Virus record (IMG/VR): IMGVR_UViG_3300007352_000001 | Location: 177,427 to 241,426 of that record | Length of the DNA: 64,000 bases | Direction: 5' to 3' (one strand) | In this document: positions 1 through 64,000 of the stretch, in pieces | Position numbering within the stretch: the stretch's first letter is position 1 | Layout: each line of letters starts with the position of its first letter | Program-made: the position numbers and the translations under genes | Notes under the pieces: model-generated | What the model saw: only the letters and a program-made list of their open reading frames with translations | Told to the model about the DNA's origin: nothing | Databases searched by the model: none

Positions 1-348
1 CTGCCGCGACGCTTTCCGCTCAGCCTTCTGTCGCTTGGCTTCGCGATCGGACTCCCAGCGCAAGATGTCAGCGGGTTCGATCCCACAAGCACGAATCAGG
101 TTGTTGACGATGGCCAGGACGGTGCGCGCATCTTCCTTGCCGAGCAGGTTGTAGAGGTAGGCCTCACTGAAAAACGGTGCGTCCTCGTCGCCTTTCGCGT
201 AGCCTCTGCTCTTCGAGAAGAAGCCGGCGTGCGGGCGATCTTCCAGCTTCACCGTGAACAGCTGGCTGATCGCACGCTTGAGCGTGCGGCTGCAGACGTG
301 CGTGAGGCGCTGCTTGCACCGGTCGCAGCGGATGCTCAGTTGTTCCAT
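1..348 (-). CDS. hypothetical protein with N-terminal CxxC, 3' end beyond window edge
   Basis: ATG at 348 preceded by GGAGG; open frame MEQLSIRCDRCKQRL... to position 1. Confidence 0.65.
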   Translation of the reverse strand, partial: MEQLSIRCDRCKQRLTHVCSRTLKRAISQLFTVKLEDRPHAGFFSKSRGYAKGDEDAPFFSEAYLYNLLGKEDARTVLAIVNNLIRACGIEPADILRWESDREAKRQKAERKASRQ

Positions 349-351
349 GCG

Positions 352-840
352 TTACCTCCGAAGTTGAAACACGACAGGGAAACGACTGCGCGAGACGCCG
401 TCGGCGTAGGTCACCGCCGACTCCTCGTCGAGGAAGAGACGGTGCGTGGCGAGCGCGGGCTTGCGCTCGTCGAGGCAGAGGATGACGAAGCCGGCTGGAC
501 GGTCGTGTTTCTTGATGCGATCGACGGGGATGGCCTGCCCTTCGCGCTGGTGGCGTTCGTAGGCGATCCGACACTCGCGGATCGCGAAGAGCGTCATCTC
601 AGGATAGCCGGCACGGCGGTAAGCGCGCAGCCGCACGTAGTCGTCGTGCCCGTCGAGCTGGGTCTGGCAGTTGTCGCAGATTCGCTGACGCTTCCCGAGA
701 TGAACGCGCCGGCTGCTGCACGACGTGCACACGGGCTCACCACAGTGCCCGCACGTGCCGACGGGCTGGTAGTAGTCGAACCCGGCCGGCGCGCGGCACC
801 CTTGGTTGACCACTGTGCAGGAATCGAAGTCTCCGCTCAT
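352..840 (-). CDS. Cys-rich zinc-finger hypothetical protein
   Basis: CGHC, CTSC and CDNC motifs; coupled to upstream ORF. Confidence 0.65.
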   Translation of the reverse strand: MSGDFDSCTVVNQGCRAPAGFDYYQPVGTCGHCGEPVCTSCSSRRVHLGKRQRICDNCQTQLDGHDDYVRLRAYRRAGYPEMTLFAIRECRIAYERHQREGQAIPVDRIKKHDRPAGFVILCLDERKPALATHRLFLDEESAVTYADGVSRSRFPVVFQLRR

Positions 841-1121
841 GTGCGCAGCTTGCTGAACGGCAACGGCCCGTCGCTCTCGCCGAGAATCGCGTTCAAGGCG
901 TAGATCACGTACTCCTCGGCCTCGCGGACCGTCGCGTGCGCGTCGTACCGCGCGCGGTTCCAGAAGGTCTCGCGGACGTCATGCGGCACTGCGGCTTGCC
1001 AGAAGGTCGCCCAAGTGTCGAGCTGTTCGCAGTAGAGGCGCCACACGAGCGCGAACTCGCCGCGCGGAAGCTCGTGCAACGGTCGTGGTGGTGTACCACC
1101 GGTCCAGGCGATCGTGTTCAT
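837..1121 (-). CDS. hypothetical protein
   Basis: MNTIAWTGG... start overlaps stop of 1118..1555 (ATGA). Confidence 0.6.
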   Translation of the reverse strand: MNTIAWTGGTPPRPLHELPRGEFALVWRLYCEQLDTWATFWQAAVPHDVRETFWNRARYDAHATVREAEEYVIYALNAILGESDGPLPFSKLRT

Positions 1122-1555
1122 ACGGTCCACGTTTCCAGCGGCGTGACGGCGCCGGGCTTGAAGATCAGCGCGTCCTGTTGCTCGTAGTCGAACTCGTACC
1201 AGGCGTCGTCGCCGGCCTTGGCGACCTCGGCTTTGATCCGCCGGCTGCCGCCATCGCTGACTTTGAGAGACAGTCCCTGACCGCCGACCCGCACGGCGAC
1301 GTGGAACCGCTTCACCAACTTGGGCGTGGCGACCTCGATCTCGTCGACGCGGGTGAGGATGCGTGTTGGCTCCGGTGGGCAACTCCAGTGCGGCCGGGCG
1401 ACACGCGCCCCGTCGGCATCGTTGAGCGGCGTGAGTCGTTCGGTGGACGGGTCGGATAGGTTCAGCGAGCCCCAGACCTGCACCCCGCCACGCTTCTCGA
1501 TCCACTGGCGGATCAGTTCCGCGTTCGAGGCCTTGATGCGGTATCGTTCGCTCAT
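1118..1555 (-). CDS. hypothetical protein
   Basis: 145 aa ORF with GGAGG SD, coupled on both sides. Confidence 0.7.
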   Translation of the reverse strand: MSERYRIKASNAELIRQWIEKRGGVQVWGSLNLSDPSTERLTPLNDADGARVARPHWSCPPEPTRILTRVDEIEVATPKLVKRFHVAVRVGGQGLSLKVSDGGSRRIKAEVAKAGDDAWYEFDYEQQDALIFKPGAVTPLETWTV

Positions 1556-1965
1556 GTTGGGGTGCCTCCTCCAAGCTGCGGACGCAGCTCGTGGCGAATG
1601 ACGTTGTACACGCTGAGCAACTCAGAACGGCGCGGCTTGCCGGTGCGATAGCGTTCCAGCTCGTCGAAGAGTCGCAGGAGCAGGACACGCTGGCGATTGG
1701 TGATCACGGTTCGCTGCCGTCGGTGTCGGCGTTGCCTGAGTGCTGTGCTCGCGACTTTGGCGATCTCCGTAACGCCTGCGTCGAAGACCTCGAACTCGCG
1801 CGCCATGTCATCGAGCACGGTCCGCGCGATGCGTTGCGGCGACGTGTGGCCACCTTCCCAGCGGTTCACCGTCGCGAACGAGACGCCGACTCGCGCTGCG
1901 AACTCTTCCTGGGTCAGGTCGAGGCGAGCCCGGAGTCTGAGCACCAGCGTTTTGTAGTCGGGCAT
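1552..1965 (-). CDS. XRE/Cro-family helix-turn-helix protein
   Basis: LRARLDLTQEEFAARVGVSFATVNRWEGG is a canonical HTH_3 motif. Confidence 0.85.
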   Translation of the reverse strand: MPDYKTLVLRLRARLDLTQEEFAARVGVSFATVNRWEGGHTSPQRIARTVLDDMAREFEVFDAGVTEIAKVASTALRQRRHRRQRTVITNRQRVLLLRLFDELERYRTGKPRRSELLSVYNVIRHELRPQLGGGTPT

Positions 1966-2765
1966 CACGCTGCCAGGCGGTCGATCTTCGGGTAGGGCAA
2001 GCTCGTCGGCAGGCGCTTGCGATCGGCCTTCTGGAAGGCCCAGGCGTACTTGTGGTTGCCGACATGGCGCAACGGGCGGGTGAGCAGCGCCAGGTGCGTC
2101 TGGAGCCACGCGAGACGCTCCTGCGCATCCTCCGGGGCCTTCGGCGCGCCGAACGCTTCCAGGATCTCGGCCGAGTAAACCCAGCCCTGCTCGCCCGCGC
2201 GGATCTTCTGGATCGCGCGATCGCTGAACACGGTGCCGTTCGGCAGGATGCGCAGCGTGCGCGCCGTGCCGCGACCGAGGTAGACGCCATTGGACGCCTG
2301 GTAGATCGTACCGACGTGGCCGGGAAAGATGGTCTGCCCTTCGTCGTCGGTGCGGGCGATCGGGTCGGAGAACGACACGACGCCGCGCAGGCCTTCACCA
2401 CGCAGCTGCTCGAAGCAGCGCGCCAGGAACCAGGTCTCGCCGTTGCCGGCGACGTTGTCGAGGAGCACGAAACGGCCCAGCTCGACCGATTCCTTGGCCT
2501 CGCCGGGGAACACCGAGGTCAGCACCTTGTTCGAGCACGGGTGGCTGAACACTGCCACGCCGGCCAGGTCGCCACCGCGGTAGAGCCCGAAGCGGAAGCG
2601 GGCCGCGGGGTAGGTCGCCGAGTAGTGGTGTTGGACGACGAAGGCCTTGGCGACGCGGTCGGTGTCGATTGCGGCGACCTCGAACTCGGCCGTGTTGATG
2701 GTCTCACCAGCCGGGCGGTAGGTGTCCCGGCGGTCACGCCAGCGCTGGTTCACGGTGGTCAGCAC
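1965..2765 (-). CDS. mom: Mom-family DNA adenine-modification protein (GNAT fold)
   Basis: HHYS, GVAVF, VELGRFVL, ETWFLARC, VVSFSDP and GHVGTIYQASN..YLG motifs; likely GTG start at 2765 (ORF open to 2786). Confidence 0.8.
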   Translation of the reverse strand: MLTTVNQRWRDRRDTYRPAGETINTAEFEVAAIDTDRVAKAFVVQHHYSATYPAARFRFGLYRGGDLAGVAVFSHPCSNKVLTSVFPGEAKESVELGRFVLLDNVAGNGETWFLARCFEQLRGEGLRGVVSFSDPIARTDDEGQTIFPGHVGTIYQASNGVYLGRGTARTLRILPNGTVFSDRAIQKIRAGEQGWVYSAEILEAFGAPKAPEDAQERLAWLQTHLALLTRPLRHVGNHKYAWAFQKADRKRLPTSLPYPKIDRLAA

Positions 2766-2959
2766 GGGCGGAAGTCCTCCAGCCACGAGGGGCCGAAGTT
2801 GTTGCGGACACGCTGCAGGCTCGCCGCCAGGTCGCCGACGTCGAGCCCTTCGCGGCGGTAGTTGCCGCTGAGCCAGGCGTTGCGGATGGCTGCCTTGTAC
2901 TCTCTGCCGAGAAGGTTGCGCGCCCGCTCGACGGCCGCTCGTGCTTCCTGTTCAGTCAT
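2759..2959 (-). CDS. hypothetical protein, apparently leaderless
   Basis: ATG directly follows a repeated promoter element. Confidence 0.65.
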   Translation of the reverse strand: MTEQEARAAVERARNLLGREYKAAIRNAWLSGNYRREGLDVGDLAASLQRVRNNFGPSWLEDFRPC

Positions 2960-2988
2960 ACCGGTACAAAGGTGCGAGAACTATGCCA
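2960..2988 (-). promoter_or_regulatory. sigma54-like repeated promoter element, copy 1
   Basis: minus strand TGGCAT-AGTTC-TCGCA-CCTTTGTACCGGT-ATG. Confidence 0.75.
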
Positions 2989-3154
2989 ACGTGTACGTGT
3001 GGCCTTTGGTGGCGCTCACGTACTTGTCGGCGCCGTACCATTTGACATGGTCGATCTCACCGTCGTCCGAGACGATGGTGGACCAGTGGGCCACCGTGTC
3101 GACCTTGAAGCGTTTCCTGTCCCCGTCACGGACTAGGGTGTCACCGGGTCGCAC
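2981..3154 (-). CDS. small hypothetical protein
   Basis: GTG start after GAGGG; MRPGDTLVRDGDRKRFKV... Confidence 0.55.
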   Translation of the reverse strand: MRPGDTLVRDGDRKRFKVDTVAHWSTIVSDDGEIDHVKWYGADKYVSATKGHTYTLA

Positions 3155-3565
3155 GGCGCCCCTCAAACCACCGTGCCCACCTCGGTAGCTTGGCCTTGAT
3201 CCCGTCCAGCTGCTCATGGATTCGCGTCTCGTCACCGCGTCCGTGGTCGGCCGCGTCGTAGCAGAGCAAGCAGTAGAGCCCGAGCTGCCGCAGGACGGTG
3301 ATCTTCCGTTCCTCCCCGGCGGTGACGTCAGGCCAGAGTCGGGTGACTGCCAGACGGAGGGCGGACTTGCGGTGGTACTTGGCGAAGTTTCCTGCCGTGC
3401 CACAATGCTCGACCGCTGCCGCGTCCGGGTTGCGGAGGGTGTGTACGTGGCGCTCGAACTCCGGCCGGCACGTGGCGCACAGCAAGTCGGCTTCAGCGGC
3501 GCGCTCGCGGCAGTGATGACAGCGTTGGGCGTACGGGATCGGGTTCGGTTCGGTTCGTAGGGCAT
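3141..3565 (-). pseudogene. zinc-finger protein gene frameshifted in a (GAACC)3 repeat
   Basis: ATG at 3565 (MPYEP) is out of frame with the protein-like downstream frame (CHHC, CATC, CLLC); removing one GAACC restores MPYEPNPIPYAQRCHHC. Confidence 0.5.
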
Positions 3566-3570
3566 CACGA

Positions 3571-4005
3571 TCACCGGCGAGCGCAGGACGGCGCAGCGGC
3601 CTTGAGGCCGGCGCGATCGAGCGCCTCGTCCACTGCTTCCTTGCGACTGCGGCAGAAGGTTGAGGACATCTTGTCGCCGATGGTGGCGGTCCAGTACCCG
3701 CCCCGTCGGCGCCAGACTGCGCCGACGTCCCCACCGTCCGAGAGGATCCGATAGCTGCTCGGGCCGTCGTACTTGAACGTGATCATCGTCACCTTGCCGA
3801 GGGTCAGCACCACGCGATCGCCCGGCTTCGACAGCCGCAGCGCGCGGCGCATCATCGCCAACGCACTCTTCGCCGCCGGGGCCATGCTCAGGTGAGTCTC
3901 TTCGAGCGTGAGCGGGTTGCGTAGGAAGTAGTGCCCGTTCTCGTGCCGGCCCAGCGTCAGGCCGTGCGAGAGTGCGAAGGCGACCGCGGTCTTGTGCATC
4001 TGCAT
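3571..4005 (-). CDS. hypothetical protein
   Basis: 144 aa ORF in minus-strand block. Confidence 0.65.
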   Translation of the reverse strand: MQMHKTAVAFALSHGLTLGRHENGHYFLRNPLTLEETHLSMAPAAKSALAMMRRALRLSKPGDRVVLTLGKVTMITFKYDGPSSYRILSDGGDVGAVWRRRGGYWTATIGDKMSSTFCRSRKEAVDEALDRAGLKAAAPSCARR

Positions 4006-4017
4006 GGTGAGTGCCCT

Positions 4018-4860
4018 TCACTTCGCCTTGCGCTGGATCTTCGGCCAGCGGGTCTTGTCGCGCGCGATCGCCTTCTCGTCGTCGACGTTGGACGCATGCT
4101 TGGTAGCCAAGGCGAGGGCGACCAGGTCGGCGCGATCGGCGTGGCTAGAGCGTATGCGCGGCGCGTCCTCACGATCGGTCTGCTCGTTCCAGTAGTCGAC
4201 GTCGCGCAGCTCGCGGGCCAGATCCTCGTACGCGGACCGCTCGGTGTTGTAGAGCACCCAGCCCTTGACGGGGTGAAGGACGGCCTTCGCCAGCTTCTCG
4301 GCGCGCTTGGTATCGCGCTCAGCCTTGCGGGCTTCCTTCGCTTCACGCGCCTCGCGGCCGACGCGCCCCTCGCCCCAGAACTTCGAGGCCGGCGCCGACG
4401 GGAAGCAGACGGTGCACATCGTCTCGCCGTATTCCTTGACCGCTTCCTCTTCGGTCGCGCCGGAGAGGGTGAACACCCATGAATACTGCGTGGTCGGGAA
4501 GCAGGTCGAGCAGCCGCGCGTGCTGTGGACGTGGCCGTTGCCGTTGGTGACCAGGTAGAAGCGTGACCAGGGGCGCCGCGCGTATTCCTCGTGCAGCGGC
4601 GCCGCCGCGGCGCGGGCGGCATCGCGCTTGCGCGTGTACGCGGCGACCTCGGCTTCCGCCTCATCGAGTCCATGGAACCGGAAGTCCGGGCCGTACCTGT
4701 CGGGATGCCGCTCGTGCAGTAGCTTCGAGTCCTCCAGCAGGCGCTCGACACGGTTGGTCAGGTAGGACAGCCGGAAGATCGCGTCGTACTCGATCCCCAC
4801 CAGGCGGGCCAACTCGGTGTCGATCTCGACCGGCGTCTGCGTGCTGAGTGGCTTCGACAT
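4018..4860 (-). CDS. hypothetical protein with HxxxxCxxC...CxxC zinc motif
   Basis: HVHSTRGCSTC and CTVCFP; ATG at 4860 abuts promoter element. Confidence 0.75.
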   Translation of the reverse strand: MSKPLSTQTPVEIDTELARLVGIEYDAIFRLSYLTNRVERLLEDSKLLHERHPDRYGPDFRFHGLDEAEAEVAAYTRKRDAARAAAAPLHEEYARRPWSRFYLVTNGNGHVHSTRGCSTCFPTTQYSWVFTLSGATEEEAVKEYGETMCTVCFPSAPASKFWGEGRVGREAREAKEARKAERDTKRAEKLAKAVLHPVKGWVLYNTERSAYEDLARELRDVDYWNEQTDREDAPRIRSSHADRADLVALALATKHASNVDDEKAIARDKTRWPKIQRKAK

Positions 4861-4889
4861 ACCGGTACAAAGGTGCGAAGAGCGTGCCA
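4861..4889 (-). promoter_or_regulatory. sigma54-like repeated promoter element, copy 2
   Basis: TGGCAC-GCTCT-TCGCA-CCTTTGTACCGGT-ATG. Confidence 0.75.
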
Positions 4890-4890
4890 A

Positions 4891-5520
4891 TCAGTCCCCC
4901 AGGAACCTGTTGCGATTGTCCATGGGGATGAGGGCGCCGTGCCCAGCGTCGACGATTGCTTGGTAGAGTCGCCTAGCACCTGCTTTGAGGTGTGCGACTT
5001 GTACCGGGTCGATGTGGGCGAGCCAGTGAACCTGGTCGACGGTGTAGCTGGCTGGATGACTCGCCGGCAGCTGCAGGACGTCGTTCAGTACCTTGCGTAG
5101 ATCGTGCGCGACCTTCAGCGGCTTCCTTGGGTCGTCAGGCTTCGCCACTGGCGGCTTGAGCCCTTGGCGGAAGAGTGCCTGGCGAAGTGCGTTGCCGCCG
5201 AAGTCGTAGTGATCCGACCGGCCGACGTAGATGTACGGCGCCGCACTCTCGAACACCCAGCGTGTCGGGTCATAGACGCGACCGTCTGGAAGGTCGATCC
5301 AGCCGTGGTTCGAGAACGGCCGGCCCGTGAAGATGTTCCCTTCGGCGATCGGGCCGTGCCAGATGCCGTACGAGAGCTGTGAACGTGCCGGCAGAAGCTC
5401 AGAACGAAAGACCTGTGACGCAACCTGGTAGCAGTGACCAGGCCATCCTTCGACCGGCCAGTTGATCAGGGCGGCAACGGTCCGCACGTCGAGTGCGCGT
5501 TTGCTGAGACGAGTCGGCAT
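4891..5520 (-). CDS. putative transglutaminase/papain-fold (Cys-His-Asp) protein
   Basis: GHCY...NHGWI....G.VYDPT pattern. Confidence 0.55.
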   Translation of the reverse strand: MPTRLSKRALDVRTVAALINWPVEGWPGHCYQVASQVFRSELLPARSQLSYGIWHGPIAEGNIFTGRPFSNHGWIDLPDGRVYDPTRWVFESAAPYIYVGRSDHYDFGGNALRQALFRQGLKPPVAKPDDPRKPLKVAHDLRKVLNDVLQLPASHPASYTVDQVHWLAHIDPVQVAHLKAGARRLYQAIVDAGHGALIPMDNRNRFLGD

Positions 5521-5551
5521 CTATCGGGACAAAGGTGCGAGAGGTATGCCA
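5521..5551 (-). promoter_or_regulatory. sigma54-like repeated promoter element, copy 3 (divergent pair with copy 4)
   Basis: TGGCAT-ACCTC-TCGCA-CCTTTGTCCCGAT-AG-ATG. Confidence 0.72.
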
Positions 5552-5578
5552 CCGATCGCGTCGATCTGCTAGAGGAGT

Positions 5579-5607
5579 TGGCACAATCCCTGCACTTTTG
5601 TCCCGGT
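5579..5607 (+). promoter_or_regulatory. sigma54-like repeated promoter element, copy 4
   Basis: TGGCAC-AATCC-CTGCA-CTTTTGTCCCGGT-ATG. Confidence 0.72.
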
Positions 5608-5775
5608 ATGGATGCATTGACCGCTGAGTTGTTGGAGGCCGCAAAGCAGGTGTTCGAGTCGACCACTGAGTGCCGGCACGGCCACTGGTTGGTGCCGAAT
5701 GCAGCGGTGCGTCGCCTGGTCGTCGCGACTGAGGCCCTCGATCCAACCTGGCGCCCGGCCTCGGAGGAAGCGTGA
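5608..5775 (+). CDS. small hypothetical protein
   Basis: MDALTAELLEAAK...; ATG abuts promoter element. Confidence 0.6.
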   Translation: MDALTAELLEAAKQVFESTTECRHGHWLVPNAAVRRLVVATEALDPTWRPASEEA

Positions 5776-5993
5776 GCAACGTCCCCATCAAACCGTTCAA
5801 CGATCGCCAGGCGATCGCGTACGCCGACCGCATCGAGAGCGGTGGAGTCGTCGTCATCATCTGCAACCGGTGCCGCGGCGAGGTGAAGCGGCACAAGGTG
5901 AAGCCGACACTGGCGAAGCTCGTGCTGTCGCAGTGGAACCTCGACAACGGCGGTTTCCCACTCGCCGCGTGCCAGCGGTGCAAGGAGCGTTGA
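5772..5993 (+). CDS. small zinc-ribbon protein
   Basis: CNRC and CQRC; coupled. Confidence 0.6.
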   Translation: MSNVPIKPFNDRQAIAYADRIESGGVVVIICNRCRGEVKRHKVKPTLAKLVLSQWNLDNGGFPLAACQRCKER

Positions 5994-6619
5994 TGCCCAA
6001 GGTCAGAGAGACGGACATTCTGCACGAAGCCGGCGACTACTGGGTGAAGCGAGTGGCCAGAGGATTCGAGGTGTACCGAAACGGCCTGACCCACGCCGTG
6101 CGTGTCGCGAGCGTCGGCGACGGCCCCGGCCCGCGCCTTGGCATTGAGCGAGCGAAGGCCGAGGCTGATCGTCTCTATGCGACAGACTTCGTCGCCACTG
6201 CGCAGCGCATCGCCACCGAGGCCCACGCCGGCCAGACCAGAGCGTTCGGCCCCCAGGCCGGGCAGCCGTACATCATCCACCCCACCGCGGTCGCCGGCCG
6301 CTTCCAGGATGATCCTGTCAAGCAAGCGATCGGTTGGCTGCACGACACCGTCGAGGACACGGCCAAGACCGATCATCCGGTAACCTTCGACGACCTCCGT
6401 GCCGCCGGTTTGCCCGAAGAGGTCGTCACTGGCGTAGACGCAATGACGCGCCGTCAGGGCGAGGCGTACCACGACTTCGTCGTGCGCTGCTCGCGACATC
6501 CGCACGCGCGGCACGTGAAGCTCGCCGACCTCGGCGACAACATGGCCACGTTGCCCGAGGGGCACGGGCTCAGGAAGCGGTACGTCAAGGCGCTCGTGCT
6601 GCTCGCGGAGGCCGAATGA
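5993..6619 (+). CDS. HD-domain hydrolase, small alarmone hydrolase (SAH/MESH1)-like, with N-terminal extension
   Basis: AHAGQTR...PYIIHP..VA...LHDTVEDT...VKLADLGDNM, RelA/SpoT hydrolase-type motifs. Confidence 0.8.
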   Translation: MPKVRETDILHEAGDYWVKRVARGFEVYRNGLTHAVRVASVGDGPGPRLGIERAKAEADRLYATDFVATAQRIATEAHAGQTRAFGPQAGQPYIIHPTAVAGRFQDDPVKQAIGWLHDTVEDTAKTDHPVTFDDLRAAGLPEEVVTGVDAMTRRQGEAYHDFVVRCSRHPHARHVKLADLGDNMATLPEGHGLRKRYVKALVLLAEAE

Positions 6620-6765
6620 GACCGCGCAAGTGTCCACGATGCAACGGTCGACTGGCTCTGCTTGGGGCGACGGCTGGATCGCAGAAGCGTTGGTACTGCA
6701 CCACGCGCGGCGGCTGCGGCCACGTGTGGAGTCGTGTCGACGGCAAGTGGGTCGCGTTGTCATGA
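6616..6765 (+). CDS. small zinc-ribbon protein
   Basis: MRPRKCPRC...WYC....GCGHVW. Confidence 0.55.
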   Translation: MRPRKCPRCNGRLALLGATAGSQKRWYCTTRGGCGHVWSRVDGKWVALS

Positions 6766-6998
6766 CCGAGCTGCAGCGCCGTGCGCTGGCTCGCGCGATC
6801 AAGGCGTATCCCGAGTCGATCATCGCGACCGGCTCTGGTGACCGAGTGACGCTGGCGTCACTCCACACCAGAGGGTTGCTGACGCGCACTGTGCGACGCG
6901 AGGCGCGCCAGGAAGCGGACCGGGCGTACGCGTACAAGGCATCCGACCTCGTCATGGAAGAGTGGCGCGCGATCTGCGCAAGAAAGGCGGCACCGTGA
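6762..6998 (+). CDS. hypothetical protein, possible winged helix
   Basis: TLASLHTRGLLTR; coupled. Confidence 0.55.
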   Translation: MTELQRRALARAIKAYPESIIATGSGDRVTLASLHTRGLLTRTVRREARQEADRAYAYKASDLVMEEWRAICARKAAP

Positions 6999-7570
6999 AG
7001 ATCACCAACACTTCACTGTATCTCACCAGGAACCTGCGACGGATCGTCGCCCGCGTCGCGGCCGAGGAGCTGACGTCCGAGCAGCGTGCCGGCATCATCT
7101 CGGTGCGCTTCGAGACGCGGAGAGGGTCACGGAAGGGGCCGTGCACGAGCGTCGCAGTCGGTCGCACCGACAACAAGACCGCGCGCTGTGCGGTCAGCCT
7201 GCCAGAGCAGAGCACGGAGCCGGAGTACGTCGCCGTCGCCCTCGCCCGCGCCTTCGCCGAAGCGAAGGGAGTGAGCCAGCGGCAGATGCAGGAAGTGAAG
7301 CGCTACGGCTTCAAGACCGGCTGGCACACCTTCTACTCGTCAGTGGTCGACATCCCGATCACGAAGCGAGCGCCGCGTATCAAGGCGCGGCCGACGTCGT
7401 TCGCCAAGCTCGTGCACGGGAAGCAGAACGCCGAGGCACGCGTGCGCGAGTGGGAGCGCAAGCAGAAGCTCGCTACGACCAAGTTGAAGGTCTGGCGCGC
7501 GAAGGTGCGTTACTACGATCGGAAACTGGAGAAGCGCAGGCCGAAAGAGGAGGCCGGTGCCACGGCCTGA
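6995..7570 (+). CDS. basic hypothetical protein
   Basis: GTG start overlapping upstream stop; C-terminal coiled coil. Confidence 0.65.
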   Translation: MKITNTSLYLTRNLRRIVARVAAEELTSEQRAGIISVRFETRRGSRKGPCTSVAVGRTDNKTARCAVSLPEQSTEPEYVAVALARAFAEAKGVSQRQMQEVKRYGFKTGWHTFYSSVVDIPITKRAPRIKARPTSFAKLVHGKQNAEARVREWERKQKLATTKLKVWRAKVRYYDRKLEKRRPKEEAGATA

Positions 7571-7664
7571 CCCACCTGCCGCCAGAGGTTAAAACAACAC
7601 CGCGCTTTTGTAACAGCACCGGGCCGGAGGCTGGCGCTGAGCATGCCGACGCGATATAGGACCG

Positions 7665-7744
7665 GGGGCTGATAGGCCCCGTGCCGGTCACCTGCCCGGT
7701 GACCTTAACCGCCCCGCACGTCCTGCCCGGACGCCGGGGCGGTT
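7665..7744 (+). repeat. cluster of three GC-rich hairpins, two with identical TGCCC loops
   Basis: GGGGCT-GATA-GGCCCC; GGTCACC-TGCCC-GGTGACC; AACCGCCCCG..CGTCC-TGCCC-GGACG..CGGGGCGGTT. Confidence 0.6.
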
Positions 7745-7749
7745 CACGT

Positions 7750-7779
7750 TTGACAACGCGACAAGATCTGGGGTATGCG
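7750..7779 (+). promoter_or_regulatory. putative sigma70-type promoter of the replication/recombination block
   Basis: TTGACA-N18-TATGCG in intergenic DNA. Confidence 0.4.
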
Positions 7780-7916
7780 ACGCATCACCTTCTAGTGGGA
7801 GACGTCTCACGACCGATGCCTTCTAGCGGGGACCGGTGGGGTGGCGCTGGGCGCTGGCCAGTAATCCTGGACGTTGACCGGCGCCGCTCCTCGGTGATGC
7901 GGTTGGATGTGGTGGG

Positions 7917-9269
7917 GTGATGACGGAGCAACGACTCTCGGCGGACCAGCAGCTAGCCGCTGATACGGTGATGACGCGACCGGGTCCGTTCTTCCTGACG
8001 GGCGCCGCAGGCACCGGCAAGAGCTATGTCATCAACCACTTGCGTCGCACCGTGCGCGGCGTCGCGGTCTGCGCGATGACTGGCATGGCCGCGCAACTGA
8101 TCCGCGGCCGGACGCTGCACTCGTACGCCTCGATCCATCCGCGTCATGGCGTCGTGCCATCGCACAAGGCCGTCGAGCGCGTGCAGGCGACGAACCTGCT
8201 CATCATCGACGAGATCTCGATGGCGGACGTGAACCTGTTCATGCAGTTGCACTCGCGCTTCGATGCCTGCGAGTGGGTGCCGAAGGTGCTGATGGTCGGT
8301 GACTTGATGCAGCTGCCGCCAGTCGAGGGCGATCAGCTGATCAACTCGCCCTGGTGGCCGGAGGTCACGACGCTCGTGCTCACCGAGCCGCACCGCCAAC
8401 ACGAGCAGCACTTCATCGACGTGCTGAACGAGATCCGCGTCGGGCACGTGACCTCGAACGTGTTGAGCTTCCTCGCCGAGCGTTACGTCGACCGGCTCCC
8501 GGAAGATTGCACGCAGCTCTACGCGCACCGGCGCTCGGTCGACGACGAGAACACCCGCCGTCTGGATGCCTTGCCGGGGCAACCAACGCGCTTCGACTGG
8601 CAGGTGTACGGCGCGGGGCACTCGCGTTTCCGCACGCGGCAGGAAGAGAAAGACTTCCTCGCGCGCTTCGTGCAGCCTGATCGCGTCCGCTTCCCGGTCG
8701 AGCTGTTCGTGAAGGAACATGCGCGCGTCGTGCTGCTCACCAACGCCGACGAGTGGCGCAACGGTTCAACTGGTGTCGTGACGCAGATCGGTGAGGACTT
8801 CCTGCGTGTGCGACTTGACTGGAATGGTCGAGAGGTATCGGTTGGCCGCACCAATGAGGAAGTGTATCACGACGACGACAAGCCCGTGGCGTACGTCCGA
8901 CAGTTGCCAGTGCGGCTTGGGTGGGCGCTCACGGTGCACAAGGCACAGGGGATGACGATCGACCGCCTGGGCGTCGATTTGAATGGTCACTTCGCGCCTG
9001 GCCAGACGTACGTGGCGCTCAGTCGCGCGGCGACGTCGAGCGGGCTCTTCGTGACGGGGAAGTTGCAACGCTTGCAGGTGAACCAGTTCGCGCGAGCGAT
9101 CGAGGAGATGTCGCGTCGCTTGCATGATGAGCGGATGGCTGCCGGCGTGGCCGGGGTTGTGGTTGATGAGGAGGATGAGGATGTCGGCTTCTTTGGAGGA
9201 AGCACGCCAGTTTCGCGCATCAGTTTCCGCTGCCGCGGTCCTCGCGTGCGACTCGACTGCGTCACCTGA
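7917..9269 (+). CDS. RecD/Pif1-like SF1B DNA helicase
   Basis: GAAGTGKS, IIDEISM, GDLMQLPPV, HRQ, WALTVHKAQGMT, GQTYVALSR. Confidence 0.92.
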   Translation: MMTEQRLSADQQLAADTVMTRPGPFFLTGAAGTGKSYVINHLRRTVRGVAVCAMTGMAAQLIRGRTLHSYASIHPRHGVVPSHKAVERVQATNLLIIDEISMADVNLFMQLHSRFDACEWVPKVLMVGDLMQLPPVEGDQLINSPWWPEVTTLVLTEPHRQHEQHFIDVLNEIRVGHVTSNVLSFLAERYVDRLPEDCTQLYAHRRSVDDENTRRLDALPGQPTRFDWQVYGAGHSRFRTRQEEKDFLARFVQPDRVRFPVELFVKEHARVVLLTNADEWRNGSTGVVTQIGEDFLRVRLDWNGREVSVGRTNEEVYHDDDKPVAYVRQLPVRLGWALTVHKAQGMTIDRLGVDLNGHFAPGQTYVALSRAATSSGLFVTGKLQRLQVNQFARAIEEMSRRLHDERMAAGVAGVVVDEEDEDVGFFGGSTPVSRISFRCRGPRVRLDCVT

Positions 9270-9597
9270 CGCGCAGATCGCCCAGGTTCTCGCCGCCGTG
9301 CTCGCGGCGGTGCCCAACGAGGTGAAGCCGCTCGGCGGCGACGTCGCCGACCACGATCTGCATCCGTTGATCGTCGCGGCCGTGAACGACTTTGCCGGGT
9401 ACTTGAGCACTCAACCGGACTTCCACGTTGGGGAGACTCGTCACCCTGAACCGCTCATCTTGCGCATGAAAGAGTGGATGGAGAAGCGCGAGCTGCGCGA
9501 CACTGCGTGGTCCGGCGATTGGTTCTCGGTGCTGCCGAAGCGCACGATTGAGCTGTACCTGCTCGTCGCGATGCTCCAGGCCCGCAAGCTCGCATGA
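9181..9597 (+). CDS. hypothetical protein
   Basis: ATG after GAGG-rich tract; stop coupled to SbcC-N start. Confidence 0.55.
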   Translation: MSASLEEARQFRASVSAAAVLACDSTASPDAQIAQVLAAVLAAVPNEVKPLGGDVADHDLHPLIVAAVNDFAGYLSTQPDFHVGETRHPEPLILRMKEWMEKRELRDTAWSGDWFSVLPKRTIELYLLVAMLQARKLA

Positions 9598-10568
9598 TCG
9601 GCTCGGTCATACTCGAAGGATTCCAGGGACACATCAGCAGTCACCTGGAGTTCAGCCCAGGCGTCAACGTCGTTGTGGGTGAAGGCGACGTCGGCAAGAC
9701 GGCGGTGATGCGCGCAGTGCGTTGGGCGTTGGAGAACCGCCCAGCGGGGGACGGCTTTGTCTACCGCGGTTCGAGGAAGAAGCTCCCTTGTCGGGTGACG
9801 ATCAAGACAGCGCGTGGCGACACCATCATCCGTGAGCGCAAGCCGAAGAACCGCTACGTGGTGAACGAGACCGAGTTCACGACTGTCGGTCGCACCGTGC
9901 CCGACGAGGTACGTGCCGTTCTCGATCTCCAACCGATCAACGTGCAAGGCCAGTTGATCGGACAGTACTTCCTCGTGCTTGACAGCCCTGGGGAGATCTC
10001 ACGCTACCTGAGTGACCTCTACCACTTCGATGCGGCGACCGTGGCGAGCCAGCAGCTGAAGGAAGGTGCCCACCGCGCGACTCGGCAACAGCAGGATCTC
10101 GTCACCAAGCAGCACCAGCTGACGCAAACGCTCACGGCGTACGAGCCGCTCAGCGAGCTGGAGGCACCGATTGAACTGGCCGAGCAGTCGATCGCGGAGG
10201 TCGAAGAGGCGAAGCAACAGCAAGTGCGCTTGCAGACCTTGCTCAATCAGTTGGACACTGCTGAGCAGGACGCGGCGGTTGCCGCGCGCCTCGCGCAGCA
10301 GGACACGTCTCGCTTGACGCAGTACGCCACCTTGCTCGACTCCACGCTCACGCGACGCACGCAACTGGCCGAGCAGCTACAGCGGTTGCAACGCAGCCGA
10401 CAACAGGCTGCGACGCAGACAACAGCCGTCGAGCAGGCGTCGCGCAACGTCACCGAGGCCGTGATGAAGTACGAAGAGATTCTACGCCGCACTGCCACGT
10501 GTCCGACGTGCCTGCGGCCGATGTCGGAAGACGTCGTCTCGCACATGGTGCACGAGGTAGCAGCGTGA
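9594..10568 (+). CDS. SbcC/Rad50-like ATPase, N-terminal half (Walker A, coiled coil, zinc hook)
   Basis: LEGFQGH..LEFSPGVNVVVGEGDVGKTAVMRA; Q-loop; coiled coil; terminal CPTC. Confidence 0.85.
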   Translation: MIGSVILEGFQGHISSHLEFSPGVNVVVGEGDVGKTAVMRAVRWALENRPAGDGFVYRGSRKKLPCRVTIKTARGDTIIRERKPKNRYVVNETEFTTVGRTVPDEVRAVLDLQPINVQGQLIGQYFLVLDSPGEISRYLSDLYHFDAATVASQQLKEGAHRATRQQQDLVTKQHQLTQTLTAYEPLSELEAPIELAEQSIAEVEEAKQQQVRLQTLLNQLDTAEQDAAVAARLAQQDTSRLTQYATLLDSTLTRRTQLAEQLQRLQRSRQQAATQTTAVEQASRNVTEAVMKYEEILRRTATCPTCLRPMSEDVVSHMVHEVAA

Positions 10569-11542
10569 AGCCCGACGGGATGTGGGACTACCTCGTCCTC
10601 ATCGGCGATCTCCATCTGCGTGCGACCGCCCCTGTCTCGCGGATCGACGACTTCGTGGAGGCGCAGGCGCAGAAGGTGCGCGCCATCGTCAACATCGTGA
10701 AGGCACGTGAGGCGATCGCGGTTTTCACTGGGGACCTCTTCGATCGGCCGGATCCGCCGTACGCGCTCGTCAACCGCTACGTGCCGATCCTCAATGAGCT
10801 GGAGAGTTGCACCAAGTACGTCGTGCCTGGCAACCATGATGTGTACGGCGGCTCGTTGGCGACGCTCGGGCGCTCAGCGCTCGGCAATCTCGTCGCCCAC
10901 CGTTCGATCAACCTGCTCGGGCCGGAGCCGATGCGCTTCCGCGGACCGAGGGGTCCAGTGGCGCTCTTCGGAACGTCGTACATGCACCCGAACTGCCCGT
11001 CTCCAGACCCCGACTGCTCGCTCAACGTCCTCGTGGCGCACGAGATGATCGTTGAGAACCAGCTGTATCGCGAACAGGAAGACTTCACCCTGGTCGATCA
11101 GATCCTCCTCGACCGGCCAGGGTGGGACATGATCGTCTGCGGGCACTACCACTACCGCTTCTTGCGCGAATCGGGGACGACGCGGATCGTGAACCCAGGC
11201 GCCGTCGTGCGTGTCAAGGCGAGCGTTGGAGACCTCGCACTGGAGCCCGCAGTGTACGGGTGGAATCTGAACACTAACGAGCTGGAGTTGATCCCGTTGC
11301 CGCATCTGCCATCGAAGCAGGTTTTCCAGCCGGTCATTGTCGACGCTGGGAAGTCGCAGGAGCCAGAGGTGCTGCAGGCGTTGATGGCGCAGTTGCAGAC
11401 GCGCAACGATCAACGTCTGAGCCTGAGTGAAGTCGCGCATCGGGTGATGGCCGAGCGTGAGACTGAGGAGCCGGTACGGGCGCGTGTCCTCGATGCGTTG
11501 GCGGACGCCGAGGCCGGCTATGGCGCGGGGAGGAAGGCGTGA
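10565..11542 (+). CDS. SbcD/Mre11-like metallophosphoesterase nuclease
   Basis: GDLH, GDLFD, GNHD, GHYH, NPGA. Confidence 0.88.
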   Translation: MKPDGMWDYLVLIGDLHLRATAPVSRIDDFVEAQAQKVRAIVNIVKAREAIAVFTGDLFDRPDPPYALVNRYVPILNELESCTKYVVPGNHDVYGGSLATLGRSALGNLVAHRSINLLGPEPMRFRGPRGPVALFGTSYMHPNCPSPDPDCSLNVLVAHEMIVENQLYREQEDFTLVDQILLDRPGWDMIVCGHYHYRFLRESGTTRIVNPGAVVRVKASVGDLALEPAVYGWNLNTNELELIPLPHLPSKQVFQPVIVDAGKSQEPEVLQALMAQLQTRNDQRLSLSEVAHRVMAERETEEPVRARVLDALADAEAGYGAGRKA

Positions 11543-11841
11543 TGGACGACATCAACACGCTGCGGGCACGTGTGGCGTCGATGCGGCAGTTGCACGCGCA
11601 GGCGCAGCAGGACGCCGCGGCGAAGACCGCGGTGGTGCACACACTCCTGGAGCAGCTGCAAACCGAGTTCGGCTGCACTAGCGTGGAAGAGGGACAGCAG
11701 CTCCTGCAGCAGCTCGATCAGAAGGCGTCGACGTTGACCACGACGCTCACGCAGCTGCTGGCGGCGGTGGAGCAACAACTGGGTGGGGTGGAACGTGCGG
11801 GAGCAAGTCACAGCGGTTCGGCGACGGTACGAGCGGCTTAG
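11539..11841 (+). CDS. small coiled-coil protein
   Basis: heptad-rich 100 aa ORF between SbcD and SbcC-C. Confidence 0.65.
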   Translation: MMDDINTLRARVASMRQLHAQAQQDAAAKTAVVHTLLEQLQTEFGCTSVEEGQQLLQQLDQKASTLTTTLTQLLAAVEQQLGGVERAGASHSGSATVRAA

Positions 11842-12415
11842 TGAACGCCAGCGGCAAGTTGCCGCGGAGTTGACCACGACCGCGGCCTCGCTCGCCGCGC
11901 TGGCCGAGCAGTCGCGCGTCGAGCAACTGGCGCACGACACGGTCACGGCGATCGACATCGTCTATCGCAAGCTCGCGCTCGATCGTGTCGAGCAGCTTGT
12001 GACCATCGGCCTGCAGGCGATCTTCGAGCACGACTACGCGTTCCGTTTCCACGTCGAGCCGAAACGTGGCCAGGCCGAGACGACGATCATCATCTCGGAC
12101 CAGGGGAAGGATCTCGACCCTACGACGGAGATGGGTGGTAGCGTCGTCGATGTCGTTTCCTTGCTGTTGCGTGTCGTGCTGTGGACGCAGATGCACGAGC
12201 GCTCGGCGCCGCTTTTCTTGCTTGACGAGCCTGCCCGCATGGTGTCGGCGCAGTACCGGCCTGCCTTGGCAGCGTTCCTCCAGCGCCTCTCGAAGGAGCT
12301 GCAGGTGCAGTTCTTCATCGTGACCCACGAGCCAGCCATCGCGTCGTCGGCGGACCGCGTCTTCGAGGTCACGAAGGACGGCCAAGGGGTAAGTCATGTG
12401 GGGATTCTGCGGTGA
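11783..12415 (+). CDS. SbcC/Rad50-like ATPase, C-terminal half
   Basis: degenerate signature MGGSVVDVVSLLLR; Walker B LFLLDEP; H-loop IVTHE. Confidence 0.85.
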   Translation: MGWNVREQVTAVRRRYERLSERQRQVAAELTTTAASLAALAEQSRVEQLAHDTVTAIDIVYRKLALDRVEQLVTIGLQAIFEHDYAFRFHVEPKRGQAETTIIISDQGKDLDPTTEMGGSVVDVVSLLLRVVLWTQMHERSAPLFLLDEPARMVSAQYRPALAAFLQRLSKELQVQFFIVTHEPAIASSADRVFEVTKDGQGVSHVGILR

Positions 12416-12451
12416 AGTGTGGTACATACGGCATGGCGGTTGGGGTGGCGG

Positions 12452-13384
12452 ATGGACGGGACGGATCAGAACGCGTTGATGACGGCGCTCGCCGAGCGCA
12501 TCGACCAACTCGTATCGACCAATCCGCGTCTGCAGGCGCTCCTGACCCAGCTCGTCGAGAGCAAGCACATCTCCTCCATGCGTCGCACGTGGCTGCCGCG
12601 TCACCGTACGTTGCGACAGGCGCACGCCACCGACCCCGCGGCGTTCGGCCAGAAGGTTCTCACAGCCACGCAGACCCAGCGTGGGCTCGCCACCAAGCTG
12701 GAGAAGCAGCTGCACGACCAGATGCAGGCATCGCTCCGCGCGATCGAGACTTTGGCCTCGCAGCGCAACAAGATCCTCACCGGCTTGCCGAAGCTCACGC
12801 GCACCAAACAGACGCACGCCCGGCAACAGTCGCACGTGCTGGCGAGCCGTCAGCTTGGGATCGCGGCGAAGTTCAAGAACGATCTGCGGCAGTCCTACGT
12901 GAACGCATTCCTCGCCGGCATGCGCGCCTCGGGGCACCCCACACGCCCGACGCAAGAGGAGCTGCGCTGGGTCGACAGTGCGTGGAAGCACGAACTGCGC
13001 TACGTGAACCGGCTGGTCGGCGAGATCAGCCAAGGCACGCCGGTCGATCGGCTGCAGCATCGCATCAAGATGTACCCGCGCGTGGTACGCGCGATGTTCG
13101 ACGCCGGCCGCGTGGCTGGAGGGCACCCAGACGCGTTGATCTACTGGGAAGTCGACCACGACGCCGAACACTGCCCGGATTGTCTCTACCTGGAGTCCCT
13201 TGCACCGTTCACTGCGAAGACGTTGCCCACGACACCGCGGGCGGGGCTCTGTCGGTGCCTTGGCAACTGCAAGTGCCGGCTCGTCACGGTGCACGCGACC
13301 AATGCCGTGGTGCGCAAGCGTAACCGCGAACTACCTACACGGGAGGCGATCGTGCGGAAGATCCAATCGGCGCGGAGAGCCTGA
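12452..13384 (+). CDS. putative MuF/gp7-like minor head morphogenesis protein
   Basis: helical N-terminus; C-terminal W.....EHCPDC...P.P..G.C.CLGNCKC. Confidence 0.55.
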   Translation: MDGTDQNALMTALAERIDQLVSTNPRLQALLTQLVESKHISSMRRTWLPRHRTLRQAHATDPAAFGQKVLTATQTQRGLATKLEKQLHDQMQASLRAIETLASQRNKILTGLPKLTRTKQTHARQQSHVLASRQLGIAAKFKNDLRQSYVNAFLAGMRASGHPTRPTQEELRWVDSAWKHELRYVNRLVGEISQGTPVDRLQHRIKMYPRVVRAMFDAGRVAGGHPDALIYWEVDHDAEHCPDCLYLESLAPFTAKTLPTTPRAGLCRCLGNCKCRLVTVHATNAVVRKRNRELPTREAIVRKIQSARRA

Positions 13385-13707
13385 TGCGGCTCGTGAACCT
13401 GACCCCGGTGGCGATCGTCATCGAAACCCCGAGTGGGCAGCGCGTGCTCGAACCGTCCGGGCGCGTCGCGCGTCTGAACACCGTGCAAGAGCCTGACGAG
13501 AGCGTCGACGGCGTCGAATGCGTCCGCACCAGGATCCGTGAGGTTCTCGGACTGCCGGAGGCGACGGTGGGCGTGGTCTACGTTGTCTCGCCACTCGTCG
13601 GACAGTTCGCCCACCGCCACGACGTCGTCTGCCCGGACACCGGCCCGACGGCCATTCGTGATGCTGACGGAAAGCTGATCGCCGTGCGGCAGATGCAGCG
13701 CTTCTGA
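13384..13707 (+). CDS. conserved phage hypothetical protein
   Basis: VNLTP...PSGRVAR...GLP....V.YVVS...PDTGPTAIRD pattern. Confidence 0.7.
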   Translation: MRLVNLTPVAIVIETPSGQRVLEPSGRVARLNTVQEPDESVDGVECVRTRIREVLGLPEATVGVVYVVSPLVGQFAHRHDVVCPDTGPTAIRDADGKLIAVRQMQRF

Positions 13708-13715
13708 GGGAGATC

Positions 13716-13982
13716 ATGGGGGACAAGACACGAGGGTTGTACGGCAAGTTCTACGTCGCGCGCGTGGACGAGTCCGACATGCCTGGTGGAAAGCACCAAG
13801 GATGCGACTACTTCGTGCTCGACCTCTCTCACGACCCGTACGCTGGTCCGGCGATCCAGGCGTACATCGACGCGTGCAAAGACGAGTACCCACTGCTCGC
13901 CGAGGATCTCCGCAAGAAGCACCTCGGTGAAAAACGTCCGGCGCAGGGAGTCGCCACGGACGCCGAACCGGAGGACGCATGA
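13716..13982 (+). CDS. conserved phage hypothetical protein
   Basis: GLYGKFYV...YFVLDL.HDPYA.PA..AY pattern; SD GGAG. Confidence 0.7.
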   Translation: MGDKTRGLYGKFYVARVDESDMPGGKHQGCDYFVLDLSHDPYAGPAIQAYIDACKDEYPLLAEDLRKKHLGEKRPAQGVATDAEPEDA

Positions 13983-15136
13983 CCAACGTCAACATCAAGC
14001 TGCCAATCCTCGACATTGAGGATTACGACATCCCGCACGAACGTGCCGGCCAGGTGAGCAACGAGATCCAAGGCTCGGTGCAGTACGCGTTCATCGGTTC
14101 CGGTCAGGGTGGTTGTCGCTTGGCGCGTGAGTTCTACCACCTCGGCTACCGCAAGACGCTCTGCTTGAACACGGCGCCGCAGGACCTGCTGCTGGTCGAC
14201 TTGCCGGATACGCAGAAGCTCCTGCTCGACATCGGTCAAGGCGGTGCCGGCAAGAACATGGAGCGTGGCGAGAAGGCCGCGGTGGCGCACCGGCAGGAGA
14301 TCTACGATCTCATGCGGCGAGTCTTCGGCAAGGTCGACCACATCATCATCTGCGCCTCGGCCGGTGGCGGCTCGGGTGGCGGGAGCGTGTTCGCGCTCAT
14401 CATGGTCGCCAAGCGGTACCTGCGTTACATCGGCTACGACGATGTCGACCAGCGCGTCGGCGTGATGGTGACGCTGCCGACGCGCGGCGAAGCCAGCTCG
14501 CCGAAGGTGGCGGTCAACGCCTACGACCTAGTGCAGCGGCTCTCTGATCTCGCCGAGGCCAAGCAGGTCACGCCGCTGATCATCATCGACAATGACAAGA
14601 TCAAGCAGCTGTACTCGGGACTGCCGGTGGCGACGTTCTGGCCGACGCTCAACAAGAACGTCGCGCAACTCTTCGACGCCTTCAATCGACTCTCGACGCA
14701 GAACTCGCCGTACACCACGTTCGATCCCGAGGACTACCGTACGATTATCACTGGCGGCGGTCACTGCATCTTCGGGCTCACGACCGTGAAGGGCATGGAC
14801 ACCGAGACGGTCGAGGAGACACGGATCTCGAACGCCCTGAAGGCCAACTTGGAGAAAACACTCCTGGCCGGAGGTTTCGATATCACCACGGCGACGCACG
14901 CGGCGTGCTGCGTGGTCGGCGGCGAGCAGATGTTCGCCCAGCAGGCCGGGCTTCAGGATGCGATCGAGTACGCGTTCGACACCCTGACGCAGATGACCGG
15001 GGAGGCGATGGTGCACCGCGGCATCTACCAATCGGAGCGTGAGCTGTTGCTCGCCTACACCATCTTGAGTGGACTCAAGCGACCTGATGAGCGGTACTTG
15101 GAGTTGAGCCGGCAGGCGCAGCGCGCATACCCATGA
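13979..15136 (+). CDS. tubulin/FtsZ-family GTPase (PhuZ/TubZ-like)
   Basis: FIGSGQGGCRLA (T1), GGAGKN, SAGGGSGGGS (T4 signature variant), IIIDND, FDPED. Confidence 0.88.
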   Translation: MTNVNIKLPILDIEDYDIPHERAGQVSNEIQGSVQYAFIGSGQGGCRLAREFYHLGYRKTLCLNTAPQDLLLVDLPDTQKLLLDIGQGGAGKNMERGEKAAVAHRQEIYDLMRRVFGKVDHIIICASAGGGSGGGSVFALIMVAKRYLRYIGYDDVDQRVGVMVTLPTRGEASSPKVAVNAYDLVQRLSDLAEAKQVTPLIIIDNDKIKQLYSGLPVATFWPTLNKNVAQLFDAFNRLSTQNSPYTTFDPEDYRTIITGGGHCIFGLTTVKGMDTETVEETRISNALKANLEKTLLAGGFDITTATHAACCVVGGEQMFAQQAGLQDAIEYAFDTLTQMTGEAMVHRGIYQSERELLLAYTILSGLKRPDERYLELSRQAQRAYP

Positions 15137-15498
15137 GTGACGACGACGACTTCGCACAGCTCGTGCAGAAGACCTTGGCGCCGCTGGTACAGGTGAAGGA
15201 CTTCACCATCCAGAAGCGTCGCGTCCAGGTCGTGTTCGACTTCTTGAACATGAACTCGTTCGTCGAGAAGCAGCTCGACCAAGCGTTGCGGATCTGGCAG
15301 GCACGCTACCCGGGCGCTGGTCTGTCGATCATCCCCGAGAACGAGAACTACCGCGTCCGCTACCCGTTCCACCGTGAAGAGTTCGAGACCATGGGTAAGG
15401 CGATCCTAGTCTCGGGCCAGCACGCCAGACCAGCCCCTGGCAAGGTCACTATCAACGTTGGCGAGATTCGCCGCTTAACCGACAACGAGGAGGAGTGA
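15133..15498 (+). CDS. hypothetical protein
   Basis: coupled to tubulin gene (ATGA). Confidence 0.7.
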   Translation: MSDDDDFAQLVQKTLAPLVQVKDFTIQKRRVQVVFDFLNMNSFVEKQLDQALRIWQARYPGAGLSIIPENENYRVRYPFHREEFETMGKAILVSGQHARPAPGKVTINVGEIRRLTDNEEE

Positions 15499-15665
15499 TG
15501 TCGGACGACGATGAGTGGGAAGACGACGACTGGGAAGACGACGATGATGACGAGTTCCTGTGCGGTGGGTGCAAACAGGATCAGCCAGCCAGCTGCCGGT
15601 GCGACGAGTGCGATCTCTGCCCAGACTGTTGTGACTGCGACGACGAAGAAGATGAGGAGTGGTGA
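15498..15665 (+). CDS. 55-aa hyperacidic Cys-rich microprotein (absent from ORF track)
   Basis: TGATG coupling, GAGGAG SD; MSDDDEWEDDDWEDDDDDEFLCGGCKQDQPASCRCDECDLCPDCCDCDDEEDEEW. Confidence 0.7.
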   Translation: MSDDDEWEDDDWEDDDDDEFLCGGCKQDQPASCRCDECDLCPDCCDCDDEEDEEW

Positions 15666-15713
15666 ATAGCACGAGGCCGTGCTATGCCGCGCAACGGGTG
15701 AGGAGAGCGGACA

Positions 15714-15959
15714 GTGGTGAGGTGGTGGCGGCGAACACGGAACCGGCTCGGGCGCATCGCGCGCACGGCCGTCGAATCCCTCGTGGTCGTTTCGTCGATC
15801 GCGTTGCGCGCCTGGTTGTCGCGGCAGTGGCGCGACGCGATCGCCTACCACATCATCGTCGCCCTTGGGTATCGCGTACCGGTGTGGAACGGTGACGTCC
15901 ACGAGGAACGTGACAGTGAGCGAAGCATCCGCATCACCACAATCGAACTTCGGGACTGA
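15714..15959 (+). CDS. hypothetical protein
   Basis: 81 aa ORF with upstream AGGAG. Confidence 0.4.
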   Translation: MVRWWRRTRNRLGRIARTAVESLVVVSSIALRAWLSRQWRDAIAYHIIVALGYRVPVWNGDVHEERDSERSIRITTIELRD

Positions 15960-15972
15960 GGGGAGTTGGGGG

Positions 15973-16710
15973 ATGGTAGAAGGGCAAGAGGTCGAGATCT
16001 ACCGGTCTATGTTGCAGCCGTTCGCGCTGCAGAAGTGCAGCGTGCAGAACCTGTACTTGGCGCCGGGTAACTCTACGCAAGGGCTCGACCGATCACTGCT
16101 CGGTGCGCTCTTCGACCGCCGCGTCCCGTTCTGGACCAACGTCAAGCGTCGTGGCCGTGACCTGTTGCTGGAGTTCGAGCGCATCTCCCTGCTCATCCGC
16201 GGCGGTTTCACTGTGCATGTGAACGAGCCCGCGTCGAAGGACGATGTGGTGCGGCTCTACTTGGGGCACACCGCGGACACCAGCCGTCCACCGCAGGCGC
16301 GAGCGCAGCGCATTGCCGTGCGCCCAAACGGCAAGATGCGGGTGACGTTGCTCTCGCCGGAAATGTACGCCGCGATCTATCGACGCTTCGGGAGTGACGT
16401 GCTCTCGCAGGCGGTCGACGTGCCCCAGCTCTACGACGACAGCCGTGAACTGGGGAAGCCGATCGGGGCGTACCTGCTCGATCAGAACAACGTCGCCGGG
16501 ATCGGCCCGCGGACCGCGGTAGAAGCGATCGTGGTGATGGCGCAGTGCGACTTGTCCACGCCTGTGCGGGAGCTGACACCAGAACAGTTTGGGACGTGCG
16601 TGTTCGGCGCACAGCTTGTGGCGATCACCGCGCTCGTCCAGCAGGTACGGAAGGGAGAGGCATACCCCTACCGCTTGCCAGCGGAGACCGAGACAGCAGA
16701 CCGGCAATGA
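15973..16710 (+). CDS. Fpg/Nei-like DNA glycosylase, divergent (Val2, no C-terminal zinc finger)
   Basis: N-terminus MVEGQEVE (cf. MPEGPEV); V.RRGR.L; H2TH LLDQNNVAGIG. Confidence 0.7.
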   Translation: MVEGQEVEIYRSMLQPFALQKCSVQNLYLAPGNSTQGLDRSLLGALFDRRVPFWTNVKRRGRDLLLEFERISLLIRGGFTVHVNEPASKDDVVRLYLGHTADTSRPPQARAQRIAVRPNGKMRVTLLSPEMYAAIYRRFGSDVLSQAVDVPQLYDDSRELGKPIGAYLLDQNNVAGIGPRTAVEAIVVMAQCDLSTPVRELTPEQFGTCVFGAQLVAITALVQQVRKGEAYPYRLPAETETADRQ

Positions 16711-16723
16711 AGGGGGTAGTCCA

Positions 16724-16999
16724 GTGGCACAGTCGAAGGGAGTAGATCGTGGGTTCATCGACCCCAACGACAGCTCACGGTACGTGATGCACGGGCATCG
16801 GGAGCTGAAGATCCCCAAGCGGTGGGAGGAACTCACGCCGGGGATGTTCTTGGCGATCATGGACGACATCGCCAATCGCTACCCGTTCTTGAACACGAAG
16901 GATCTGAAGTCGACGCTCGAAGGGATCCGCGAGGAGATGGCGCAGATGCGCAAGCTCATGCAGCAGCTCGTCGACTTGGAAACAGAGCTGGGCGACTAG
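16724..16999 (+). CDS. hypothetical protein
   Basis: GTG after AGGGGG; C-terminal coiled coil. Confidence 0.6.
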   Translation: MAQSKGVDRGFIDPNDSSRYVMHGHRELKIPKRWEELTPGMFLAIMDDIANRYPFLNTKDLKSTLEGIREEMAQMRKLMQQLVDLETELGD

Positions 17000-17065
17000 C
17001 CGATCTGTTCCGCGACCGTCACGTTTCGCGACCGTCGGCAACGTCGCCCAACAACCCCATGGGAG

Positions 17066-17437
17066 GTGGCTGTGGATGCGGTAGATGTGGAGGGGCGGCT
17101 GTACGTGCAGATGCAACGTGCCGCCAGGCTCGCGCGACGCGCGTGGCCAGAGGAACAGGACCGACCGGTCGAGGGGCTTTGCAAAGAGCTTCTCGCACAC
17201 CTGCTCGAAGAAGGCGGCGAACTCGCCGGGGCGATTCGCAGCTATCACGGCCGGCGTCTGCGGCCGGAGGTGAGCGGCTCGCACAAAGAAGTCACGCTGG
17301 AGATGGGCGACGTGCTGATCGTGTGCTTGCGCATCGCGTTTCTGCAGCAGGTGGATCCATACTTGGCCATCGACTTGAGCCTCGACAAGTTCGAGCGCCG
17401 GGTCGAAGCACTCGAACGTACGCTGGCAGGAGGGTGA
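17066..17437 (+). CDS. MazG-like nucleotide pyrophosphohydrolase
   Basis: LLEEGGELAGAI...EMGDVL (EExxE...ExxD). Confidence 0.75.
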   Translation: MAVDAVDVEGRLYVQMQRAARLARRAWPEEQDRPVEGLCKELLAHLLEEGGELAGAIRSYHGRRLRPEVSGSHKEVTLEMGDVLIVCLRIAFLQQVDPYLAIDLSLDKFERRVEALERTLAGG

Positions 17438-17438
17438 G

Positions 17439-17798
17439 ATGGGGATGGATGTGGAGGGGTACGAAGAGCTGCGCGCAGTCCTCGAAGGTGCCTACGATCA
17501 GGCCGCGCGCGGCAAGGGGAAGGAGCGGCACGCTGGTGGGCAAGTCTACACCAGACAGCCGATCTTGATGATCCCGGCACTGATCGCCGACGAGACCGAC
17601 GACAGCTTGCGCTATCAGGCGATCAAGAAGCTGACCGAGTCGAAGCGGCTCCCAACCGAGCGTGCGATTGCCGAGTGCTACGGCGCCATCATCTACACGG
17701 CGACCATGATCATGCGCATGAAGGACCGGCTCCTACCAGTCCAGGACACGGTCGCACCTTCCCGGCCGCGAGTCTCTAGGAAACGCCGCGCGGCGTAG
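17439..17798 (+). CDS. conserved phage hypothetical protein
   Basis: AYDQAARGKGKERHA...QAIKK..ES pattern. Confidence 0.7.
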   Translation: MGMDVEGYEELRAVLEGAYDQAARGKGKERHAGGQVYTRQPILMIPALIADETDDSLRYQAIKKLTESKRLPTERAIAECYGAIIYTATMIMRMKDRLLPVQDTVAPSRPRVSRKRRAA

Positions 17799-17805
17799 AA
17801 GCGCA

Positions 17806-17835
17806 TTGACGCTTTTTCAAGATCTATGCTAGCGT
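17806..17835 (+). promoter_or_regulatory. putative sigma70-type promoter
   Basis: TTGACG-N15-TGC-TAGCGT (extended -10). Confidence 0.45.
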
Positions 17836-17843
17836 TCGCCGGC

Positions 17844-18074
17844 ATGGATCTGGTGTTGTCCTACCTGTTCACGGGCGCGGTCGTCGGCGTCGTCCAGTGG
17901 CCGTACGTCGAGCTACTGGCCGACGAGGCGATCCGTGCCCGGAACGCTGCACCGCAGCTGCGCCGGCCACTTCTGGTCGTGACCTTCACCTTGGTCGTCA
18001 TCTTCTGGCTTCCGGCCGGCCTTTGGTACGTCTACCGGCGCGTTGGCACGCTCCTCGCACGTTTGCACCGGTAG
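17844..18074 (+). CDS. small membrane protein
   Basis: two hydrophobic segments. Confidence 0.55.
   Translation: MDLVLSYLFTGAVVGVVQWPYVELLADEAIRARNAAPQLRRPLLVVTFTLVVIFWLPAGLWYVYRRVGTLLARLHR
18044..18072 (+). promoter_or_regulatory. sigma54-like repeated promoter element, copy 5
   Basis: TGGCAC-GCTCC-TCGCA-CGTTTGCACCGGT, followed by an SD-containing leader to ATG 18109. Confidence 0.7.
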
Positions 18075-18108
18075 GCAGATCAACCCAACTGAGGGAGGTA
18101 TTGAGGTT

Positions 18109-18693
18109 ATGGCACTGGTGAATACCCGCAGGGCGGTCGCAGAGCAGCGGACGTTCTCGAAGCGCTTGCTCGACGCGGCGCGTGAGTGCGCCCGGCTCTC
18201 GCACCTGAAGCACTTCTTCGAGGATCGGCACGACGCGGCCAAGACCGTCCTGTTCGCTGCTGTCGAGGCCGAGCCGGGCGTGGTCGTCGGGCCGGGCAAC
18301 TCCCTCGGCAAGAAGCAGGGCTTCGAGTTGGGCTCGATTCAGCGCAACGAGAAGTACACCTACAAGCTCGACAGCGACGCGCTGTTCGACGCGGTCAAGC
18401 GCGGCAAGATCTCGAAGGCGGACTTCGGGGCGTTGGTCAGCGGCGTGAACTCCGAGCTGTGCGCGCAGCTGTTCAACGGCGACACGCTACCGGTCATCCT
18501 CACCAAGGAACAAGAGAAGGATGACAAGGGGAATCCGCTGACGATCGACAAGTTCGTCCCAAGCACGCTGGCGCTCGCGCCGTTCATCGCGTTGGCCGAC
18601 GACATCACGCGTGTGGACGACGAGATCTTCGCGCCGCTGCTCCTGCCCGACCTGCACGTGGCGCCGAAGCGTAAGAAGGCGGCGGCGTCGTAA
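18109..18693 (+). CDS. hypothetical protein
   Basis: GAGGT SD; followed by terminator-like hairpin. Confidence 0.75.
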   Translation: MALVNTRRAVAEQRTFSKRLLDAARECARLSHLKHFFEDRHDAAKTVLFAAVEAEPGVVVGPGNSLGKKQGFELGSIQRNEKYTYKLDSDALFDAVKRGKISKADFGALVSGVNSELCAQLFNGDTLPVILTKEQEKDDKGNPLTIDKFVPSTLALAPFIALADDITRVDDEIFAPLLLPDLHVAPKRKKAAAS

Positions 18694-18710
18694 GACGACC
18701 GCGGTCACAG

Positions 18711-18750
18711 CCGCACCGCCAGTCGGTTCCCCCTACTGGCGGTGCGGTTT
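18711..18750 (+). terminator. putative intrinsic terminator
   Basis: CCGCACCGCCAGT-loop-ACTGGCGGTGCGG-TTT, 13-bp stem. Confidence 0.6.
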
Positions 18751-18768
18751 CCTGGGGGAGGTGTGGGG

Positions 18769-19026
18769 ATGCTGCGGAAGCAGGTTCGAGTCGGCCGGAC
18801 CGTGGTCACCATGGTGTTCGACACCGTCACGCAATGCTGGTGGTCTGATCAACAACAGATTCCCACTGCCGCAGAACGCATTTCCGCTCGTTTGCGCGGC
18901 GAGGGTACGTACAAGGCAGGCATGCTCCGTGCCGGCAGCGAGCCTGAGAAGCGAGCCCCGATCGCGAAGCCTGGCACGTACCATCGCCGGCTGCACATGT
19001 ACAAACCGCGTGTGCGCCGTCGATGA
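18769..19026 (+). CDS. basic hypothetical protein
   Basis: GGAGG SD; coupled to next gene. Confidence 0.55.
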   Translation: MLRKQVRVGRTVVTMVFDTVTQCWWSDQQQIPTAAERISARLRGEGTYKAGMLRAGSEPEKRAPIAKPGTYHRRLHMYKPRVRRR

Positions 19027-19781
19027 TCATCAACGACCGTATCGTTCGGCGGAAGTTGCTGGACATCGCTTGGAGTGTGCTCGATGCCACCCAGGCGCGC
19101 CCTACGTGGCCTCCAGAAGTCCAGCCGATCAGCCAGGTGTTCAGCCGCTCGTACTTCGTCGGCCGTGTCTTCGAGGATCTCGATGTCTGCCACGCCTGCC
19201 AGGTGGCGCGCTCAACGCCGTGCTGGCTCGATCAGCGCGACCAGAAGTGCACCGGCAGTGTCTGTTGCGGCCTGTGTCTCTCGGCGAGCTACTTGGTGCA
19301 GGTCAACACCGAGCTGGCCGCGGTGCCGGCTGGTGCGTTGCCGGCGGAACGCTCCGACGGAGTCGGCTACCATCTGGGCCAGTGGTGGTGGCTCACCAGG
19401 CGCACGCAGAATCAGTACGTGTGGGCGGTCGAGCCTGCCGATGGGACGACGCTGCGCGTCCCGAAGATCAAGCGCACGCTGACGGTGATCGAGCAGTTGC
19501 GCGGGCCGGGCGGCGGTGGGGCACTCACCTGGAAGCTGTGCGACGCGCAGCATGCCCGTCTGGCGAACGACTCGGACCTTTTTTGCGGAGCGCAGCACTA
19601 CGCCAAGGGCGGGTGCCCGATCAGCATGGTGACGCCCGATCTCAAGAACGTCGAGACCGTTTTGGCAGCTCAGGCCGAGTCGATCGTGACGCGATGCACC
19701 GACTTCGTTCGGCAGGTCAGTATCGCCAACTTCTCCCGGCTCAAGTACCAGGCCAATCTTTTCGTCACACCCCAGGTCTGA
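19023..19781 (+). CDS. Cys-rich hypothetical protein
   Basis: CHAC and CCGLC motifs. Confidence 0.65.
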   Translation: MIINDRIVRRKLLDIAWSVLDATQARPTWPPEVQPISQVFSRSYFVGRVFEDLDVCHACQVARSTPCWLDQRDQKCTGSVCCGLCLSASYLVQVNTELAAVPAGALPAERSDGVGYHLGQWWWLTRRTQNQYVWAVEPADGTTLRVPKIKRTLTVIEQLRGPGGGGALTWKLCDAQHARLANDSDLFCGAQHYAKGGCPISMVTPDLKNVETVLAAQAESIVTRCTDFVRQVSIANFSRLKYQANLFVTPQV

Positions 19782-19783
19782 TC

Positions 19784-19812
19784 TGGCACAGATCTCGCAC
19801 CTTTGTCCCGGT
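19784..19812 (+). promoter_or_regulatory. sigma54-like repeated promoter element, copy 6
   Basis: TGGCAC-AGATC-TCGCA-CCTTTGTCCCGGT-ATG of ardC. Confidence 0.78.
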
Positions 19813-20760
19813 ATGAGCAACGCTGACGTGTACAAGAAGGTGACCGAGCGGGTCGTGGGCCTGCTCGAACAGGGAACGGTGCCGTGGCACAAGCCGTGGG
19901 TCGGCGGGCAGCGAGGCCTGCCCCGCAACCTGATCTCGAAGCGGCCGTACCACGGCTGCAACGTGTTCTTCCTCGCCGTGCAGCAGTACGAGTCGCCCTA
20001 CTGGCTGACCTTCCACCAGCTCAAGCAGCTCGCCGGCTGCGACCAGCCCTTCTGCAAGAAGCCGCACGAGCACGGGCTCGTGATCAAGGGCGAGAAGGGT
20101 ACCCCGATCGTGTTCTGGCGGACGCGGCAGTTCACGCAGGTCAACCAGGCGACGGGCGAGGATGAGACGGTCAACGTGCCGCTGGCGCGCATCTACACCG
20201 TCTTCAACGTCGCGCAGGTGACCGGCATCGAGGACAAGCTGCCCGATCGCGCCGCGCTGCCAGACAACGACCTCGCCCCGCTCGACGCGTGCGAGCGCAT
20301 CATCCACAACATGCCACAGCGCCCGGAGATTCGGCACCAGGAGCAGCGCGCGTACTACCGACCGCTTGCCGACTTCGTGAACCTGCCGCTCTTCGACACG
20401 TTCGAGTCGGCCGAGGCCTACTACTCGACGGCCTACCACGAGCTGGGCCACGCGACCGGTCACAAGTCGCGGTTGAACCGCGCGACGTTGAACGACCTCG
20501 TCGACTTCGGCGACACGAACTACTCGCAGGAGGAACTGGTCGCTGAGTTCACCGCGGCCTTTCTCTGCGGCATCGCCGGCATCGAGAACACGACGGTCAA
20601 CACGTCCGCGGCCTACCTGAAGGGCTGGATCAGTCGACTGCAGGCGGATCCGCAGCTGCTGACGCGCGCAGCGTCGCAGGCGCAGGCTGCCGCCGACTAC
20701 ATCTTGCACGTGCAGCCCGAGCAGGCGGTGGAGGGGGAGTCGGATGCCGTCGCGGAATAG
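19813..20760 (+). CDS. ardC: ArdC-family antirestriction/ssDNA-binding protein (DUF1738 plus zincin-like domain)
   Basis: GTVPWHKPW, PRN..S.RPY.G.N, WLTF.Q, KGEKG, VFNVAQ, HELGHATGH, YSQEELVAE, SAAYL.GW. Confidence 0.92.
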   Translation: MSNADVYKKVTERVVGLLEQGTVPWHKPWVGGQRGLPRNLISKRPYHGCNVFFLAVQQYESPYWLTFHQLKQLAGCDQPFCKKPHEHGLVIKGEKGTPIVFWRTRQFTQVNQATGEDETVNVPLARIYTVFNVAQVTGIEDKLPDRAALPDNDLAPLDACERIIHNMPQRPEIRHQEQRAYYRPLADFVNLPLFDTFESAEAYYSTAYHELGHATGHKSRLNRATLNDLVDFGDTNYSQEELVAEFTAAFLCGIAGIENTTVNTSAAYLKGWISRLQADPQLLTRAASQAQAAADYILHVQPEQAVEGESDAVAE

Positions 20761-21076
20761 CACGGCGAAGGACCTGGTCACGCTCTCGTTCCGTGCGCTC
20801 GTTGCGCGCGTCAACGAGCGTGTACGCCTCTCCGAAGCGGATCTGCTCGGCGCCGCACAGCGCGTGAACGCCACCAATGTCGTGCTCTGCGAGAACATCG
20901 ACATCAAGAGCCGCATCTTTGGTGAGCGCGCGGTCGTGCTGGTCGGTGGAGAAGCGCCATACGCCGACGTCGACGCGGTGAAGCCGTTGCTGCGGACGGT
21001 GAGGGGTGTCTCGTGCACGCTGGTGCCGCGATACACCGCCACCGTTCCGCTCAACCGCACCGAGAGGCACGCATGA
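20744..21076 (+). CDS. hypothetical protein
   Basis: SD, coupled. Confidence 0.6.
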   Translation: MPSRNSTAKDLVTLSFRALVARVNERVRLSEADLLGAAQRVNATNVVLCENIDIKSRIFGERAVVLVGGEAPYADVDAVKPLLRTVRGVSCTLVPRYTATVPLNRTERHA

Positions 21077-21357
21077 AGCGCCCGCTCGCGACGCGGACAC
21101 GCCGCCCGCCGTTGGCCGGCCCGTTCGCCGTGCTCATCGTCCCCGAAGAGAAGTTCATCCTGACTCAGGATGTGGTCCCGCCGGTGCCAGTGCATCCGCG
21201 CTCGCACCGGCTCACGCAGCTGCCAGTGGTGGCGTCGCTCACGAGCGAGCAGGCTGCGCTGTGCGTCTGGGCGTTCCCCAAAGGTGGACTCGCCGACGTC
21301 GCTAAGCGATTGCGTCAGCTCGCTGCGGTGCTCGAAGGTACTCAGGAGCTGCTCTAG
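21073..21357 (+). CDS. hypothetical protein
   Basis: ATGA coupling. Confidence 0.55.
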   Translation: MKRPLATRTRRPPLAGPFAVLIVPEEKFILTQDVVPPVPVHPRSHRLTQLPVVASLTSEQAALCVWAFPKGGLADVAKRLRQLAAVLEGTQELL

Positions 21358-21386
21358 GCACGGCATTCGCATGTCTGTGCCGATAG
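21356..21386 (+). promoter_or_regulatory. sigma54-like repeated promoter element, degenerate copy 7
   Basis: AGGCAC-GGCAT-TCGCA-TGTCTGTGCCGAT-AG. Confidence 0.55.
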
Positions 21387-21408
21387 AGAAAGGACCACAT
21401 GGTGCACG

Positions 21409-21597
21409 ATGGACTCAGAGTGGATCGGAATCCGGCATTTGCTGGGAGGTACGTTCTCGCCATTGTGCGGAGACTTCCCAGGTTTCATCACAGGCAAAGT
21501 CGCCAACTGCAACTGCCCGACGTGCCTCTCGTTGTGGGATGCACGGGGCGGCGCCAGGCACTTGACGGCCGATGACGTCGAGATTGTGGGTCACTAG
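21409..21597 (+). CDS. small zinc-binding hypothetical protein
   Basis: H...LCG...CNCPTC. Confidence 0.5.
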   Translation: MDSEWIGIRHLLGGTFSPLCGDFPGFITGKVANCNCPTCLSLWDARGGARHLTADDVEIVGH

Positions 21598-21606
21598 GAG
21601 GATCAC

Positions 21607-22149
21607 ATGACCAAGATCGGACGAGGGTTGATCACGGCACTCGCAGTGATCGCGTTGCTCTGCGCGGTGGAGTCGGCGCAGGCGCAGCGTCACGGACGGA
21701 ACGGCAACCAGACGTTCACGTTCAACCAGAACTACAGCTACGGGCCGAACAACAACGGCCGCGACCTCGGCTACGCGAATCTCGGGCTCACCGCGTTCCT
21801 CGCGCTCCTCGACTCCGGCACCGGCGTTCGCCAGAACGGCGTGCCGGCGCCTGGCTACGACACCTACCCCGGTGGTGGTGTCGGCGGGGCCTGGGCCGGT
21901 GGTGTGGTCGTCGGCGGGGCACCCGTCGTCGTGACCGGTGTCGGACCGGTTGTGGTCTGTGACAACCCGAGCTGGTGCACGTGGCCGTCGCCGCTCGGAC
22001 CTGGTCCGGGCTCCAACGGCTTCGCGGCCGGCGTGCGGGCCGGTCAGCAGATCGCGCGTGAGCGGCGCATCGCCGGCTCGGTCGCCTACCACCAGAACTA
22101 CGCGGCCGGCTTGGAGCTGGGCGCGGCCGGGGGTGCGTACGCGCCGTGA
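21607..22149 (+). CDS. Gly-rich secreted protein
   Basis: AGGAGG SD; signal peptide ending AQA; GV-rich. Confidence 0.7.
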   Translation: MTKIGRGLITALAVIALLCAVESAQAQRHGRNGNQTFTFNQNYSYGPNNNGRDLGYANLGLTAFLALLDSGTGVRQNGVPAPGYDTYPGGGVGGAWAGGVVVGGAPVVVTGVGPVVVCDNPSWCTWPSPLGPGPGSNGFAAGVRAGQQIARERRIAGSVAYHQNYAAGLELGAAGGAYAP

Positions 22150-22448
22150 CCTCGCCGGCTCCCACTCGGCGCCGGTCCGGACTCGCAGGTGATGTCCGGG
22201 CCGGCACCCTCGGTTCACTGATAGCCAGCGCAGTGGTGGTGCTTGCACTCCTCTGCGCTGGCCACGTGTTGGCCGCGGCGTTCGCGGCCGTGTGCGCGTA
22301 CATCGGGTACCGCATTGCCCGATGGATCTTCGTCGACATCGTCGCGCCGGTGGTGGAGACCACCGCGCGCATTATCACACGAGCTGCAGGAGGAGGGGTG
22401 GCTGATGGGAGCGAAGTGGTACGGAACAGCGAAGAGCGCGCAGACTAA
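22146..22448 (+). CDS. membrane protein
   Basis: hydrophobic segments; GTGA coupling. Confidence 0.5.
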   Translation: MTSPAPTRRRSGLAGDVRAGTLGSLIASAVVVLALLCAGHVLAAAFAAVCAYIGYRIARWIFVDIVAPVVETTARIITRAAGGGVADGSEVVRNSEERAD

Positions 22449-22851
22449 CCTGCTCGCGCTTTATCGCTACGAACAAGGCGACGATGACACCGTCCAGGCA
22501 CACAAGATCGAGACGCGTGGCCTCGACACTGACCGAGTGGGGCACCGTGCTACCGCGGACGTCGCCAACGCCAAGGTGCTCGCGTTGGCGATTCTCCACG
22601 ATCTGCTCAACGAGGATCCACAGGAGTACCCGCACACGCGTGCGACGCCCCTGGCCGAACAACTGTACGCGACGTTCTGGGGCACGCAGCTCGAACGGCT
22701 GCACGTAACGCAGGACGAGCTATGGGAGTGGGTGCGATCACAAGGCGAAGCGGGCGGGCCGTTGCGTGTCGGCGACTCGTCCGTGCCGGATGGCACGCCG
22801 TCGACCCCGCGCGCCATCGTGCGCATCACGACCGAGAAGGTGTCGCGATGA
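22405..22851 (+). CDS. hypothetical protein
   Basis: GGAGG SD. Confidence 0.6.
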   Translation: MGAKWYGTAKSAQTNLLALYRYEQGDDDTVQAHKIETRGLDTDRVGHRATADVANAKVLALAILHDLLNEDPQEYPHTRATPLAEQLYATFWGTQLERLHVTQDELWEWVRSQGEAGGPLRVGDSSVPDGTPSTPRAIVRITTEKVSR

Positions 22852-23570
22852 TCACCAGCGTCGCGAACCTCCGGTACGGCGCTACGTACGACGTCTACTG
22901 CGGGCGGGCGATGCCGGACCGCAACCTGCCAGAATCACCGTGGGCCAACCCGTTCCGCATCGGATCGGACGGCGACCGTGACGAGGTGATCCGCAAGCAT
23001 CGTGTCTGGCTCTTCGAGCACCCCCAGCTCGCCGCGCGCGTGAAGGAAGAGCTGTACGGCAAGATCCTCGGCTGCTGGTGCGCTCCGCAGCGCTGTCACT
23101 GCGACACCTATGTCGAGCTAGCTGAGGCACACGAGATCCTGATTTCTGGCGGACGCGAGTGGGTCAACGACACGATCATCCGCAAGGCGCTCGCGCGTGT
23201 TCCGGCTGGTACGATCATCATCCACGGCGGGCAGCGCGGCGCTGACACCGTCGCCGATCGCGTCGCCAAGGAACTCGGATTCGACACGATTGCGTTCCCG
23301 GCCTGGGGAGCTGGGGCTGACCAGCGACTGGCGCGGTCCGGCAAGGGTGCCGGGAATCTTCGCAACCTCCGCATGCTGCTGCGCTCCCCAAAGCGCGTGC
23401 TCGCGTTCCATGACGATCTCGAAAACCAAAGCCGCGGTACCAAGCACTGCGTCACTGCGGCGCAGTTCGCCGGCATCACCGTCGAGCTGTTCACCTCAAC
23501 CGGCGCGGAGATTTTGCTCACGCCGTTCAGTCGAGAGGAGAGTCTCAATGCGCTCGCTTCTACTCAGTAG
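22848..23570 (+). CDS. DUF4326 plus SLOG (YspA/DUF2493-like) fusion protein
   Basis: YCGR..SPWANPF...LGCWCAP..CH.D, then ILISGGR..IIHGG.RGAD..RN..M..VLAF..S.GT. Confidence 0.8.
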   Translation: MITSVANLRYGATYDVYCGRAMPDRNLPESPWANPFRIGSDGDRDEVIRKHRVWLFEHPQLAARVKEELYGKILGCWCAPQRCHCDTYVELAEAHEILISGGREWVNDTIIRKALARVPAGTIIIHGGQRGADTVADRVAKELGFDTIAFPAWGAGADQRLARSGKGAGNLRNLRMLLRSPKRVLAFHDDLENQSRGTKHCVTAAQFAGITVELFTSTGAEILLTPFSREESLNALASTQ

Positions 23571-23823
23571 TCTCACCATCCTGCTGACGTCGACGGCGGC
23601 GCTGGCGGGCAGTGTCACCTTCGAGAACGTGCCCGGCACCGAGAACTACCAGGTGCGCAACCAGCTCGGGCAGATCCAAGGGACGCTCGAACGGCAGTAC
23701 GATCCGAACGCCCGCGCCTACCGCTTCCGCGACGGGTCGAACGGCCAGCTCTCGGACTGGAAGCTGGAGGACAAGGGCGGCAAGACCGTGCTCGTGCCGA
23801 GCCCGTTCCGCCCACACAACTGA
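23548..23823 (+). CDS. small secreted protein
   Basis: signal peptide MRSLLLSSLTILLTSTAALA. Confidence 0.65.
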   Translation: MRSLLLSSLTILLTSTAALAGSVTFENVPGTENYQVRNQLGQIQGTLERQYDPNARAYRFRDGSNGQLSDWKLEDKGGKTVLVPSPFRPHN

Positions 23824-23885
23824 ACCTTGCAATCGCGGACATACTGTGAAAACTTCTGCGCCCGTGAGTCAGGTGAGGGTGCAAG

Positions 23886-24476
23886 ATGCGGCTGCTTGAG
23901 GATACGGATCGTCCCCACGTCATGTTCGACTTGGAGGCGCTCGGCAACCCGCCGCAGGGCGCGATCGTCGCCATCGGGGCGTGCAAGTTCCGCATGTTCG
24001 GCGACGGGCCAGAAGGCGAGCCGTTCTATGCCACGATCAAGCCAGACTCGTGCGTCAAATACGGACTGCGCCTCGACCCGAGCAACATCAACTTCTGGCT
24101 GAAGCAGCCAGATGAGGCACGCCTCGCGCTGTTCCAGCCGCCGCAGCGCTCGCTGCTCGACGTCCTGATTGACTTCCGCACGTGGTACGAGGGCTCAGCA
24201 ACAATCTGGTCGCACGTGACGTTCGACAGCCGTCTGCTCGACGATGCGTTCGATGCAGTCGACCGGCAGTTTCCGTACTCAAAGCGTGACCATCGCGACC
24301 TGCGCACGCTGTTCGACCTCGCCTACGGCTACGGCAAGCAGCCGCGCAAGGTCATGCCGGAAGCGGTGCGTCACCACGCGCTGCACGACGCCACCAAGCA
24401 AGTCTACCAAGTCCAGGCAGCGCTCAAAGTGCTGCGCGGCGATCCGGAACCGAGGAGGGCAGATGGCGACCAATGA
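23886..24476 (+). CDS. DEDDh 3'-5' exonuclease (exonuclease VIII/RNase AS-like)
   Basis: HVMFDLEALG, IVAIGA, FD..LL, RDLRT, HHALHDA..Q. Confidence 0.88.
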   Translation: MRLLEDTDRPHVMFDLEALGNPPQGAIVAIGACKFRMFGDGPEGEPFYATIKPDSCVKYGLRLDPSNINFWLKQPDEARLALFQPPQRSLLDVLIDFRTWYEGSATIWSHVTFDSRLLDDAFDAVDRQFPYSKRDHRDLRTLFDLAYGYGKQPRKVMPEAVRHHALHDATKQVYQVQAALKVLRGDPEPRRADGDQ

Positions 24477-24957
24477 CGTGCCGGGCGCGAACCCGGCGAA
24501 CAACGACACTTTGCACGAAGGGTGTTGGGCCGAGCACGAGGACGGCTCACTAATCCTCGTGCAGGGCATGCAGCCCGAGGACAACCGCGTCATCTTCTCG
24601 GTGTTCGATCTCGCCAAGGGCTTGGAGTACCGCACGGCGATGCCGGAGAACAACTTCAAGAGCCGCTTCTCGTGGAAGCCGAGCGATCCGAAGTCGGCGA
24701 AGTGGACCTGGCACGACAAGACCGCCTTTCCGTGGGATCGCATCATGCAGTCCTTCCCGCCCGGCGAGCGCCCACCGTTCGCTGAGCACACGATCTCACA
24801 GGCCGAGCGCGTGAAGCGAGATCTGCGCCGCCGCGGGATCGAGGTGAAAGAGAGCAAGCTCGCGGACGTCGGCAGCGTGGCGTACGAGCGCACGACCAGC
24901 GTGATCGCCATCATCGGTGACAAGATCACCCGCGCGTTCAACGAGCTGCGCAAGTAG
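24463..24957 (+). CDS. hypothetical protein
   Basis: GAGGAGG SD. Confidence 0.7.
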   Translation: MATNDVPGANPANNDTLHEGCWAEHEDGSLILVQGMQPEDNRVIFSVFDLAKGLEYRTAMPENNFKSRFSWKPSDPKSAKWTWHDKTAFPWDRIMQSFPPGERPPFAEHTISQAERVKRDLRRRGIEVKESKLADVGSVAYERTTSVIAIIGDKITRAFNELRK

Positions 24958-24961
24958 GCCG

Positions 24962-25321
24962 ATGGCGCGTGGCAAGAAAGCAGAGGCTGCGGCCGAGGCC
25001 TCGATCCCCGAACCACCGGCGCCACCGCCCAGCTCGAACGTGCGGACGGACATGTACTGTACCGAGTGCAGCAAGCGGTTCATTGCAAAGCTCGATCTCG
25101 GGCTCGACGGCAACCACGTGATCGAGTGCCCGTGGTGTGGGCACGAGCACTGTCGCGTGGTGAAGGACGGCAAGGTCACCGAAGATCGCTGGAGTACTCG
25201 CGCACAGAACACCCACCGCGTCGAGCGTCGGCACGTCTGGAAGCACGACTCGCTGCCGGCGCAGACCTCCTCGGCCTCGTGGTTCATTCACGAGATGTGG
25301 CTCGATCGGATGACGCAATGA
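24962..25321 (+). CDS. zinc-ribbon protein
   Basis: CTEC...CPWCGHEH. Confidence 0.65.
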   Translation: MARGKKAEAAAEASIPEPPAPPPSSNVRTDMYCTECSKRFIAKLDLGLDGNHVIECPWCGHEHCRVVKDGKVTEDRWSTRAQNTHRVERRHVWKHDSLPAQTSSASWFIHEMWLDRMTQ

Positions 25322-26091
25322 TGATCGACAACAAGGGATGGGGCTGGACGGACGACGATGATGACGGTGGCACCGGCTGCCGGCACAGCAACAGGAAACA
25401 CGGGTGGATCACGCAGATGTGGCCAGACTCGGGGACCTACAACAATCAGCCAACGACGCAGACCTCCGGCAACTACTATCGGTTCGTGCTGAACTCGATC
25501 ACATCGGCGACGAACAACTCGATGACGGTACAGTACGGCGGTCTGCAGCAGACACAGATTCAGTACGTGTCGCCGCGCATGCAATGGACCACTGGCATCA
25601 GGGAAGTGCCGGCGCGTGGTCGCAATGACCACATGAAGCTCGAAGCCGGTGAGAAGATGCGGATCGAGCTGCCCGACGGCGCAGTGCTCGTCGTTGAGGA
25701 GAGCGGGGCGTACACCTTGGTCGACAAGGACGCGAAGCTCACCTACAGGGCCAACCGCATCCGCGACTGGAACCCGTACCTGAACGCATCGGATCTGCTC
25801 GCCGAGTTCGTGCAGTATCTCGGCTCGCTCGGACTCTCGCGCAGCGATGCGAAGGCGATCCCCATCGAGCTGTTCATCAACTGGTTGGTGATCGAGGCCG
25901 CACGGGTGGATGGCGAAGAGGCGCCGCCGGACGTGCGAGTGCTTGACCACCCAGCGCTGCCAGCGCCGACCAACCCTCGCTGGAACATGCGCTGCATCCA
26001 GTGCCGGCGCTTCATCCCGCGCCGGCTTGCCGAGAAGCAGATCATGGTCTGCAGCCCGGAGCACATGCAAAGGTTCCTGGAGGCGGCGTGA
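25318..26091 (+). CDS. hypothetical protein with C-terminal zinc finger
   Basis: CIQC...CS..H; coupled. Confidence 0.65.
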   Translation: MMIDNKGWGWTDDDDDGGTGCRHSNRKHGWITQMWPDSGTYNNQPTTQTSGNYYRFVLNSITSATNNSMTVQYGGLQQTQIQYVSPRMQWTTGIREVPARGRNDHMKLEAGEKMRIELPDGAVLVVEESGAYTLVDKDAKLTYRANRIRDWNPYLNASDLLAEFVQYLGSLGLSRSDAKAIPIELFINWLVIEAARVDGEEAPPDVRVLDHPALPAPTNPRWNMRCIQCRRFIPRRLAEKQIMVCSPEHMQRFLEAA

Positions 26092-26588
26092 AGCGGAAGG
26101 ATGCGCTGCGACTGCTTGACTTGGTCGAGGTCACCATCGACGGCCAGCAGCACGTGATGCCGCGGGTGTTCAACGAGGTCTGCGTCGTGAACGCACTGCC
26201 CACCGACGATCTGCGATCGTATGTTGGCGCGCACAGTACGCCACCGTACCCGTCGCATCCCGAGCCACGTATTAGGGAACTCGCCCGTGGCGTTGTCGAA
26301 GGTCGCGTGTTCTGCGATCGCATGGTCTGCGATCGCGGCAATCTCGACATGATCTTCATGCCGCTTGTGTTCGATACCGCGATCGCGCGAGCCAGGCTCG
26401 TGATGCGCGGTGGCGCATTGTACGCCAACATGACCGACACGCTGGGCTCGTACGGCGTCAACGGCTACCCGACCTTTCACACGGTTGGCATTATGAACCG
26501 CGAGGATGGTGAACGGTTCTACCGACTCATCGAGTCGATGCAGGAGACTTTGCGCGCCATGGAGAGCGCGCCACTTGAGGGAGGATGA
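26088..26588 (+). CDS. hypothetical protein
   Basis: GGAGG SD, GTGA coupling. Confidence 0.6.
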   Translation: MKRKDALRLLDLVEVTIDGQQHVMPRVFNEVCVVNALPTDDLRSYVGAHSTPPYPSHPEPRIRELARGVVEGRVFCDRMVCDRGNLDMIFMPLVFDTAIARARLVMRGGALYANMTDTLGSYGVNGYPTFHTVGIMNREDGERFYRLIESMQETLRAMESAPLEGG

Positions 26589-26914
26589 GGACCATGCCCA
26601 AACGAGCCACGATCCACACGCTGAAGGAGCTGGAGCAGCGACGCGACGCTCGCACTGCCAAGCCGGACGCCTGTGATCTTCGCTGTGAGAACTCGAACCC
26701 GTTGAACCCGTGCACCTGCCGCAAGTGCGAGGGCCGGTGCCACGGGTCGCGCAAGATCACGCCGCAGCATCTCGAAGCCCTCTGCGATCGCAAGCTCCGC
26801 GACCCAGAGCTGTCGTCGGCCGAGAACCGTTTCTGGATGCATCAGCTACGAGCGCTCATGTCCTACGAGGCCGAGCAGCAGCACCGTCGCCGCAGACGGA
26901 AGCGCGCCGCCTGA
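26585..26914 (+). CDS. Cys-rich hypothetical protein
   Basis: CDLRC...CTC..CEGRCHG. Confidence 0.6.
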   Translation: MRTMPKRATIHTLKELEQRRDARTAKPDACDLRCENSNPLNPCTCRKCEGRCHGSRKITPQHLEALCDRKLRDPELSSAENRFWMHQLRALMSYEAEQQHRRRRRKRAA

Positions 26915-27168
26915 TGGACGAGAACAAGAAACGCCGGCTGGTCGAGCTGCTCTATCGGATCCGACCGTGTTGTGGGTTGTGCAAACACGGGTCGTTCCGG
27001 CCGGGACAGTACTTCGGCATGTGCGGGAAGAACACCTACGAGCATGGCAAGCACACCGGTCCGCCGCGGCAGCTCTCAATCTCGCGCTATGGCGTCTGCC
27101 TTGCGCCTGAGCTAGACGAGTCCAGGCTGCAGACTCTTGAAGGGTTTGGCGAGTTTGTCGACGGCTGA
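26914..27168 (+). CDS. Cys-rich small protein
   Basis: CCGLCKH...C...C; TGATG coupling. Confidence 0.6.
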   Translation: MDENKKRRLVELLYRIRPCCGLCKHGSFRPGQYFGMCGKNTYEHGKHTGPPRQLSISRYGVCLAPELDESRLQTLEGFGEFVDG

Positions 27169-27197
27169 TGGCACGGTCCTCGCACCTTTGGCCCGGT
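27169..27197 (+). promoter_or_regulatory. sigma54-like repeated promoter element, copy 8
   Basis: TGGCAC-GGTCC-TCGCA-CCTTTGGCCCGGT-ATG. Confidence 0.75.
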
Positions 27198-27207
27198 ATG
27201 ACTGGGA

Positions 27208-27474
27208 GTGCAAGTGTTTGAACTGGGAGACCAGGTGGTCGTCGTCGGGCCGGGCTCGAATCCGTGGGTTGGTCGCACTGGGACCGTTGTCCAGGTCCTC
27301 GGCGACGACGGGCCGTTCCCGTATGTTGTGAGCGTCGACGACACGCAGATCGTCGCGCAGGTGGCTGATCTGCAGCTGCATGCGCGGCCGTTGCCGGCGC
27401 TCGATCCGGACGACGATCTCCCGTGGGACCGTTGGCAAGCTGAGTGGGAGGCGCAATGCCGCGTAAGAACGTGA
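27208..27474 (+). CDS. small SH3/KOW-like beta-barrel protein
   Basis: FELGDQVVV..G....GRTGTVVQV pattern. Confidence 0.55.
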   Translation: MQVFELGDQVVVVGPGSNPWVGRTGTVVQVLGDDGPFPYVVSVDDTQIVAQVADLQLHARPLPALDPDDDLPWDRWQAEWEAQCRVRT

Positions 27475-28106
27475 AGGCCCAACCGACCGACGAGCTGGAA
27501 GACGTCGCCGCGGAGAATCCGGAGGGTGAGGAGGCCGAGGTCGAGGAGAAGGCCAAGCCGATCTTTCGCAGCGCGCTCTCAGCTAGCGTCGCCGATCAGA
27601 TCTGGAACGAGTTCACGGCAAGTGGTGGACGGACGCAGTTCGGTCCGGATGACAAGGAAGTCATCGTCGAGGTCACGCCCGACGAGAAGAGCCTCGTGAT
27701 CCGTGCACGGGCGAGCCGACCGGCGTACGCCGATCAGCCGAAAGAGTTCATCAAAAAGGTGGCGGGCCGCGTCGAGTCGACGGCCAAGCGGGCGATCGAG
27801 GAAGTGTACCTGCGAGCACTCAGCGAGGCCCAGCGTTTGATGCTGATCGCCGAGCTGTTCGATCTCTTCGAGCGCAAGCTCGTGATCGGCGACAACGAGG
27901 AAGCACTGGCGCGCATCGAGGCTATCGCCTCGCGCACCAAGCGCACGCTCTTCTACGAGCAGATGACCGAGGACGACGTCGTGTTCTGGCTCGACGAGGC
28001 GCGCATCGTGTACGAGGAGTTGGGGCCGTGGGTGCCGAAGCCGAAGGTTCCGCCGTTGGATCCGCCGAAGCCAGAGGTCGACAAAGAGGACGAGGACGAA
28101 GAGTGA
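27456..28106 (+). CDS. hypothetical protein with acidic termini
   Basis: GGAGG SD. Confidence 0.7.
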   Translation: MPRKNVKAQPTDELEDVAAENPEGEEAEVEEKAKPIFRSALSASVADQIWNEFTASGGRTQFGPDDKEVIVEVTPDEKSLVIRARASRPAYADQPKEFIKKVAGRVESTAKRAIEEVYLRALSEAQRLMLIAELFDLFERKLVIGDNEEALARIEAIASRTKRTLFYEQMTEDDVVFWLDEARIVYEELGPWVPKPKVPPLDPPKPEVDKEDEDEE

Positions 28107-28259
28107 CCATCGTGGTGTGGTTTGCCCGCGTCGGTACCATGGCGCTTGGGTTCAGCTGCACCACGGTGGGCGCCGCGTGGATGGACGCGTCGCTGATTGT
28201 CTGCGGGGTCCTGATCGTGCTACTGAGGGGCCTCGCGTTGTGGTGGTGGGAGGTGTGGG

Positions 28260-28733
28260 ATGGGGCAGTATGCGGTCAACACGTCAGTCTCGATCGAACG
28301 GTCACGGGGCGAGATCGAGTCCACGCTCATGAAGTACGGCGCGTCACGGTTCGCGTACCTGAACGATGCCGAGCATGGGCGAGTCGTCATCGGCTTCACA
28401 GCTAACAATCGGCTGCTCCGCTTCGAGCTGCCGGTTCCGCGGCGTGATGATCCCAAGTATCAGCGTGACGGCCGCAACGCGAAGCGATCGGCCGACGCGC
28501 AGTACAAGGCGTGGGATCAAGAGTGTCGCTCGCAGTGGCGTTCGCTCGCGCTCTCGATCAAGGCGAAGCTGGAGTCCGTCGCCGCCGGTATCGAGACGTT
28601 CGAGACCGCCTTCCTCGCGCACATCGTCGTGCCGGGTGAGAACAAGACCATGGGCGAGTGGGCGATCCCACAGCTCGCCAAGGCATACGAGACGCAGAAG
28701 CGGATGCCTGCGCTCATCCCGGACTTGCGGTGA
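28260..28733 (+). CDS. conserved phage hypothetical protein
   Basis: YA..TSVS.ERS..EIE..L..YGA..F...WR.L.L.IKAKLE.V..GI..FE..FLAHIV. Confidence 0.75.
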   Translation: MGQYAVNTSVSIERSRGEIESTLMKYGASRFAYLNDAEHGRVVIGFTANNRLLRFELPVPRRDDPKYQRDGRNAKRSADAQYKAWDQECRSQWRSLALSIKAKLESVAAGIETFETAFLAHIVVPGENKTMGEWAIPQLAKAYETQKRMPALIPDLR

Positions 28734-28737
28734 CGTC

Positions 28738-29412
28738 ATGACACTGCAGGAGCGGGTGTTCAGGTTCATTGACTCGACGGCACTGCACGGCGCCACCGAC
28801 GACGAGATCGCGGCAGCATTGAAGCGCCAGCCTCAGAAGGCGAGCGCGAAGCGACAGGCGTTGTGGGTTCTCAACCAGCTGACGCAGGACGGGCGCACAC
28901 GTACTTCACGGACTGGGCAGCAGGAAACCGTCTGGGTAACGAAAGATGCGGTGCGCCGAGCATACGGACTGGCACCGCTGGTTCCGCTGCAGGGTACCTC
29001 TCGGCGCACTGATCTCGCCTCACGCCTCTCGTACGCCGCGGTCAAACCGACCTTGGCGAAGAGACACATGAGTACGCTCATGGCGCTCGCCGAGTACATC
29101 GCGGCGACGGGATCGAAGCCGACGGGATATGAGCTGCTTGAATATATCAAGGCACGCAGTGGTGCGCCGCTGCTGCTGGATGTGAACAGCGTGCGGCCGA
29201 ATCTCACCGGATTGAAGGATAGAGGGCTCGTCAAGAAGGTCGGGCCGCTTCGCCATTGCACGAAGTCTCCGACAGGCAAGCGAGCGAACGAGTGGCAGTT
29301 GACGGACAGTGGGCGCGCGATGCTGCAGAACGTCGCGCAAACGGATGAACCGGTTGTGGTTGAGGAGGTGGGGCATGCAGTTGGTGGAACCAAGGGTGCA
29401 TCTGATCGGTAA
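28738..29412 (+). CDS. putative DNA-binding protein with two winged-helix domains
   Basis: GATDDEIAAAL...; TDLASRLS..; TGYEL...SVRPNLTGL..RGLV. Confidence 0.6.
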   Translation: MTLQERVFRFIDSTALHGATDDEIAAALKRQPQKASAKRQALWVLNQLTQDGRTRTSRTGQQETVWVTKDAVRRAYGLAPLVPLQGTSRRTDLASRLSYAAVKPTLAKRHMSTLMALAEYIAATGSKPTGYELLEYIKARSGAPLLLDVNSVRPNLTGLKDRGLVKKVGPLRHCTKSPTGKRANEWQLTDSGRAMLQNVAQTDEPVVVEEVGHAVGGTKGASDR

Positions 29413-30172
29413 GCCGCAGTTGCAATGGGACGCAGTCAACAACTACCTGCACGACATTGGGGGTGAGGCGTGGTTCGATCGCATCGAACCGTTGTACCAG
29501 GCTGGCGACATCACCGACGCCGAGGCGATGGTCGAGTTCGCTGGTCGGCTCTGTTACCGCGCGTGGGCACCGGGCTTGAACGCGAACGTGACCAAGGTGC
29601 GCGAGGACAGCGGCGTGTACCTGCGCAACATCCTGCAGCAACGCCACGGCTCGGTGCTGGAGCACGCATACTGGATCTTCATCTTCCAAGACGTCAGCCG
29701 GGTCTGGACGCACGAGTGGGTGCGCCACCGCATGGGCGTCTCGATCAGCCAGGAGTCGCTGCGCTACGTGCGGCTCGACAAGCTGAAGATGTGGATCCCA
29801 CCATGGGCGCAGCAGGATCTGGAGTTCTTCAACCGCGCCGTCGCACTCGTCGAGGACATGGAGGCTTTCCAGGTCTGGATGGCCGAGCACTTCAACCTCG
29901 ATCGCGAGGGCATGCCCTTCGACGAGAAGAAGGCCAAGACGTCGTTCATGCGCCGCTTCGCGCCAGAGGGATTGGCGACGTCGATGGTGTGGGGCGGCAA
30001 CACGCGAGCGGTGCGCCACGTGCTGGAGATGCGCAGCGACACCGCGGCCGAGGAAGAGATGCGCCTTGTCACCGCGCAACTCGGACACATCATGCAGGAC
30101 GAAGCACCCAAGCTCTTCGGCGATTACGTCGTCGAGGACAATCACTTCAAGACGGAGTTCCGGAAGGTCTGA
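29375..30172 (+). CDS. thyX: FAD-dependent thymidylate synthase
   Basis: EFAGRLCY, HGSVLEH, SR..THE.VRHR..SISQESLRY (RHRx7S). Confidence 0.95.
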   Translation: MQLVEPRVHLIGKPQLQWDAVNNYLHDIGGEAWFDRIEPLYQAGDITDAEAMVEFAGRLCYRAWAPGLNANVTKVREDSGVYLRNILQQRHGSVLEHAYWIFIFQDVSRVWTHEWVRHRMGVSISQESLRYVRLDKLKMWIPPWAQQDLEFFNRAVALVEDMEAFQVWMAEHFNLDREGMPFDEKKAKTSFMRRFAPEGLATSMVWGGNTRAVRHVLEMRSDTAAEEEMRLVTAQLGHIMQDEAPKLFGDYVVEDNHFKTEFRKV

Positions 30173-30187
30173 CCACAGGAGGACGGT

Positions 30188-31225
30188 ATGCCTGACACGG
30201 AAGCGATGGAGGCGGTCAACGGCGTGAAGGAAGTGCCTATCACGATCGAGGACGCGCAGGAGTGGGTGAGAACGTCCGACGACCTCGGGCTGGTTGGCAT
30301 GGCCGGCCCGCCGCGGCCGTTCGTTCATCTCTTCTTCACCGTGTTGGAGTACCGGCACTTCCCACCTGACAATCGCGTGCTCAACGACGAGTTCAAGCTC
30401 GCCTCGATCAAGTGGGGCGACGTCGTGTGGATGTTCGTCCGCGTGCCGGCGTCGTACCGGCCGCAGGTCGAGGCGGTCGCTGCCGAGATGGGGCTGCGCC
30501 TCGGCGATGGGTTGCCCACGATGCTCGGCGGGCCAGACGGCCCGCAACGGTTCCCGATCGACGGCGACAACGTGTACACGTTGGAGAACGTCGGCGGTTC
30601 ACAGGTCTACCAGTGGACACCGCAGGAACGCGACCTGGCGCTCAAGGACGAGCTGGCGCGCATCCAGCGCATCGTCGACACCAAGCGGGTCTCTCCCGAC
30701 GACGTCAAGGCGAGCTTGGCGCCGGTCGATGGACGGGTCGGCCACGCGAGTCATCCAGACACCAAGCGCAAGCCGCCACCCGCGGCCGAGCTGCTCGTGC
30801 GGCTGCGTGCGAATCCAAACGAGCGTATTCGGCTCGGCACCATCGGCCAGTTCGAGGCCGAAGATCTGATGGTGCTCGCTGGCGCGTTGGCGCCCGAGTT
30901 CACCGTCGTGTTCGACAAGGACCAGGAGATCTACGCCGGCAAGATGCCGGTGCGGATCTCCATGAGTCCTGGCGCCCGCCAGCTGATCGCCCGCTACCCA
31001 AACCGCGAGCAGGCGATTCTGCACTACGTCACGGCTGCATTCTCGGCCTTCGACAAGGACGCCGTCGAGGCTGGTGGCTACGTCAAGGCGCTCGAAGATT
31101 CGCCCAACGACGTGCGGTTGATGTGCGTCTTCACGCCTGGCGACGGAGTCTTGGCCGAGGCTGAGATCATCAGCGTCGAGGAGTTTGAGCGCACACACGG
31201 CGCCGACCAGGGCCAGGGCAGCTAG
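30188..31225 (+). CDS. hypothetical protein
   Basis: AGGAGG SD; 345 aa. Confidence 0.75.
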   Translation: MPDTEAMEAVNGVKEVPITIEDAQEWVRTSDDLGLVGMAGPPRPFVHLFFTVLEYRHFPPDNRVLNDEFKLASIKWGDVVWMFVRVPASYRPQVEAVAAEMGLRLGDGLPTMLGGPDGPQRFPIDGDNVYTLENVGGSQVYQWTPQERDLALKDELARIQRIVDTKRVSPDDVKASLAPVDGRVGHASHPDTKRKPPPAAELLVRLRANPNERIRLGTIGQFEAEDLMVLAGALAPEFTVVFDKDQEIYAGKMPVRISMSPGARQLIARYPNREQAILHYVTAAFSAFDKDAVEAGGYVKALEDSPNDVRLMCVFTPGDGVLAEAEIISVEEFERTHGADQGQGS

Positions 31226-31227
31226 CT

Positions 31228-31256
31228 TGGCACAGTCCTCGCACCTTTGAGCCGGT
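31228..31256 (+). promoter_or_regulatory. sigma54-like repeated promoter element, copy 9
   Basis: TGGCAC-AGTCC-TCGCA-CCTTTGAGCCGGT-ATG. Confidence 0.75.
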
Positions 31257-31430
31257 ATGATCCTGTGGTGCTACACGTGCCGGACGATCAGCACGCATGA
31301 GCAGGCGTTGACGCCGGCCGCGACGGTGTACACCTGCACCGACTGCGGCCGGCAGGAGACGTTCACCGCGGCTCCTTGTCGCACGCCGTCGCCGCTGCCG
31401 CGTACGCCTCTCGGTTGTCGGTCCACGTGA
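31257..31430 (+). CDS. 57-aa zinc-ribbon microprotein (absent from ORF track)
   Basis: MILWCYTC...YTCTDCG; ATG abuts promoter element. Confidence 0.55.
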   Translation: MILWCYTCRTISTHEQALTPAATVYTCTDCGRQETFTAAPCRTPSPLPRTPLGCRST

Positions 31431-31530
31431 GCCCGTGGGCTGAGCCCCAGATCATGATGCCGCAGCGCTCGCAGCACCCGGCGCTCGCTGCCGTACTCGG
31501 CGATCGTCTGCCGCTGCTCGTCGGTGAGCA

Positions 31531-31785
31531 TCAGTCTTTGCGAACCCGCTGCAGTGCTGGGGTCGTCAGCTCACGGAAGTGCATCCGGCGATCGTTCATC
31601 GAGCCCACTAGCTGGCCAGCTTTGCGCTCGTTGACCGCCCAGCGCAGAAGGCCAACGGCCTCCTCGAACAGCTGCCGCTTCGAGCGCAGCCCGAGATCGG
31701 TCATCAGTGCTTCGAGCTGCTCGAAGTCTTCCGCGGCGACGTCGCAGTTGAAGCGACGCGTTTCTTCACTCGTCCCCATCCTCAT
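31531..31785 (-). CDS. ribbon-helix-helix-like DNA-binding protein
   Basis: RFNCDV...FEQLEALM...SKRQLFEEAV.LL.W. Confidence 0.55.
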   Translation of the reverse strand: MRMGTSEETRRFNCDVAAEDFEQLEALMTDLGLRSKRQLFEEAVGLLRWAVNERKAGQLVGSMNDRRMHFRELTTPALQRVRKD

Positions 31786-32383
31786 CCTCCTCCTCCACTG
31801 TCACCGGTTTGCCCACCATCAGAGCAGGCGTGATCAACGGATCGCTCCGCGACGCGTCACCGACGCGTAGCTTGCCGAGCGGCCGAAGGTGTCGCACCGT
31901 GCCCTGCTGAATGAAGTAGCGGCTGTGCGTGACGCAGACTGCGAAGCGCACGCGGCTGGTCTTGTGCTCGACGAGCTGCGTGGCGATCTCACCACACGGC
32001 ACGGTGTCAGCCGCTCGCACGGCCGCACACGTCATCCGCTTTTTCCGATGCTCTCCCATTGGTTGCGCCAGCTCTAGGGTCATCTGCGTCATATCGACGC
32101 GGCACCCGCCCTCGACGGCGACTGCGAGTAGCTCGACCAGTGGCATCGGCGACTGGCCATTGGCGTCGACGTCGCCCTTCACGATCACGTGCGCCGACCC
32201 GCTGCGCACGCCGTAGAGGCGGACGGTGTTCGGGTGGTCGGGAGACTGCTCGGCGCGGACGACGTTCGGCGCCGTGCTCTCGATCACCAGGTTGTCGAGT
32301 TGAACGGGCCGACCGTGAGAGTCGTATGCGTCGACTGTGACTTCTCGCAGCCGGCCCTGTTCGATCTTGAGGTCTTTGCTCAC
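31766..32383 (-). CDS. Ig-like domain protein with C-terminal zinc motif
   Basis: VTVDAYDSHGRPV...STAPNVV...G.RSGSAHVIV, similar to 49533..50015. Confidence 0.55.
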   Translation of the reverse strand: MSKDLKIEQGRLREVTVDAYDSHGRPVQLDNLVIESTAPNVVRAEQSPDHPNTVRLYGVRSGSAHVIVKGDVDANGQSPMPLVELLAVAVEGGCRVDMTQMTLELAQPMGEHRKKRMTCAAVRAADTVPCGEIATQLVEHKTSRVRFAVCVTHSRYFIQQGTVRHLRPLGKLRVGDASRSDPLITPALMVGKPVTVEEEDEDGDE

Positions 32384-33039
32384 GTAGCCAACGCAAACTC
32401 CGCGGCATCGACCGGTTGTCGCTTCACCGGCGGACTCGCCGCGCGATCATCATCCGAATACGTCCAGCGAGACAGCTGGCGCCACTGCCTCTCCTCCTCA
32501 TCGAAGGCGAACATCATGTTCATCTGCGCCCGGCCAATGCCTTGGATCTCGATCAACGTCTCCGCGATGCGCTGCGCGAGCCACGAGTCGTCCGGAAACT
32601 GCTCGATCGTCAACCCTTTCAGGATGAGGATCGTACCACGGGCTTTCTGCAGCGTCTTGCGCAGCTCGTTGACCTTCTCGGCGCTGTAAACGCGCGGGGT
32701 GCTGAGGGCATCGGCGTGTTTGATCGGCTCTCGCACCGCGTGGCCGGCGGCGAGTAGCGTACGAATCCGATCACGCAGCCGCTCTTCGAGGAGCTTCACG
32801 CAGAGGCGGTGGCTGTTGCGGTGCTTCACGTTGACGCCCAGCTCGGGGATAGAGCCGACCCAGCTGAGCTTGCCGTCGGGCCAGAAGTGGCGGTGGTAGG
32901 GCTGCGTCGCCAAGCGTTCGACTTCGGCCTCGTCGACCTGGACGCGTGTCGGTGATGTGCCGGCGAGTGGTGGCTTGGAAGCGCTGCGTCGCGCGGGAGG
33001 CTTCTTCGTCGCGTGTCTCTTCTTCATCGGCATGCTCAT
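32380..33039 (-). CDS. hypothetical protein
   Basis: 219 aa, coupled; weak HicB-like segment WVGSIPELG. Confidence 0.6.
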   Translation of the reverse strand: MSMPMKKRHATKKPPARRSASKPPLAGTSPTRVQVDEAEVERLATQPYHRHFWPDGKLSWVGSIPELGVNVKHRNSHRLCVKLLEERLRDRIRTLLAAGHAVREPIKHADALSTPRVYSAEKVNELRKTLQKARGTILILKGLTIEQFPDDSWLAQRIAETLIEIQGIGRAQMNMMFAFDEEERQWRQLSRWTYSDDDRAASPPVKRQPVDAAEFALAT

Positions 33040-33590
33040 CCCTTGAACGCTTTGCTGGAGCGCTCACCAACTTGCTGCTGCCAGTCGTCACGGAGCAGGC
33101 CGAAGAGCACCCGGTCGTAGAACTGCCCACCAACTTTGACCGCACTGCGTTGGCGCCCTTCTTCGTGCATGCCGCCCTTGTGCATCGCGAGCGAGGCTTC
33201 ATTGCCACTGACCACGGTGCTCTCGCATCGGTGCACGCCGAGCTTCTCGAACGAGTAGCGCAGCAGAGCGCGAGCGGCGAAGCGGCCGATGCCCTTGCGG
33301 CGGTGCTGCGGCAGAACCCCCAGGCCGATGTCGGCGGTGTCGGCGTGGTGGTGCCGCTCGATCCAGGCGACGCCGACGGGCGTCGAGCCCTCGTGAATGA
33401 TGAACTCGATACGACCGTAGTCGGTTTTGCGATCCTCCCCGAGCAGGTGGAACGCGCCGAATGACATGAAGCGGCCCTGGTCCTGCAGCAGGATGTGCCA
33501 GATCTCAGACATCCGCTTTGCGGTGTGGGGGGTGACTGTCTCCAGCGTCACGATCCCGGTCTTCGACTTCTTTTTCTTGTCCTTTGCCAT
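33036..33590 (-). CDS. GNAT acetyltransferase (RimJ/RimL-like)
   Basis: IGLGVLPQHRRKGIG, N.AS, EG..R, D...FGLL. Confidence 0.85.
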   Translation of the reverse strand: MAKDKKKKSKTGIVTLETVTPHTAKRMSEIWHILLQDQGRFMSFGAFHLLGEDRKTDYGRIEFIIHEGSTPVGVAWIERHHHADTADIGLGVLPQHRRKGIGRFAARALLRYSFEKLGVHRCESTVVSGNEASLAMHKGGMHEEGRQRSAVKVGGQFYDRVLFGLLRDDWQQQVGERSSKAFKG

Positions 33591-33592
33591 CC

Positions 33593-33793
33593 TCAACTCT
33601 CCTCATGTTCGGGTCGCCCTCGGTTGCCGGTGATCTTCGCCGCCGGGCAATCCGTGGCGCAACCGTGGTGGCGCATCTCTCCGCAGCCGGCACAACTTGG
33701 CGCACCGTTGTAGATCGGCTGTACCCACTGCATGTCCTCGATCACTTCTCGCAACCGCTTCACGCGGCGCTGGTAGGTCCTGATGCTGGTCAT
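33593..33793 (-). CDS. small zinc-binding protein
   Basis: CAGC....HGCATDC. Confidence 0.55.
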   Translation of the reverse strand: MTSIRTYQRRVKRLREVIEDMQWVQPIYNGAPSCAGCGEMRHHGCATDCPAAKITGNRGRPEHEES

Positions 33794-34599
33794 TTGGGGA
33801 AGTGCCCCGCGTGTGCGAGTCGCTCTTTGAGTTCCTGCAGCAGCGCGCGGATTGGCCCGTAGCTGCGCGGGCCGAAGGTGTCCTCTTGCGCGATCACGGT
33901 CTCGACGACGAGGTCAATGTGGTGCCCGCAATCACACACATGCGCCCTGGGCGTCGTCCAGACATCTAGTGCACGCTGCTCCACAGCGATGAGCATCTGC
34001 AGCCGCTCAGGTTCGGTGCCTTGTGCGATGCCCAGGAGTCGGCCGAGTGCAGCCTGCATGTGCGTTTTCAACAGCGCGTACTCTTCGGCGAGCCGTTCGT
34101 ACTGGCCTGTCAGGTCCATGAGCTGCGTTTGCTGCAGCTCGTAGGCGCGTTCCCACACCGCTTCGAGCGGTTCGAGCTGCTCTGTGGCAATGGGGCTGCC
34201 AAAGTCGAGATCAGGGTCTTTGAGCCAAACGATCACGTCACGGATCAGTCGCCGGTGGGCAAGATCACGCCAACTCTCACTGGCTGCCAGCCCTTCGAGT
34301 TTCTGGACGAGTTCGAGATGAGCGTGGACAGCAGCCACATCAACGGCCTTTTCGCGGTCGTCTTCGTCCTCTTCGTCATGGGTTGCGATGCGCTGAAGTT
34401 GTCGCGCGATCGGCGGCTCGGTGAAGTACTTGAGGTAGAGTCGCTGCCCCCACGCGGGCAGGATCAGGTAAGTGATCCCGCTGTAGTGCCCCAGGCGAAT
34501 GCAGAGGATCGCTAGGAGAGCGTAGATCGTCACGATCAGCATGTGGACTGCCCAGAGAGCGCGGTCTGGAGTCGCCCACGAAAGATACTGCTCGATCAT
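33790..34599 (-). CDS. membrane-anchored coiled-coil protein
   Basis: N-terminal TM helix. Confidence 0.6.
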   Translation of the reverse strand: MIEQYLSWATPDRALWAVHMLIVTIYALLAILCIRLGHYSGITYLILPAWGQRLYLKYFTEPPIARQLQRIATHDEEDEDDREKAVDVAAVHAHLELVQKLEGLAASESWRDLAHRRLIRDVIVWLKDPDLDFGSPIATEQLEPLEAVWERAYELQQTQLMDLTGQYERLAEEYALLKTHMQAALGRLLGIAQGTEPERLQMLIAVEQRALDVWTTPRAHVCDCGHHIDLVVETVIAQEDTFGPRSYGPIRALLQELKERLAHAGHFPK

Positions 34600-35003
34600 C
34601 GTCTTCGCCGCGGCGCGTTCGTTTTCTGGCGTCGTCCGTTCGAGCCATCGAGTGCGGTCTCCATCATTTCATCAACCGAGTCAAAGACCTGGCCGACGTA
34701 CTTGGACTGCATCACCTTCGCGGCGTCGTACATGCCGAGTCGCTCAGCGATGCGCGTCATCTGCGTGGCGATCTCGTGCTTCTCCGAGAAGATCAAGGCG
34801 CCGAGGCAGTGGAGGTCTCTGCGCTCCTTCCGTACACGGTTGCCCATCGCGCCGGTGGTCTTGTGGCAAGCGAAGGTTGCCCCTTGGTGGTCGAGGAGGC
34901 CGTCAGTGATCTCGGTGATGCGGCCGGACATGAGCCGGATCCCGCCCTCACGTTTGAACGGGCAGTCGTGGCAGAGCACAGTGACATGGAACGGCCGAAC
35001 CAC
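34596..35003 (-). CDS. conserved phage Cys-rich protein
   Basis: CHDCPF...FACHKT...HCLGA. Confidence 0.7.
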   Translation of the reverse strand: MVRPFHVTVLCHDCPFKREGGIRLMSGRITEITDGLLDHQGATFACHKTTGAMGNRVRKERRDLHCLGALIFSEKHEIATQMTRIAERLGMYDAAKVMQSKYVGQVFDSVDEMMETALDGSNGRRQKTNAPRRRR

Positions 35004-35341
35004 TAGCAGCCTCGCCTGAGTCGCTGGATCGAGGCCAACAGATCGACCAGCTCGGGACGAGCCATGAACTCAGCCAGCTCATCAGCGGTAGCAGCGCGGC
35101 GCTCGCTATTCTCCATGAACACAATCACGACCCCACACTCCGCGCAGAGACCCCAATCACCTGGCTTCGGTCCTTCGACAGGTTTCTTCAGCATCGCTTC
35201 GAGCGAATCGCCTCGCTGAATGTCGATGTTGGTATCGCCGTCGAGTAGGGCTCCACACCCTGGGCATCCGCGTTTGGTGCCACGGAAGCTCTTGACGCGC
35301 ACGAGCCCGACCACTCCCAGCTTCGGGTCAGTGTGGGGCAT
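35003..35341 (-). CDS. zinc-ribbon protein
   Basis: CPGCG...PGD..LCAECG. Confidence 0.6.
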   Translation of the reverse strand: MPHTDPKLGVVGLVRVKSFRGTKRGCPGCGALLDGDTNIDIQRGDSLEAMLKKPVEGPKPGDWGLCAECGVVIVFMENSERRAATADELAEFMARPELVDLLASIQRLRRGC

Positions 35342-35594
35342 GCGCCACTGGGTTCGAGCTGATGTCGTAGACAACGCGTCGGATGTTCAGCGCGTCGATG
35401 CACGCGTTACCGAACGCGCACAAGCGGTCCCACGGTGGTGCATCCTCGATCGGATCGCCCGCCGTGAGGCGTAGCACGAGCAGCCGCTCGTACGGGCTCG
35501 TGTCCTCGTGCGTGCGCACGGTGACAAAGCTGCCGTGGACTCGCGACAGTTGGTAGTGCGTGAGCAGGTGTTGGAGCAACGCTTCCTCATCCAT
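35328..35594 (-). CDS. hypothetical protein resembling GMP synthase C-terminal domain
   Basis: YERLLVLR...IRRVVYDISSNP (cf. INRVVYDITSKP). Confidence 0.45.
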   Translation of the reverse strand: MDEEALLQHLLTHYQLSRVHGSFVTVRTHEDTSPYERLLVLRLTAGDPIEDAPPWDRLCAFGNACIDALNIRRVVYDISSNPVAHAPH

Positions 35595-35606
35595 CGGGCG
35601 AACTCC

Positions 35607-35828
35607 TCAGAGCCAGCCGTTGTCCTTCATGCCTTGGCACGGATCGCAGAACCGCTTCGGTGGGGTGGTGTACGATTCCGGCTTTGTGTCAGCCAGCAGT
35701 CCGCACCCTTGGCAGTAGAAGTACATCGGCGAGCCGGCGTAGAGCTTCGAGTTGTCAATCCGACCGTCTTTCTTGGCTTGTGCCTTGCGCGTGGCGAGCG
35801 CGGCTTCGGCCTGCTCGCGCTCACTCAT
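35607..35828 (-). CDS. small zinc-binding protein
   Basis: IDNS.LYAGSPMYFYC..CG...C..C. Confidence 0.6.
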   Translation of the reverse strand: MSEREQAEAALATRKAQAKKDGRIDNSKLYAGSPMYFYCQGCGLLADTKPESYTTPPKRFCDPCQGMKDNGWL

Positions 35829-36048
35829 CGGGATCGGACTCGACGCCATCGCGTGCACGCGACCAGGCCAATCCGACCTGCGTGCTGAGGCGCGCAAGGA
35901 ACTGCGACGGGACCGTGAAGCCGACGAGCAGAAGGCCACGGCTCAGGAGCGTCAGCGGGCGCGGCGCCATCCACACGAACATCGGTGTCAGGAGCGTCCA
36001 GAAGACACCGAAGATTGCCAGATCGAAGAGAAAGATCATCCACACCAT
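35821..36048 (-). CDS. small membrane protein
   Basis: hydrophobic; AAGGA SD. Confidence 0.5.
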   Translation of the reverse strand: MVWMIFLFDLAIFGVFWTLLTPMFVWMAPRPLTLLSRGLLLVGFTVPSQFLARLSTQVGLAWSRARDGVESDPDE

Positions 36049-36085
36049 CCTTTCATTTCAGAGCCGGTGTGTGCCCGGCTGGGGG

Positions 36086-36265
36086 TTACAGTTTCGCTTG
36101 GGCCTTGCTCCACTCCATCAGTTCGAGCACTGAGGCCGTCGACGGCAGCATCGACGTGCTGTCGACCATGCACGCGACCAGCTCATCGAGCCCTCGATGC
36201 AGCTCGCGATGGCGGTCTGTGCAGCGACACGGCGAGCCACCGTGCGTCCGCGCGTCTGTACTCAT
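36086..36265 (-). CDS. small hypothetical protein
   Basis: RHRELHRGLDELVAC...LELMEWS; coupled. Confidence 0.55.
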   Translation of the reverse strand: MSTDARTHGGSPCRCTDRHRELHRGLDELVACMVDSTSMLPSTASVLELMEWSKAQAKL

Positions 36266-36498
36266 GCGCGACCTGCCTTGAGGTCTTCGGTGAACTGCGC
36301 CAGTTCGCGCACGAGTGCGTCCATGAAGATGAGATCGTTGTCGGTCGGTTCCGCACCGGGTTCGAGTATCGTCATCACGTTGCTGAAGAGCGCTTGCGCC
36401 CCAGCATAGAACGCGCGGCGGGTCTCCTGGATCTGGACCGCTGGGGCGTCTTTCGGCAGCAGGGTCTGGTAGCTGTCCCACAACTCTTTGAGTGTCAT
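36262..36498 (-). CDS. conserved phage hypothetical protein
   Basis: Q..ETRRAFYAGA motif. Confidence 0.65.
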   Translation of the reverse strand: MTLKELWDSYQTLLPKDAPAVQIQETRRAFYAGAQALFSNVMTILEPGAEPTDNDLIFMDALVRELAQFTEDLKAGRA

Positions 36499-36731
36499 GA
36501 TGGGGTCTTCGCCTCCGAGTGGTGATAGCCGCCGAACTGGATCTCGACAGCATCGCTGTGATGGCGCACGCCAAGGAAACGGACTGCCGGCCACTTGCCT
36601 CGCCACATGGCGTGGTTGGGTTCGAGGCCGCTGTTCAGCTCGGTGAGCAGGTCGTGCACGAAGGCGTACGGGTCCTGCCGAATCGCGCTGATGAAGTCGT
36701 GGTTGAACTCGACGAGCGTGCGTGTGCTCAT
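36495..36731 (-). CDS. hypothetical protein
   Basis: MSTRTLVEFNHD...RHHS; coupled. Confidence 0.6.
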   Translation of the reverse strand: MSTRTLVEFNHDFISAIRQDPYAFVHDLLTELNSGLEPNHAMWRGKWPAVRFLGVRHHSDAVEIQFGGYHHSEAKTPS

Positions 36732-37105
36732 TTGGCCTCCATCATCGAGCGGGCGGTGCGGATCTGGGTCACGACGTCGCAGACGTTGTAGCGCCAGCCC
36801 CAGCACGACCACCAGCGCAGGGTGCTGTAGGTGACCGTGACGCGCTCCCCGGTCTCCTCGGCGCGTCGTGCCAGCTCGACCAGGCCCTTGCCCGGCTCGA
36901 TCGAGAAGCGCTCGCTCTGCTTCTCGCCGACGTCCGTGCTGCCGTGCAGCAGGTAGAGGTCCCACGTCAGCACGGTCTTGCCGGCCTCGCTCACGTTGAC
37001 GATCGTTCCCGAAGACTGGTTGCGTGTGGGCGTCACCATGTAGCTGTAGCTGAACCAGCCAATGGCGAGGACAAGGACGACGGCGGCGGTGATGAGCTTA
37101 CCCAC
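36728..37105 (-). CDS. membrane-anchored protein
   Basis: N-terminal TM helix; AGGAG SD. Confidence 0.6.
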   Translation of the reverse strand: MGKLITAAVVLVLAIGWFSYSYMVTPTRNQSSGTIVNVSEAGKTVLTWDLYLLHGSTDVGEKQSERFSIEPGKGLVELARRAEETGERVTVTYSTLRWWSCWGWRYNVCDVVTQIRTARSMMEAK

Positions 37106-37466
37106 GGGTGGTCTCCTGTGTTGGGCGGGAAGGCAGACGACGCCACCAGAGCACGCCCTCGTTCGGCACCGAGGTGTAGCCCCAGAAGGTGTCGTTCTCT
37201 GCGGTGGGGATGGCAGGGATGTAGGAGCCGATCTGGTCGGTGGGGCCGAACTCGCCTGTGTGCCGGCCGTGCTCGTCGAGATCGTCGATCGGCACCTTAC
37301 TGTCGGTGGATGCGCAGATCGCGCAGAGCAGCGTCTGGTTGTCGAGGAACGCGTTGTAGTAGCGCCACAGCTTGCAGTCGCTCGCGCCGCAAGGTTGGCA
37401 GCGGTAGCTGGTGGGCGCCGCGTCACTGGCGTAGTCGACGGGCTGTGTCGGGTCGACGAGGCTCAT
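37098..37466 (-). CDS. zinc-finger hypothetical protein
   Basis: CQPCG..CKLWR...LLCAICA...FWGYTSVP. Confidence 0.65.
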   Translation of the reverse strand: MSLVDPTQPVDYASDAAPTSYRCQPCGASDCKLWRYYNAFLDNQTLLCAICASTDSKVPIDDLDEHGRHTGEFGPTDQIGSYIPAIPTAENDTFWGYTSVPNEGVLWWRRLPSRPTQETTRG

Positions 37467-37858
37467 GCGGCACGCGTGGTGTTGGCCGGGTGCATGTAGT
37501 TCTCGAAGTCGATGTTCATCACGTTGACGTTGTGCCGTTCACACCAGACTTGGAAGCCGCGCTGGGTGTGCGCCACAGACAGCCGCGCCCAGTCCATGGC
37601 TGAGATGGTGCGCGGGCGCTCTTGCAGGCAGAGCCCGCAGTGGATGAACATCTCTTGCTGGCGCGCATTGCTGATGGGTGCCGGTGGGTTGACCAGCGGC
37701 CCCTCACTGTCGAAGTGCCCGTCCGGGGTGAAGATCCATTGGCGGGTGCGTGCATCGGTGAGCACGTTGGCGTCCGCGCCATCGAAAATACGGTACGCGC
37801 CCGGTGGGATGTCGACCTCGACGGAGGCGCCGTCGGCCGCTCTCACGTGAACCTTCAT
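37463..37858 (-). CDS. hypothetical protein
   Basis: HCGLC...QVWC.RH. Confidence 0.6.
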   Translation of the reverse strand: MKVHVRAADGASVEVDIPPGAYRIFDGADANVLTDARTRQWIFTPDGHFDSEGPLVNPPAPISNARQQEMFIHCGLCLQERPRTISAMDWARLSVAHTQRGFQVWCERHNVNVMNIDFENYMHPANTTRAA

Positions 37859-37862
37859 GACC

Positions 37863-38249
37863 TCACCACGGTCCGCAGCGTTCGGCGGGGCCGTGGACGA
37901 AGCCGCACCCGCACATGACGCGCTTTGCAGGGTCGACGTGCTCAGCGAGCAGCGCGCCGAACATCCCTTGCGCCAGCCGTCGGCGCTCTGCGTAGTGTTC
38001 GCTGCCGGGCGCATCGTCACCGACGTAGGCTTGCGGATCCCGATGGAGCGCCGCCGTGTGCCGCGTCATGGCCTTGTGGACGACCTCGCTCAGGTACTGG
38101 TCACCTGGGGCGCGCCGTTGGAGTGCACGCAGCTCGACGGCGAGCCACGCGCTCATGTGGTCGAACGCGAGCATCGCCCAGTAGCACTCGTCGTGTGTCG
38201 GCTGCTTGCCGTTGCGGGCGTCGGTCAGAATCTCGGCTGTGGTCCGCAT
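37863..38249 (-). CDS. hypothetical protein
   Basis: TGATG coupling. Confidence 0.55.
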   Translation of the reverse strand: MRTTAEILTDARNGKQPTHDECYWAMLAFDHMSAWLAVELRALQRRAPGDQYLSEVVHKAMTRHTAALHRDPQAYVGDDAPGSEHYAERRRLAQGMFGALLAEHVDPAKRVMCGCGFVHGPAERCGPW

Positions 38250-38797
38250 CAGGGCTCCTGGATGAACTCGTACTGGGCGCGGAACTCGCCGTCGTGCTGC
38301 CCGCGCGTGGTGATCTCCTTGACGCCCTCGGTCGGTACGTCGGCGACGCGGAACGTGAAGCCGCAGGCAGTGCACTCGTGGCTGCGATGCGGTGGGTTAT
38401 CCCAGTCGCGCTCGGGTGCCGGGGCGTCGATGTGTTGGGTGCGACAGTTCGGGCAGAAGATCACCACCGGCAACGGCGGCAGTGCATGCAGGTCTGGGGC
38501 AGTACAGCTCTCGACGATGTGCTCGAAGAGCCGGAGCATGTTGAGCGGTGGCAGGCTACCATCTCGCCCGACACTGGCCGCGCGTTGGATCACGTTCAGG
38601 CGTAGGAGGACCCGGCACAGCGGGCAGCCGAGACGCCGCTCGAACTCGATCTCGACGTGCCCATTGTCGCAGATCGTCATCGCCGCTTCCTGCTGGCGCA
38701 TCACCGCATCCAACTCCGCGTGCCGTCGCTCGTGCTCGGCCAGCCGTTGGAGCAGCACCGAGCGCCGTGTCTGCCAGCGCGCGATCAGCCGACGCAT
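38249..38797 (-). CDS. zinc-finger hypothetical protein
   Basis: FCPNC..QHID...W.NPPHRSH.C..CG...ADVPT.GV. Confidence 0.6.
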   Translation of the reverse strand: MRRLIARWQTRRSVLLQRLAEHERRHAELDAVMRQQEAAMTICDNGHVEIEFERRLGCPLCRVLLRLNVIQRAASVGRDGSLPPLNMLRLFEHIVESCTAPDLHALPPLPVVIFCPNCRTQHIDAPAPERDWDNPPHRSHECTACGFTFRVADVPTEGVKEITTRGQHDGEFRAQYEFIQEP

Positions 38798-39045
38798 CAG
38801 TGCCAGGCTCCGCACGCGCACGGACCGCTGCTCACGTCGCACCGCACGCCGCCGTTGGTTCCGAACGACGCGTACTCGCTGTGGAGGTCCATCAAGTGGA
38901 GCACCATCACGCCGTCGACCAGGCAGCAGGATTGCAGCCCGATGAAGTCGTGGCGGTGATTCTCGGGGTGCTCCTTGATGTCTCGCTCCCGCTCGCTCAC
39001 GCGCTGGCGGTGCAGCGCGTCGCGATCGGTCGTGCTCTGTGGCAT
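38797..39045 (-). CDS. small Cys-rich protein
   Basis: CDV..GPCACGAWH. Confidence 0.6.
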   Translation of the reverse strand: MPQSTTDRDALHRQRVSERERDIKEHPENHRHDFIGLQSCCLVDGVMVLHLMDLHSEYASFGTNGGVRCDVSSGPCACGAWH

Positions 39046-39266
39046 CACGGCCTCCTTCCTCGATGTTGCTCGATGAGTTGTCGACCCGCGACGGTGCGCA
39101 CAAAGTACGCGCCCACGCGGTCGTCGTAATGATCGACGCGCGCCAGCTGGCGCCGTTCCAAGCTCCATGCGGTGCGCAAGGGGCCACCGGAGCAATAGGT
39201 GGCCGACTGCCCTTCGTCGGCCAGCTGGTGCAGCACCACCCACTGTGCGAGCGTGAGCCGGCTCAT
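39045..39266 (-). CDS. hypothetical protein
   Basis: coupled. Confidence 0.5.
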   Translation of the reverse strand: MSRLTLAQWVVLHQLADEGQSATYCSGGPLRTAWSLERRQLARVDHYDDRVGAYFVRTVAGRQLIEQHRGRRP

Positions 39267-39577
39267 TCGACGTGCCAGAGCGTGCCGTAGATCGCCTCAC
39301 GGCTGACCCACCCGTTCACATGACCATGGTTGTTGCTGATCTGGTAGCGCTCGCCGCGCTTGGAGCTGACCAGGTGCAGGTAGTGGGAGCGTCCCACCTT
39401 GCAGAGCACGATGTCGCCGACGTGAATCGGTCCCCGCACTGGCCGCACCGTGCAGAGGTCCCCCGAGTCGATCCGTGGCGTCATCGAGTTGCCCCGTGGA
39501 CGGAACTGCACTGTCTCGCCGGCCAGCAGCTTCGCGATGTGCCCCGTGGCCCAGCTCATGACGACGGGAGCATCCAT
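39263..39577 (-). CDS. S24/S26 peptidase-like protein
   Basis: RPRGNSMTPRI.SGD...VGDIVLC. Confidence 0.65.
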   Translation of the reverse strand: MDAPVVMSWATGHIAKLLAGETVQFRPRGNSMTPRIDSGDLCTVRPVRGPIHVGDIVLCKVGRSHYLHLVSSKRGERYQISNNHGHVNGWVSREAIYGTLWHVE

Positions 39578-39795
39578 TCATCAGGTTTCACTTTGCGAAG
39601 CAGCCGTTGCCGGAAGCGCAGCACGATGCGGAGGTCTGACGCATCGACATCCGGCCAGAGTGCCATCGCCTGCCGCACGAGCTGGTTGGTGGTGAACGTG
39701 GCGGCGCCTTCTTGGGTCAGGTGGAGCGCCGCGCGTTCGAGCACGCCGACGATCGCTTCGAGGTCGGTTGGGTTCTCTAGATCGCGCAGCGTCAT
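39556..39795 (-). CDS. hypothetical protein
   Basis: TGATG coupling. Confidence 0.5.
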   Translation of the reverse strand: MTLRDLENPTDLEAIVGVLERAALHLTQEGAATFTTNQLVRQAMALWPDVDASDLRIVLRFRQRLLRKVKPDEWMLPSS

Positions 39796-40058
39796 CAGAG
39801 CCGCCGTTTCTCTTCGATCAGCGACCAGAGTTGCTGCCCGTCCGCGTGCCCGAGCGCGTTCTCCAGCAGCCCGCCGATCTGCCGCGGGATGTCTTCCTCG
39901 GGGTTGGCGAAGGTGCGCCCGGCGCGCATCTCGTCGTAGAGCGCCACGGCGAGGGTATGCACCAGCTCGCCGATCGCCTGGTCGGTGTGTTGGCGGACGA
40001 TGCCCCCAACCAGGCCGCAGTGGCGGATGCGCTCCGCAGCTGGCGTCTCGAAGCACAT
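39795..40058 (-). CDS. hypothetical protein
   Basis: TGATG coupling. Confidence 0.55.
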   Translation of the reverse strand: MCFETPAAERIRHCGLVGGIVRQHTDQAIGELVHTLAVALYDEMRAGRTFANPEEDIPRQIGGLLENALGHADGQQLWSLIEEKRRL

Positions 40059-40597
40059 CAGGCGTCCTCACCGACCCGGCCGAGCCGGATCGACATCTGC
40101 GCGGGCGAGAGTGTGTACCAGGTCGTCCACACGTCCATGGCTCTGGCGAACCCAGCGTCGTACTCGCTCGGGAACGGCGTGAAGCCTTCACTGTGCTCGT
40201 GGATCGCCCCTTGGATCGCCGCGCGGATCGTGGCGAGCACGCGTAGCGGCGGCTTGCCGCGGGGATCAGTGTGCGTGATCAGCCAGTCCACCATGCGGCT
40301 GAGCGCCTTGTTGTAGCGCCGGTGCGCATCGAGCCACAGTTGGCCCGCGGCCACCGGCCCCAGGTCTTCCGCGATGCGCTGGACATCCGCCTCGCACGGG
40401 AGGCCGGGGAAGCTCGCCGGGTCCGTGGTGTCGTTGGCGACCTTCGGTGCGGCCAGCAGCAGCTCGCGCACGATCTCCTCGACCTGGTCGAGTGCGGCTT
40501 GGAGCCGGTAGACCTCGTGCGTCTTGGCGTGCGCCACCAGCGTCGCTTGGGTCAACGGGTCCGGTGCGGTCTGTTCCTCCATCCCATCCTCCTCCAC
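40058..40597 (-). CDS. hypothetical protein
   Basis: ORF in coupled block. Confidence 0.6.
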   Translation of the reverse strand: MEEDGMEEQTAPDPLTQATLVAHAKTHEVYRLQAALDQVEEIVRELLLAAPKVANDTTDPASFPGLPCEADVQRIAEDLGPVAAGQLWLDAHRRYNKALSRMVDWLITHTDPRGKPPLRVLATIRAAIQGAIHEHSEGFTPFPSEYDAGFARAMDVWTTWYTLSPAQMSIRLGRVGEDA

Positions 40598-40598
40598 A

Positions 40599-40817
40599 TC
40601 AGCGGGGTCGCCGCGGGGGTGGCCGGCGACACAGTTCGTTGATCAGGCCCTCGATCTTGTTCACCATCTCGTCGTCCATCCGGATCGGCGTGCTGCGCTC
40701 GTAGACCTGTCGGAAGGTGACGGTGCGCTGCTGGCGGGGACAGGTGCGCTCGACTTCGTTCAAGACGATCAGCGCCACCAGCAGGTGGAAGATCGTGTAG
40801 AACATCGTGTAGAGCAT
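40599..40817 (-). CDS. small membrane protein
   Basis: N-terminal hydrophobic helix. Confidence 0.5.
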   Translation of the reverse strand: MLYTMFYTIFHLLVALIVLNEVERTCPRQQRTVTFRQVYERSTPIRMDDEMVNKIEGLINELCRRPPPRRPR

Positions 40818-41098
40818 CAGTGCCGCGTCTCCTCCGTCGGCCCCGACTCGATGCGCCTATGGACTACGCGCACTCGGACTTCCTGACCTGGGTAGAGCGT
40901 CATGCCCGGTTCGTACCTCACCACCGCCGGGTACGAGCCCAGCGTCGGGTGGTGGATCATTCCATGCTCGTCAGGCTCCAGCGCCGAGGCATCTGGCCAC
41001 GCGGCCTTCCATGCCTTGTCCTCTCGCCAGCTGACCACCGCGGCGATCACGCCGCCCAACAGTAGGCAGCCACCCAGGAAGAGCATCGTGCCGGTCAT
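40817..41098 (-). CDS. small membrane protein
   Basis: MTGTMLFLGG... TM helix. Confidence 0.5.
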   Translation of the reverse strand: MTGTMLFLGGCLLLGGVIAAVVSWREDKAWKAAWPDASALEPDEHGMIHHPTLGSYPAVVRYEPGMTLYPGQEVRVRVVHRRIESGPTEETRH

Positions 41099-41601
41099 AC
41101 CTTCTTCGCCGCCAGCTGCAGCTGTGCCAGGGCCAAGAGCATGTCGCCGGGCGTGACCAGCAGTCCGCCGTCGAGCTGCTTCCGGGTGTCGGTCACCAGC
41201 TTCTCGATGCCCGCTACGAGCACACCCAGCGGGTGCTCGGGGCACTGGGCGATGTGCGCTTTCAGCACGTTGGCCTGCACCACTGGCGTGCTCTCCACCG
41301 GCCCGTAGCGGTGCCCGCAGTAGACGCAGTTCACGTACATGCCCGACTGCAGGTCCGCCACCCATTGGCGTAAGCGGACCAGCTCCTCGATCTCGTCTGC
41401 GGGCACGACCTCCAGGTGCTCCACGTGGCAGGGCAGCATGATCCCGCCCAGCCGTGGATTGCACCGGCGCTCGCCATCGCTCCGGACATCGGTCGCCTCC
41501 CGGCCGTGGCTGTGACACCACCACAGGCCGGGACTGCGCTCGCTCAGCCAGTTCATCGGCGCTCCGGTGGTGTTAGCCGGCCACCGCACCGTGGACAGCA
41601 C
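41095..41601 (-). CDS. conserved phage hypothetical protein
   Basis: LRQWVADLQSGMYVNCVYCGHRYGP...LK.HI..CP.HP. Confidence 0.6.
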   Translation of the reverse strand: MLSTVRWPANTTGAPMNWLSERSPGLWWCHSHGREATDVRSDGERRCNPRLGGIMLPCHVEHLEVVPADEIEELVRLRQWVADLQSGMYVNCVYCGHRYGPVESTPVVQANVLKAHIAQCPEHPLGVLVAGIEKLVTDTRKQLDGGLLVTPGDMLLALAQLQLAAKKV

Positions 41602-41685
41602 AGGCCACGGACCGGCCCACGCTCGGTCCGCCCGCAGCCGGCGGCGTAGCAGTAGCCCACCGGGTCCTCACGGTCATCGTTCATC

Positions 41686-42063
41686 TCAGCTCTGCGCGCC
41701 GACGATGTCCTCGGCCATCTTCGAGTAGCGGGCGTTGGAGGCCAGGAACTGCTCGCGCCACTCCCAGTCGTCCATCACGTAGCGGGCGAAGTCGTGCTGG
41801 CTCAGCTCCACGATGTCGTCGACCGACATCTCCAGCATCTTGAGCACCCGATCGTACTCTTTGGTCTGGTCGACCGGCGCCAGCATCGACCAACTGCGTG
41901 GGATCCGCCGTCCTGCCTTGGCGTTCTCCAGCAGGCGGTCCAGCTCGGCGATCGCCTGTGCCCGGAACCCCTCCTGGGCCTCCAGGAAGATCGCCCGGTG
42001 CTTCTCGCGGTTCTCGCGCACGATGGCGAGCAACGCGGCCTTCTCAATCTTGACGGTCTGCAT
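41686..42063 (-). CDS. conserved phage hypothetical protein
   Basis: GGAGGG SD; P.D...EYDR...MLEMS......L...DF..YV.D.W.W. Confidence 0.7.
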   Translation of the reverse strand: MQTVKIEKAALLAIVRENREKHRAIFLEAQEGFRAQAIAELDRLLENAKAGRRIPRSWSMLAPVDQTKEYDRVLKMLEMSVDDIVELSQHDFARYVMDDWEWREQFLASNARYSKMAEDIVGAQS

Positions 42064-42291
42064 GGCCCCTCCCACGTCCTAGACTGGGACGTCCTAGTAG
42101 CTGGCTAGTAGGTGCGGCTGGGCACATACCGGGGGCAGGGTGGCGTGCGCGACAGCGCCGCCGCCCGTCAGCTGACTGCTGTGCGTGACTCACCACACCC
42201 ACCCGCATTGACCCACCCATGCCGTTGATTTGGAGCGCACGCTCTTAGCGCGCTTCTTACTCGCTCGTCAAGCTCAACGTCCAAACAGCCG

Positions 42292-42435
42292 GGCTAGGTA
42301 GTCCGTACCTAGCCACCAACAAAGGTCGACCACGGGTCGACAAAACGGCCGGTACGCCGTGGTTCACCCCTGTATCGCAGGGAAACCCACTTCGGGAGAG
42401 GTGTCTCCAGCCTCTCCCGCAGCCGTTTTGGAGGG
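42292..42435 (+). promoter_or_regulatory. structured leader with multiple hairpins upstream of the secreted-protein block
   Basis: GGCTAGGTA/TACCTAGCC, GTCGACC/GGTCGAC, CCCTG/CAGGG, CGGGAGAGG/CCTCTCCCG, and long-range CAAAACGGC/GCCGTTTTG next to the SD. Confidence 0.5.
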
Positions 42436-42442
42436 CCACACC

Positions 42443-42928
42443 ATGCGTCGAGTCGATCCGCTGGAAGTGGACGTGCTCCTCGACCTCGCCGCTGCTGCAG
42501 GTCCTGGTGCCGCCACCCAGCTCGCTTCAGGCCGTTCGCTGTTCGATGTCAGCGAACGCGCTCAGTTCCTCGTGTCCTCGCAGGCTCTGGCCGAGGCTCT
42601 CGCCGATGTGCAGCCGCTCGTCGACGCGATGCCGCGCCACAGTGAAGGCGATCTGGACACGGCCATCGACCTGCAGGATGCCGCCGCGCAGCTGGGCAAG
42701 GTCATCCCGCGGTTGCAGCTCGCGATCCGTGCCACCGAGAGCATGCAGGAGCGTGCGGCGATCGTCGCCGTCCTCGACGCCGCGCTCGACGCACACCGCC
42801 AGCTGAACGAGTGGTCGAGCCGTGCGGCCGAGTACAACCCGCCGCACGCCGCCGAGATCATCCAGAACTTCCACGGCCTGGTCATGATGGCGAAGGACCT
42901 GGCCCAGCTGGACCAGAACTACCGGTGA
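42443..42928 (+). CDS. helical hypothetical protein
   Basis: GGAGGG SD. Confidence 0.7.
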   Translation: MRRVDPLEVDVLLDLAAAAGPGAATQLASGRSLFDVSERAQFLVSSQALAEALADVQPLVDAMPRHSEGDLDTAIDLQDAAAQLGKVIPRLQLAIRATESMQERAAIVAVLDAALDAHRQLNEWSSRAAEYNPPHAAEIIQNFHGLVMMAKDLAQLDQNYR

Positions 42929-43515
42929 GCACCATCCGCGCCCTGGTGTGCGCCGCAGCCTTGCTGCTGAGCGCACCGGCCTGGGCAGGGGAAATCTACC
43001 TGCACGCCGCGGGCGCCCTCACCAAGGGCTCTGGTGGATGCACACGGGTGCAGAACGACGGCACCGCCGGCCCGATCGTCTCGATGCAGTGCTCGCAGAC
43101 GGGCACGCAGGAGCTGTTCTGGTGGGTGCCGATCCCGTCGGACTTCGGCAGTACGATCACGCCGACGATCACCTACCACACCGGCTCGGTGTCGGCTGGC
43201 AACCTGTGCTTCCGGATCCGGCTGACGGCGTTCGCCACCGACGGCTCGGCAGCCAACATGCTGACGGCCGCGGCAGCCACCAACACGGTGACGATCACCG
43301 ATGCCAACCTGACCGCGGTGGTGAACTCGCCGAACCAAGGGGCGGGTACCTCGCTGACGCCGCAACAGCGCACCAGCGCAGGGCTCACCAGCTGCGCGGT
43401 GCAGAGCTGCCAGAACCTCTACGGCCTGGTGCAGGTCGAGCGCATGAACGACGGCAGCTGCAGCTCGAACCTCGCGACCAATGCGCAGGTCGACATGCTG
43501 CGGCTTGCCTACTGA
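42925..43515 (+). CDS. secreted Cys-rich beta protein, paralog 1
   Basis: signal peptide AWA/GEIY; CT...C...PIPSD...Y...C; ends MLRLAY. Confidence 0.75.
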   Translation: MSTIRALVCAAALLLSAPAWAGEIYLHAAGALTKGSGGCTRVQNDGTAGPIVSMQCSQTGTQELFWWVPIPSDFGSTITPTITYHTGSVSAGNLCFRIRLTAFATDGSAANMLTAAAATNTVTITDANLTAVVNSPNQGAGTSLTPQQRTSAGLTSCAVQSCQNLYGLVQVERMNDGSCSSNLATNAQVDMLRLAY

Positions 43516-43524
43516 CGAAAGGCG

Positions 43525-44109
43525 ATGCGGATGGATGCGGAGCGGTTGCTGCTGAAGGTCCGGAAGTTCGGTGACGTTCAGGCGGAACATGTGGCCTGGA
43601 CCGAGCCGTTGTCGTGGAACTCGGCGACTCCGGCCGGTGTTGGGTTCACCGAGCACAAGCTGTCGTTCATCGACGTGCTCAACCACGCCTTCCAGCTCTA
43701 CGCGCAGGGCGACGTGGTCCCCGACGTTGGGGATGAGCTGGTTGATGTCAGCCGCAAGGTCGCGAGCCGCGACCTCGTCTTCCTCGGCGAGCGCGCCACG
43801 TTCATCATCGAGACGCTGCCGGGGTTCATCATGCACCCGCCGCAGCAGCTCGGCAGTGCGACGCGCCTCGGCCGTCTGAACGGACACTGGACGGTGGTGC
43901 GGGAGTCCGCGTTGCCGCTGAACGAGTTCATCGTGGTGCACGTGCAGCCGCAGACGCGCACGGTGTTCGCCACGCCAGGCGTGGCCGGTAAGCAAGAAGA
44001 CATCGCGGAGTTTCTCCAGCGCCGCGCCGCCTCGCTGATCCAAGCGGTGGCCTCGACCAAGGCGCCGGCCAATCGACAGGTCAATCCCCACGCATCGTGC
44101 GCTGGGTGA
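43525..44109 (+). CDS. hypothetical protein
   Basis: 194 aa ORF interrupting the paralog array. Confidence 0.65.
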   Translation: MRMDAERLLLKVRKFGDVQAEHVAWTEPLSWNSATPAGVGFTEHKLSFIDVLNHAFQLYAQGDVVPDVGDELVDVSRKVASRDLVFLGERATFIIETLPGFIMHPPQQLGSATRLGRLNGHWTVVRESALPLNEFIVVHVQPQTRTVFATPGVAGKQEDIAEFLQRRAASLIQAVASTKAPANRQVNPHASCAG

Positions 44110-44118
44110 CGAGGTCTC

Positions 44119-44706
44119 ATGGGCGGGTGGCGGTGGTGGAGTGGAGTGGTTGTGGCCGTGGCACTGGGTGCTGCGGCGCCCGCCCATGCAGGCAAACTCG
44201 AACTGTGGGCTGACTCGGCCTACACGCTCTCGGGCTCGGGCTGCACGAAGGTCGTGAACAACGCCGCCTCGAACGAGGCGTACACGACCATCAACTGCCC
44301 GGATGCCGCGGGCGGGACCTTCGTGGTTCCGTTCGCGATCCCGGAAGTGGCCGCGGCCACGGGCTGGACCTACCGCATCCACTACGCGGTCTCGAACAAC
44401 TCGACCTCGTCGACGTGCGCCTGGGACGTGCAGCTCCAAGCGCAGACGAGCGACGGGACAGTGGTGATCACTGGCGGGCCGACGACCACGGTCACCGCGG
44501 GGCCGCGCGATCACACCGCCGGCAAGATCGACCTCTCGCCGACCAGCGCGGCGATGACCGGCATTCGCGACAGCCAAGCCGGCGCGAACTGCTCGGGATC
44601 CACCTGCACGGACACCGGGGGCGTCGCACTCGTCACGCTGAACAACACCAGCACGAGCGGCATCACCGGCACCTGCAACTTTCGGCTGTTGGAGATCACG
44701 TACTGA
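44119..44706 (+). CDS. secreted Cys-rich beta protein, paralog 2
   Basis: AHA/GKLE; CTK..TINC..GW...CAW..NCS..C..CNFRLLEITY. Confidence 0.8.
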   Translation: MGGWRWWSGVVVAVALGAAAPAHAGKLELWADSAYTLSGSGCTKVVNNAASNEAYTTINCPDAAGGTFVVPFAIPEVAAATGWTYRIHYAVSNNSTSSTCAWDVQLQAQTSDGTVVITGGPTTTVTAGPRDHTAGKIDLSPTSAAMTGIRDSQAGANCSGSTCTDTGGVALVTLNNTSTSGITGTCNFRLLEITY

Positions 44707-45290
44707 TGCGCTCACTGCTCACCACGCTGTGCTTCGCTGTGCTCGTGCTGGCTCAGCCGGCGTGGGCAGGACGGCTCTATCTCTTTGCCGAGAACGCCAT
44801 CCTGCCGTCGGGCTCGACGTGCACCAAGAACATCGAGATCCAGTCGGATCGCGCCTACACGACGATCAACTGCCCGCCGGGCGGCAACAACATCTTCGCG
44901 ATCCCGTTCCCGTTCCCAACCGATGCGCCGAGCACGGGATGGACGTTCCGCGTCCACTACCAGGTGAACCAGACCACCGCGTCGTCGCGCTGCGCGTGGG
45001 ACGTCACCATGAAGACGTTCCCCGACAACAGTGACGCCACGATCACCGGCGGCTCGGTCACCACGCTCCAGAGCACCTCGCAGACGCACACCGTCAACCG
45101 CCGGTACGTCTCCCCGGCGAGCGGCGCCATCAGCCAGATCCTCGGTCCGAGCGGCAGTCCCTGCACCGGCACGCCGTCGAACTGCGCGGATCTCAGCGCG
45201 GTGGCGAAGCTCGACATGAACGACGGATCGAGCACCAACATCAGCAACCCGAACAGCTGCAACTTCCGCATGCTGGAGGTTCGGTACTGA
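44706..45290 (+). CDS. secreted Cys-rich beta protein, paralog 3
   Basis: TGATG coupling; AWA/GRLY; ends CNFRMLEVRY. Confidence 0.8.
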   Translation: MRSLLTTLCFAVLVLAQPAWAGRLYLFAENAILPSGSTCTKNIEIQSDRAYTTINCPPGGNNIFAIPFPFPTDAPSTGWTFRVHYQVNQTTASSRCAWDVTMKTFPDNSDATITGGSVTTLQSTSQTHTVNRRYVSPASGAISQILGPSGSPCTGTPSNCADLSAVAKLDMNDGSSTNISNPNSCNFRMLEVRY

Positions 45291-45937
45291 TGCCGCGTTC
45301 GCTGTTTGCGAATAGCAAACGTGCCGGCGTCACGGGCCTTTTCTCCCTGTTGGGGTGTGCCCGTTTGCGGATTGCATACGCCGCGGCGCTGCTCGTGCTG
45401 GTCGCCACGCCGGCTCACGCCGGCCGCATCTACGTGTTCGCCGAGGCGTTCTACCTGACGACGACTTCGACGTGCACCAAGACGGTCAACTCGACCACGC
45501 AGAACTCGACGACGACGATCAACTGTCCGTCGAACGTGCTGACCACCGGCTTCCGCGCCAACGTGGCGTTCCCGCCCGATGCGCCGAACAGCTGGTCGTA
45601 CAGGGTCTGGTACACGACGCCGGACACGGCCTCGAACAAGTCGTGCAGCTGGCAGATCCAGGCGCGCTCGCGCCCCCACGACTCGCGCAACGACCTGGGC
45701 GGCGGTGAGGACACCGCTACCGTGATCGGTGGACCGATCCAACACGCCAACAACCGCCAGTACAAGACCGACATCTCGACGGCGACGGCCGTCTACAACA
45801 CGGCGACTTCGGCCAACTGTTCGAGCACGGCGTGCCAGGACACCGAGGTGCGCCTCAACATCGCGCTCATTCCGGTGCTCTTCAGTGCCGACTCCGCGAG
45901 CGAGTGCGACTTCCGATATCTGGAGATCGAGTACTGA
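45290..45937 (+). CDS. secreted Cys-rich beta protein, paralog 4
   Basis: AHA/GRIY; ends CDFRYLEIEY. Confidence 0.8.
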   Translation: MPRSLFANSKRAGVTGLFSLLGCARLRIAYAAALLVLVATPAHAGRIYVFAEAFYLTTTSTCTKTVNSTTQNSTTTINCPSNVLTTGFRANVAFPPDAPNSWSYRVWYTTPDTASNKSCSWQIQARSRPHDSRNDLGGGEDTATVIGGPIQHANNRQYKTDISTATAVYNTATSANCSSTACQDTEVRLNIALIPVLFSADSASECDFRYLEIEY

Positions 45938-46521
45938 TGCGCACGCTACGGATTCTCTTCGTCGCGCTCGCTGTACTCCTCGTGGGCTCCAAGGCTCACG
46001 CCGGCCGCATCTACGGCTGGGCTGAGGCAGCGAAGCTCACCTCATCGTCCTCGGGTTGCACGCTCACCGACAACCAGGGTGTGCGCTCGGGCGGCAACTA
46101 CGCCTACCGCACGATGAACTGCACCGACGGTGCGAACCGCGAGTTCGTGCTGCCGTTGTGGATCCCGCCCGATGCGCCCAACACGGGCTGGACGGCGCGC
46201 GTGCATTACGAGACGACCGACACCAGCGCCAGCAAGGTCTGCGCGTGGAACGTGTCGATTGGCGCCTACAAGGACGGCGCCTCGCCGCTCGGCTCGCAAG
46301 GGTCGACCACGGCGATCGCTGGTAGCTCGCGCACGCACGTGGCTGGCACGCGCTACATCACCAGCCCGTCGGCGACCTTCTCGCTCTACGATGTGCTCGC
46401 GGCTGGCGCCTGCGCCTCGACCAACTGCCTGCAGAAGACGGCCAAGGCCTACGTCACGCTCGACAGCTCGGCCACCACCGCCACGGGGTGTGACTTCCGC
46501 ATGCTGGAGGTTCGGTACTGA
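45937..46521 (+). CDS. secreted Cys-rich beta protein, paralog 5
   Basis: AHA/GRIY; ends CDFRMLEVRY. Confidence 0.8.
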   Translation: MRTLRILFVALAVLLVGSKAHAGRIYGWAEAAKLTSSSSGCTLTDNQGVRSGGNYAYRTMNCTDGANREFVLPLWIPPDAPNTGWTARVHYETTDTSASKVCAWNVSIGAYKDGASPLGSQGSTTAIAGSSRTHVAGTRYITSPSATFSLYDVLAAGACASTNCLQKTAKAYVTLDSSATTATGCDFRMLEVRY

Positions 46522-47126
46522 TGCGCACGCTGAAGCTCCTGGTCGTGCTCGCGCTGTGCCTCCTGCCAGCCACCGCGCACGCCGTCACCTACTTCGCCTT
46601 CGCCGAAGACGCCACCCTCGCCACGGCGACTGACATCTGCGCCATCACTGAGCACCAGGGCACGTCGAGCAACTACACTACGGTCGACTGCACGGGCTCG
46701 GGCGAGACGCGTGTCGCCATCCCGCTCTACCGCCCGGTGTACGACCCGAGCAGCTGGCCGAAGGCGGCGACGGTGAAGGTCCACTACGAGACGCCCGACA
46801 CCAGCTCGAACACGCACTGCGACTGGGACGTGGCGATCTACATCATCAACACGTACACCTCGTCGGGCACGGTGCAGCCGGCCCTGGTGAATGCGTCTTC
46901 GGTGTCGACGACGGCCGTCACGGGCACAACCCAGACGCACGCGGCGGACACGCGCTACATCACGCCCGCCACCTCGACGTTCAACTTGAAGGATCCAGCT
47001 GGCTCGGACTGCAGCAACGGCAATGCGGGCTGCGCCGATGGCGAGGCCGTGGTCATCATCGACTGGGACGACGCGTCGTCGACCGCGAGCGAGTGCCGGC
47101 TGCGGGCGGTGGAGGTGAACTACTGA
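46521..47126 (+). CDS. secreted Cys-rich beta protein, paralog 6
   Basis: AHA/VTYF; ends CRLRAVEVNY. Confidence 0.8.
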   Translation: MRTLKLLVVLALCLLPATAHAVTYFAFAEDATLATATDICAITEHQGTSSNYTTVDCTGSGETRVAIPLYRPVYDPSSWPKAATVKVHYETPDTSSNTHCDWDVAIYIINTYTSSGTVQPALVNASSVSTTAVTGTTQTHAADTRYITPATSTFNLKDPAGSDCSNGNAGCADGEAVVIIDWDDASSTASECRLRAVEVNY

Positions 47127-47800
47127 TGCGCTCGCACATCGCTGAGCTGCGGTTGTTCGTGAAGCAGCTGCATGAGCTGGGCCGTCTGCTCGGGATCCCG
47201 AAGCAGGCGATGCGCCAGTACATCGGCAGCCGCCTGTTCGTCGTGGCACTGGTCGCGCTCCTGGGTGGCTTCGGTGAAGCGCACGCTGGCATGATCCAGC
47301 TTGGCGCCGAGGCCGCACAGTTCGCGAGCCCCGCGCCTGCCACGTGCACCAAGGTCACGACCGCGGCAAGCAACTACACCGACACCTCGATTAACTGCAC
47401 GTCGTCTGGATCAGACGTGAAGTTCTACCTGCCGGTGGCGATCCCACCAGATTACACCGGCGGCTCGGGCATCTTCACCTCGGTGTACTACACGTCGCCT
47501 GACCCGTTCACGAACCGGCGGTGCTACTGGGCCTTGGCGCTCTCGGCCCTGCGCGACGGTGCCACCGCCGCCTCGCTCGATACCACGACGGTGTTCACGG
47601 CCGGCCCGCAGGTTCAGCACGTGGCGGGTCGACGGTACTGGGCGCAGAACAACGTGCTCCCGTACGACGTGCTAGCCGGCGCGAACTGCTCGGGCAGCAA
47701 CTGCTCGGATACTGAGGCCATTTTGGAGGTCACGTTGCGCGCCTCGCCGAACACCTCGGCGACGCAGTGCAACTTCGACTTCGTCACCCTTCGCTACTGA
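47126..47800 (+). CDS. secreted Cys-rich beta protein, paralog 7
   Basis: AHA/GMIQ; ends CNFDFVTLRY. Confidence 0.8.
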   Translation: MRSHIAELRLFVKQLHELGRLLGIPKQAMRQYIGSRLFVVALVALLGGFGEAHAGMIQLGAEAAQFASPAPATCTKVTTAASNYTDTSINCTSSGSDVKFYLPVAIPPDYTGGSGIFTSVYYTSPDPFTNRRCYWALALSALRDGATAASLDTTTVFTAGPQVQHVAGRRYWAQNNVLPYDVLAGANCSGSNCSDTEAILEVTLRASPNTSATQCNFDFVTLRY

Positions 47801-47816
47801 GAAAGGGACGTACGCC

Positions 47817-48266
47817 ATGTGGAAGGTTCTGGTGCAGGTTGTGGCTGGGGCAGCGATGCCCTTCATTTTGCTGGGGGCGACACTGGCGTATGTGCCGCCT
47901 CAGTACGTGATCGGCTCTGCCGCGCCACCGGAGTGCAAGGCGTGCAGCTGCCCCGGCGACCTGGACGGCAACGGTGCAGTGTCGGTAGGCGAGCTGATCG
48001 CGGCGGTGAACTCGCTGCTGCACGGTTGCCCAGCGCCGGCCCCGACGTTCACGCCGATCACCAAGCGCACCGCGGTCGTCTTCTGCCCAGGGGACTGCAA
48101 CGGAGATGGAGTGGTGACCATCGCAGAGAAGGACCAGGCGATCGCGATCATCAACGGGGCGCCCCTCTCGACGTGCATGGCCGCGGACGCCAACGGCGAC
48201 GGCCGTGTGCGCAGCAACGACATCACCATGATCATCCAGGCGATCAACGACGGCTGCCCGCAATGA
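47817..48266 (+). CDS. secreted or membrane protein with dockerin-like Ca-binding repeats
   Basis: CPGDLDGNGAVSVGELIAAVN, CPGDCNGDGVVTIAE, ADANGDGRVRSNDI..IIQA. Confidence 0.75.
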   Translation: MWKVLVQVVAGAAMPFILLGATLAYVPPQYVIGSAAPPECKACSCPGDLDGNGAVSVGELIAAVNSLLHGCPAPAPTFTPITKRTAVVFCPGDCNGDGVVTIAEKDQAIAIINGAPLSTCMAADANGDGRVRSNDITMIIQAINDGCPQ

Positions 48267-48700
48267 GCACATTGTCGGCTGAGTTCCGCATGTTCCCGCC
48301 GACCTACGCGGACATGTACGGGTTCCCGCGGCAGCCGCCCAGCTCGGGCTGGCAGCAGTGGCAGCAGCAACAATGGGTCGACGACCGCACCTCGGTGCAG
48401 CCGCCGTACGTGCCGTCGTACGGGGAACCCATCTGGATCGTGCAGCCGTCGGTCACGGTGCCGATGGTGCCGTACCCGCATCCGCAGAAGCTGCCGACGG
48501 TGCCGTCACCAACGCCGTTCCAGCCACAGCGGACCTACACCGTCGAGGAGCTGGAACTGATGCTGGCTGCGGCGCAGCAGCACGCTCTGCACGACGGCGC
48601 CCCGAGCGATCACGTCCCCACGCCTTTCGAGCACTTGCAGAAGGGGCAGATCGGCTACGCCTCGCGTCGCGACGTCGTCGAGCGCGACGGCGCACCGTGA
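48263..48700 (+). CDS. Pro/Gln-rich protein with HLQxGQxGYASR motif
   Basis: ATGA coupling; FEHLQKGQIGYASR. Confidence 0.6.
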   Translation: MSTLSAEFRMFPPTYADMYGFPRQPPSSGWQQWQQQQWVDDRTSVQPPYVPSYGEPIWIVQPSVTVPMVPYPHPQKLPTVPSPTPFQPQRTYTVEELELMLAAAQQHALHDGAPSDHVPTPFEHLQKGQIGYASRRDVVERDGAP

Positions 48701-48870
48701 GGATTCAGGGCCGGCTCCGTACCCCGAAGCCCGTCGTCTTCCACGATGAGGAGTGCACGGTGCGGTTCAACGAGCACCTGCAACCTGGCCAGGTCGGCTA
48801 CGCGTCACGTGAGGGAACACATGGCTGGACCGCTGCTCGATCCGACTCGCCCGCACCACCCGTCGCTTGA
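48697..48870 (+). CDS. small protein with HLQxGQxGYASR motif
   Basis: GTGA coupling; FNEHLQPGQVGYASR. Confidence 0.55.
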   Translation: MRIQGRLRTPKPVVFHDEECTVRFNEHLQPGQVGYASREGTHGWTAARSDSPAPPVA

Positions 48871-49177
48871 CGACCTAGTCGATCCGAACTGTCACCGCCT
48901 GGTTCGCCACTTCTTCGAGAAGCCGCGGACACCTAGCGCCGACGGCGTCGCCTTCGATCGTGACGGCAAGCGCCCGTTCAACTTCCACCTGCAGCGCGGG
49001 CAGGTGGGCTACGCCAGTCGCACCGTCGTCGACACGGCGATCGGCACGGTGGCGGTGAGTACGCCGGAGTGCGGGACCGTGCCGCAGCTGGTCACCAACG
49101 GACCGCCGCTCACGAACAACCCACTGCTCGACATCGCCAACCGGCGCATCCGTGCACTGACACACCGTGAGGAGTGA
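48821..49177 (+). CDS. hypothetical protein with HLQxGQxGYASR motif
   Basis: GAGGG SD; FNFHLQRGQVGYASR. Confidence 0.6.
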   Translation: MAGPLLDPTRPHHPSLDDLVDPNCHRLVRHFFEKPRTPSADGVAFDRDGKRPFNFHLQRGQVGYASRTVVDTAIGTVAVSTPECGTVPQLVTNGPPLTNNPLLDIANRRIRALTHREE

Positions 49178-49536
49178 TGAAGGATCCCAACGCACGTATC
49201 CGGCGGATCGAGCGTCTGCTGGTGAAGCTCGAACACGCCTGGACCGGTCAGGTGAAAGCGATCCGTCTCGAACTGGATCTGCTCTCGCTGGTGCTGGTGC
49301 AGGAACTGAAGATCCCCGGCGAGCGCATGGAGCACTACCGCCGCCAGGTGATCGTGATGCACTCACAACTCGAAGCCGCGGCAGCGATGTCGGAGTGTCT
49401 CCGGCCGCTCGCCGCGGCGTTGAAGACACCCTTCCTCCACGATTCGGCACAGGCTGAGTCGCCAGCAACCCCGGCGGCGGTAGGCGCCCTCCTCCCGCAG
49501 CCGGGGTTCCCGCCCGAGGAGGCTACAACAGCATGA
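49174..49536 (+). CDS. hypothetical protein
   Basis: GAGGAG SD, coupled. Confidence 0.6.
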   Translation: MMKDPNARIRRIERLLVKLEHAWTGQVKAIRLELDLLSLVLVQELKIPGERMEHYRRQVIVMHSQLEAAAAMSECLRPLAAALKTPFLHDSAQAESPATPAAVGALLPQPGFPPEEATTA

Positions 49537-50015
49537 CAGCGCTCCTCTACGTGCTGCTGGGTGTGGGTTTGACGCTCGCCCTTGGCGCTCTCTGTCCCGC
49601 ACGCCATGGGCGCCTTGGGCGACTTCGGGTGCCCATACGGATGCGGGACACCAACGACAACGGAGGAGTCGAGATCATGGTCACCATGACCACCACGCAG
49701 CAAGTCGACATCGGCCCGATCACCGCGACCGATCGTCGAGGCAACCCCGCACCGCTCGATGGCGCCCCGACCTTCGGCAGCTCGGACGAAGCCGTCTGCA
49801 CCGTCGAGGCGCATCCGTCGGGCGACCCCGCCATGGCGCTCGCCAAGGCGGTCGGTCCGACGGGCTCGGTGCAGATCACCGTCAGCGCTGACGCCGACCT
49901 CGGCGAAGGCGTGAAGCCGATTCAGGGCATCCTGCAGATCGACGTGCTCGCCGCCGAGGCCAGCACGCTGGTCATCGCCACCGGTCAGCCGACCGAGCAG
50001 GACCTGGGTGCCTGA
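49533..50015 (+). CDS. membrane-anchored Ig-like (Big_2-like) protein
   Basis: TM helix, then TATD..GNPA....TF.SSDEAVCTV...A.G..GSVQITVSAD. Confidence 0.65.
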   Translation: MTALLYVLLGVGLTLALGALCPARHGRLGRLRVPIRMRDTNDNGGVEIMVTMTTTQQVDIGPITATDRRGNPAPLDGAPTFGSSDEAVCTVEAHPSGDPAMALAKAVGPTGSVQITVSADADLGEGVKPIQGILQIDVLAAEASTLVIATGQPTEQDLGA

Positions 50016-50815
50016 TGCTCCACACTGTGGTCGATCGCCTGCTCGCATCAGGCGATGTCGAGCAGGCGATCGCCGCAGTGCTAGAGTCGGGCATGACGCG
50101 CTTGCCCGACGGTAGTGGCTTCTTCACCGGCACCGTGAAATCCCCGCACGATGTGCGGGGAAAGCGTGGTCGAATCACCGCAGAGGCCAAGGACGAAGGT
50201 GACGAGTGGGATCGTCTGGTCGGCGACAAGCGTCGCTACCGCCGCTGGCGTCGCACACGTTGGTGTGAGTGCTCGAACGGCGCGTGTCCTGCGCATCCCG
50301 GCAAGGAGCTGCACGACATCCAGGCGCGCTCGCACACGGTGATCAAGACTGAGACCGGTGAGCCGCATCGCTTCTGCGGCAACTGCGCTCGTCATGCCGT
50401 GAAGAGCGGACGTTTCCACGTGAGCGAAGCGATCGACGAAGGCGACGTGGTGAGCTTCAGCGCTGGCCAACGACGTCGGCAGATGGCGCTTCGGCCGCAG
50501 CGCCCAGCCCCGAAGCGCTCGATGAAGGACCAGTTCTTGGCGCGTATGGGCTTTCCCAAGCGCCCCATCTCGCTCGATGCGGCCCGTGAGCGTCGGGACG
50601 ATCCGGTCCGCGCGCAGTACGATCTCGCTGGCGACATCCAGCACTGGGGTGAGCGCCACCGCTACGACAAGGATCCCGAGTGGCGTGGCCCTGCCGTGGT
50701 GAGCTGGCGGGCACAGAAGGCTGCCGGCAAGGTATTCGGCGCCGCGGGGATCGAGGGCGTGAAGCTGCGCTCGGCGATGCTGCGCTCGAAGCTCAACACG
50801 TTCCGAGGTCGATGA
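50015..50815 (+). CDS. modular basic protein, possible internal head protein
   Basis: segments separated by VLE/S, TAE/A, VSE/A, IDE/G; Zn motif CEC..C..H...C..C. Confidence 0.6.
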   Translation: MLHTVVDRLLASGDVEQAIAAVLESGMTRLPDGSGFFTGTVKSPHDVRGKRGRITAEAKDEGDEWDRLVGDKRRYRRWRRTRWCECSNGACPAHPGKELHDIQARSHTVIKTETGEPHRFCGNCARHAVKSGRFHVSEAIDEGDVVSFSAGQRRRQMALRPQRPAPKRSMKDQFLARMGFPKRPISLDAARERRDDPVRAQYDLAGDIQHWGERHRYDKDPEWRGPAVVSWRAQKAAGKVFGAAGIEGVKLRSAMLRSKLNTFRGR

Positions 50816-51279
50816 ACTACGACGAGGCCCGTCAACGCCAGGGCGACGGACGCTGGGACTGGACCACGGCCAATCGACGCCTGGGCACGTTCGCCGACGG
50901 CTACTGTGCCGGCTGGTACACCTGGACGCAGGCCGACGCTGATCGGCTCGCGATTCCGCTCGATCGGCTCCTCGCTGAGCAAGAGAAGGATCACGGCGCG
51001 CACCGTGCCAAGTTCCACACCGACGGGCACGCGACCAAGGAAGACGCCGAGCGCTGCTACTACGAGTACTCGGCCGATCACCTCTACGAGTCCGGCCCGT
51101 GGTCGCCCGAACAGAAGTGCCACTACCAGGACTGCCGCGAGCTGGCGAACATGGGCCTGGAGAACCGCGGCTACGCGGGCTGCTTCAGTCTCACGCTCCT
51201 CTGCGATGCGCACCGCACCGTCGAGGTGATGCGCGAGCTGCAGCCGTTCAAGCCGGGGATGTCGCACATCCACTCGTAA
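50812..51279 (+). CDS. hypothetical protein
   Basis: coupled; Cys/His motifs. Confidence 0.65.
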   Translation: MNYDEARQRQGDGRWDWTTANRRLGTFADGYCAGWYTWTQADADRLAIPLDRLLAEQEKDHGAHRAKFHTDGHATKEDAERCYYEYSADHLYESGPWSPEQKCHYQDCRELANMGLENRGYAGCFSLTLLCDAHRTVEVMRELQPFKPGMSHIHS

Positions 51280-51282
51280 GCG

Positions 51283-51312
51283 TTGACGAGTCCGCGAGGA
51301 CTCTGCTACCAG
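51283..51312 (+). promoter_or_regulatory. putative sigma70-type promoter
   Basis: TTGACG-N15-TGC-TACCAG, same layout as 17806. Confidence 0.4.
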
Positions 51313-51321
51313 GGGCGAACC

Positions 51322-52161
51322 ATGAATCCCGAGGCACTCGCACGACACTTTAAGTCGATCGGTGCCGCGATCCAGATCACTGAGGTGCCGCGTGAGACGA
51401 CGACGCGTCGTCCGCGAGCGCGGCTGGTGCGGTGGGGTAGCGGCGAGCCGGTCAGTTCTCCCTCTCACATTCTCGACGTGCGGCCGATGCGCGAGCATCG
51501 CCAGGCCAGGCCGGTCGAGACCTTCACCCTGCGTGTGAACGAGGGGGTGCAGGTGAACGCGGTCCACATCGACCCCGAGCTGCGCCACCTGCTGCTGAAC
51601 GTCAACGACGGGACGCAGAAGGCCAAGTACCTCTGTGGGCACGACGAGCGCCACTGGTTCGTGGCTGGGGTGGCGAACAACGTCACCACCGTGCGCACGG
51701 CCATGGAGAGCTTGCAGCCGCCTCCGGTCGCCGAGAAGACGCGCCGACTGAAGACCAAGGACAAGCTCAGCCGGCGCAACGACGCCTTCGTGCGCCAGGG
51801 CGAGTGGTTCTTCGTCCCGGAGCCGAAGCTCCGGCTGCCGGCCACCGCGCAGGTCTACAAGCACGAACCGCTGCGTCGGAACACGCGCTCGAAGCCGCAC
51901 ATGGCCGAGGAGCTGACCCGCCACGGCGGCACGGTCGTCTACCTGTGCTCGCACTTTCGCACCGGTGCGACGGCCAAGCAGTGGCGGGAGCACAAGGCAA
52001 GCGGCGCGTTTTGCCACGCGAATACGGCCGTGCGCGATGCGATCGTGTACGTGCGCGGCAAGATCTCGCACGCCGATCACAAGACCGTCACGCTGAAGGG
52101 CTGGCACCGGGTGTTCATGAACAACGAGCCCTTCCGCGCCGAAGTCGCCTTCCTCGACTGA
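51322..52161 (+). CDS. conserved hypothetical protein
   Basis: LCGHDERHWFVA, RQGEWFFVP, VYVRG...H.DH....L.GWHRV. Confidence 0.75.
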   Translation: MNPEALARHFKSIGAAIQITEVPRETTTRRPRARLVRWGSGEPVSSPSHILDVRPMREHRQARPVETFTLRVNEGVQVNAVHIDPELRHLLLNVNDGTQKAKYLCGHDERHWFVAGVANNVTTVRTAMESLQPPPVAEKTRRLKTKDKLSRRNDAFVRQGEWFFVPEPKLRLPATAQVYKHEPLRRNTRSKPHMAEELTRHGGTVVYLCSHFRTGATAKQWREHKASGAFCHANTAVRDAIVYVRGKISHADHKTVTLKGWHRVFMNNEPFRAEVAFLD

Positions 52162-52292
52162 CCACGGAATGGTTGAGGGTGCCTGGCCAGACCCACGCTT
52201 ACTCTACGTTTCGCTGGCATGCGGCGTGGGGTGGGCCTTGCACTGATCGGGTGGGTGCTCTTCTTCGTGAGCACGAAACGGTGAGGTGAGTT

Positions 52293-52553
52293 GTGGAACT
52301 CGACGACGGACTGAGCGGCGCTGGACCAACCCGCGGCCCGGACATCCCGGTGAGCTTCCCACGAGCGCGTCTGCTCTGGGCACAGCTTGCCGGCCACTAC
52401 ACGGCCTGGCGCACCGGCGTCCCGTTCGACATCACCGAGCAGCTCCGGGCGAGTGCTCGGGCACTGCATGTTCCAGGCCCGGATGTCGAACAGCACGACG
52501 AGGACTACGACGGCGACTGCTACTGCGCGCTCTGCCTGTCGTACTCGGACTGA
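52293..52553 (+). CDS. hypothetical protein
   Basis: GAGGTG SD; CYCALC. Confidence 0.5.
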   Translation: MELDDGLSGAGPTRGPDIPVSFPRARLLWAQLAGHYTAWRTGVPFDITEQLRASARALHVPGPDVEQHDEDYDGDCYCALCLSYSD

Positions 52554-52816
52554 TGTTCCCGAGCCGCTTCACCAAATCGCTGCTGTGGATCTACTGGCGC
52601 ACGCTCCTGCGTCTGAGTGTGCGCCGCCAGCGGCTCACCTACGTCGACGTCCGCCTGATGCGCATCTACGGCTACCTCGAACGCCGTAAGCGGCGGGCGA
52701 ACCGCGGGCCGTTCCTGCAAACGCCGTCGCGCGTAGAGCGCGAGCTGCGGGAGATGGAAGACGAGCTGGCGCTGATCAAGCCGGTGCGGTCCGATGGCGA
52801 GGCAGGTAAGATATGA
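52553..52816 (+). CDS. basic hypothetical protein
   Basis: TGATG coupling. Confidence 0.5.
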   Translation: MFPSRFTKSLLWIYWRTLLRLSVRRQRLTYVDVRLMRIYGYLERRKRRANRGPFLQTPSRVERELREMEDELALIKPVRSDGEAGKI

Positions 52817-53040
52817 GCGGTGGCGAGACACTCGCAGAAGCGATTGCTCGACATGAGATCTGCCGTTGTGGAGATCCGCTCGGCGACGATGCTGTTGGTC
52901 TCACTGACGACCGGCGCCTCGTGATGATCGTCGCGTGCCGTGAGTGCGCCGTTGATCTGCGACTGCTTCCCAATCCTGATGGACCGGTCGACATCCCTGC
53001 AAGGTTCACGCTGGTTCTGAACGATGTCGGGGCAGGGTAA
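52813..53040 (+). CDS. small zinc-binding protein
   Basis: CRCG...CREC. Confidence 0.5.
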   Translation: MSGGETLAEAIARHEICRCGDPLGDDAVGLTDDRRLVMIVACRECAVDLRLLPNPDGPVDIPARFTLVLNDVGAG

Positions 53041-53233
53041 GTCGGTCGATGAGATCGTCGGTGAGTTGGCGGACGTCATGGCCATGTCGCTCCTCGACAA
53101 GTTCGCGCTTGCTGCGCTGCAGGGCATCCTCGCGCACGCAGGACACGACAACGATCCTGCGGACGTCGCTCGCTGGTCGTACGACTTCGCCGAGGCCGCA
53201 TTGAGGGAGCGCGGGTTCCGCGTGAAGACGTGA
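53024..53233 (+). CDS. conserved phage hypothetical protein
   Basis: MSL.D.FA.AALQGILA...A..SY..A.A.L.ER pattern. Confidence 0.6.
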   Translation: MSGQGKSVDEIVGELADVMAMSLLDKFALAALQGILAHAGHDNDPADVARWSYDFAEAALRERGFRVKT

Positions 53234-53263
53234 GTCGCCGACACCGTCGACGGTTGAACAAAG

Positions 53264-53833
53264 ATGAGCGCAACGAGCGAGACGGCGTCCGCCGCTACAA
53301 GCACCGCCGTGCTCTCCCGTGCTTGGAAGACGGCACACAGGTTCCTCGGGCACAGGCCCGCCGACACTGAACGCTGCGCGTTCGTCGACTTCCCGGTCGA
53401 GACCGACTGCGAGTGCTGCAATCGCAAGCCGTGTGGAAGCGTGTCCCTGCGCTTCGAGTTCCGCGACGATGACGGCCGCTGGGTGCGACAGTGGCTCTGT
53501 GGACGGCACCACCGTCTCGCAGGCCGCTGGGCGGACATCGACCAGCTGGAGCATCGCATGTACGATCTCCGCGGTCGGTGGTACGACGACAACAGCTTCC
53601 ACTCCTGGTGGAACGCGTGGAACTTCCTCACCGAGCTGTGGGAGCACTGGGACGAGCGCAACTTCGGCTGGGCGTGGGGCAACGGCTGCGCCGGCACCGG
53701 CCCCCGCAAGAACCACGACGGCTCGGAGTCGCTGCCGTACCGCACCTTCGGCGTCTCGGTCGACATCTGGGACCAGGCCATCGTGTTCGTCTGGAACTTC
53801 CGACTCTTCAGCGGCTACTGCTACTTCTGGTGA
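53264..53833 (+). CDS. Trp-rich hypothetical protein
   Basis: 189 aa; CECC...LCG.H. Confidence 0.6.
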   Translation: MSATSETASAATSTAVLSRAWKTAHRFLGHRPADTERCAFVDFPVETDCECCNRKPCGSVSLRFEFRDDDGRWVRQWLCGRHHRLAGRWADIDQLEHRMYDLRGRWYDDNSFHSWWNAWNFLTELWEHWDERNFGWAWGNGCAGTGPRKNHDGSESLPYRTFGVSVDIWDQAIVFVWNFRLFSGYCYFW

Positions 53834-54110
53834 GAACCGTGGAGGACAGCCGTGTTTGGATTCGACAGCGCCGTGCCGCACCTCGTGCAGTGGTGCGCCG
53901 ATACGCTCCTGCTGTTCGCCTGTCTCATCGCTGCCTTGTTGGTCGTCAGCGACGACCGGCTCGGCGCTTGACAAAACATCACGAACTCTGCCAGTGATTT
54001 GGGCGTAGGTTTCCACCACCACTCTTACTGATCATCTACCGTGGTACCGCGGACGGGTGGTGTGGGATGGTTGGTGGGCCTGCACACCCAGCGCTGGCGA
54101 GACAAGCTGT

Positions 54111-54178
54111 GCCGGCTGGCAAACCCAACCTGCGCCAGATGAGCGCAGGAGCTACGTGCAAGGCGTAGGCCGGCTCCA
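54111..54178 (+). ncRNA. candidate tRNA-like cloverleaf RNA
   Basis: GCCGGC/GCCGGC closing stem, TGG/CCA, CCTGCGC/GCGCAGG (7-nt loop), CTACG/CGTAG (7-nt loop), 3' TCCA. Confidence 0.35.
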
Positions 54179-54239
54179 GTTCACTTTTGACACAAGAACG
54201 GTGGTGTTCTTGTGGCGCTTTCGTTGTGGAGGGGTGGGG

Positions 54240-54734
54240 ATGGTGTGGCTGGCGTACTACTGGGACGGTGACTGGGAACAGTTGGTCTTCATCGGTCTGT
54301 TCACCGAGATCACCAAGGCGTTCGAGGCCGTCGACGCGCACGCGAAGCGGAAGGTGGACTTCCCCGCGGCACCGGCGTCGATGCCGACCGAGTACTCGTG
54401 GGACGGCTACCACGTGCGCTGCTTCGAGATCGACCTCGACTACGCGAACCCGCCGGTAGATCTCGCCGACGTCGTGGGCCGCGCGCTCGCCGATGACGAA
54501 GACAACGCCACGCTGCAGCTGAAGCCAGTCGCGTCGAGCAACATCGCGGCGATCGGCTACAACAAGCTCACCTCCGTGCTGCGCGTGAAGTTCCTGACCG
54601 GCGGCGTCTACGACTACAGCGGCGTCCCGCCCGTAGTGGCCGAGGAGTTCCAAGAGGCGTCCTCAAAGGGCACGTACCTCTCGCGCTTCATCCGGCCCCG
54701 CTACGCGGTGCGCAAGCTCGACGCGGCCGAGTGA
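54240..54734 (+). CDS. KTSC-domain protein
   Basis: C-terminal PVASSNIAAIGY....LRVKF..G.VY.Y..VP....F..ASSKG.Y...I. Confidence 0.85.
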   Translation: MVWLAYYWDGDWEQLVFIGLFTEITKAFEAVDAHAKRKVDFPAAPASMPTEYSWDGYHVRCFEIDLDYANPPVDLADVVGRALADDEDNATLQLKPVASSNIAAIGYNKLTSVLRVKFLTGGVYDYSGVPPVVAEEFQEASSKGTYLSRFIRPRYAVRKLDAAE

Positions 54735-54765
54735 GACTTTCGCGCATCTGAAACACGCGAAAGTC
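54735..54765 (+). repeat. 10-bp inverted repeat (possible terminator or operator)
   Basis: GACTTTCGCG-N11-CGCGAAAGTC between genes. Confidence 0.45.
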
Positions 54766-54781
54766 GCACAGAGAGGCGATC

Positions 54782-55327
54782 ATGGCTTGGACAGCCAACG
54801 AGACGGCAAAGGGGACCAGCGAGTTCACCGACAAGACGCTGGAGTTCGACCAGCTGTTGACCAGCGCCGAGGATCTCGACGCGCTGGTGCAGCCGCCTGG
54901 CGTCGAACCGGCGACGTGGGCGGTACCGCTGGACGAGTTCATCGACGTCACCACGCGCTGGCACGGGTACAACCGCGCCGCCGACGGCGATCAGTTCACG
55001 CTCTCCCGTCAGCTCGCGAAGCGTTTCACGACGCCGCCGATTCCCGACCACGTGCCGGAACGGCCCCCGTGGTGGTGGGGACTCGAACAGATGTTGGAGC
55101 GGTCGCGCTTCAATCGGCAGGAGACCACCGAGGAGTACGTCCGCTTCGTCTTGAACGACATCAGCAAGCCGCGGGCGACCGTCATCGTGTACGCCGACGG
55201 AAGCTGGCACACGATCCTCGGCGGGATGATGCACAAGGGCGCTGACACAATCGAGATGTTCCTGAAGCTCACGCGGTGGTTCCGTCAGTGGGAAACGACC
55301 GCGCGCTCGCTGGCTGAGGAGGCATGA
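54782..55327 (+). CDS. hypothetical protein
   Basis: GAGG SD. Confidence 0.65.
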   Translation: MAWTANETAKGTSEFTDKTLEFDQLLTSAEDLDALVQPPGVEPATWAVPLDEFIDVTTRWHGYNRAADGDQFTLSRQLAKRFTTPPIPDHVPERPPWWWGLEQMLERSRFNRQETTEEYVRFVLNDISKPRATVIVYADGSWHTILGGMMHKGADTIEMFLKLTRWFRQWETTARSLAEEA

Positions 55328-55836
55328 TGGCCGACACGTTCAACATCCTCCAGCACCTGCTCCCGAAGACGCTCACGCGCGCTGAGGTGCAGCGCCTGCG
55401 CAACCGTGCACGCTGTGTGCCGGGCTCGGACGAGGCGACCACACGCGCGTTCGATGCGCTCGTGGAGGCCCTCGATCAGGTCGATGCGGCGCTCGCCCGC
55501 AAGGAGCTGGACGACGAGAAGCTCGTGCGCAAGATCCTGCAGGAGCAGGAGCGGCGCCGCGAGTCGGCGCGCAAGCTGATGGTGGATCATCTGCGGCATC
55601 TCGACGCCGTGGTGAAGAGTCCAGACGAGGTCGAGCCGGTCGAGCGCGCTTTCAAGTCTGGGCGGCAGAAGCTCTTCGGTTCCGAGCTGCTCTCGCGCCA
55701 CGTGCGCGAGACCATCAACGGCGAACAGCCGACCAACTTCGTCCGCCACAACGGCCAGCCGCTGGCCTACAACGCAGGCCTGCACGATCGTCTGGTCGCC
55801 CTGGGCATCCTCCCGGCCGTCGAAGAGACCTGCTGA
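55324..55836 (+). CDS. hypothetical protein
   Basis: GAGGAGG SD, coupled. Confidence 0.65.
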   Translation: MMADTFNILQHLLPKTLTRAEVQRLRNRARCVPGSDEATTRAFDALVEALDQVDAALARKELDDEKLVRKILQEQERRRESARKLMVDHLRHLDAVVKSPDEVEPVERAFKSGRQKLFGSELLSRHVRETINGEQPTNFVRHNGQPLAYNAGLHDRLVALGILPAVEETC

Positions 55837-55892
55837 CGCTCGTGGGAGCGTCGACACTGTACGCCCGCTCGTCGTTGCGGTAGGTTCACCCT

Positions 55893-55966
55893 GCCCCGAT
55901 GGCTCAGTCTGGTAGAGCGGCTGACTTTGGATCAGCAGGTCGCTGGTTCAAATCCAGCTCGGGGTG
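55893..55966 (+). tRNA. tRNA-Gln(UUG)
   Basis: cloverleaf; anticodon arm GCTGA-CTTTGGA-TCAGC; T loop TTCAAAT; G1-U72, G73; no encoded CCA. Confidence 0.85.
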
Positions 55967-55969
55967 CTT

Positions 55970-56042
55970 GGGTCGATAGCTCAAATGGGAGAGCGCCTGT
56001 TTTGCAAGCAGGGGGTTTGGGGTTCAAGTCCCCGTCGATCCA
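55970..56042 (+). tRNA. tRNA-Ala(UGC)
   Basis: CCTGT-TTTGCAA-GCAGG; G3-U70 and A73 Ala identity elements. Confidence 0.9.
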
Positions 56043-56050
56043 CTTCTCGA

Positions 56051-56123
56051 TCCCCGGTAGCTCAGATGGAAGAGCGCTCGCCTACGAAGCGACAGGTCGC
56101 TGGTTCGACTCCAGTCCGGGGAA
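56051..56123 (+). tRNA. tRNA-Arg(ACG)
   Basis: TCGC-CTACGAA-GCGA; TCCCCGG/CCGGGGA acceptor; T loop TTCGACT. Confidence 0.85.
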
Positions 56124-56138
56124 CTGCACACACGATGG

Positions 56139-56213
56139 TCCCCGGTAGCTCAGCCTGGCTAGAGCATGCGCCCGATAAGCGCAGAGTCGTCGGTTCAAAT
56201 CCGACTCGGGGAA
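56139..56213 (+). tRNA. tRNA-Ile(GAU), atypical C33
   Basis: TGCGC-CCGATAA-GCGCA; T loop TTCAAAT. Confidence 0.8.
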
Positions 56214-56217
56214 CTGA

Positions 56218-56304
56218 TGCGGAGTACCCGAGTTGGTAGCAGGGAGCGGCCTGTTAAGCCGTTGGGCGTAAGCCCCGTCGTAGGTTCGAGTCCTACCTCC
56301 GCAG
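56218..56304 (+). tRNA. tRNA-Asn(GUU) with long variable arm
   Basis: TGCGGAG/CTCCGCA acceptor, G73; GCGGC-CTGTTAA-GCCGT; V-arm GGGC-GTAA-GCCC; T loop TTCGAGT. Confidence 0.8.
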
Positions 56305-56639
56305 CCTTTTCTCCTCCTCTGCTTTTCGTAGCTCCTGCACGCGCTTCCACAGGTGCGGGAAGCGCTGCTGTAGGTCAGGTGAGCGTTCGAGGTCCTGGAT
56401 GGCCTCGCGCACGAGGGGCGCGAGCCAGTCGCGGTCTTCAGTCATCATCATCTCCTGAGACCAGTATCTCACGAAGGTTTCCACCGCCGACCCACCAGGC
56501 TGTGGGCACGGTTACGGCGGCGTCTCTGTGCAAGAGGCGCCGCTAGATCTCTCGCTCGTCCACCAGGTGTGGAAGGAGCATCCGGTGGCGTCGTCCGAGC
56601 TATGCTTGGCGGCGCTTCCAGTCAACGTCTGGAGGACGT

Positions 56640-56957
56640 GTGCTCGAAGCGATCGACTACGACGAACTCGACCCCGGCATCCGCGACATCGTGCGGCTGT
56701 GCCGGGAGAACGGCTTCGACACCTGCGACAGCGGCGACGGGGTCTCGAAGCCGAACGTCGGTGTTGAGGACGAGCACGGCGTGATCGAGAACTGGGCCTG
56801 TCCGAACGTGGCGGTCCAAGTCGAGCGCGAGACGTTCTTCACCGAGGCCGATCGCCTCCAGCAGCTGCTCGGCACCGAGTGGCGCATCGAGGCAACCTAC
56901 TGGCCAGACGGCGGCGCGTGCATGCTGCTCGCCGTCAAGGATGGGATGCCTTCATGA
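56640..56957 (+). CDS. conserved hypothetical protein
   Basis: LDPGIR..V..L...GF.TCDSGDG; GGAGG SD. Confidence 0.7.
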   Translation: MLEAIDYDELDPGIRDIVRLCRENGFDTCDSGDGVSKPNVGVEDEHGVIENWACPNVAVQVERETFFTEADRLQQLLGTEWRIEATYWPDGGACMLLAVKDGMPS

Positions 56958-57889
56958 CCAGCGTGCGTGACATTGTCCTTGCCGAGGTCGCTCCTCCGGG
57001 TTTCAAAGGCACCGTGAAGGCGATGAAGCGCAAGCACGGCTTTTCCAACAAGAAGGCCTACGCGCTCGCCTGGTCGATGAAGAACAAGGGCGACCGCTCG
57101 CACTACAAGGCCGACGGCACGCACAAGGAGTCGGTCGACGAGGCCTTTGTCACCCGCGAGCAGCTGCTGCGCGACTTCCCGCCGAACCCAGTGGTACTGC
57201 GTCAGCTTCGTGCAGGGACGTACAACACTGAGGCTGCAGCGGCAGAACGTGATGTGGCCAAGGAACATCAGCTGAACGTCGCCCGGCGCACGCTCAAGAT
57301 GCCGGATGCGATGGCGGGAGTGATGGGCGGCATGACCAAGGACCAGGCGCGACGGATCGTGCAGAACCACGCCGGCAGCTTCGCGGCCCGAGTGCGCGGC
57401 TACCAGGAGACCGACGAGTCGCTGCGCTTGGTGCAGCCCGGCACCACCGGCTGGCGGGACAAGTCCTTCGGCGCCGCGGAGCGCCGCCAGCAGATCCGTG
57501 CGCGGGTACACCAGCAAGGCACGGTCCACGGCGTGCAGTCCGAACGCGTTTTGAAGAAGGCTGCTGCTGCGGTACAACAGGGGCGCATGAAGGAAGATGT
57601 CAACGCGACCTGGAGCCAGCTCGTCGACGAGAAGAAGGACAGTCTCACCGACCCGGTCAAGTACGAGCTGATGTACTCGGGCGGCGGGCACGGCGGGCCG
57701 TACCTCGGCGCACAGGCAGCCTACAAGGGCGCCAAGCGCATGCTGAAGGGCGGCAGCGATCGCGCGGTCACTATCGCGCGCTACGCCAAGCCGGGCGAGC
57801 AGGGCCTCTTCATCCCGCGCTTCACGGTCCGCAAGGACGGCACCTCGTCGTCAATGCGGCCGATGATGGATCCACGGTTCCGCAAGTGA
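56954..57889 (+). CDS. modular basic protein, possible internal head protein
   Basis: VLAE/VAPPGFKGTVKAMK...YALAWSMKNKG; further HKE/S, VDE/A, TDE/S, MKE/D junctions. Confidence 0.7.
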   Translation: MTSVRDIVLAEVAPPGFKGTVKAMKRKHGFSNKKAYALAWSMKNKGDRSHYKADGTHKESVDEAFVTREQLLRDFPPNPVVLRQLRAGTYNTEAAAAERDVAKEHQLNVARRTLKMPDAMAGVMGGMTKDQARRIVQNHAGSFAARVRGYQETDESLRLVQPGTTGWRDKSFGAAERRQQIRARVHQQGTVHGVQSERVLKKAAAAVQQGRMKEDVNATWSQLVDEKKDSLTDPVKYELMYSGGGHGGPYLGAQAAYKGAKRMLKGGSDRAVTIARYAKPGEQGLFIPRFTVRKDGTSSSMRPMMDPRFRK

Positions 57890-57965
57890 ACCGCCTGCTG
57901 GCCGCGCTCGTGCTGGTGCCTGCACACGCCGCGCTCGGCTGGCTCATCGTGACGCTCTTCTGGCC

Positions 57966-58226
57966 ATGATCATCAACCTCACCTGGGCCGAGTTGCTCGA
58001 AGCCGCCCGCCCAGTGGTGCACGCGCACTACCTGCAGATGATGGTCGACAAGTACCCGGTCGACGCCCCGCCGACGCGGATTGCGCAGGACATCCGGCAC
58101 CGGTTCCGCACCCACATGAAGCTGCCAGTGAAGCCCGAGCAGGTGAAGGCGACGGTATCAGCCGCATTGCGCTACCATGCGTATAACCAGCGCACGCACC
58201 GCCAGGTGATGGGAGTGCGGCCGTGA
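57966..58226 (+). CDS. hypothetical protein
   Basis: 86 aa ORF. Confidence 0.55.
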   Translation: MIINLTWAELLEAARPVVHAHYLQMMVDKYPVDAPPTRIAQDIRHRFRTHMKLPVKPEQVKATVSAALRYHAYNQRTHRQVMGVRP

Positions 58227-58304
58227 TCGAGTACGTGTTCCCGCTCACCGTTGTCGCGACCGTGTCGCTCCTGGCCTGGTTCGCCTGCCATCCGGTGGAA
58301 GACG

Positions 58305-58940
58305 ATGACCGCACTCTGTGAGTTGGCCAAGACCTACCGCACCGACAAAGGGCCGTGGGGCTTCGATGGCGACGCCTCGCCGGGCCACGGCTACACGCGC
58401 ACCTACGATGCGCTCTTCCGCTCGATGCGCCATGACGCGATCGTGCTCTTGGAGATCGGCATCGCCAAGGGCGCCTCGCTGCTCATGTGGAGCGAGTACT
58501 TCGCCGAAGGCACGATCCTCGGCCTCGACATCTCGTTGGCCAACGTCGATCGCTCCACGCTCGCCGGCACGCAGGGTGGCGGCTGGGAACAGCTGCCGCG
58601 GCACGCCGACATCCAGCTCTACGAAGGCAGCCAGGACAACACGGCGCTGCTCCGACAGATTGCCGAGGACAACGGTGGCGTGCTCGACATCGTCATCGAC
58701 GACGGCAGTCATCGCGCGGAGCACCAGGTCCAGACCTTCGAGACGCTGTTCCCGTACGTGGCGCCGGGCGGCTACTACGTGATCGAGGACATCGGCCACG
58801 GCGATGCGGTGTCCGGCAGCGTCTTCACGAGCCGGATGCTCGACGCACAGGGGCTCTTCGCCGACGTCGACGAACTGTACTGGGCGATTCGCCAGCGGAC
58901 GAGCCAGTCGGTCATTCTCCGTAAGAAGGCACGCGTATGA
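58305..58940 (+). CDS. class I SAM-dependent O-methyltransferase (MycE/TylE-like)
   Basis: TDK...H.Y...Y, LLEIGI..GASL.MW..YF, GLDI, GSQ, DIVIDDGSH, GGYYVIED. Confidence 0.85.
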   Translation: MTALCELAKTYRTDKGPWGFDGDASPGHGYTRTYDALFRSMRHDAIVLLEIGIAKGASLLMWSEYFAEGTILGLDISLANVDRSTLAGTQGGGWEQLPRHADIQLYEGSQDNTALLRQIAEDNGGVLDIVIDDGSHRAEHQVQTFETLFPYVAPGGYYVIEDIGHGDAVSGSVFTSRMLDAQGLFADVDELYWAIRQRTSQSVILRKKARV

Positions 58941-59530
58941 AGAAGACGCACGAGCGCATGCGTGAGATCGCGTACGGCTGGCACGGCGGGCAGAGTTCGC
59001 CGCTGTACTCGTTCGCGTCGACCGGCAAGATCCACGGCCCCGAGCACCGCCACGGGCTGCTGCGCGAGATCGACAGCTCGCTCAATCATCCCGACAAGCA
59101 CACGCTTTGGGATGCCGGTGAGCTGCGCGAGCTGCAATCACTGCGCAGCCACCTCGCCATTGCCCCAGACAAGCACGGCGCGTTCCCAGCGCGCGAGCAG
59201 CCGGCGATCCAAGCTGGCCGTGTCGGGGCCTGGAGCATCGGCGGCGTGAAGGAAGGGGCTGACGCCTTGCTGAACGGCGCGCCGGTGCGCAAAGTCGTCG
59301 AGACCGTCTCGTTCCGAGAGCCTCGTCGCCGGCCGCGGCAGCCGGCGCGGACCGTCACGTACGGCGATTCGACGTACAAGGTGAAAGGCAAGGTCGAGAT
59401 TCCAGACCTCACCAAGATGGAGCGTATGGACGCGCTCATCTGGCTGAACCGCAACACGCACGCACGGGGCTACTCGAAAGCCAACCCGCTCGCCGGCATC
59501 GGTGGCGTGATCAGCCTCAAGACGCGCTAG
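58937..59530 (+). CDS. modular hypothetical protein
   Basis: WHGGQSSPLYSFASTG; KE/GADALLNGAPVRKVVE/T. Confidence 0.65.
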   Translation: MKKTHERMREIAYGWHGGQSSPLYSFASTGKIHGPEHRHGLLREIDSSLNHPDKHTLWDAGELRELQSLRSHLAIAPDKHGAFPAREQPAIQAGRVGAWSIGGVKEGADALLNGAPVRKVVETVSFREPRRRPRQPARTVTYGDSTYKVKGKVEIPDLTKMERMDALIWLNRNTHARGYSKANPLAGIGGVISLKTR

Positions 59531-60486
59531 ACCGCCAGCGGCGCTGGCATCCAGTTCTGCAATGGGTGCGGCCCCGGCAACTGCACCAGGACTGGGTTCT
59601 CCGGAATCGGCCGCACGCTGGTGCTGGTCTTGTTGGTCTCGTCGGGATGCATGTGATCGACACAGCGCGGTTCGAGTCGATCGTGGGTGCCCTCGATCAC
59701 TCGCAGGAACACGCGCGCGGGGCTCGCACAGTACCCTGATCGTGGAAACGCTCGCTCGCGGCGGATGTCGCCGACGCGCAGGAGCCGGCGCGAGCGGAAG
59801 GTCGGCTCACCACCGATCGCGTCGGCGTGGCCGTAGTAGTACCAACACCGCCACGGATACTCTTGGTTCCAGGTGCGCGCCATGAAGAGTTCCTTCTGCC
59901 CGGTGAACACCGAGCATGAGCCGCCGCACCACGGGCCGAGATGGTCGATGTAGAAGAACATCGGGCTCTGGCAGCGACGCTCGCGACACTTCACCGCTGA
60001 GCGTCTAGCGGTCCACCCTGGCCACAGGCGCCGCGGCATCTGGTAGTCCGTGATCAACGCGGCGATGTCGATGGCGCGATTCCACTTCAGACGCGTTGCC
60101 GCCGGTAGCAGCAAGAGCTGCCCGCGCGCGTAGCCGGTGGCGCAGTACCGACAGAGCGCGTTCTTGGTCAGCTTGTCGATCGCTACGACGTCGGGCCGGC
60201 CGCAGCGCTCGTGCTTCCCCCAGCGCCACACGAGCTGGCAGGCGAGCGGCGTCGGTAGCGACGCGGTGTGCACCGAGCCCAGCGAGTAGAACTCCTCGCT
60301 CCACAGGTCGCGGTCGATGGCGCACGCCTCGCAGAGCGGCCACGCGCACCGCGGATCGTGATCGAGGGTGAGCTTCACGGGTGGGCCGTCGACGATCTCC
60401 GTGAACACGCTCGCTTCGTCGGTGCGGCAACTTCCGCAAACCATGCCCCGGACGTCCGTGATCTGCCCCACATGTTCCATCCGCAT
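59527..60486 (-). CDS. Cys/Trp-rich multi-zinc-finger protein
   Basis: several CxxC and CxxH motifs; GGAG SD; lone inverted gene. Confidence 0.6.
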   Translation of the reverse strand: MRMEHVGQITDVRGMVCGSCRTDEASVFTEIVDGPPVKLTLDHDPRCAWPLCEACAIDRDLWSEEFYSLGSVHTASLPTPLACQLVWRWGKHERCGRPDVVAIDKLTKNALCRYCATGYARGQLLLLPAATRLKWNRAIDIAALITDYQMPRRLWPGWTARRSAVKCRERRCQSPMFFYIDHLGPWCGGSCSVFTGQKELFMARTWNQEYPWRCWYYYGHADAIGGEPTFRSRRLLRVGDIRRERAFPRSGYCASPARVFLRVIEGTHDRLEPRCVDHMHPDETNKTSTSVRPIPENPVLVQLPGPHPLQNWMPAPLAV

Positions 60487-60566
60487 GCTCCATCAAGGGT
60501 ACTTCACCTGGGAATGCCAGAGGTGTGGGCACCGCTGCAACGGTGACCTGCCGACGAAAGAGACCG

Positions 60567-61016
60567 ATGACGGTGAACGACGCGACGATTGACCTGATCA
60601 AAGGCTTCGAGAGCCTGCGGACGCGGGCGTACCAGGACACGGGTGGGGTGTGGACGATCGGCTACGGTCATACCAGCGCCGCCGGCAACCCGAAGGTCTT
60701 CCGCGGCATGGTGGTCTCGCCGGAGTCTGCGCTGCGGATCCTGTACGATGACGTGTCGAAGTTCGCCACGGGCGTCGAGCAGCTGGTCACCGTCACCCTG
60801 AACGAGAACCAGTTCGGGGCGCTCGTCAGCTTCGCGTTCAACGTCGGGCTGGGCGCGTTCAAGGGCTCCTCGGTGTTGAAGCGCGTGAACAGCCGCCAGT
60901 TCGCCGAGGTGCCGGCCCGCTTGAATCTCTGGGTGAAGGACAACGGCAAGGTGCTGAAGGGGCTGGTGCGCCGCCGCAAGGCTGAGGGCGTGCTGTTCCT
61001 GACTCCGGTGGTCTGA
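60567..61016 (+). CDS. GH24 phage lysozyme (endolysin)
   Basis: FESLRTRAYQDTGGVWTIGYGHT (E-x8-D-x5-T); QFGALVSFAFNVG; GLVRRRKAE. Confidence 0.93.
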   Translation: MTVNDATIDLIKGFESLRTRAYQDTGGVWTIGYGHTSAAGNPKVFRGMVVSPESALRILYDDVSKFATGVEQLVTVTLNENQFGALVSFAFNVGLGAFKGSSVLKRVNSRQFAEVPARLNLWVKDNGKVLKGLVRRRKAEGVLFLTPVV

Positions 61017-61028
61017 TAGACGGGCCGC

Positions 61029-61334
61029 ATGGATGTGGTTCATGCGGACGTACCTTTAGAAGGCTGCAAGCACCTTGTCACGCCGTTCCAGTGCATCGCC
61101 TACACCTGCTTCGCGCGCACCACGCACCTCCCACTGGTGGAGCTGGTCACCCCGAAGGGCAAGCAGGTGGTCCACTTCCAGTTCGGCGCCTGCGCGCAGC
61201 ACCTCACCACGGTGCGCCTCGCGCTCAGCGACGCCCCATTCTTGCGGTTCGTCTGCGGGCTGCTCGACGTGCCGGAGGTGGGCAGCCACATCATGCGCGT
61301 CACCTTCGAGCAGGCACCGGTCGGGAGTGCCTGA
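61029..61334 (+). CDS. zinc-binding hypothetical protein
   Basis: C....C......P.......C..H, similar to next gene. Confidence 0.55.
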   Translation: MDVVHADVPLEGCKHLVTPFQCIAYTCFARTTHLPLVELVTPKGKQVVHFQFGACAQHLTTVRLALSDAPFLRFVCGLLDVPEVGSHIMRVTFEQAPVGSA

Positions 61335-61350
61335 CCGAGGAGAGTCGGTC

Positions 61351-61665
61351 ATGGACACGCCAGTGTTGGAACGGCCGCATGTCGAGATCAACCGGGTCTG
61401 CGCCCGACAGCACTGCGGCAACTTCTCGGTCTACCAGCCCGTCCTGAAGATCTTCCACACGACCTCGGCCGAGCCGTACATCCTCTTCATCGGCATGGGC
61501 ATCTGCCTGACGCACCAGCCCGACATCACCACCGACGTGCTCCTCGGCTTGCCCGAGCAGCAGGCGTTCATCCGCAACGTGTTCACCGCGCTGCACCTCG
61601 GCGAGCCCCAGTTCGAGCGCAGCCTGGTGGAGTTCGAGATGCTCGACGCTGAAGGCTCCGCATGA
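61351..61665 (+). CDS. zinc-binding hypothetical protein
   Basis: GAGGAG SD; C....C......P.......C..H. Confidence 0.6.
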   Translation: MDTPVLERPHVEINRVCARQHCGNFSVYQPVLKIFHTTSAEPYILFIGMGICLTHQPDITTDVLLGLPEQQAFIRNVFTALHLGEPQFERSLVEFEMLDAEGSA

Positions 61666-61853
61666 GCTGCTACCGCCACCGGGTCCTGCCCACAGGCGGG
61701 GAGATGCGCGGGATCGGCGACCCGGACGCGCAGCGGTACACACGCCGTCGCCGGCAGCTGTTTCTCCGTCGCTTTATCGACTGGGATCCTGTACATCCGA
61801 AGAAGCGCCAGGACCGGTCCTGGAAGCGCTTCCGAGCGACGAGGTATCGCTGA
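61662..61853 (+). CDS. small basic protein
   Basis: RSWKRFR.T.Y ending seen in small phage proteins; coupled. Confidence 0.55.
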   Translation: MSCYRHRVLPTGGEMRGIGDPDAQRYTRRRRQLFLRRFIDWDPVHPKKRQDRSWKRFRATRYR

Positions 61854-62317
61854 TGGCGTGCTCTTGGTGTCCGAATCCGATGGCTCAGACGACCCCGCTG
61901 ATTGTCACCGATCGCGGCGCTGAGGCCTCTGGTCGGAAGACCGGTGACACGGTCAATCTCTGCCCTGCGTGCGCGACGAGCGCATTGCGCCGTCGGCACG
62001 CGAAGGCGGCAACCAAGCCGCGGGAACAGATCGAGGCAGTCGCCCGCGGCATGCGGCCGGCTGACGTCCTCGCCGAGAATGATCCGAACGACGACTTTGT
62101 CGCGGACACCGACGGCTCGCCGCTGCGGATCCCACCCAAGGGTCATCCCGATCGGTGCCCGGACTGCGGTGGCAGCCGTGCGCTGCGCGTCGGGTACACG
62201 TGGTGCGGGGCGATCCCGAACACGCCGTGCAACATCCCCGGCGGCGGGGAGCCGCACCAAGACGATCTGATCAACGCGAAGATCAAAGCCCATCCGTACC
62301 GCTACCGGCGCCGCTGA
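61853..62317 (+). CDS. zinc-finger hypothetical protein
   Basis: CSWC, CPAC, CPDC. Confidence 0.6.
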   Translation: MACSWCPNPMAQTTPLIVTDRGAEASGRKTGDTVNLCPACATSALRRRHAKAATKPREQIEAVARGMRPADVLAENDPNDDFVADTDGSPLRIPPKGHPDRCPDCGGSRALRVGYTWCGAIPNTPCNIPGGGEPHQDDLINAKIKAHPYRYRRR

Positions 62318-63438
62318 TGGCTGAGTGGCACAAGCGCGGCTGGCTCGCTCCGTCGGGCACGCTGCACTCGATCGCAGCCGAAGGGACGCACACCGACTGG
62401 TTGCTCGCGCACCCGGAACACTGGGAGCCGGGCAAGCACCAGGAGGCGGTCGACCGCATCAACAAGGGCGAAGGCAAGCACTACGCGGTCCGCGACGCCA
62501 ATGCCCGCCTGCTGCGCCACGGGTGGGTGCGCCAGGCGGGCCGCGGCATGTACGAGCTGAGCGACCGTCGCCATCTGCGCCGCGTCCTCGACCACGTCAT
62601 GACGAACTACCCCGACATTGACCGGGTCACCGTCGACATCGGGGTGGACAAGCCGACCACGCACACGATCTCGGTGCACGAGGAGACGATTCCACTGGGG
62701 CAGTGCTACTCGTGGGCGACCAAGAATGCGCGCGAGGGAGACACCGTCGTGCACGGCACGGTGCAGCATCCATGGGACGGGCACAGCTTCTCGCACGCTT
62801 GGATCGAGCGAGGCGATCGCGTGCACGACTTTCAGACCTCGATCGGCCTCGGACCGGGCAAGCAGGGTTGGACGCGAGCAGCCTTCCAGGACGCCTACAC
62901 GCCGTCCCAGACGCGTCGTTATGCGCCGCACGAGGCCAAGGCCCACATGCTGCGCCATGGTCACCACGGGCCATGGGAGTGGGTGGAACGCGTGCTTGCT
63001 GGGGAGCGGCCTGCAGATGTCATCAACGAGGCCGTAGGCTTGGTGCGCAAAAGCACTCAAGACTTCCTCTTGAACGATCCTGATGGCGGCGAGACCGACG
63101 CCGAGATGTATAACTTCGGGCGTGGGCGGGAACGCTACCGGCCTCGTCACGGCAAGGTGCACGAGTTCGACATTGTCCATCGCCAGCATGGGCGGGTCGG
63201 TACGATGCACGTGGCGCACACCGATCGAACGCAGCGGACGCTCTACGTACCGTGGATCGAGATTGAGCCCGCTCATGAGCGGGCTGTGAACCCGATGAGT
63301 CTGCGCACGTCGCTGCAGGCGCACTTTCCTCGTGCGCGTGAAGTGCGCGGCTGGCGCATCACTGGCCGCAGGCCAGGCGTCCGTTCGTACACGCTGCCGC
63401 CGCCTCGCAGCAACCCGCGACAAGGAAAGCTGTTCTGA
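62317..63438 (+). CDS. modular protein with central Cys-His-Asp (transglutaminase-like) domain
   Basis: GQCY...VVHG...HAWIE....V.D; junctions VHE/E and INE/A. Confidence 0.65.
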   Translation: MAEWHKRGWLAPSGTLHSIAAEGTHTDWLLAHPEHWEPGKHQEAVDRINKGEGKHYAVRDANARLLRHGWVRQAGRGMYELSDRRHLRRVLDHVMTNYPDIDRVTVDIGVDKPTTHTISVHEETIPLGQCYSWATKNAREGDTVVHGTVQHPWDGHSFSHAWIERGDRVHDFQTSIGLGPGKQGWTRAAFQDAYTPSQTRRYAPHEAKAHMLRHGHHGPWEWVERVLAGERPADVINEAVGLVRKSTQDFLLNDPDGGETDAEMYNFGRGRERYRPRHGKVHEFDIVHRQHGRVGTMHVAHTDRTQRTLYVPWIEIEPAHERAVNPMSLRTSLQAHFPRAREVRGWRITGRRPGVRSYTLPPPRSNPRQGKLF

Positions 63439-64000
63439 TGACGATCACGGCGTACGTTGAGTCGCTCATGGGCGGCACCAAGCCGCGGACGGTCATCGAG
63501 CAGATGGTCGCCGGCCTGCGCCCTGGGCAGCATCTTCACCCGAACCAATACCCGTGGCACGACGGGCACACGCGCTACGGCCGTGGGCAGCTGCTCGAAG
63601 ACGAGCACGAGTGGAACGACCAGGCGGTGAAGGGGAGGGTTGCCGGCTATCACGACATCGCGCGCCACTTTGGACACGTGGTGCCGAACGCGGGCGCGGA
63701 CCTGAAGCACTACGACTACCGCGCCGAGCATGCCGAGAAGATCGACCGCACGCTGACAGGCCACGGCTACACCGCCTACTACGCAGGCGGGAAGTACGGA
63801 CAGCCAGCCCTGCACACCAAGAACTACGACTCGGGCCACCTCATGATCTGGAACCCAGACGAGGGCTCGGGCGGGGACTTCGGCCACCGCGCGTACACTG
63901 ACGCCTGGCGCAAGATGCACGAGCTGGCGCACGCGATCACCAAGCCGATCGTCAACGCGAAGTACGGCGAGGCGCAGCGCATCGGCAAGCTCGGCCACCA
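63438..64000 (+). CDS. protein with HExxH zinc-metallopeptidase motif, 3' end beyond window
   Basis: TGATG coupling; MTITAYVESLMGGTKPRTVIE...KMHELAHA; open to window end. Confidence 0.65.
   Translation, partial: MTITAYVESLMGGTKPRTVIEQMVAGLRPGQHLHPNQYPWHDGHTRYGRGQLLEDEHEWNDQAVKGRVAGYHDIARHFGHVVPNAGADLKHYDYRAEHAEKIDRTLTGHGYTAYYAGGKYGQPALHTKNYDSGHLMIWNPDEGSGGDFGHRAYTDAWRKMHELAHAITKPIVNAKYGEAQRIGKLGH

What the first reader, a model, noticed from the sequence alone, without database searches (positions are those of the whole stretch)
47817..48266. Dockerin-like protein closing the secreted array: possible anchor and host clue
Seen: hydrophobic N-terminus, then CPGDLDGNGAVSVGELIAAVN, a PT linker, CPGDCNGDGVVTIAE and ADANGDGRVRSNDI. 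Known: DxDxNG/DxNxDG loops are dockerin/EF-hand Ca-binding repeats. From recollection, not a search, this Cys-flanked CPGDCNGDG..V...EL..AVN variant is abundant in Candidatus Binatia (deltaproteobacteria-related), and delta-group bacteria use sigma54 heavily. Inference: a host-derived module that may dock phage exoproteins on a host surface scaffold, and a hint that the host is Binatia-like.
Basis: partly seen in the sequence, partly recalled or inferred. Interest (0 to 1): 0.6.

Follow-up and report, generated by a model that had tools for sequence, protein, structure and literature searches.

The report
Phage mini-dockerin beside secreted lectin-like array
A 241-kb phage encodes a small exported protein built from one and a half calcium-binding dockerin modules of a four-cysteine type that is hugely expanded in Binatia bacteria, so it is probably a docking piece for the host cell surface and a useful but unproven clue to the host.

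Summary
Window 47817-48266 (+) is a real 149-aa gene. It has a hydrophobic N-terminus, one Cys-flanked calcium-binding half repeat, a Pro/Thr linker and one complete type I dockerin (Pfam PF00404, 37.7 bits against a cut-off of 22.9).

A scan of 185,579 species returned mainly Binatia-class genomes. One Binatia genome has 69 copies of this module, against 0-2 in a planctomycete, an acidobacterium and a clostridial genome. These bacteria also carry cohesins on lipoprotein scaffoldins. The phage has none.

New findings:
- The window belongs to a complete 241-kb myophage.
- That phage also encodes a secreted 1129-aa protein with three such dockerins.
- The "array" is a family of secreted beta-sandwich proteins with a CBM6/35/36-like fold.
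- Members of this family sit next to a small exported dockerin or half-dockerin gene in at least four phage lineages.

The binding partner (host cohesin or the array proteins) is not settled. The one co-fold gave no verdict. I found no independent host link from CRISPR spacers, prophages or tRNAs.

Verdict: a new variant of a known kind, of moderate interest. A Binatia-like host is plausible (about 0.6) but rests essentially on this one module.

The parts
47801..47808 (+). RBS-like GAAAGGGA, 8 nt before the ATG of the dockerin gene and directly after the stop of array gene A6
   Evidence: sequence reading
47817..48266 (+). gene for the 149-aa dockerin-like protein (P0001)
47817..47891 (+). aa 1-25: one Lys, then a 22-residue hydrophobic stretch ending in TLA|Y. 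Either a Sec signal peptide or an uncleaved N-terminal membrane anchor (not resolved)
   Evidence: sequence reading. Conserved in orthologue P0002. AF2 pLDDT about 41-46 here
47940..48032 (+). aa 42-72: a single Cys-flanked F-hand (half dockerin) with Ca ligands D-D-N-E at loop positions 1, 3, 5 and 12. It aligns to the second half of the Binatia-type module
   Evidence: EF-hand_1 25.7 bits. 31.2 bits against a profile built from bacterial modules only, profile positions 31-60. 78-84% DNA identity to Binatia-class genomes over 63-90 nt
48033..48083 (+). aa 73-89: Pro/Thr-rich linker
   Evidence: sequence reading. 94% conserved in P0002
48084..48260 (+). aa 90-148: a complete type I dockerin module with four conserved Cys and two Ca loops (DCNGDGVVTIAE, DANGDGRVRSND)
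   Evidence: Pfam PF00404 37.7 bits. AF2 pLDDT 94-97. Best Foldseek matches are solved dockerins, TM 0.62-0.72, rmsd 2.4-2.8 A. 66.6 bits against the bacterial-only profile. 77% identical to dockerin 1 of the phage's 1129-aa protein
42925..43515 (+). A0: seventh member of the secreted beta-sandwich family, separated from A1 by a 194-aa non-secreted ORF (43525-44109)
   Evidence: E 1.4e-41
44119..44706 (+). A1: secreted array paralogue (signal peptide, 6 conserved Cys)
44706..45290 (+). A2: array paralogue, the one that was modelled. Fold is a CBM6/35/36-like beta jelly roll
45290..45937 (+). A3: array paralogue
45937..46521 (+). A4: array paralogue
46521..47126 (+). A5: array paralogue, with an orthologue in L087
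47126..47800 (+). A6: last array paralogue, with an orthologue in L087. All junctions from A1 to A6 are TGATG overlaps
48263..48700 (+). downstream ORF joined by an ATGA overlap. It has no signal peptide and the same arrangement is conserved in L087

Best explanation
The ORF is a real, conserved gene of a 241-kb myophage. It encodes a small exported protein with four parts: an N-terminal signal or anchor segment, one single Cys-flanked Ca-binding F-hand (a half dockerin), a Pro/Thr linker, and one complete type I dockerin of the four-cysteine subtype. That subtype is present in some 50-70 copies per genome in Binatia-class bacteria. The protein carries no enzyme or cargo domain.

Most likely it is a calcium-dependent docking piece that acts in the envelope of a Binatia-like host. 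After Sec export and disulfide formation, its dockerin would plug into cohesin modules, which such bacteria carry on lipoprotein scaffoldins and which the phage lacks. There it would either hold the co-encoded lectin-like beta-sandwich exoproteins (the array family) at the cell surface or occupy host cohesin sites. The plausible effect is surface remodelling or receptor masking during infection.

Shown: the gene, the domain, the subtype, its taxonomic concentration, the presence of host cohesins, and the repeated neighbourhood with the array family. Inferred: export topology, the binding partner and the biological effect.
For: Domain:
- Pfam Dockerin_1 over the cut-off, covering the whole profile.
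- A confident AF2 model of aa 90-149 whose best structural matches are solved dockerins.
- Ca ligands intact in all three loops (sequence).

Subtype and distribution:
- A species-wide scan returned 80 loci. Of these, 53 lie in genomes labelled Candidatus Binatia or shown to share that class, and the 9 from other phyla rank 59th or lower with partial matches.
- 69 and 54 matches in two Binatia-class genomes, against 1, 0 and 2 in a planctomycete, a Thermoanaerobaculia and a clostridial genome.
- A profile built from 34 bacterial modules alone scores the phage module at 66.6 bits and the half repeat at 31.2 bits.
- DNA-level identity of 78-84% between the half repeat and Binatia-class genomes.

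Possible partner:
- Cohesin PF00963 scores over the cut-off in 4 of 5 Binatia-class genomes.
- One example is a lipoprotein with a PT linker and two cohesins, followed by a gene of signal peptide-dockerin-PT linker design.
- The phage has no cohesin.

Functional link with the array:
- Genes of the array family lie next to a small exported dockerin or half-dockerin gene at two loci of this phage, in L087, in L091, in L092/L093 and in L104.

Export:
- Hydrophobic N-terminus, 8 Cys in the exported part, and neighbours with classic signal peptides.
Against: - No binding was shown. The single co-fold (Binatia cohesin with the phage dockerin) scored 0.01, which is no verdict.
- Protein identity to any bacterial module is only 38-51%, so the donor and any specific cohesin are unknown.
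- The array proteins have neither dockerin nor cohesin, so a simple scaffold model does not explain how they would be tethered.
- Two other loci of the array family in this genome have no dockerin next to them.
- The host is not independently identified.
- Whether the N-terminus is cleaved or stays as an anchor could not be decided.
Confidence: 0.4

Rival explanations
1. The dockerin and half-dockerin bind the phage's own array proteins. The beta-sandwich family would then play the part of a cohesin, giving a self-contained phage complex in which P0001 is the membrane anchor or connector.
For: The two gene kinds are neighbours in at least four phage lineages, including one (L104) whose dockerin is of a different, non-Cys subtype, and at two loci of this genome. 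Cohesins are also beta jelly rolls. In L092 and L091 the neighbour is only a signal or anchor segment plus a single F-hand, which looks like a dedicated small partner.
Against: The model of the array protein matches CBM6/35/36 modules, Cry domain III and Eph ligand-binding domains (Z 8-11). No cohesin appears among the 50 best entries, and there is no Pfam cohesin match in the phage. The phage F-hands stay close to the Binatia consensus rather than forming a type of their own, which fits mimicry of host dockerins better.
Confidence: 0.25
2. The module has no specific protein partner. It would be a Ca-binding, disulfide-stapled stabilising or solubility element of exported proteins, as may be true of many non-cellulosomal dockerin-like modules, and P0001 would be a small periplasmic Ca-binding protein.
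For: Binatia-class genomes hold many more dockerin matches (13-34 to the Pfam model, 54-69 to the subtype profile) than cohesin matches (2-9). Sequence-only comparison with solved structures finds EF-hand Ca sensors first.
Against: The fold and the Pfam match are dockerin rather than paired EF-hand. Cohesins and dockerins occur in the same proteins and operons in these genomes. The conserved pairing with the array family suggests a specific role.
Confidence: 0.15
3. It is a lysis or membrane protein of the holin or spanin kind: an N-terminal transmembrane segment with a periplasmic tail.
For: A weak Pfam match to a mycobacteriophage holin family (E 0.0057, 17.3 bits). In L092 and L104 the equivalent gene cluster lies close to endolysin-like genes (GH19, Peptidase_M15).
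Against: The match is far under the cut-off of 27.8 bits and there is only one hydrophobic segment. The rest of the protein is dockerin. No endolysin lies nearby in the window.
Confidence: 0.05
4. On the host clue: the module was picked up by horizontal transfer and does not mark the present host, which lies outside Binatia.
For: Identity to Binatia modules is at most 51%, and weaker relatives occur in Planctomycetota and Acidobacteriota. No close capsid or array-family relatives were found in about 300 genomes of the phylum. No spacer-like match was found, and tRNAs are only 75-85% identical.
Against: The subtype is rare outside the class. The phage GC (65.1%) equals that of Binatia-labelled loci (64.5%), with tetranucleotide correlation 0.88 against 0.80-0.81 for Planctomycetes and Acidobacteriota loci, although sample sizes are unequal. 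The signal peptide-dockerin-PT linker design of the phage's 1129-aa protein copies that of Binatia proteins. One phage-like contig binned in a Binatia-class genome shares two accessory genes at 48% and 36% identity.
Confidence: 0.35

Closest known systems
Type I dockerin modules of cellulosomal enzymes (Pfam PF00404; for example Clostridium cellulolyticum 2vn5, C. acetobutylicum 6kgf, C. thermocellum 3ul4)
   Same: Two F-hand repeats of about 22 residues, each with a Ca loop followed by a helix. The Pfam score is over the cut-off. The model superposes on solved dockerins at 2.4-2.8 A over 54-58 residues.
   Different: Four conserved cysteines staple the module. It is not attached to an enzyme. 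It is preceded by an extra single F-hand. It is encoded by a phage, and its cohesin partner is unknown.
Non-cellulosomal cohesin/dockerin modules of Binatia-class bacteria (seen here; the wider spread of such modules outside cellulosomes is from my own knowledge of the literature)
   Same: The same four-Cys subtype (66.6 bits against a bacterial-only profile), the same PT linkers and the same signal peptide-dockerin-linker design.
   Different: The full module has diverged (38-51% identity). Its helix residues after the loops differ from the bacterial consensus (AEKDQAI and SNDITMI against DELITAV and DELVAAV). It is a stand-alone mini-protein rather than an appendage of a large protein.
Double-dockerin module of C. 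thermocellum Clo1313_0689 (8x39)
   Same: More than one dockerin unit in a row. It is the top Foldseek row for the whole model.
   Different: The match is weak (TM 0.33, E 0.05). P0001 has one and a half units joined by a flexible linker.
Receptor-masking exclusion lipoproteins of phages (T5 Llp, phi80 Cor). This is a comparison of how it might work, from my own knowledge, not of membership.
   Same: Small exported phage proteins, often encoded beside tail or receptor-binding genes, that act on the host surface during infection.
   Different: No sequence or fold relation, and no lipobox. The exclusion role is a conjecture here.
CBM6/CBM35/CBM36 carbohydrate-binding modules (for the neighbouring array family)
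   Same: Beta jelly-roll fold, Z 10-11 over about 120 residues.
   Different: No sequence similarity to any Pfam family. They are stand-alone secreted proteins with three likely disulfides. No sugar-binding residues were identified.

Membership tests
Dockerin type I (Pfam PF00404) | Score over the curated Pfam cut-off across the whole model | tested here: met
   37.7 bits against 22.9, profile positions 1-57, aa 91-144
Dockerin type I (Pfam PF00404) | Two tandem F-hand repeats, each with Ca ligands at loop positions 1, 3, 5 and 12 followed by a helix | tested here: met
   Loops at aa 93-104 (D, N, D, E) and aa 124-135 (D, N, D, D), read. Helices at 102-112 and 133-145 with pLDDT 94-97
Dockerin type I (Pfam PF00404) | Three-dimensional fold like solved dockerins | tested here: met
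   The best Foldseek rows are dockerins (6kgf_D, 2vn5_B, 3ul4_B) with TM by target 0.62-0.72, rmsd 2.4-3.2 A and probability 0.98-1.0. E-values are only 0.05-0.5 because the domain is small and the rest of the model is disordered
Dockerin type I (Pfam PF00404) | Binds a cohesin module | tested here: inconclusive
   No cohesin in the phage. Cohesins are present in Binatia-class genomes. The co-fold with one of them gave no verdict
Dockerin type I (Pfam PF00404) | Usual context: appended to an enzyme or other cargo domain | tested here: not met
   P0001 has only a signal or anchor segment, a half repeat, a linker and a dockerin. The phage's 1129-aa paralogous protein does have a long C-terminal part
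Four-cysteine dockerin subtype of Binatia-class bacteria (informal) | Cys before PGD, Cys at loop position 2, Cys in the inter-repeat linker and Cys at the C-terminal G-C | tested here: met
   C90, C94, C120 and C147 align with the conserved columns of 34 bacterial modules
Four-cysteine dockerin subtype of Binatia-class bacteria (informal) | Recognised by a profile built without any phage sequence | tested here: met
   66.6 bits for aa 90-148 and 31.2 bits for aa 39-72
EF-hand (PF00036) | Score over the cut-off; EF-hands normally occur as a helix-loop-helix pair | tested here: inconclusive
   25.7 against 25.4 bits on the half repeat only. No entering helix is visible, and the unit stands alone
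Phage holin (PF16081) | Score over the cut-off; two transmembrane segments | tested here: not met
   17.3 against 27.8 bits. Only one hydrophobic segment
Cohesin (PF00963), considered for the array proteins | Pfam match or a cohesin-like fold | tested here: not met
   No match in the phage at E up to 1. The fold search gives CBM6/35/36, Cry domain III and Eph LBD, and no cohesin among the top 50 entries

The most novel reading that the evidence does not exclude
Phages of Binatia-like bacteria carry a conserved exoprotein system. Tandem arrays of secreted lectin-like beta-sandwich proteins would be organised on the infected cell's envelope by a phage-made mini-dockerin that imitates the host's own dockerins and plugs into host cohesin scaffoldins. 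This would be a viral take-over of a non-cellulosomal cohesin-dockerin surface display system, for example to mask receptors. It would also give the first functional handle on that display system, and on phage-host biology, in an uncultured class.
Probability: 0.2. Interest if true: 0.75.

Novelty: new variant of a known kind. Interest (0 to 1): 0.55.

Why it matters
Dockerin-cohesin pairs are known mainly from cellulosomes. Their role in the many bacteria that have them without cellulosomes is an open question. This work points to three things:
- An uncultured bacterial class carries some 50-70 copies per genome of a disulfide-stapled dockerin, together with cohesin lipoproteins.
- A complete jumbo phage has taken up the same module, both as a stand-alone mini-protein and in triplicate on a large secreted protein.
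- Several phage lineages keep such a mini-dockerin beside a previously undescribed family of secreted beta-sandwich proteins.

If the phage module binds host cohesins, it gives a testable case of a virus using its host's surface-assembly code. It would also provide small, well-defined reagents (60-residue modules) for finding the partners, and a sequence marker that may help assign phages to Binatia. None of the 50,697 deposited phage genomes searched has a relative of either protein.

Tried and rejected
- Co-fold of a Binatia cohesin (L100, first cohesin) with the P0001 dockerin: score 0.01, no verdict. It counts neither for nor against binding. The quota was then spent, so the pair of array protein with dockerin could not be tried.
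- IMG/VR scan with P0001: no relative other than the phage itself.
- PHROGs: no family for P0001, the array proteins or their neighbours.
- Deposited phage genomes: no match for P0001 or an array protein.
- Host links:
  - The major capsid protein is at most 38% identical to cultured phages of unrelated hosts and has only weak partial matches in 301 genomes of the phylum.
  - The array family was not found in 301 genomes.
  - A 20-kb DNA search against 301 Binatia-class genomes gave only tRNA matches (75-85%), dockerin matches and one 291-bp match. Nothing looked like a spacer.
  - The gene behind the 291-bp match has a homologue in 1 of 301 genomes, on a phage-like contig. That is too rare for a test against other phyla.
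- Tetranucleotide and GC comparison is compatible with Binatia but barely discriminating.
- Sigma54: no activator gene over the cut-off. The strict TGGCAC-N5-TTGC motif is not enriched, and a looser motif is mildly enriched but absent near the array.
- Literature: no paper in the held library contains both "dockerin" and "Binatia", and two broader searches gave nothing relevant.
- Cohesin-like nature of the array proteins: rejected on fold.
- Promoter and terminator scan of 42.8-50.2 kb: nothing beyond chance.

Full report
**1. The observation**

The ORF at window 47817-48266 (+) is present and encodes 149 residues.
- a hydrophobic N-terminus (aa 1-25);
- CPGDLDGNGAVSVGELIAAVN (aa 45-65);
- a Pro/Thr linker (aa 72-89);
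- CPGDCNGDGVVTIAE (aa 90-104);
- ADANGDGRVRSNDI (aa 123-136).

Pfam Dockerin_1 (PF00404) matches its whole profile at aa 91-144 (E 2.4e-9, 37.7 bits, cut-off 22.9). EF-hand_1 reaches 25.7 bits on the first, single repeat.

The gene is real:
- GC3 is 0.85, as in the phage's other genes.
- An RBS-like GAAAGGGA lies 8 nt upstream.
- A 149-aa orthologue at 80% identity sits in the same gene order on an independent contig, L087. It differs by 47 synonymous against 30 non-synonymous codons.

**2. Where it lies**

The window is the last 64 kb of a 241,426-bp virus record with direct terminal repeats, rated complete. The record is a myophage. It has a gp23-type major head protein, a prohead protease, a tail sheath, a baseplate J protein and an SLT/YQBQ tail protein.

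The gene closes a run of exported proteins. Six tandem paralogues, A1-A6 (44119-47800), are joined by TGATG overlaps. Each has a classic signal peptide and six conserved cysteines, and they are 26-40% identical to one another. A seventh member, A0 (about 42925-43515), lies upstream beyond one non-secreted ORF.

**3. Anatomy of the protein**

- aa 1-25: one Lys, then 22 hydrophobic residues ending in TLA|Y. This is long for a signal peptide and short of proof for an anchor. I could not decide between them.
- aa 42-72: one Cys-flanked F-hand with intact Ca ligands.
- aa 73-89: the linker.
- aa 90-148: a complete dockerin with both Ca loops intact and four cysteines.

With an alignment of 46 modules, AlphaFold2 models aa 90-149 at pLDDT 94-97 with the two expected helices. 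The half repeat is modelled at 65-70 and the N-terminus is not modelled. Foldseek's best rows are solved dockerins (6kgf_D, 2vn5_B, 3ul4_B; TM by target 0.62-0.72, rmsd 2.4-3.2 A, probability at least 0.98). The E-values are weak (0.05-0.5), as expected for a 60-residue domain in a partly disordered model. Sequence-only comparison with solved structures finds EF-hand loops first. That reflects the shared Ca loop and not the fold.

**4. The Binatia claim**

A pattern-plus-tblastn scan of one genome from each of 185,579 species gave 86 relatives, of which the best 80 were kept.
- 17 loci are in MAGs labelled Candidatus Binatia.
- 36 more are in MAGs with other labels ("delta proteobacterium", "bacterium", one "Myxococcales"). 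Their genomes appear in the sample of "class of G306", where G306 is a Binatia-labelled MAG.
- 18 are in MAGs whose class I did not verify.
- 9 are from Planctomycetota, Acidobacteriota or Clostridiales. These rank 59th or lower and match only in part.

Copy numbers point the same way:
- Five of the Binatia-class genomes hold 13-34 Pfam-level dockerins each.
- With the subtype profile, a Binatia MAG has 69 matches and a second genome of the class has 54, at E up to 1e-6.
- A planctomycete has 1, a Thermoanaerobaculia genome 0 and a rumen clostridial genome 2.

The search profile contained three metagenomic proteins of the same type, which biases it. I therefore built a profile from 34 bacterial modules only. 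It scores the phage's full module at 66.6 bits, its half repeat at 31.2 bits, and the three modules of the phage's large protein at 48-59 bits. The four cysteines are conserved columns. At DNA level the half repeat is 78-84% identical to Binatia-class genomes over 63-90 nt. Protein identity of the full module to any bacterial copy is only 38-51%, so no close donor is known. No paper in the held library mentions both dockerin and Binatia.

**5. A possible partner exists in such hosts and not in the phage**

Cohesin (PF00963) scores over its cut-off in 4 of 5 Binatia-class genomes, with 2-9 matches each and often in the same ORF as a dockerin.

One example, in L100, is a protein with a lipoprotein-type signal (LLLASC), a PT linker and two cohesins (50.9 bits). 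It is followed by a gene of the design signal peptide-dockerin-PT linker-Cys-rich domain. Another, in L101, has cohesin, PT linker, dockerin and Kelch repeats in one chain. The phage has no cohesin at E up to 1.

My one co-fold, of the first L100 cohesin with the P0001 dockerin, scored 0.01. That is no verdict and no evidence either way.

**6. A second dockerin protein in the same phage**

At genome 73673-77062, outside the window, lies a 1129-aa protein. It has a signal peptide, three tandem four-Cys dockerins (the first 77% identical to P0001's), PT linkers and a long C-terminal part with only sub-threshold Pfam matches.

It sits in a run of signal-peptide and PT-linker proteins (genome 72.2-85.2 kb) between the SLT/YQBQ tail protein and baseplate J. 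The two genes directly upstream of it belong to the array family. Proteins with Sec signals are unlikely to be virion parts, so I read this run as exoproteins, with some doubt.

**7. The array family**

These proteins have no Pfam or PHROG family. An AlphaFold2 model of A2 (pLDDT 78, pTM 0.76) is a beta jelly roll. Its best matches are CBM36, CBM35 and CBM6 modules (Z 10-11, about 120 residues aligned), then Cry toxin domain III and Eph ligand-binding domains. No cohesin appears among the 50 best entries.

An exhaustive profile search found 91 representatives. Nearly all are 180-240 aa, and the ten I read are stand-alone proteins with a signal peptide and the cysteines. The exceptions are a few distant hits that form the C-terminal domain of tail-fibre-like proteins.

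On longer contigs they lie in myophage tail regions or beside lysis genes. The phage has five further members outside the array: two at 25.7-26.9 kb, one at 151.1 kb, and the two upstream of the triple-dockerin gene.

**8. A repeated neighbourhood**

This is the most informative new result. Besides the two loci of this phage and L087, three other contig groups show the pairing:
- L092/L093 (GC 69%): an array-family gene is followed, with an overlapping stop and start, by a 56-aa ORF. That ORF consists of a hydrophobic N-terminus and one Cys-flanked F-hand (30.5 bits).
- L091 (with the same start visible in L089): the array is followed by a small ORF with a signal peptide, a PT linker and one F-hand (28 bits).
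- L104 (GC 59%): a 364-aa membrane protein with a canonical, non-Cys Dockerin_1 (40.7 bits) directly precedes two array-family genes.

The partial ORF after the array in L088 begins the same way, with a signal peptide and a PT linker.

So at least four lineages keep a small exported dockerin or half-dockerin beside this family. The pairing is not obligatory, because two loci in this genome lack it.

**9. How it most likely works**

I commit to a docking role in the host envelope. The steps would be export by Sec, folding with disulfides and Ca2+, then binding through the dockerin.

Two partners are possible. I favour host cohesins (0.4) for four reasons:
- That is what dockerins are known to bind.
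- The candidate hosts have cohesins and the phage does not.
- The phage F-hands remain close to the host consensus.
- The dockerin subtype changes between phage lineages while the array family stays, as expected if each phage copies its own host's code.

The rival, that the array proteins are themselves the partner (0.25), is fed by the conserved synteny and remains untested. A partner-less Ca-binding role (0.15) and a lysis role (0.05) are less likely. The downstream effect (tethering lectin-like exoproteins, or blocking cohesin sites, perhaps for exclusion of other phages) is conjecture. The comparison with Llp and Cor is only an analogy from my own knowledge.

**10. The host clue**

A Binatia-like host is plausible; I put it near 0.6. 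It rests on the module itself and on soft evidence:
- GC is 65.1% against 64.5% for Binatia-labelled loci.
- Tetranucleotide correlation is 0.88 against 0.80-0.81 for Planctomycetes and Acidobacteriota loci, with unequal sample sizes.
- Protein design is shared.
- One phage-like contig in a Binatia-class MAG shares two accessory genes at 48% and 36% identity.

Independent tests found nothing: capsid, array family, and spacer-like or near-identical tRNA matches for 20 kb. These negatives are weak, because MAGs are incomplete and only a sample was searched. The sigma54 argument is not supported.

**11. Novelty**

The domain is known, and its expansion in Binatia is confirmed here. New, as far as the tools show, are the following:
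- a phage-borne stand-alone mini-dockerin;
- a phage protein with three such modules;
- a recurrent pairing with an undescribed secreted CBM-like family.

Neither protein has a relative in 50,697 deposited phage genomes. I rate it a new variant of a known kind.

**12. Limits**

- No sequence here was taken for human, and no reads tool was used.
- No alternative genetic code was invoked.
- The gene calls outside the window come from my own GC3-based caller and are approximate.

Noticed in passing
window 48263-49177: Three small ORFs just downstream of the dockerin gene each carry the motif HLQxGQ[VI]GYASR. They have no signal peptide and no Pfam or PHROG family. The first overlaps the dockerin stop (ATGA), and the same arrangement is conserved in L087.
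   Followed up: partly
window 42925-47800; also genome 25.7-26.9 kb, 72.26-73.66 kb and 151.1 kb (outside the window): A family of 12 secreted paralogues of about 190 aa (signal peptide, six Cys) with a CBM6/35/36-like jelly-roll fold. There are 91 representatives in metagenomes and none in deposited phage genomes. Distant relatives form the C-terminal domain of tail-fibre-like proteins.
   Followed up: yes
genome 72.2-85.2 kb (L005, L006; outside the window): A run of signal-peptide and PT-linker proteins sits inside the tail gene region. It includes a 1129-aa protein with three four-Cys dockerins and a 1657-aa protein with a LamG-like motif. Sec signals are odd for a tail module.
   Followed up: partly
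window 55893-56306: A cluster of five tRNA genes (Gln-TTG, Ala-TGC, Arg-ACG, Ile-GAT, Asn-GTT). The Gln, Ala and Arg genes gave the DNA matches, at 75-85% identity to Binatia-class genomes.
   Followed up: partly
window 4875(-), 5579, 18044, 19784, 27169, 31228: A sigma54-like -24/-12 motif, TGGCAC-N5-YYGC, occurs 6 times against 1.66 expected (1 of 100 shuffles reaches 6). Most sites lie just upstream of + strand genes, and none is near the array. The phage has no Sigma54_activat gene over the cut-off.
   Followed up: partly
window 41686-42075 (-) and 22722-23570 (+); L106 9824-11014: Two unrelated phage accessory genes have adjacent homologues (48% and 36% aa identity; 69% DNA identity over 291 bp). 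They lie on a phage-like 48.7-kb contig binned in a Binatia-class genome, next to a 2340-aa protein and a lysozyme/M23-like protein.
   Followed up: partly
genome 98192-100453 (L006 15192-17450; outside the window): A 753-aa fusion of a GT4 glycosyltransferase with a GT9 (heptosyltransferase-like) domain lies close to the baseplate genes.
   Followed up: no
L100 1063-3006 (-), L101 1-2340 (-): Binatia-class bacteria encode lipoprotein scaffoldins with two cohesins, and single chains that hold cohesin, dockerin and Kelch repeats. This points to a sizeable non-cellulosomal cohesin-dockerin system in that class, for which I found no paper in the held library.
   Followed up: partly

Follow-up and report, generated by a model that had tools for sequence, protein, structure and literature searches.

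A long-arm (class II) tRNA-Asn(GUU) shared by phiKZ and other phages is probably charged with asparagine

The window analyzed here, a stretch of 64,000 nucleotides, is the final 64 kb of a virus record that is 241,426 bp long, has a G+C content of 65%, bears direct terminal repeats, and is rated as complete. Its matches in PHROG, to a DNA polymerase and to proteins of the tail and the virion, show that it is a large tailed phage. Megablast of 20 kb found no close cultured relative, and the phage DNA polymerase is at most 27% identical to that of any cultured phage. The window contains an array of five tRNA genes on the plus strand (55893-56306), in the order tRNA-Gln(UUG) (55893-55966), tRNA-Ala(UGC) (55970-56042), tRNA-Arg(ACG) (56051-56123), tRNA-Ile(GAU) (56139-56213), and tRNA-Asn(GUU). 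The four upstream genes were identified by both ARAGORN and Rfam (57.6-69.8 bits), and the tRNA-Asn gene is the final member, with the end of the Ile gene 4 nt upstream. No promoter or terminator was found in a scan around the array, and the neighboring genes are mostly orphans. The Arg and Ile genes have one common acceptor stem (UCCCCGG / CCGGGGA, with U1-A72), and the Gln gene has a G1-U72 wobble where U1-A72 is usual. A small minus-strand open reading frame (56293-56484; 63 aa from a GTG, about 52 aa from an ATG run) converges on the array and overlaps the final 12 nt of the tRNA-Asn gene.

The tRNA-Asn gene (56218-56304, plus strand, tRNA positions 1-73) is 87 nt long and folds into a cloverleaf with a 7-bp acceptor stem and a 5-bp T stem (7/5). 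ARAGORN reports it as tRNA-Asn(gtt) at 56218-56306, with two 3′ C residues counted in, and the Rfam tRNA model RF00005 matches 56218-56304 over its full length with 53.2 bits, above the gathering score of 29 bits. The acceptor stem (56218-56224 with 56297-56303) opens with U1-A72 (U at 56218, A at 56303) and G2-C71, the discriminator is G73 (56304), and U8 and A9 are present. The D arm (56227-56244) is of the class II type, with a 3-bp stem of CCC (56227-56229) and GGG (56242-56244) and a 12-nt loop, GAGUUGGUAGCA. The anticodon arm (56246-56262) consists of GCGGC / CUGUUAA / GCCGU, in which 56246-56250 pair with 56258-56262 around a 7-nt loop, and both the sequence and ARAGORN place GUU at 56253-56255. 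It is followed by a variable region of 17 nt (56263-56279), seen in the sequence, the fold, and the covariation, which contains one U, a 4-bp stem of GGGC and GCCC capped by GUAA, a GNRA tetraloop, and four unpaired bases (CGUC) before the T arm. The T arm (GUAGG / UUCGAGU / CCUAC, 56280-56296) is supported by the sequence, Rfam, and covariation. The variable region is longer than 10 nt and forms a base-paired arm, as in class II tRNAs, and the 4-5-nt variable loop and 4-bp D stem of a class I body are both absent. Such a long arm is reserved for Leu, Ser, Sec, and bacterial Tyr tRNAs (PMC7609411, PMC9976931). The minimum-energy fold is the same five-arm cloverleaf (-37 kcal/mol, z = -2.6). 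G73 is followed by CC (56305-56306) and then T, so the CCA end is incompletely encoded and needs completing after transcription. These results, together with the match to a family model (R1) described below, confirm that 56218-56304 is a real tRNA gene. An earlier note, made from the letters of this DNA alone, had described the same anatomy (87 nt, GUU, U1-A72, G73, and a GGGC-GUAA-GCCC arm), and direct reading, ARAGORN, Rfam, and the fold all agree with it.

Similar tRNAs are found in many other phages. A structural pattern (CTGTTAA, 20-30 bases, GGTTCRANTCC) matched at least 120 viral stretches, about 100 of 120 of which were called by ARAGORN as tRNAs of 80-94 nt with GUU. In contigs of prokaryote genomes the same pattern gave mainly chance matches and about a dozen real bacterial long-arm GUU tRNAs, most of them in dense tRNA arrays (10-36 genes per 8 kb). 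A broad set of 118 distinct long-arm GUU tRNAs among the matches listed, chosen by CUGUUAA and the T loop only, contains G73 in 104 members, U1-A72 with G73 in 76, and G1-C72 with G73 in 28. Searching with a pattern that combines this D arm with the anticodon loop gave 58 viral contigs, of which many exceed 200 kb. From these contigs and cultured phages come the 66 copies (48 distinct) detected by covariance model R1, which was trained on 37 sequences, the window copy among them. The copies score 79.9-108.8 bits, and other tRNAs in 600 kb of phage DNA score at most 64.5 bits; the window copy, at 99.5 bits, lies inside the family range. Because the window sequence is in the training set, independent support comes from BLAST against cultured phages, which returned the annotated tRNA-Asn of phiKZ and of 24 other Pseudomonas phage records at ~85% identity over 84 nt, with the D arm and the extra arm covered. 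BLAST of the window tRNA against E. coli genomes gave no match at E = 10. All 66 copies have G73 and U1-A72, and all have GUU, for which the search pattern had required CTGTTAA. The check proposed earlier, a search for class II Asn tRNAs in other phages, thus finds a whole family with phiKZ as a member. Compared by sequence, the long-arm tRNA-Asn is an old, diversified family spread across many unrelated phage contigs. The phiKZ-type genes have stood in GenBank as plain tRNA-Asn since phiKZ was sequenced; we found no description of a class II shape of tRNA-Asn in open-access papers or bioRxiv, reviews on tRNA identity and on non-canonical tRNAs included, and the subscription literature may differ.

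Some family members occur in other arrangements. A phiKZ-type long-arm tRNA-Asn and a normal short-loop tRNA-Asn are found together at nine loci (L254, L258, L260, L286, L293, L295, L031, L115, and L124), and two tandem long-arm copies are found in three contigs (L255, L266, and L291). In phiKZ (L127:1742-2224) and Psa21 (L128:1152-1718), the gene directly downstream of the long-arm tRNA-Asn encodes an HNH endonuclease; the window has no such gene in this position.

Covariation was computed on the 48 distinct family sequences. Standard pairs make up 98.7% of the pair cells, 19 of the 23 pairs change on both sides, and every helix covaries, including the D stem through pairs 10-25 and 11-24. 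The covariation score is 0.745; shuffles reach 0.174, and sliding the partners gives 0.05-0.12. In the extra arm, compensatory changes (G-C, A-U, U-A, and C-G) occur at each of the three modelled pairs, indicating that the arm is kept as a helix by selection. In the acceptor stem, U1-A72 is found in all 48 distinct relatives and pairs 2 to 7 all vary, with C-G in 25 and G-C in 22 at pair 2-71. Pair 31-39 is A-U in 38, C-G, as in the window, in 7, and G-C in 3. G73 is invariant in the family alignment (A2). We note that the search pattern left the acceptor stem, the discriminator, and the extra arm unconstrained; the D loop and the anticodon loop were fixed by it, so their constancy is circular and proves nothing. 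Covariation shows a folded, selected RNA, and the purpose of the arm is outside its reach. A sequencing error or a chance fold is ruled out by the 66 homologues, all with GUU, and by the covariation; the conserved GUU also answers the misread GTA that the earlier note had named as a refutation.

The phage genome carries 24 tRNA genes, and 56218-56304 is its sole GUU tRNA; a separate tRNA-Tyr(GUA) is encoded as well. Searches of the phage genome with PF00152 (Asp/Asn/Lys-type synthetases), PF00587 (Ser/Thr/Pro/His-type), and PF01743 (the CCA-adding enzyme) gave no match, so host enzymes must act on the tRNA-Asn. AAC is used at 27 per 1000 codons (2.7%). The Asn in the polymerase motif QNYPIQ, which is common to the best solved homologue and which we take to align with a conserved Asn of E. 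coli Pol I, is encoded by an ordinary Asn codon, indicating that the Asn codon is not reassigned. Low-level mistranslation at Asn codons may be compatible with the sequence. The polymerase itself (genome 144355-147687, L005:4355-7687) is a family A enzyme of 1110 aa, whose N-terminal region (~residues 49-211) matches family 4 uracil-DNA glycosylases in a PDB search. Two other tRNA calls in the genome are unusual. On the minus strand at genome 110444-110517 (L003:10444-10517), ARAGORN reports a tRNA with an 8-nt anticodon loop and a four-base 'anticodon' CUGG; it adjoins a similar tRNA-Arg(CCU) and could be a frameshift-type tRNA or a damaged copy. The other, also on the minus strand at genome 133107-133182 (L004:13107-13182), is a 76-nt short-loop 'tRNA-Ser(UGA)' of 51% G+C with C for U at position 33 and two unpaired positions ending the acceptor stem, and its assignment as a Ser tRNA is doubtful.

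The identity elements of the tRNA were compared with those known for bacterial synthetases. Asn identity consists of the three anticodon bases and G73, and bacterial GatCAB requires U1-A72 (PMC9976931, PMC2330236, PMC2811023). The window tRNA has all of them (G34, U35, U36, G73, and U1-A72), in agreement with the earlier note, which had named GUU, G73, and U1-A72 as an Asn/GatCAB set (PMC9976931, PMC2330236). Tyr and Leu identity need A73, and G73 is an antideterminant against LeuRS and TyrRS (PMC9976931). The window tRNA has G73, U36, and U1-A72 in place of the A73, GUA, and G1-C72 of bacterial tRNA-Tyr, and its G73 also replaces the A73 of tRNA-Leu. Ser identity is formed by the long arm, its orientation, and G73, with G1-C72 and G2-C71 conserved in bacterial tRNA-Ser and C2-G71 acting as an antideterminant against SerRS (PMC9976931). 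The window tRNA departs from tRNA-Ser by U1-A72 and by a 4-bp arm with four unpaired 3′ bases, and from allo-tRNAs, which have 8/4 or 9/3 stems, by its 7-bp acceptor and 5-bp T stem. In a profile test with ~1,600 phage tRNAs, the isotypes that its acceptor, discriminator, anticodon stem, and T arm fit are Asn and Gln; against Tyr, Leu, and Ser the acceptor scores below zero. These comparisons show that the family keeps exactly the Asn/GatCAB set, without the Ser or Tyr sets, and that the body is Tyr-like in shape and Asn-like at every position known to be read by the synthetases or GatCAB. U1-A72 is also present in the Arg and Ile genes of the array and is thus not Asn-specific within this phage alone.

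The most probable reading, to which we give a probability of about 0.72, is that 56218-56304 encodes a functional class II phage tRNA that is charged with Asn by the host and reads AAC and AAU as asparagine. The tRNA would be transcribed as the last member of the five-tRNA array and excised by host RNase P and 3′ processing enzymes, and, as only CC is encoded, the host CCA-adding enzyme would finish its 3′ end. AsnRS or an AspRS of the non-discriminating kind (ND-AspRS) would charge it via G34, U35, U36, and G73, and U1-A72 would serve GatCAB in hosts making Asn-tRNA indirectly. G73 would keep TyrRS and LeuRS off, and SerRS should not take the tRNA because the arm geometry is of the tRNA-Tyr type. 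Decoding of AAC and AAU as asparagine would then take place on a five-arm body instead of a four-arm one. This reading draws on the gene and its fold, the family and its covariation, the invariant identity positions, the lack of phage synthetases of these classes, and the normal Asn codons; expression, Asn charging, and any reason for the arm are inferences.

The indirect route to Asn-tRNA is relevant to both sides of this reading. P. aeruginosa, the host of phiKZ, makes Asn-tRNA via ND-AspRS and GatCAB only (PMC2330236), and this pathway fits the invariant U1-A72. GatCAB uses its tail domain to bind the D loop, where additional bases lead to rejection, and this domain is close to the variable loop (PMC2330236, PMC2811023). 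It is in these parts that the window tRNA departs from an ordinary tRNA-Asn, and GatCAB may therefore fail to accept it. In addition, class IIb synthetases approach the tRNA from the variable-loop side, and a clash with the extra arm is therefore conceivable.

We considered whether translation might not be the main role, the RNA acting instead as a decoy or inhibitor that soaks up a host nuclease or modification enzyme directed at tRNA-Asn. The PARIS nuclease AriB attacks tRNA-Asn as a secondary target, and overexpressed viral tRNAs have been suggested as possible competitors (PMC12409363). Long-arm and normal tRNA-Asn genes standing side by side, as in L254, L258, L260, L031, L115, and L124, would also suit a decoy. 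We nevertheless regard this explanation as unlikely, as the gene is the sole tRNA-Asn both in this phage and in the phiKZ stretch examined, and a pure decoy would have no use for the full aminoacylation set and the intact acceptor and T arm that the family conserves.

Charging with serine is quite unlikely. SerRS, which ignores the anticodon, would in this case insert Ser where Asn codons stand, deliberately blurring the proteome of the phage or the host. G73 and the long arm do belong to Ser identity (PMC9976931, PMC7609411), the window copy, like the phiKZ copy, also has G2-C71, which counts against Asn charging, and natural Ser-type tRNAs with non-Ser anticodons exist in the form of allo-tRNAs (PMC5389517). 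The family nevertheless lacks the hallmarks of tRNA-Ser, namely G1-C72, a fixed G2-C71, and a long arm with ~1 unpaired 3′ base. Its U1-A72 is invariant where G1-C72 is near-universal in bacterial tRNA-Ser, pair 2-71 is the antideterminant C-G in about half of the members (PMC9976931), and the arm has 3-4 bp and four unpaired 3′ bases versus 4-7 bp and ~1 in Ser. An entire Asn set is conserved, which a Ser tRNA would not need, and AAC amounts to 2.7% of codons. The suggestion in the earlier note of a mischarged tRNA that recodes Asn codons is unlikely for the same reasons, together with the missing A73 and the normal Asn codon in QNYPIQ.

It is very unlikely that, in indirect-pathway hosts, ND-AspRS aspartylates the tRNA and GatCAB then rejects it, leaving Asp at Asn codons or the enzymes sequestered. 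In its favor, the D loop is inspected by GatCAB, which is also placed close to the variable loop, extra D-loop bases are antideterminants (PMC2330236, PMC2811023), and in the window tRNA the D loop measures 12 nt and the variable region 17 nt. Against it, U1-A72, the positive GatCAB determinant, is the sole acceptor pair that never varies in the 48 sequences, which is hard to explain without the use of GatCAB. Asp-tRNA-Asn is also a poor ligand of EF-Tu. Finally, a decaying or neutral tRNA-Tyr copy with a GUA to GUU mutation, or a GTT assembly error, would account for the Tyr-like D stem and arm geometry with a one-base change, and is refuted, as far as sequence can tell, by GUU, G73, and U1-A72 in all 66 copies versus A73 and G1-C72 in tRNA-Tyr, by compensatory changes that keep all five helices, and by the separate tRNA-Tyr(GUA) of the phage.

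The preferred reading, a tRNA-Asn on a class II body, leads to the origin of that body. The D arm had been called Tyr-like in the earlier note, and E. coli tRNA-Tyr (tyrV) indeed has the same CCC/GGG D stem, GAG at positions 13-15, and A26. In bacterial tRNA-Tyr the arm likewise begins with one base and a 3-4-bp stem and ends in 3-4 unpaired 3′ bases; this tRNA differs from that of the window by having A73, G1-C72, and GUA instead of G73, U1-A72, and GUU. The E. coli tRNA-Asn gene asnU is alike in U1-A72, G73, CUGUUAA, a near-identical anticodon stem, and a similar T arm, and in the phiKZ copy the anticodon arm agrees with that of asnU at 17 of 17 positions. The D stem is 4 bp and the variable loop 5 nt long in E. 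coli tRNA-Asn, whereas the window tRNA combines a D stem of 3 bp and a D loop of 12 nt with the 17-nt region. Among phage tRNAs, the arm of long-arm Asn has 3-4 bp, 3-4 unpaired 3′ bases, and GNRA loops in 56%; that of Tyr has 3-4 bp, 3 unpaired 3′ bases, and GNRA loops in 7%; that of Leu has 2-5 bp and 1-2 unpaired 3′ bases; and that of Ser (142 tRNAs, with G1-C72 in 85% and G2-C71 in 93%) has 4-7 bp and ~1 unpaired 3′ base. D-arm alignment scores against the phage Tyr, Leu, Ser, and Asn pools gave no discrimination. After other Asn tRNAs, model R1 matches a long-arm Lys best, and Tyr, Ser, Gln, Pro, and Leu follow at similar scores. The scaffold of the family may be chimeric. Of the proposal that a tRNA-Tyr was remodelled into Asn, the Tyr-like D stem and arm geometry stand; a local or recent event does not, given an old, diversified family with covarying stems whose anticodon arm, acceptor, and T arm are Asn-like.

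Why the arm is kept can be approached through the nucleases that cut tRNAs. In E. coli tRNA-Asn, the cut made by AriB falls between positions 40 and 41, beside a U36-A-A-U39 motif, and T5 tRNAs escape it by point changes at this motif and the anticodon stem-loop (PMC12409363). The nuclease-resistant T5 tRNA-Lys, Thr, and Asn (PMC12409363, PMC10264068) resemble the tRNA studied here in being phage copies of nuclease-cut tRNAs, and differ in that their escape relies on these point changes and not on an added arm. T5 itself has a normal short-loop tRNA-Asn (L415:6953-7030; by alignment), and only its relatives carry the arm, so the PARIS data have no direct bearing on the long-arm copies. The arm leaves the core just above the strand cut by AriB, and position 39 is G in the window copy and 7 of the 48 relatives and mostly U elsewhere; both are a speculative lead on nuclease escape. 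Our guess is that the arm may protect sterically from host defense nucleases directed at tRNAs, much as the earlier note had proposed resistance to host anticodon nucleases, or offer a handle that tells phage from host tRNA. Equally simply, it may be a tolerated legacy of the founding scaffold. A wider adaptive role, which we hold to be doubtful, is that a GNRA-capped arm has been grafted onto four-armed tRNAs, where it evades nucleases or marks the tRNA as the phage's own. In this reading the graft would be found most often on Asn and also on Lys, Thr, initiator Met, His, Trp, and others from the same arrays, each tRNA keeping its own identity marks. Such phage copies would still be charged and used, yet they would no longer fit PARIS-like enzymes, whose cut lies on the 3′ side of the anticodon stem right beneath the exit of the arm. 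If true, the arm would be a general structural route of anti-defense beside point mutations of the anticodon loop.

Conservation of a long-arm tRNA-Asn in many phages, among them the model phage phiKZ and members of the BASEL collection that infect E. coli, matters in several ways. If it is charged with Asn, AsnRS, ND-AspRS, and GatCAB tolerate a class II body, which bears on how the tRNA core is read, and the tRNA would be a natural scaffold for tRNA engineering. If the arm blocks tRNA-cleaving immunity, a structural mode is added to the contest between phage and host over tRNAs.

The closest known system is the tRNA-Asn of phiKZ (PHIKZ_t02, NC_004629 269557-269645) and its relatives in OMKO1, PA1C, Psa21, and vB_PF_Y1-MI. 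These tRNAs and the window copy have in common U1-A72, G73, the CCC/GGG D stem, the D loop GAG(U)UGG(U/C)AGCAG, CUGUUAA, and a short GNRA-capped variable hairpin followed by four unpaired bases. The window copy differs by a 4-bp instead of a 3-bp arm stem, GUAA instead of GAAA, and C31-G39 instead of A31-U39; its CCA is incompletely encoded, and its phage is without a close cultured relative.

A second design is found in T5-like Epseptimavirus phages (such as TrudiGerster and SP01) and in Proteus phage PM135, with examples at L414:301-383 (Escherichia phage TrudiGerster), L010:908-992 (PM135), and L050:97-179. It is like the window tRNA in GUU, G73, and a long variable region, which here has 13-15 nt with a 3-4-bp stem and a GAAA cap. 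It is unlike it in G1-C72 and a normal 4-bp D stem, and it forms a separate family that R1 does not find at family level. At least 90% identity to the Epseptimavirus type is seen in 238 cultured records, from phages of E. coli, Salmonella, and Klebsiella and annotated as tRNA-Asn, and among the matches listed the arm is spanned in one piece. The hosts of the Epseptimavirus and Proteus phages have AsnRS. A third design, with G1-C72 and a Ser-like D arm, is known from metagenomes only, bringing long-arm tRNA-Asn to at least three designs.

The frequency of the long arm was estimated from a scan anchored on the anticodon arm only, CGGACTGTTAATCCG, which gave 119 stretches; nine re-hit loci from the searches aimed at long arms and 110 were new. 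Among the matches listed, these 110 new stretches contain 101 tRNA(GUU) genes, three of them with a long arm, and the long-arm share among the matches listed is imprecise, roughly 3-11%. The long-arm tRNA(GUU) genes sit in tRNA-rich loci. ARAGORN also reports long-arm Lys, Thr, initiator Met, Ile, Cys, His, Trp, Gln, Glu, and Pro tRNAs in the same arrays (loci include L115, L124, L258, L157, L022, L023, L105, L015, L014, and L065). These isotypes keep their own marks, such as A73 in Lys, the C1 x A72 mismatch in fMet, and G-1 in His, and many have a common module in which a single base precedes a 3-4-bp stem with a GNRA loop and 3-4 unpaired bases follow.

The allo-tRNAs (PMC5389517) are another known group that combines a long variable arm and G73 with an anticodon foreign to Leu, Ser, and Tyr. 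They have 8/4 or 9/3 stems and the identity elements of Ser or Ala, whereas the window tRNA has a 7/5 body, U1-A72, a short arm of the Tyr type, and an identity set that matches its anticodon.
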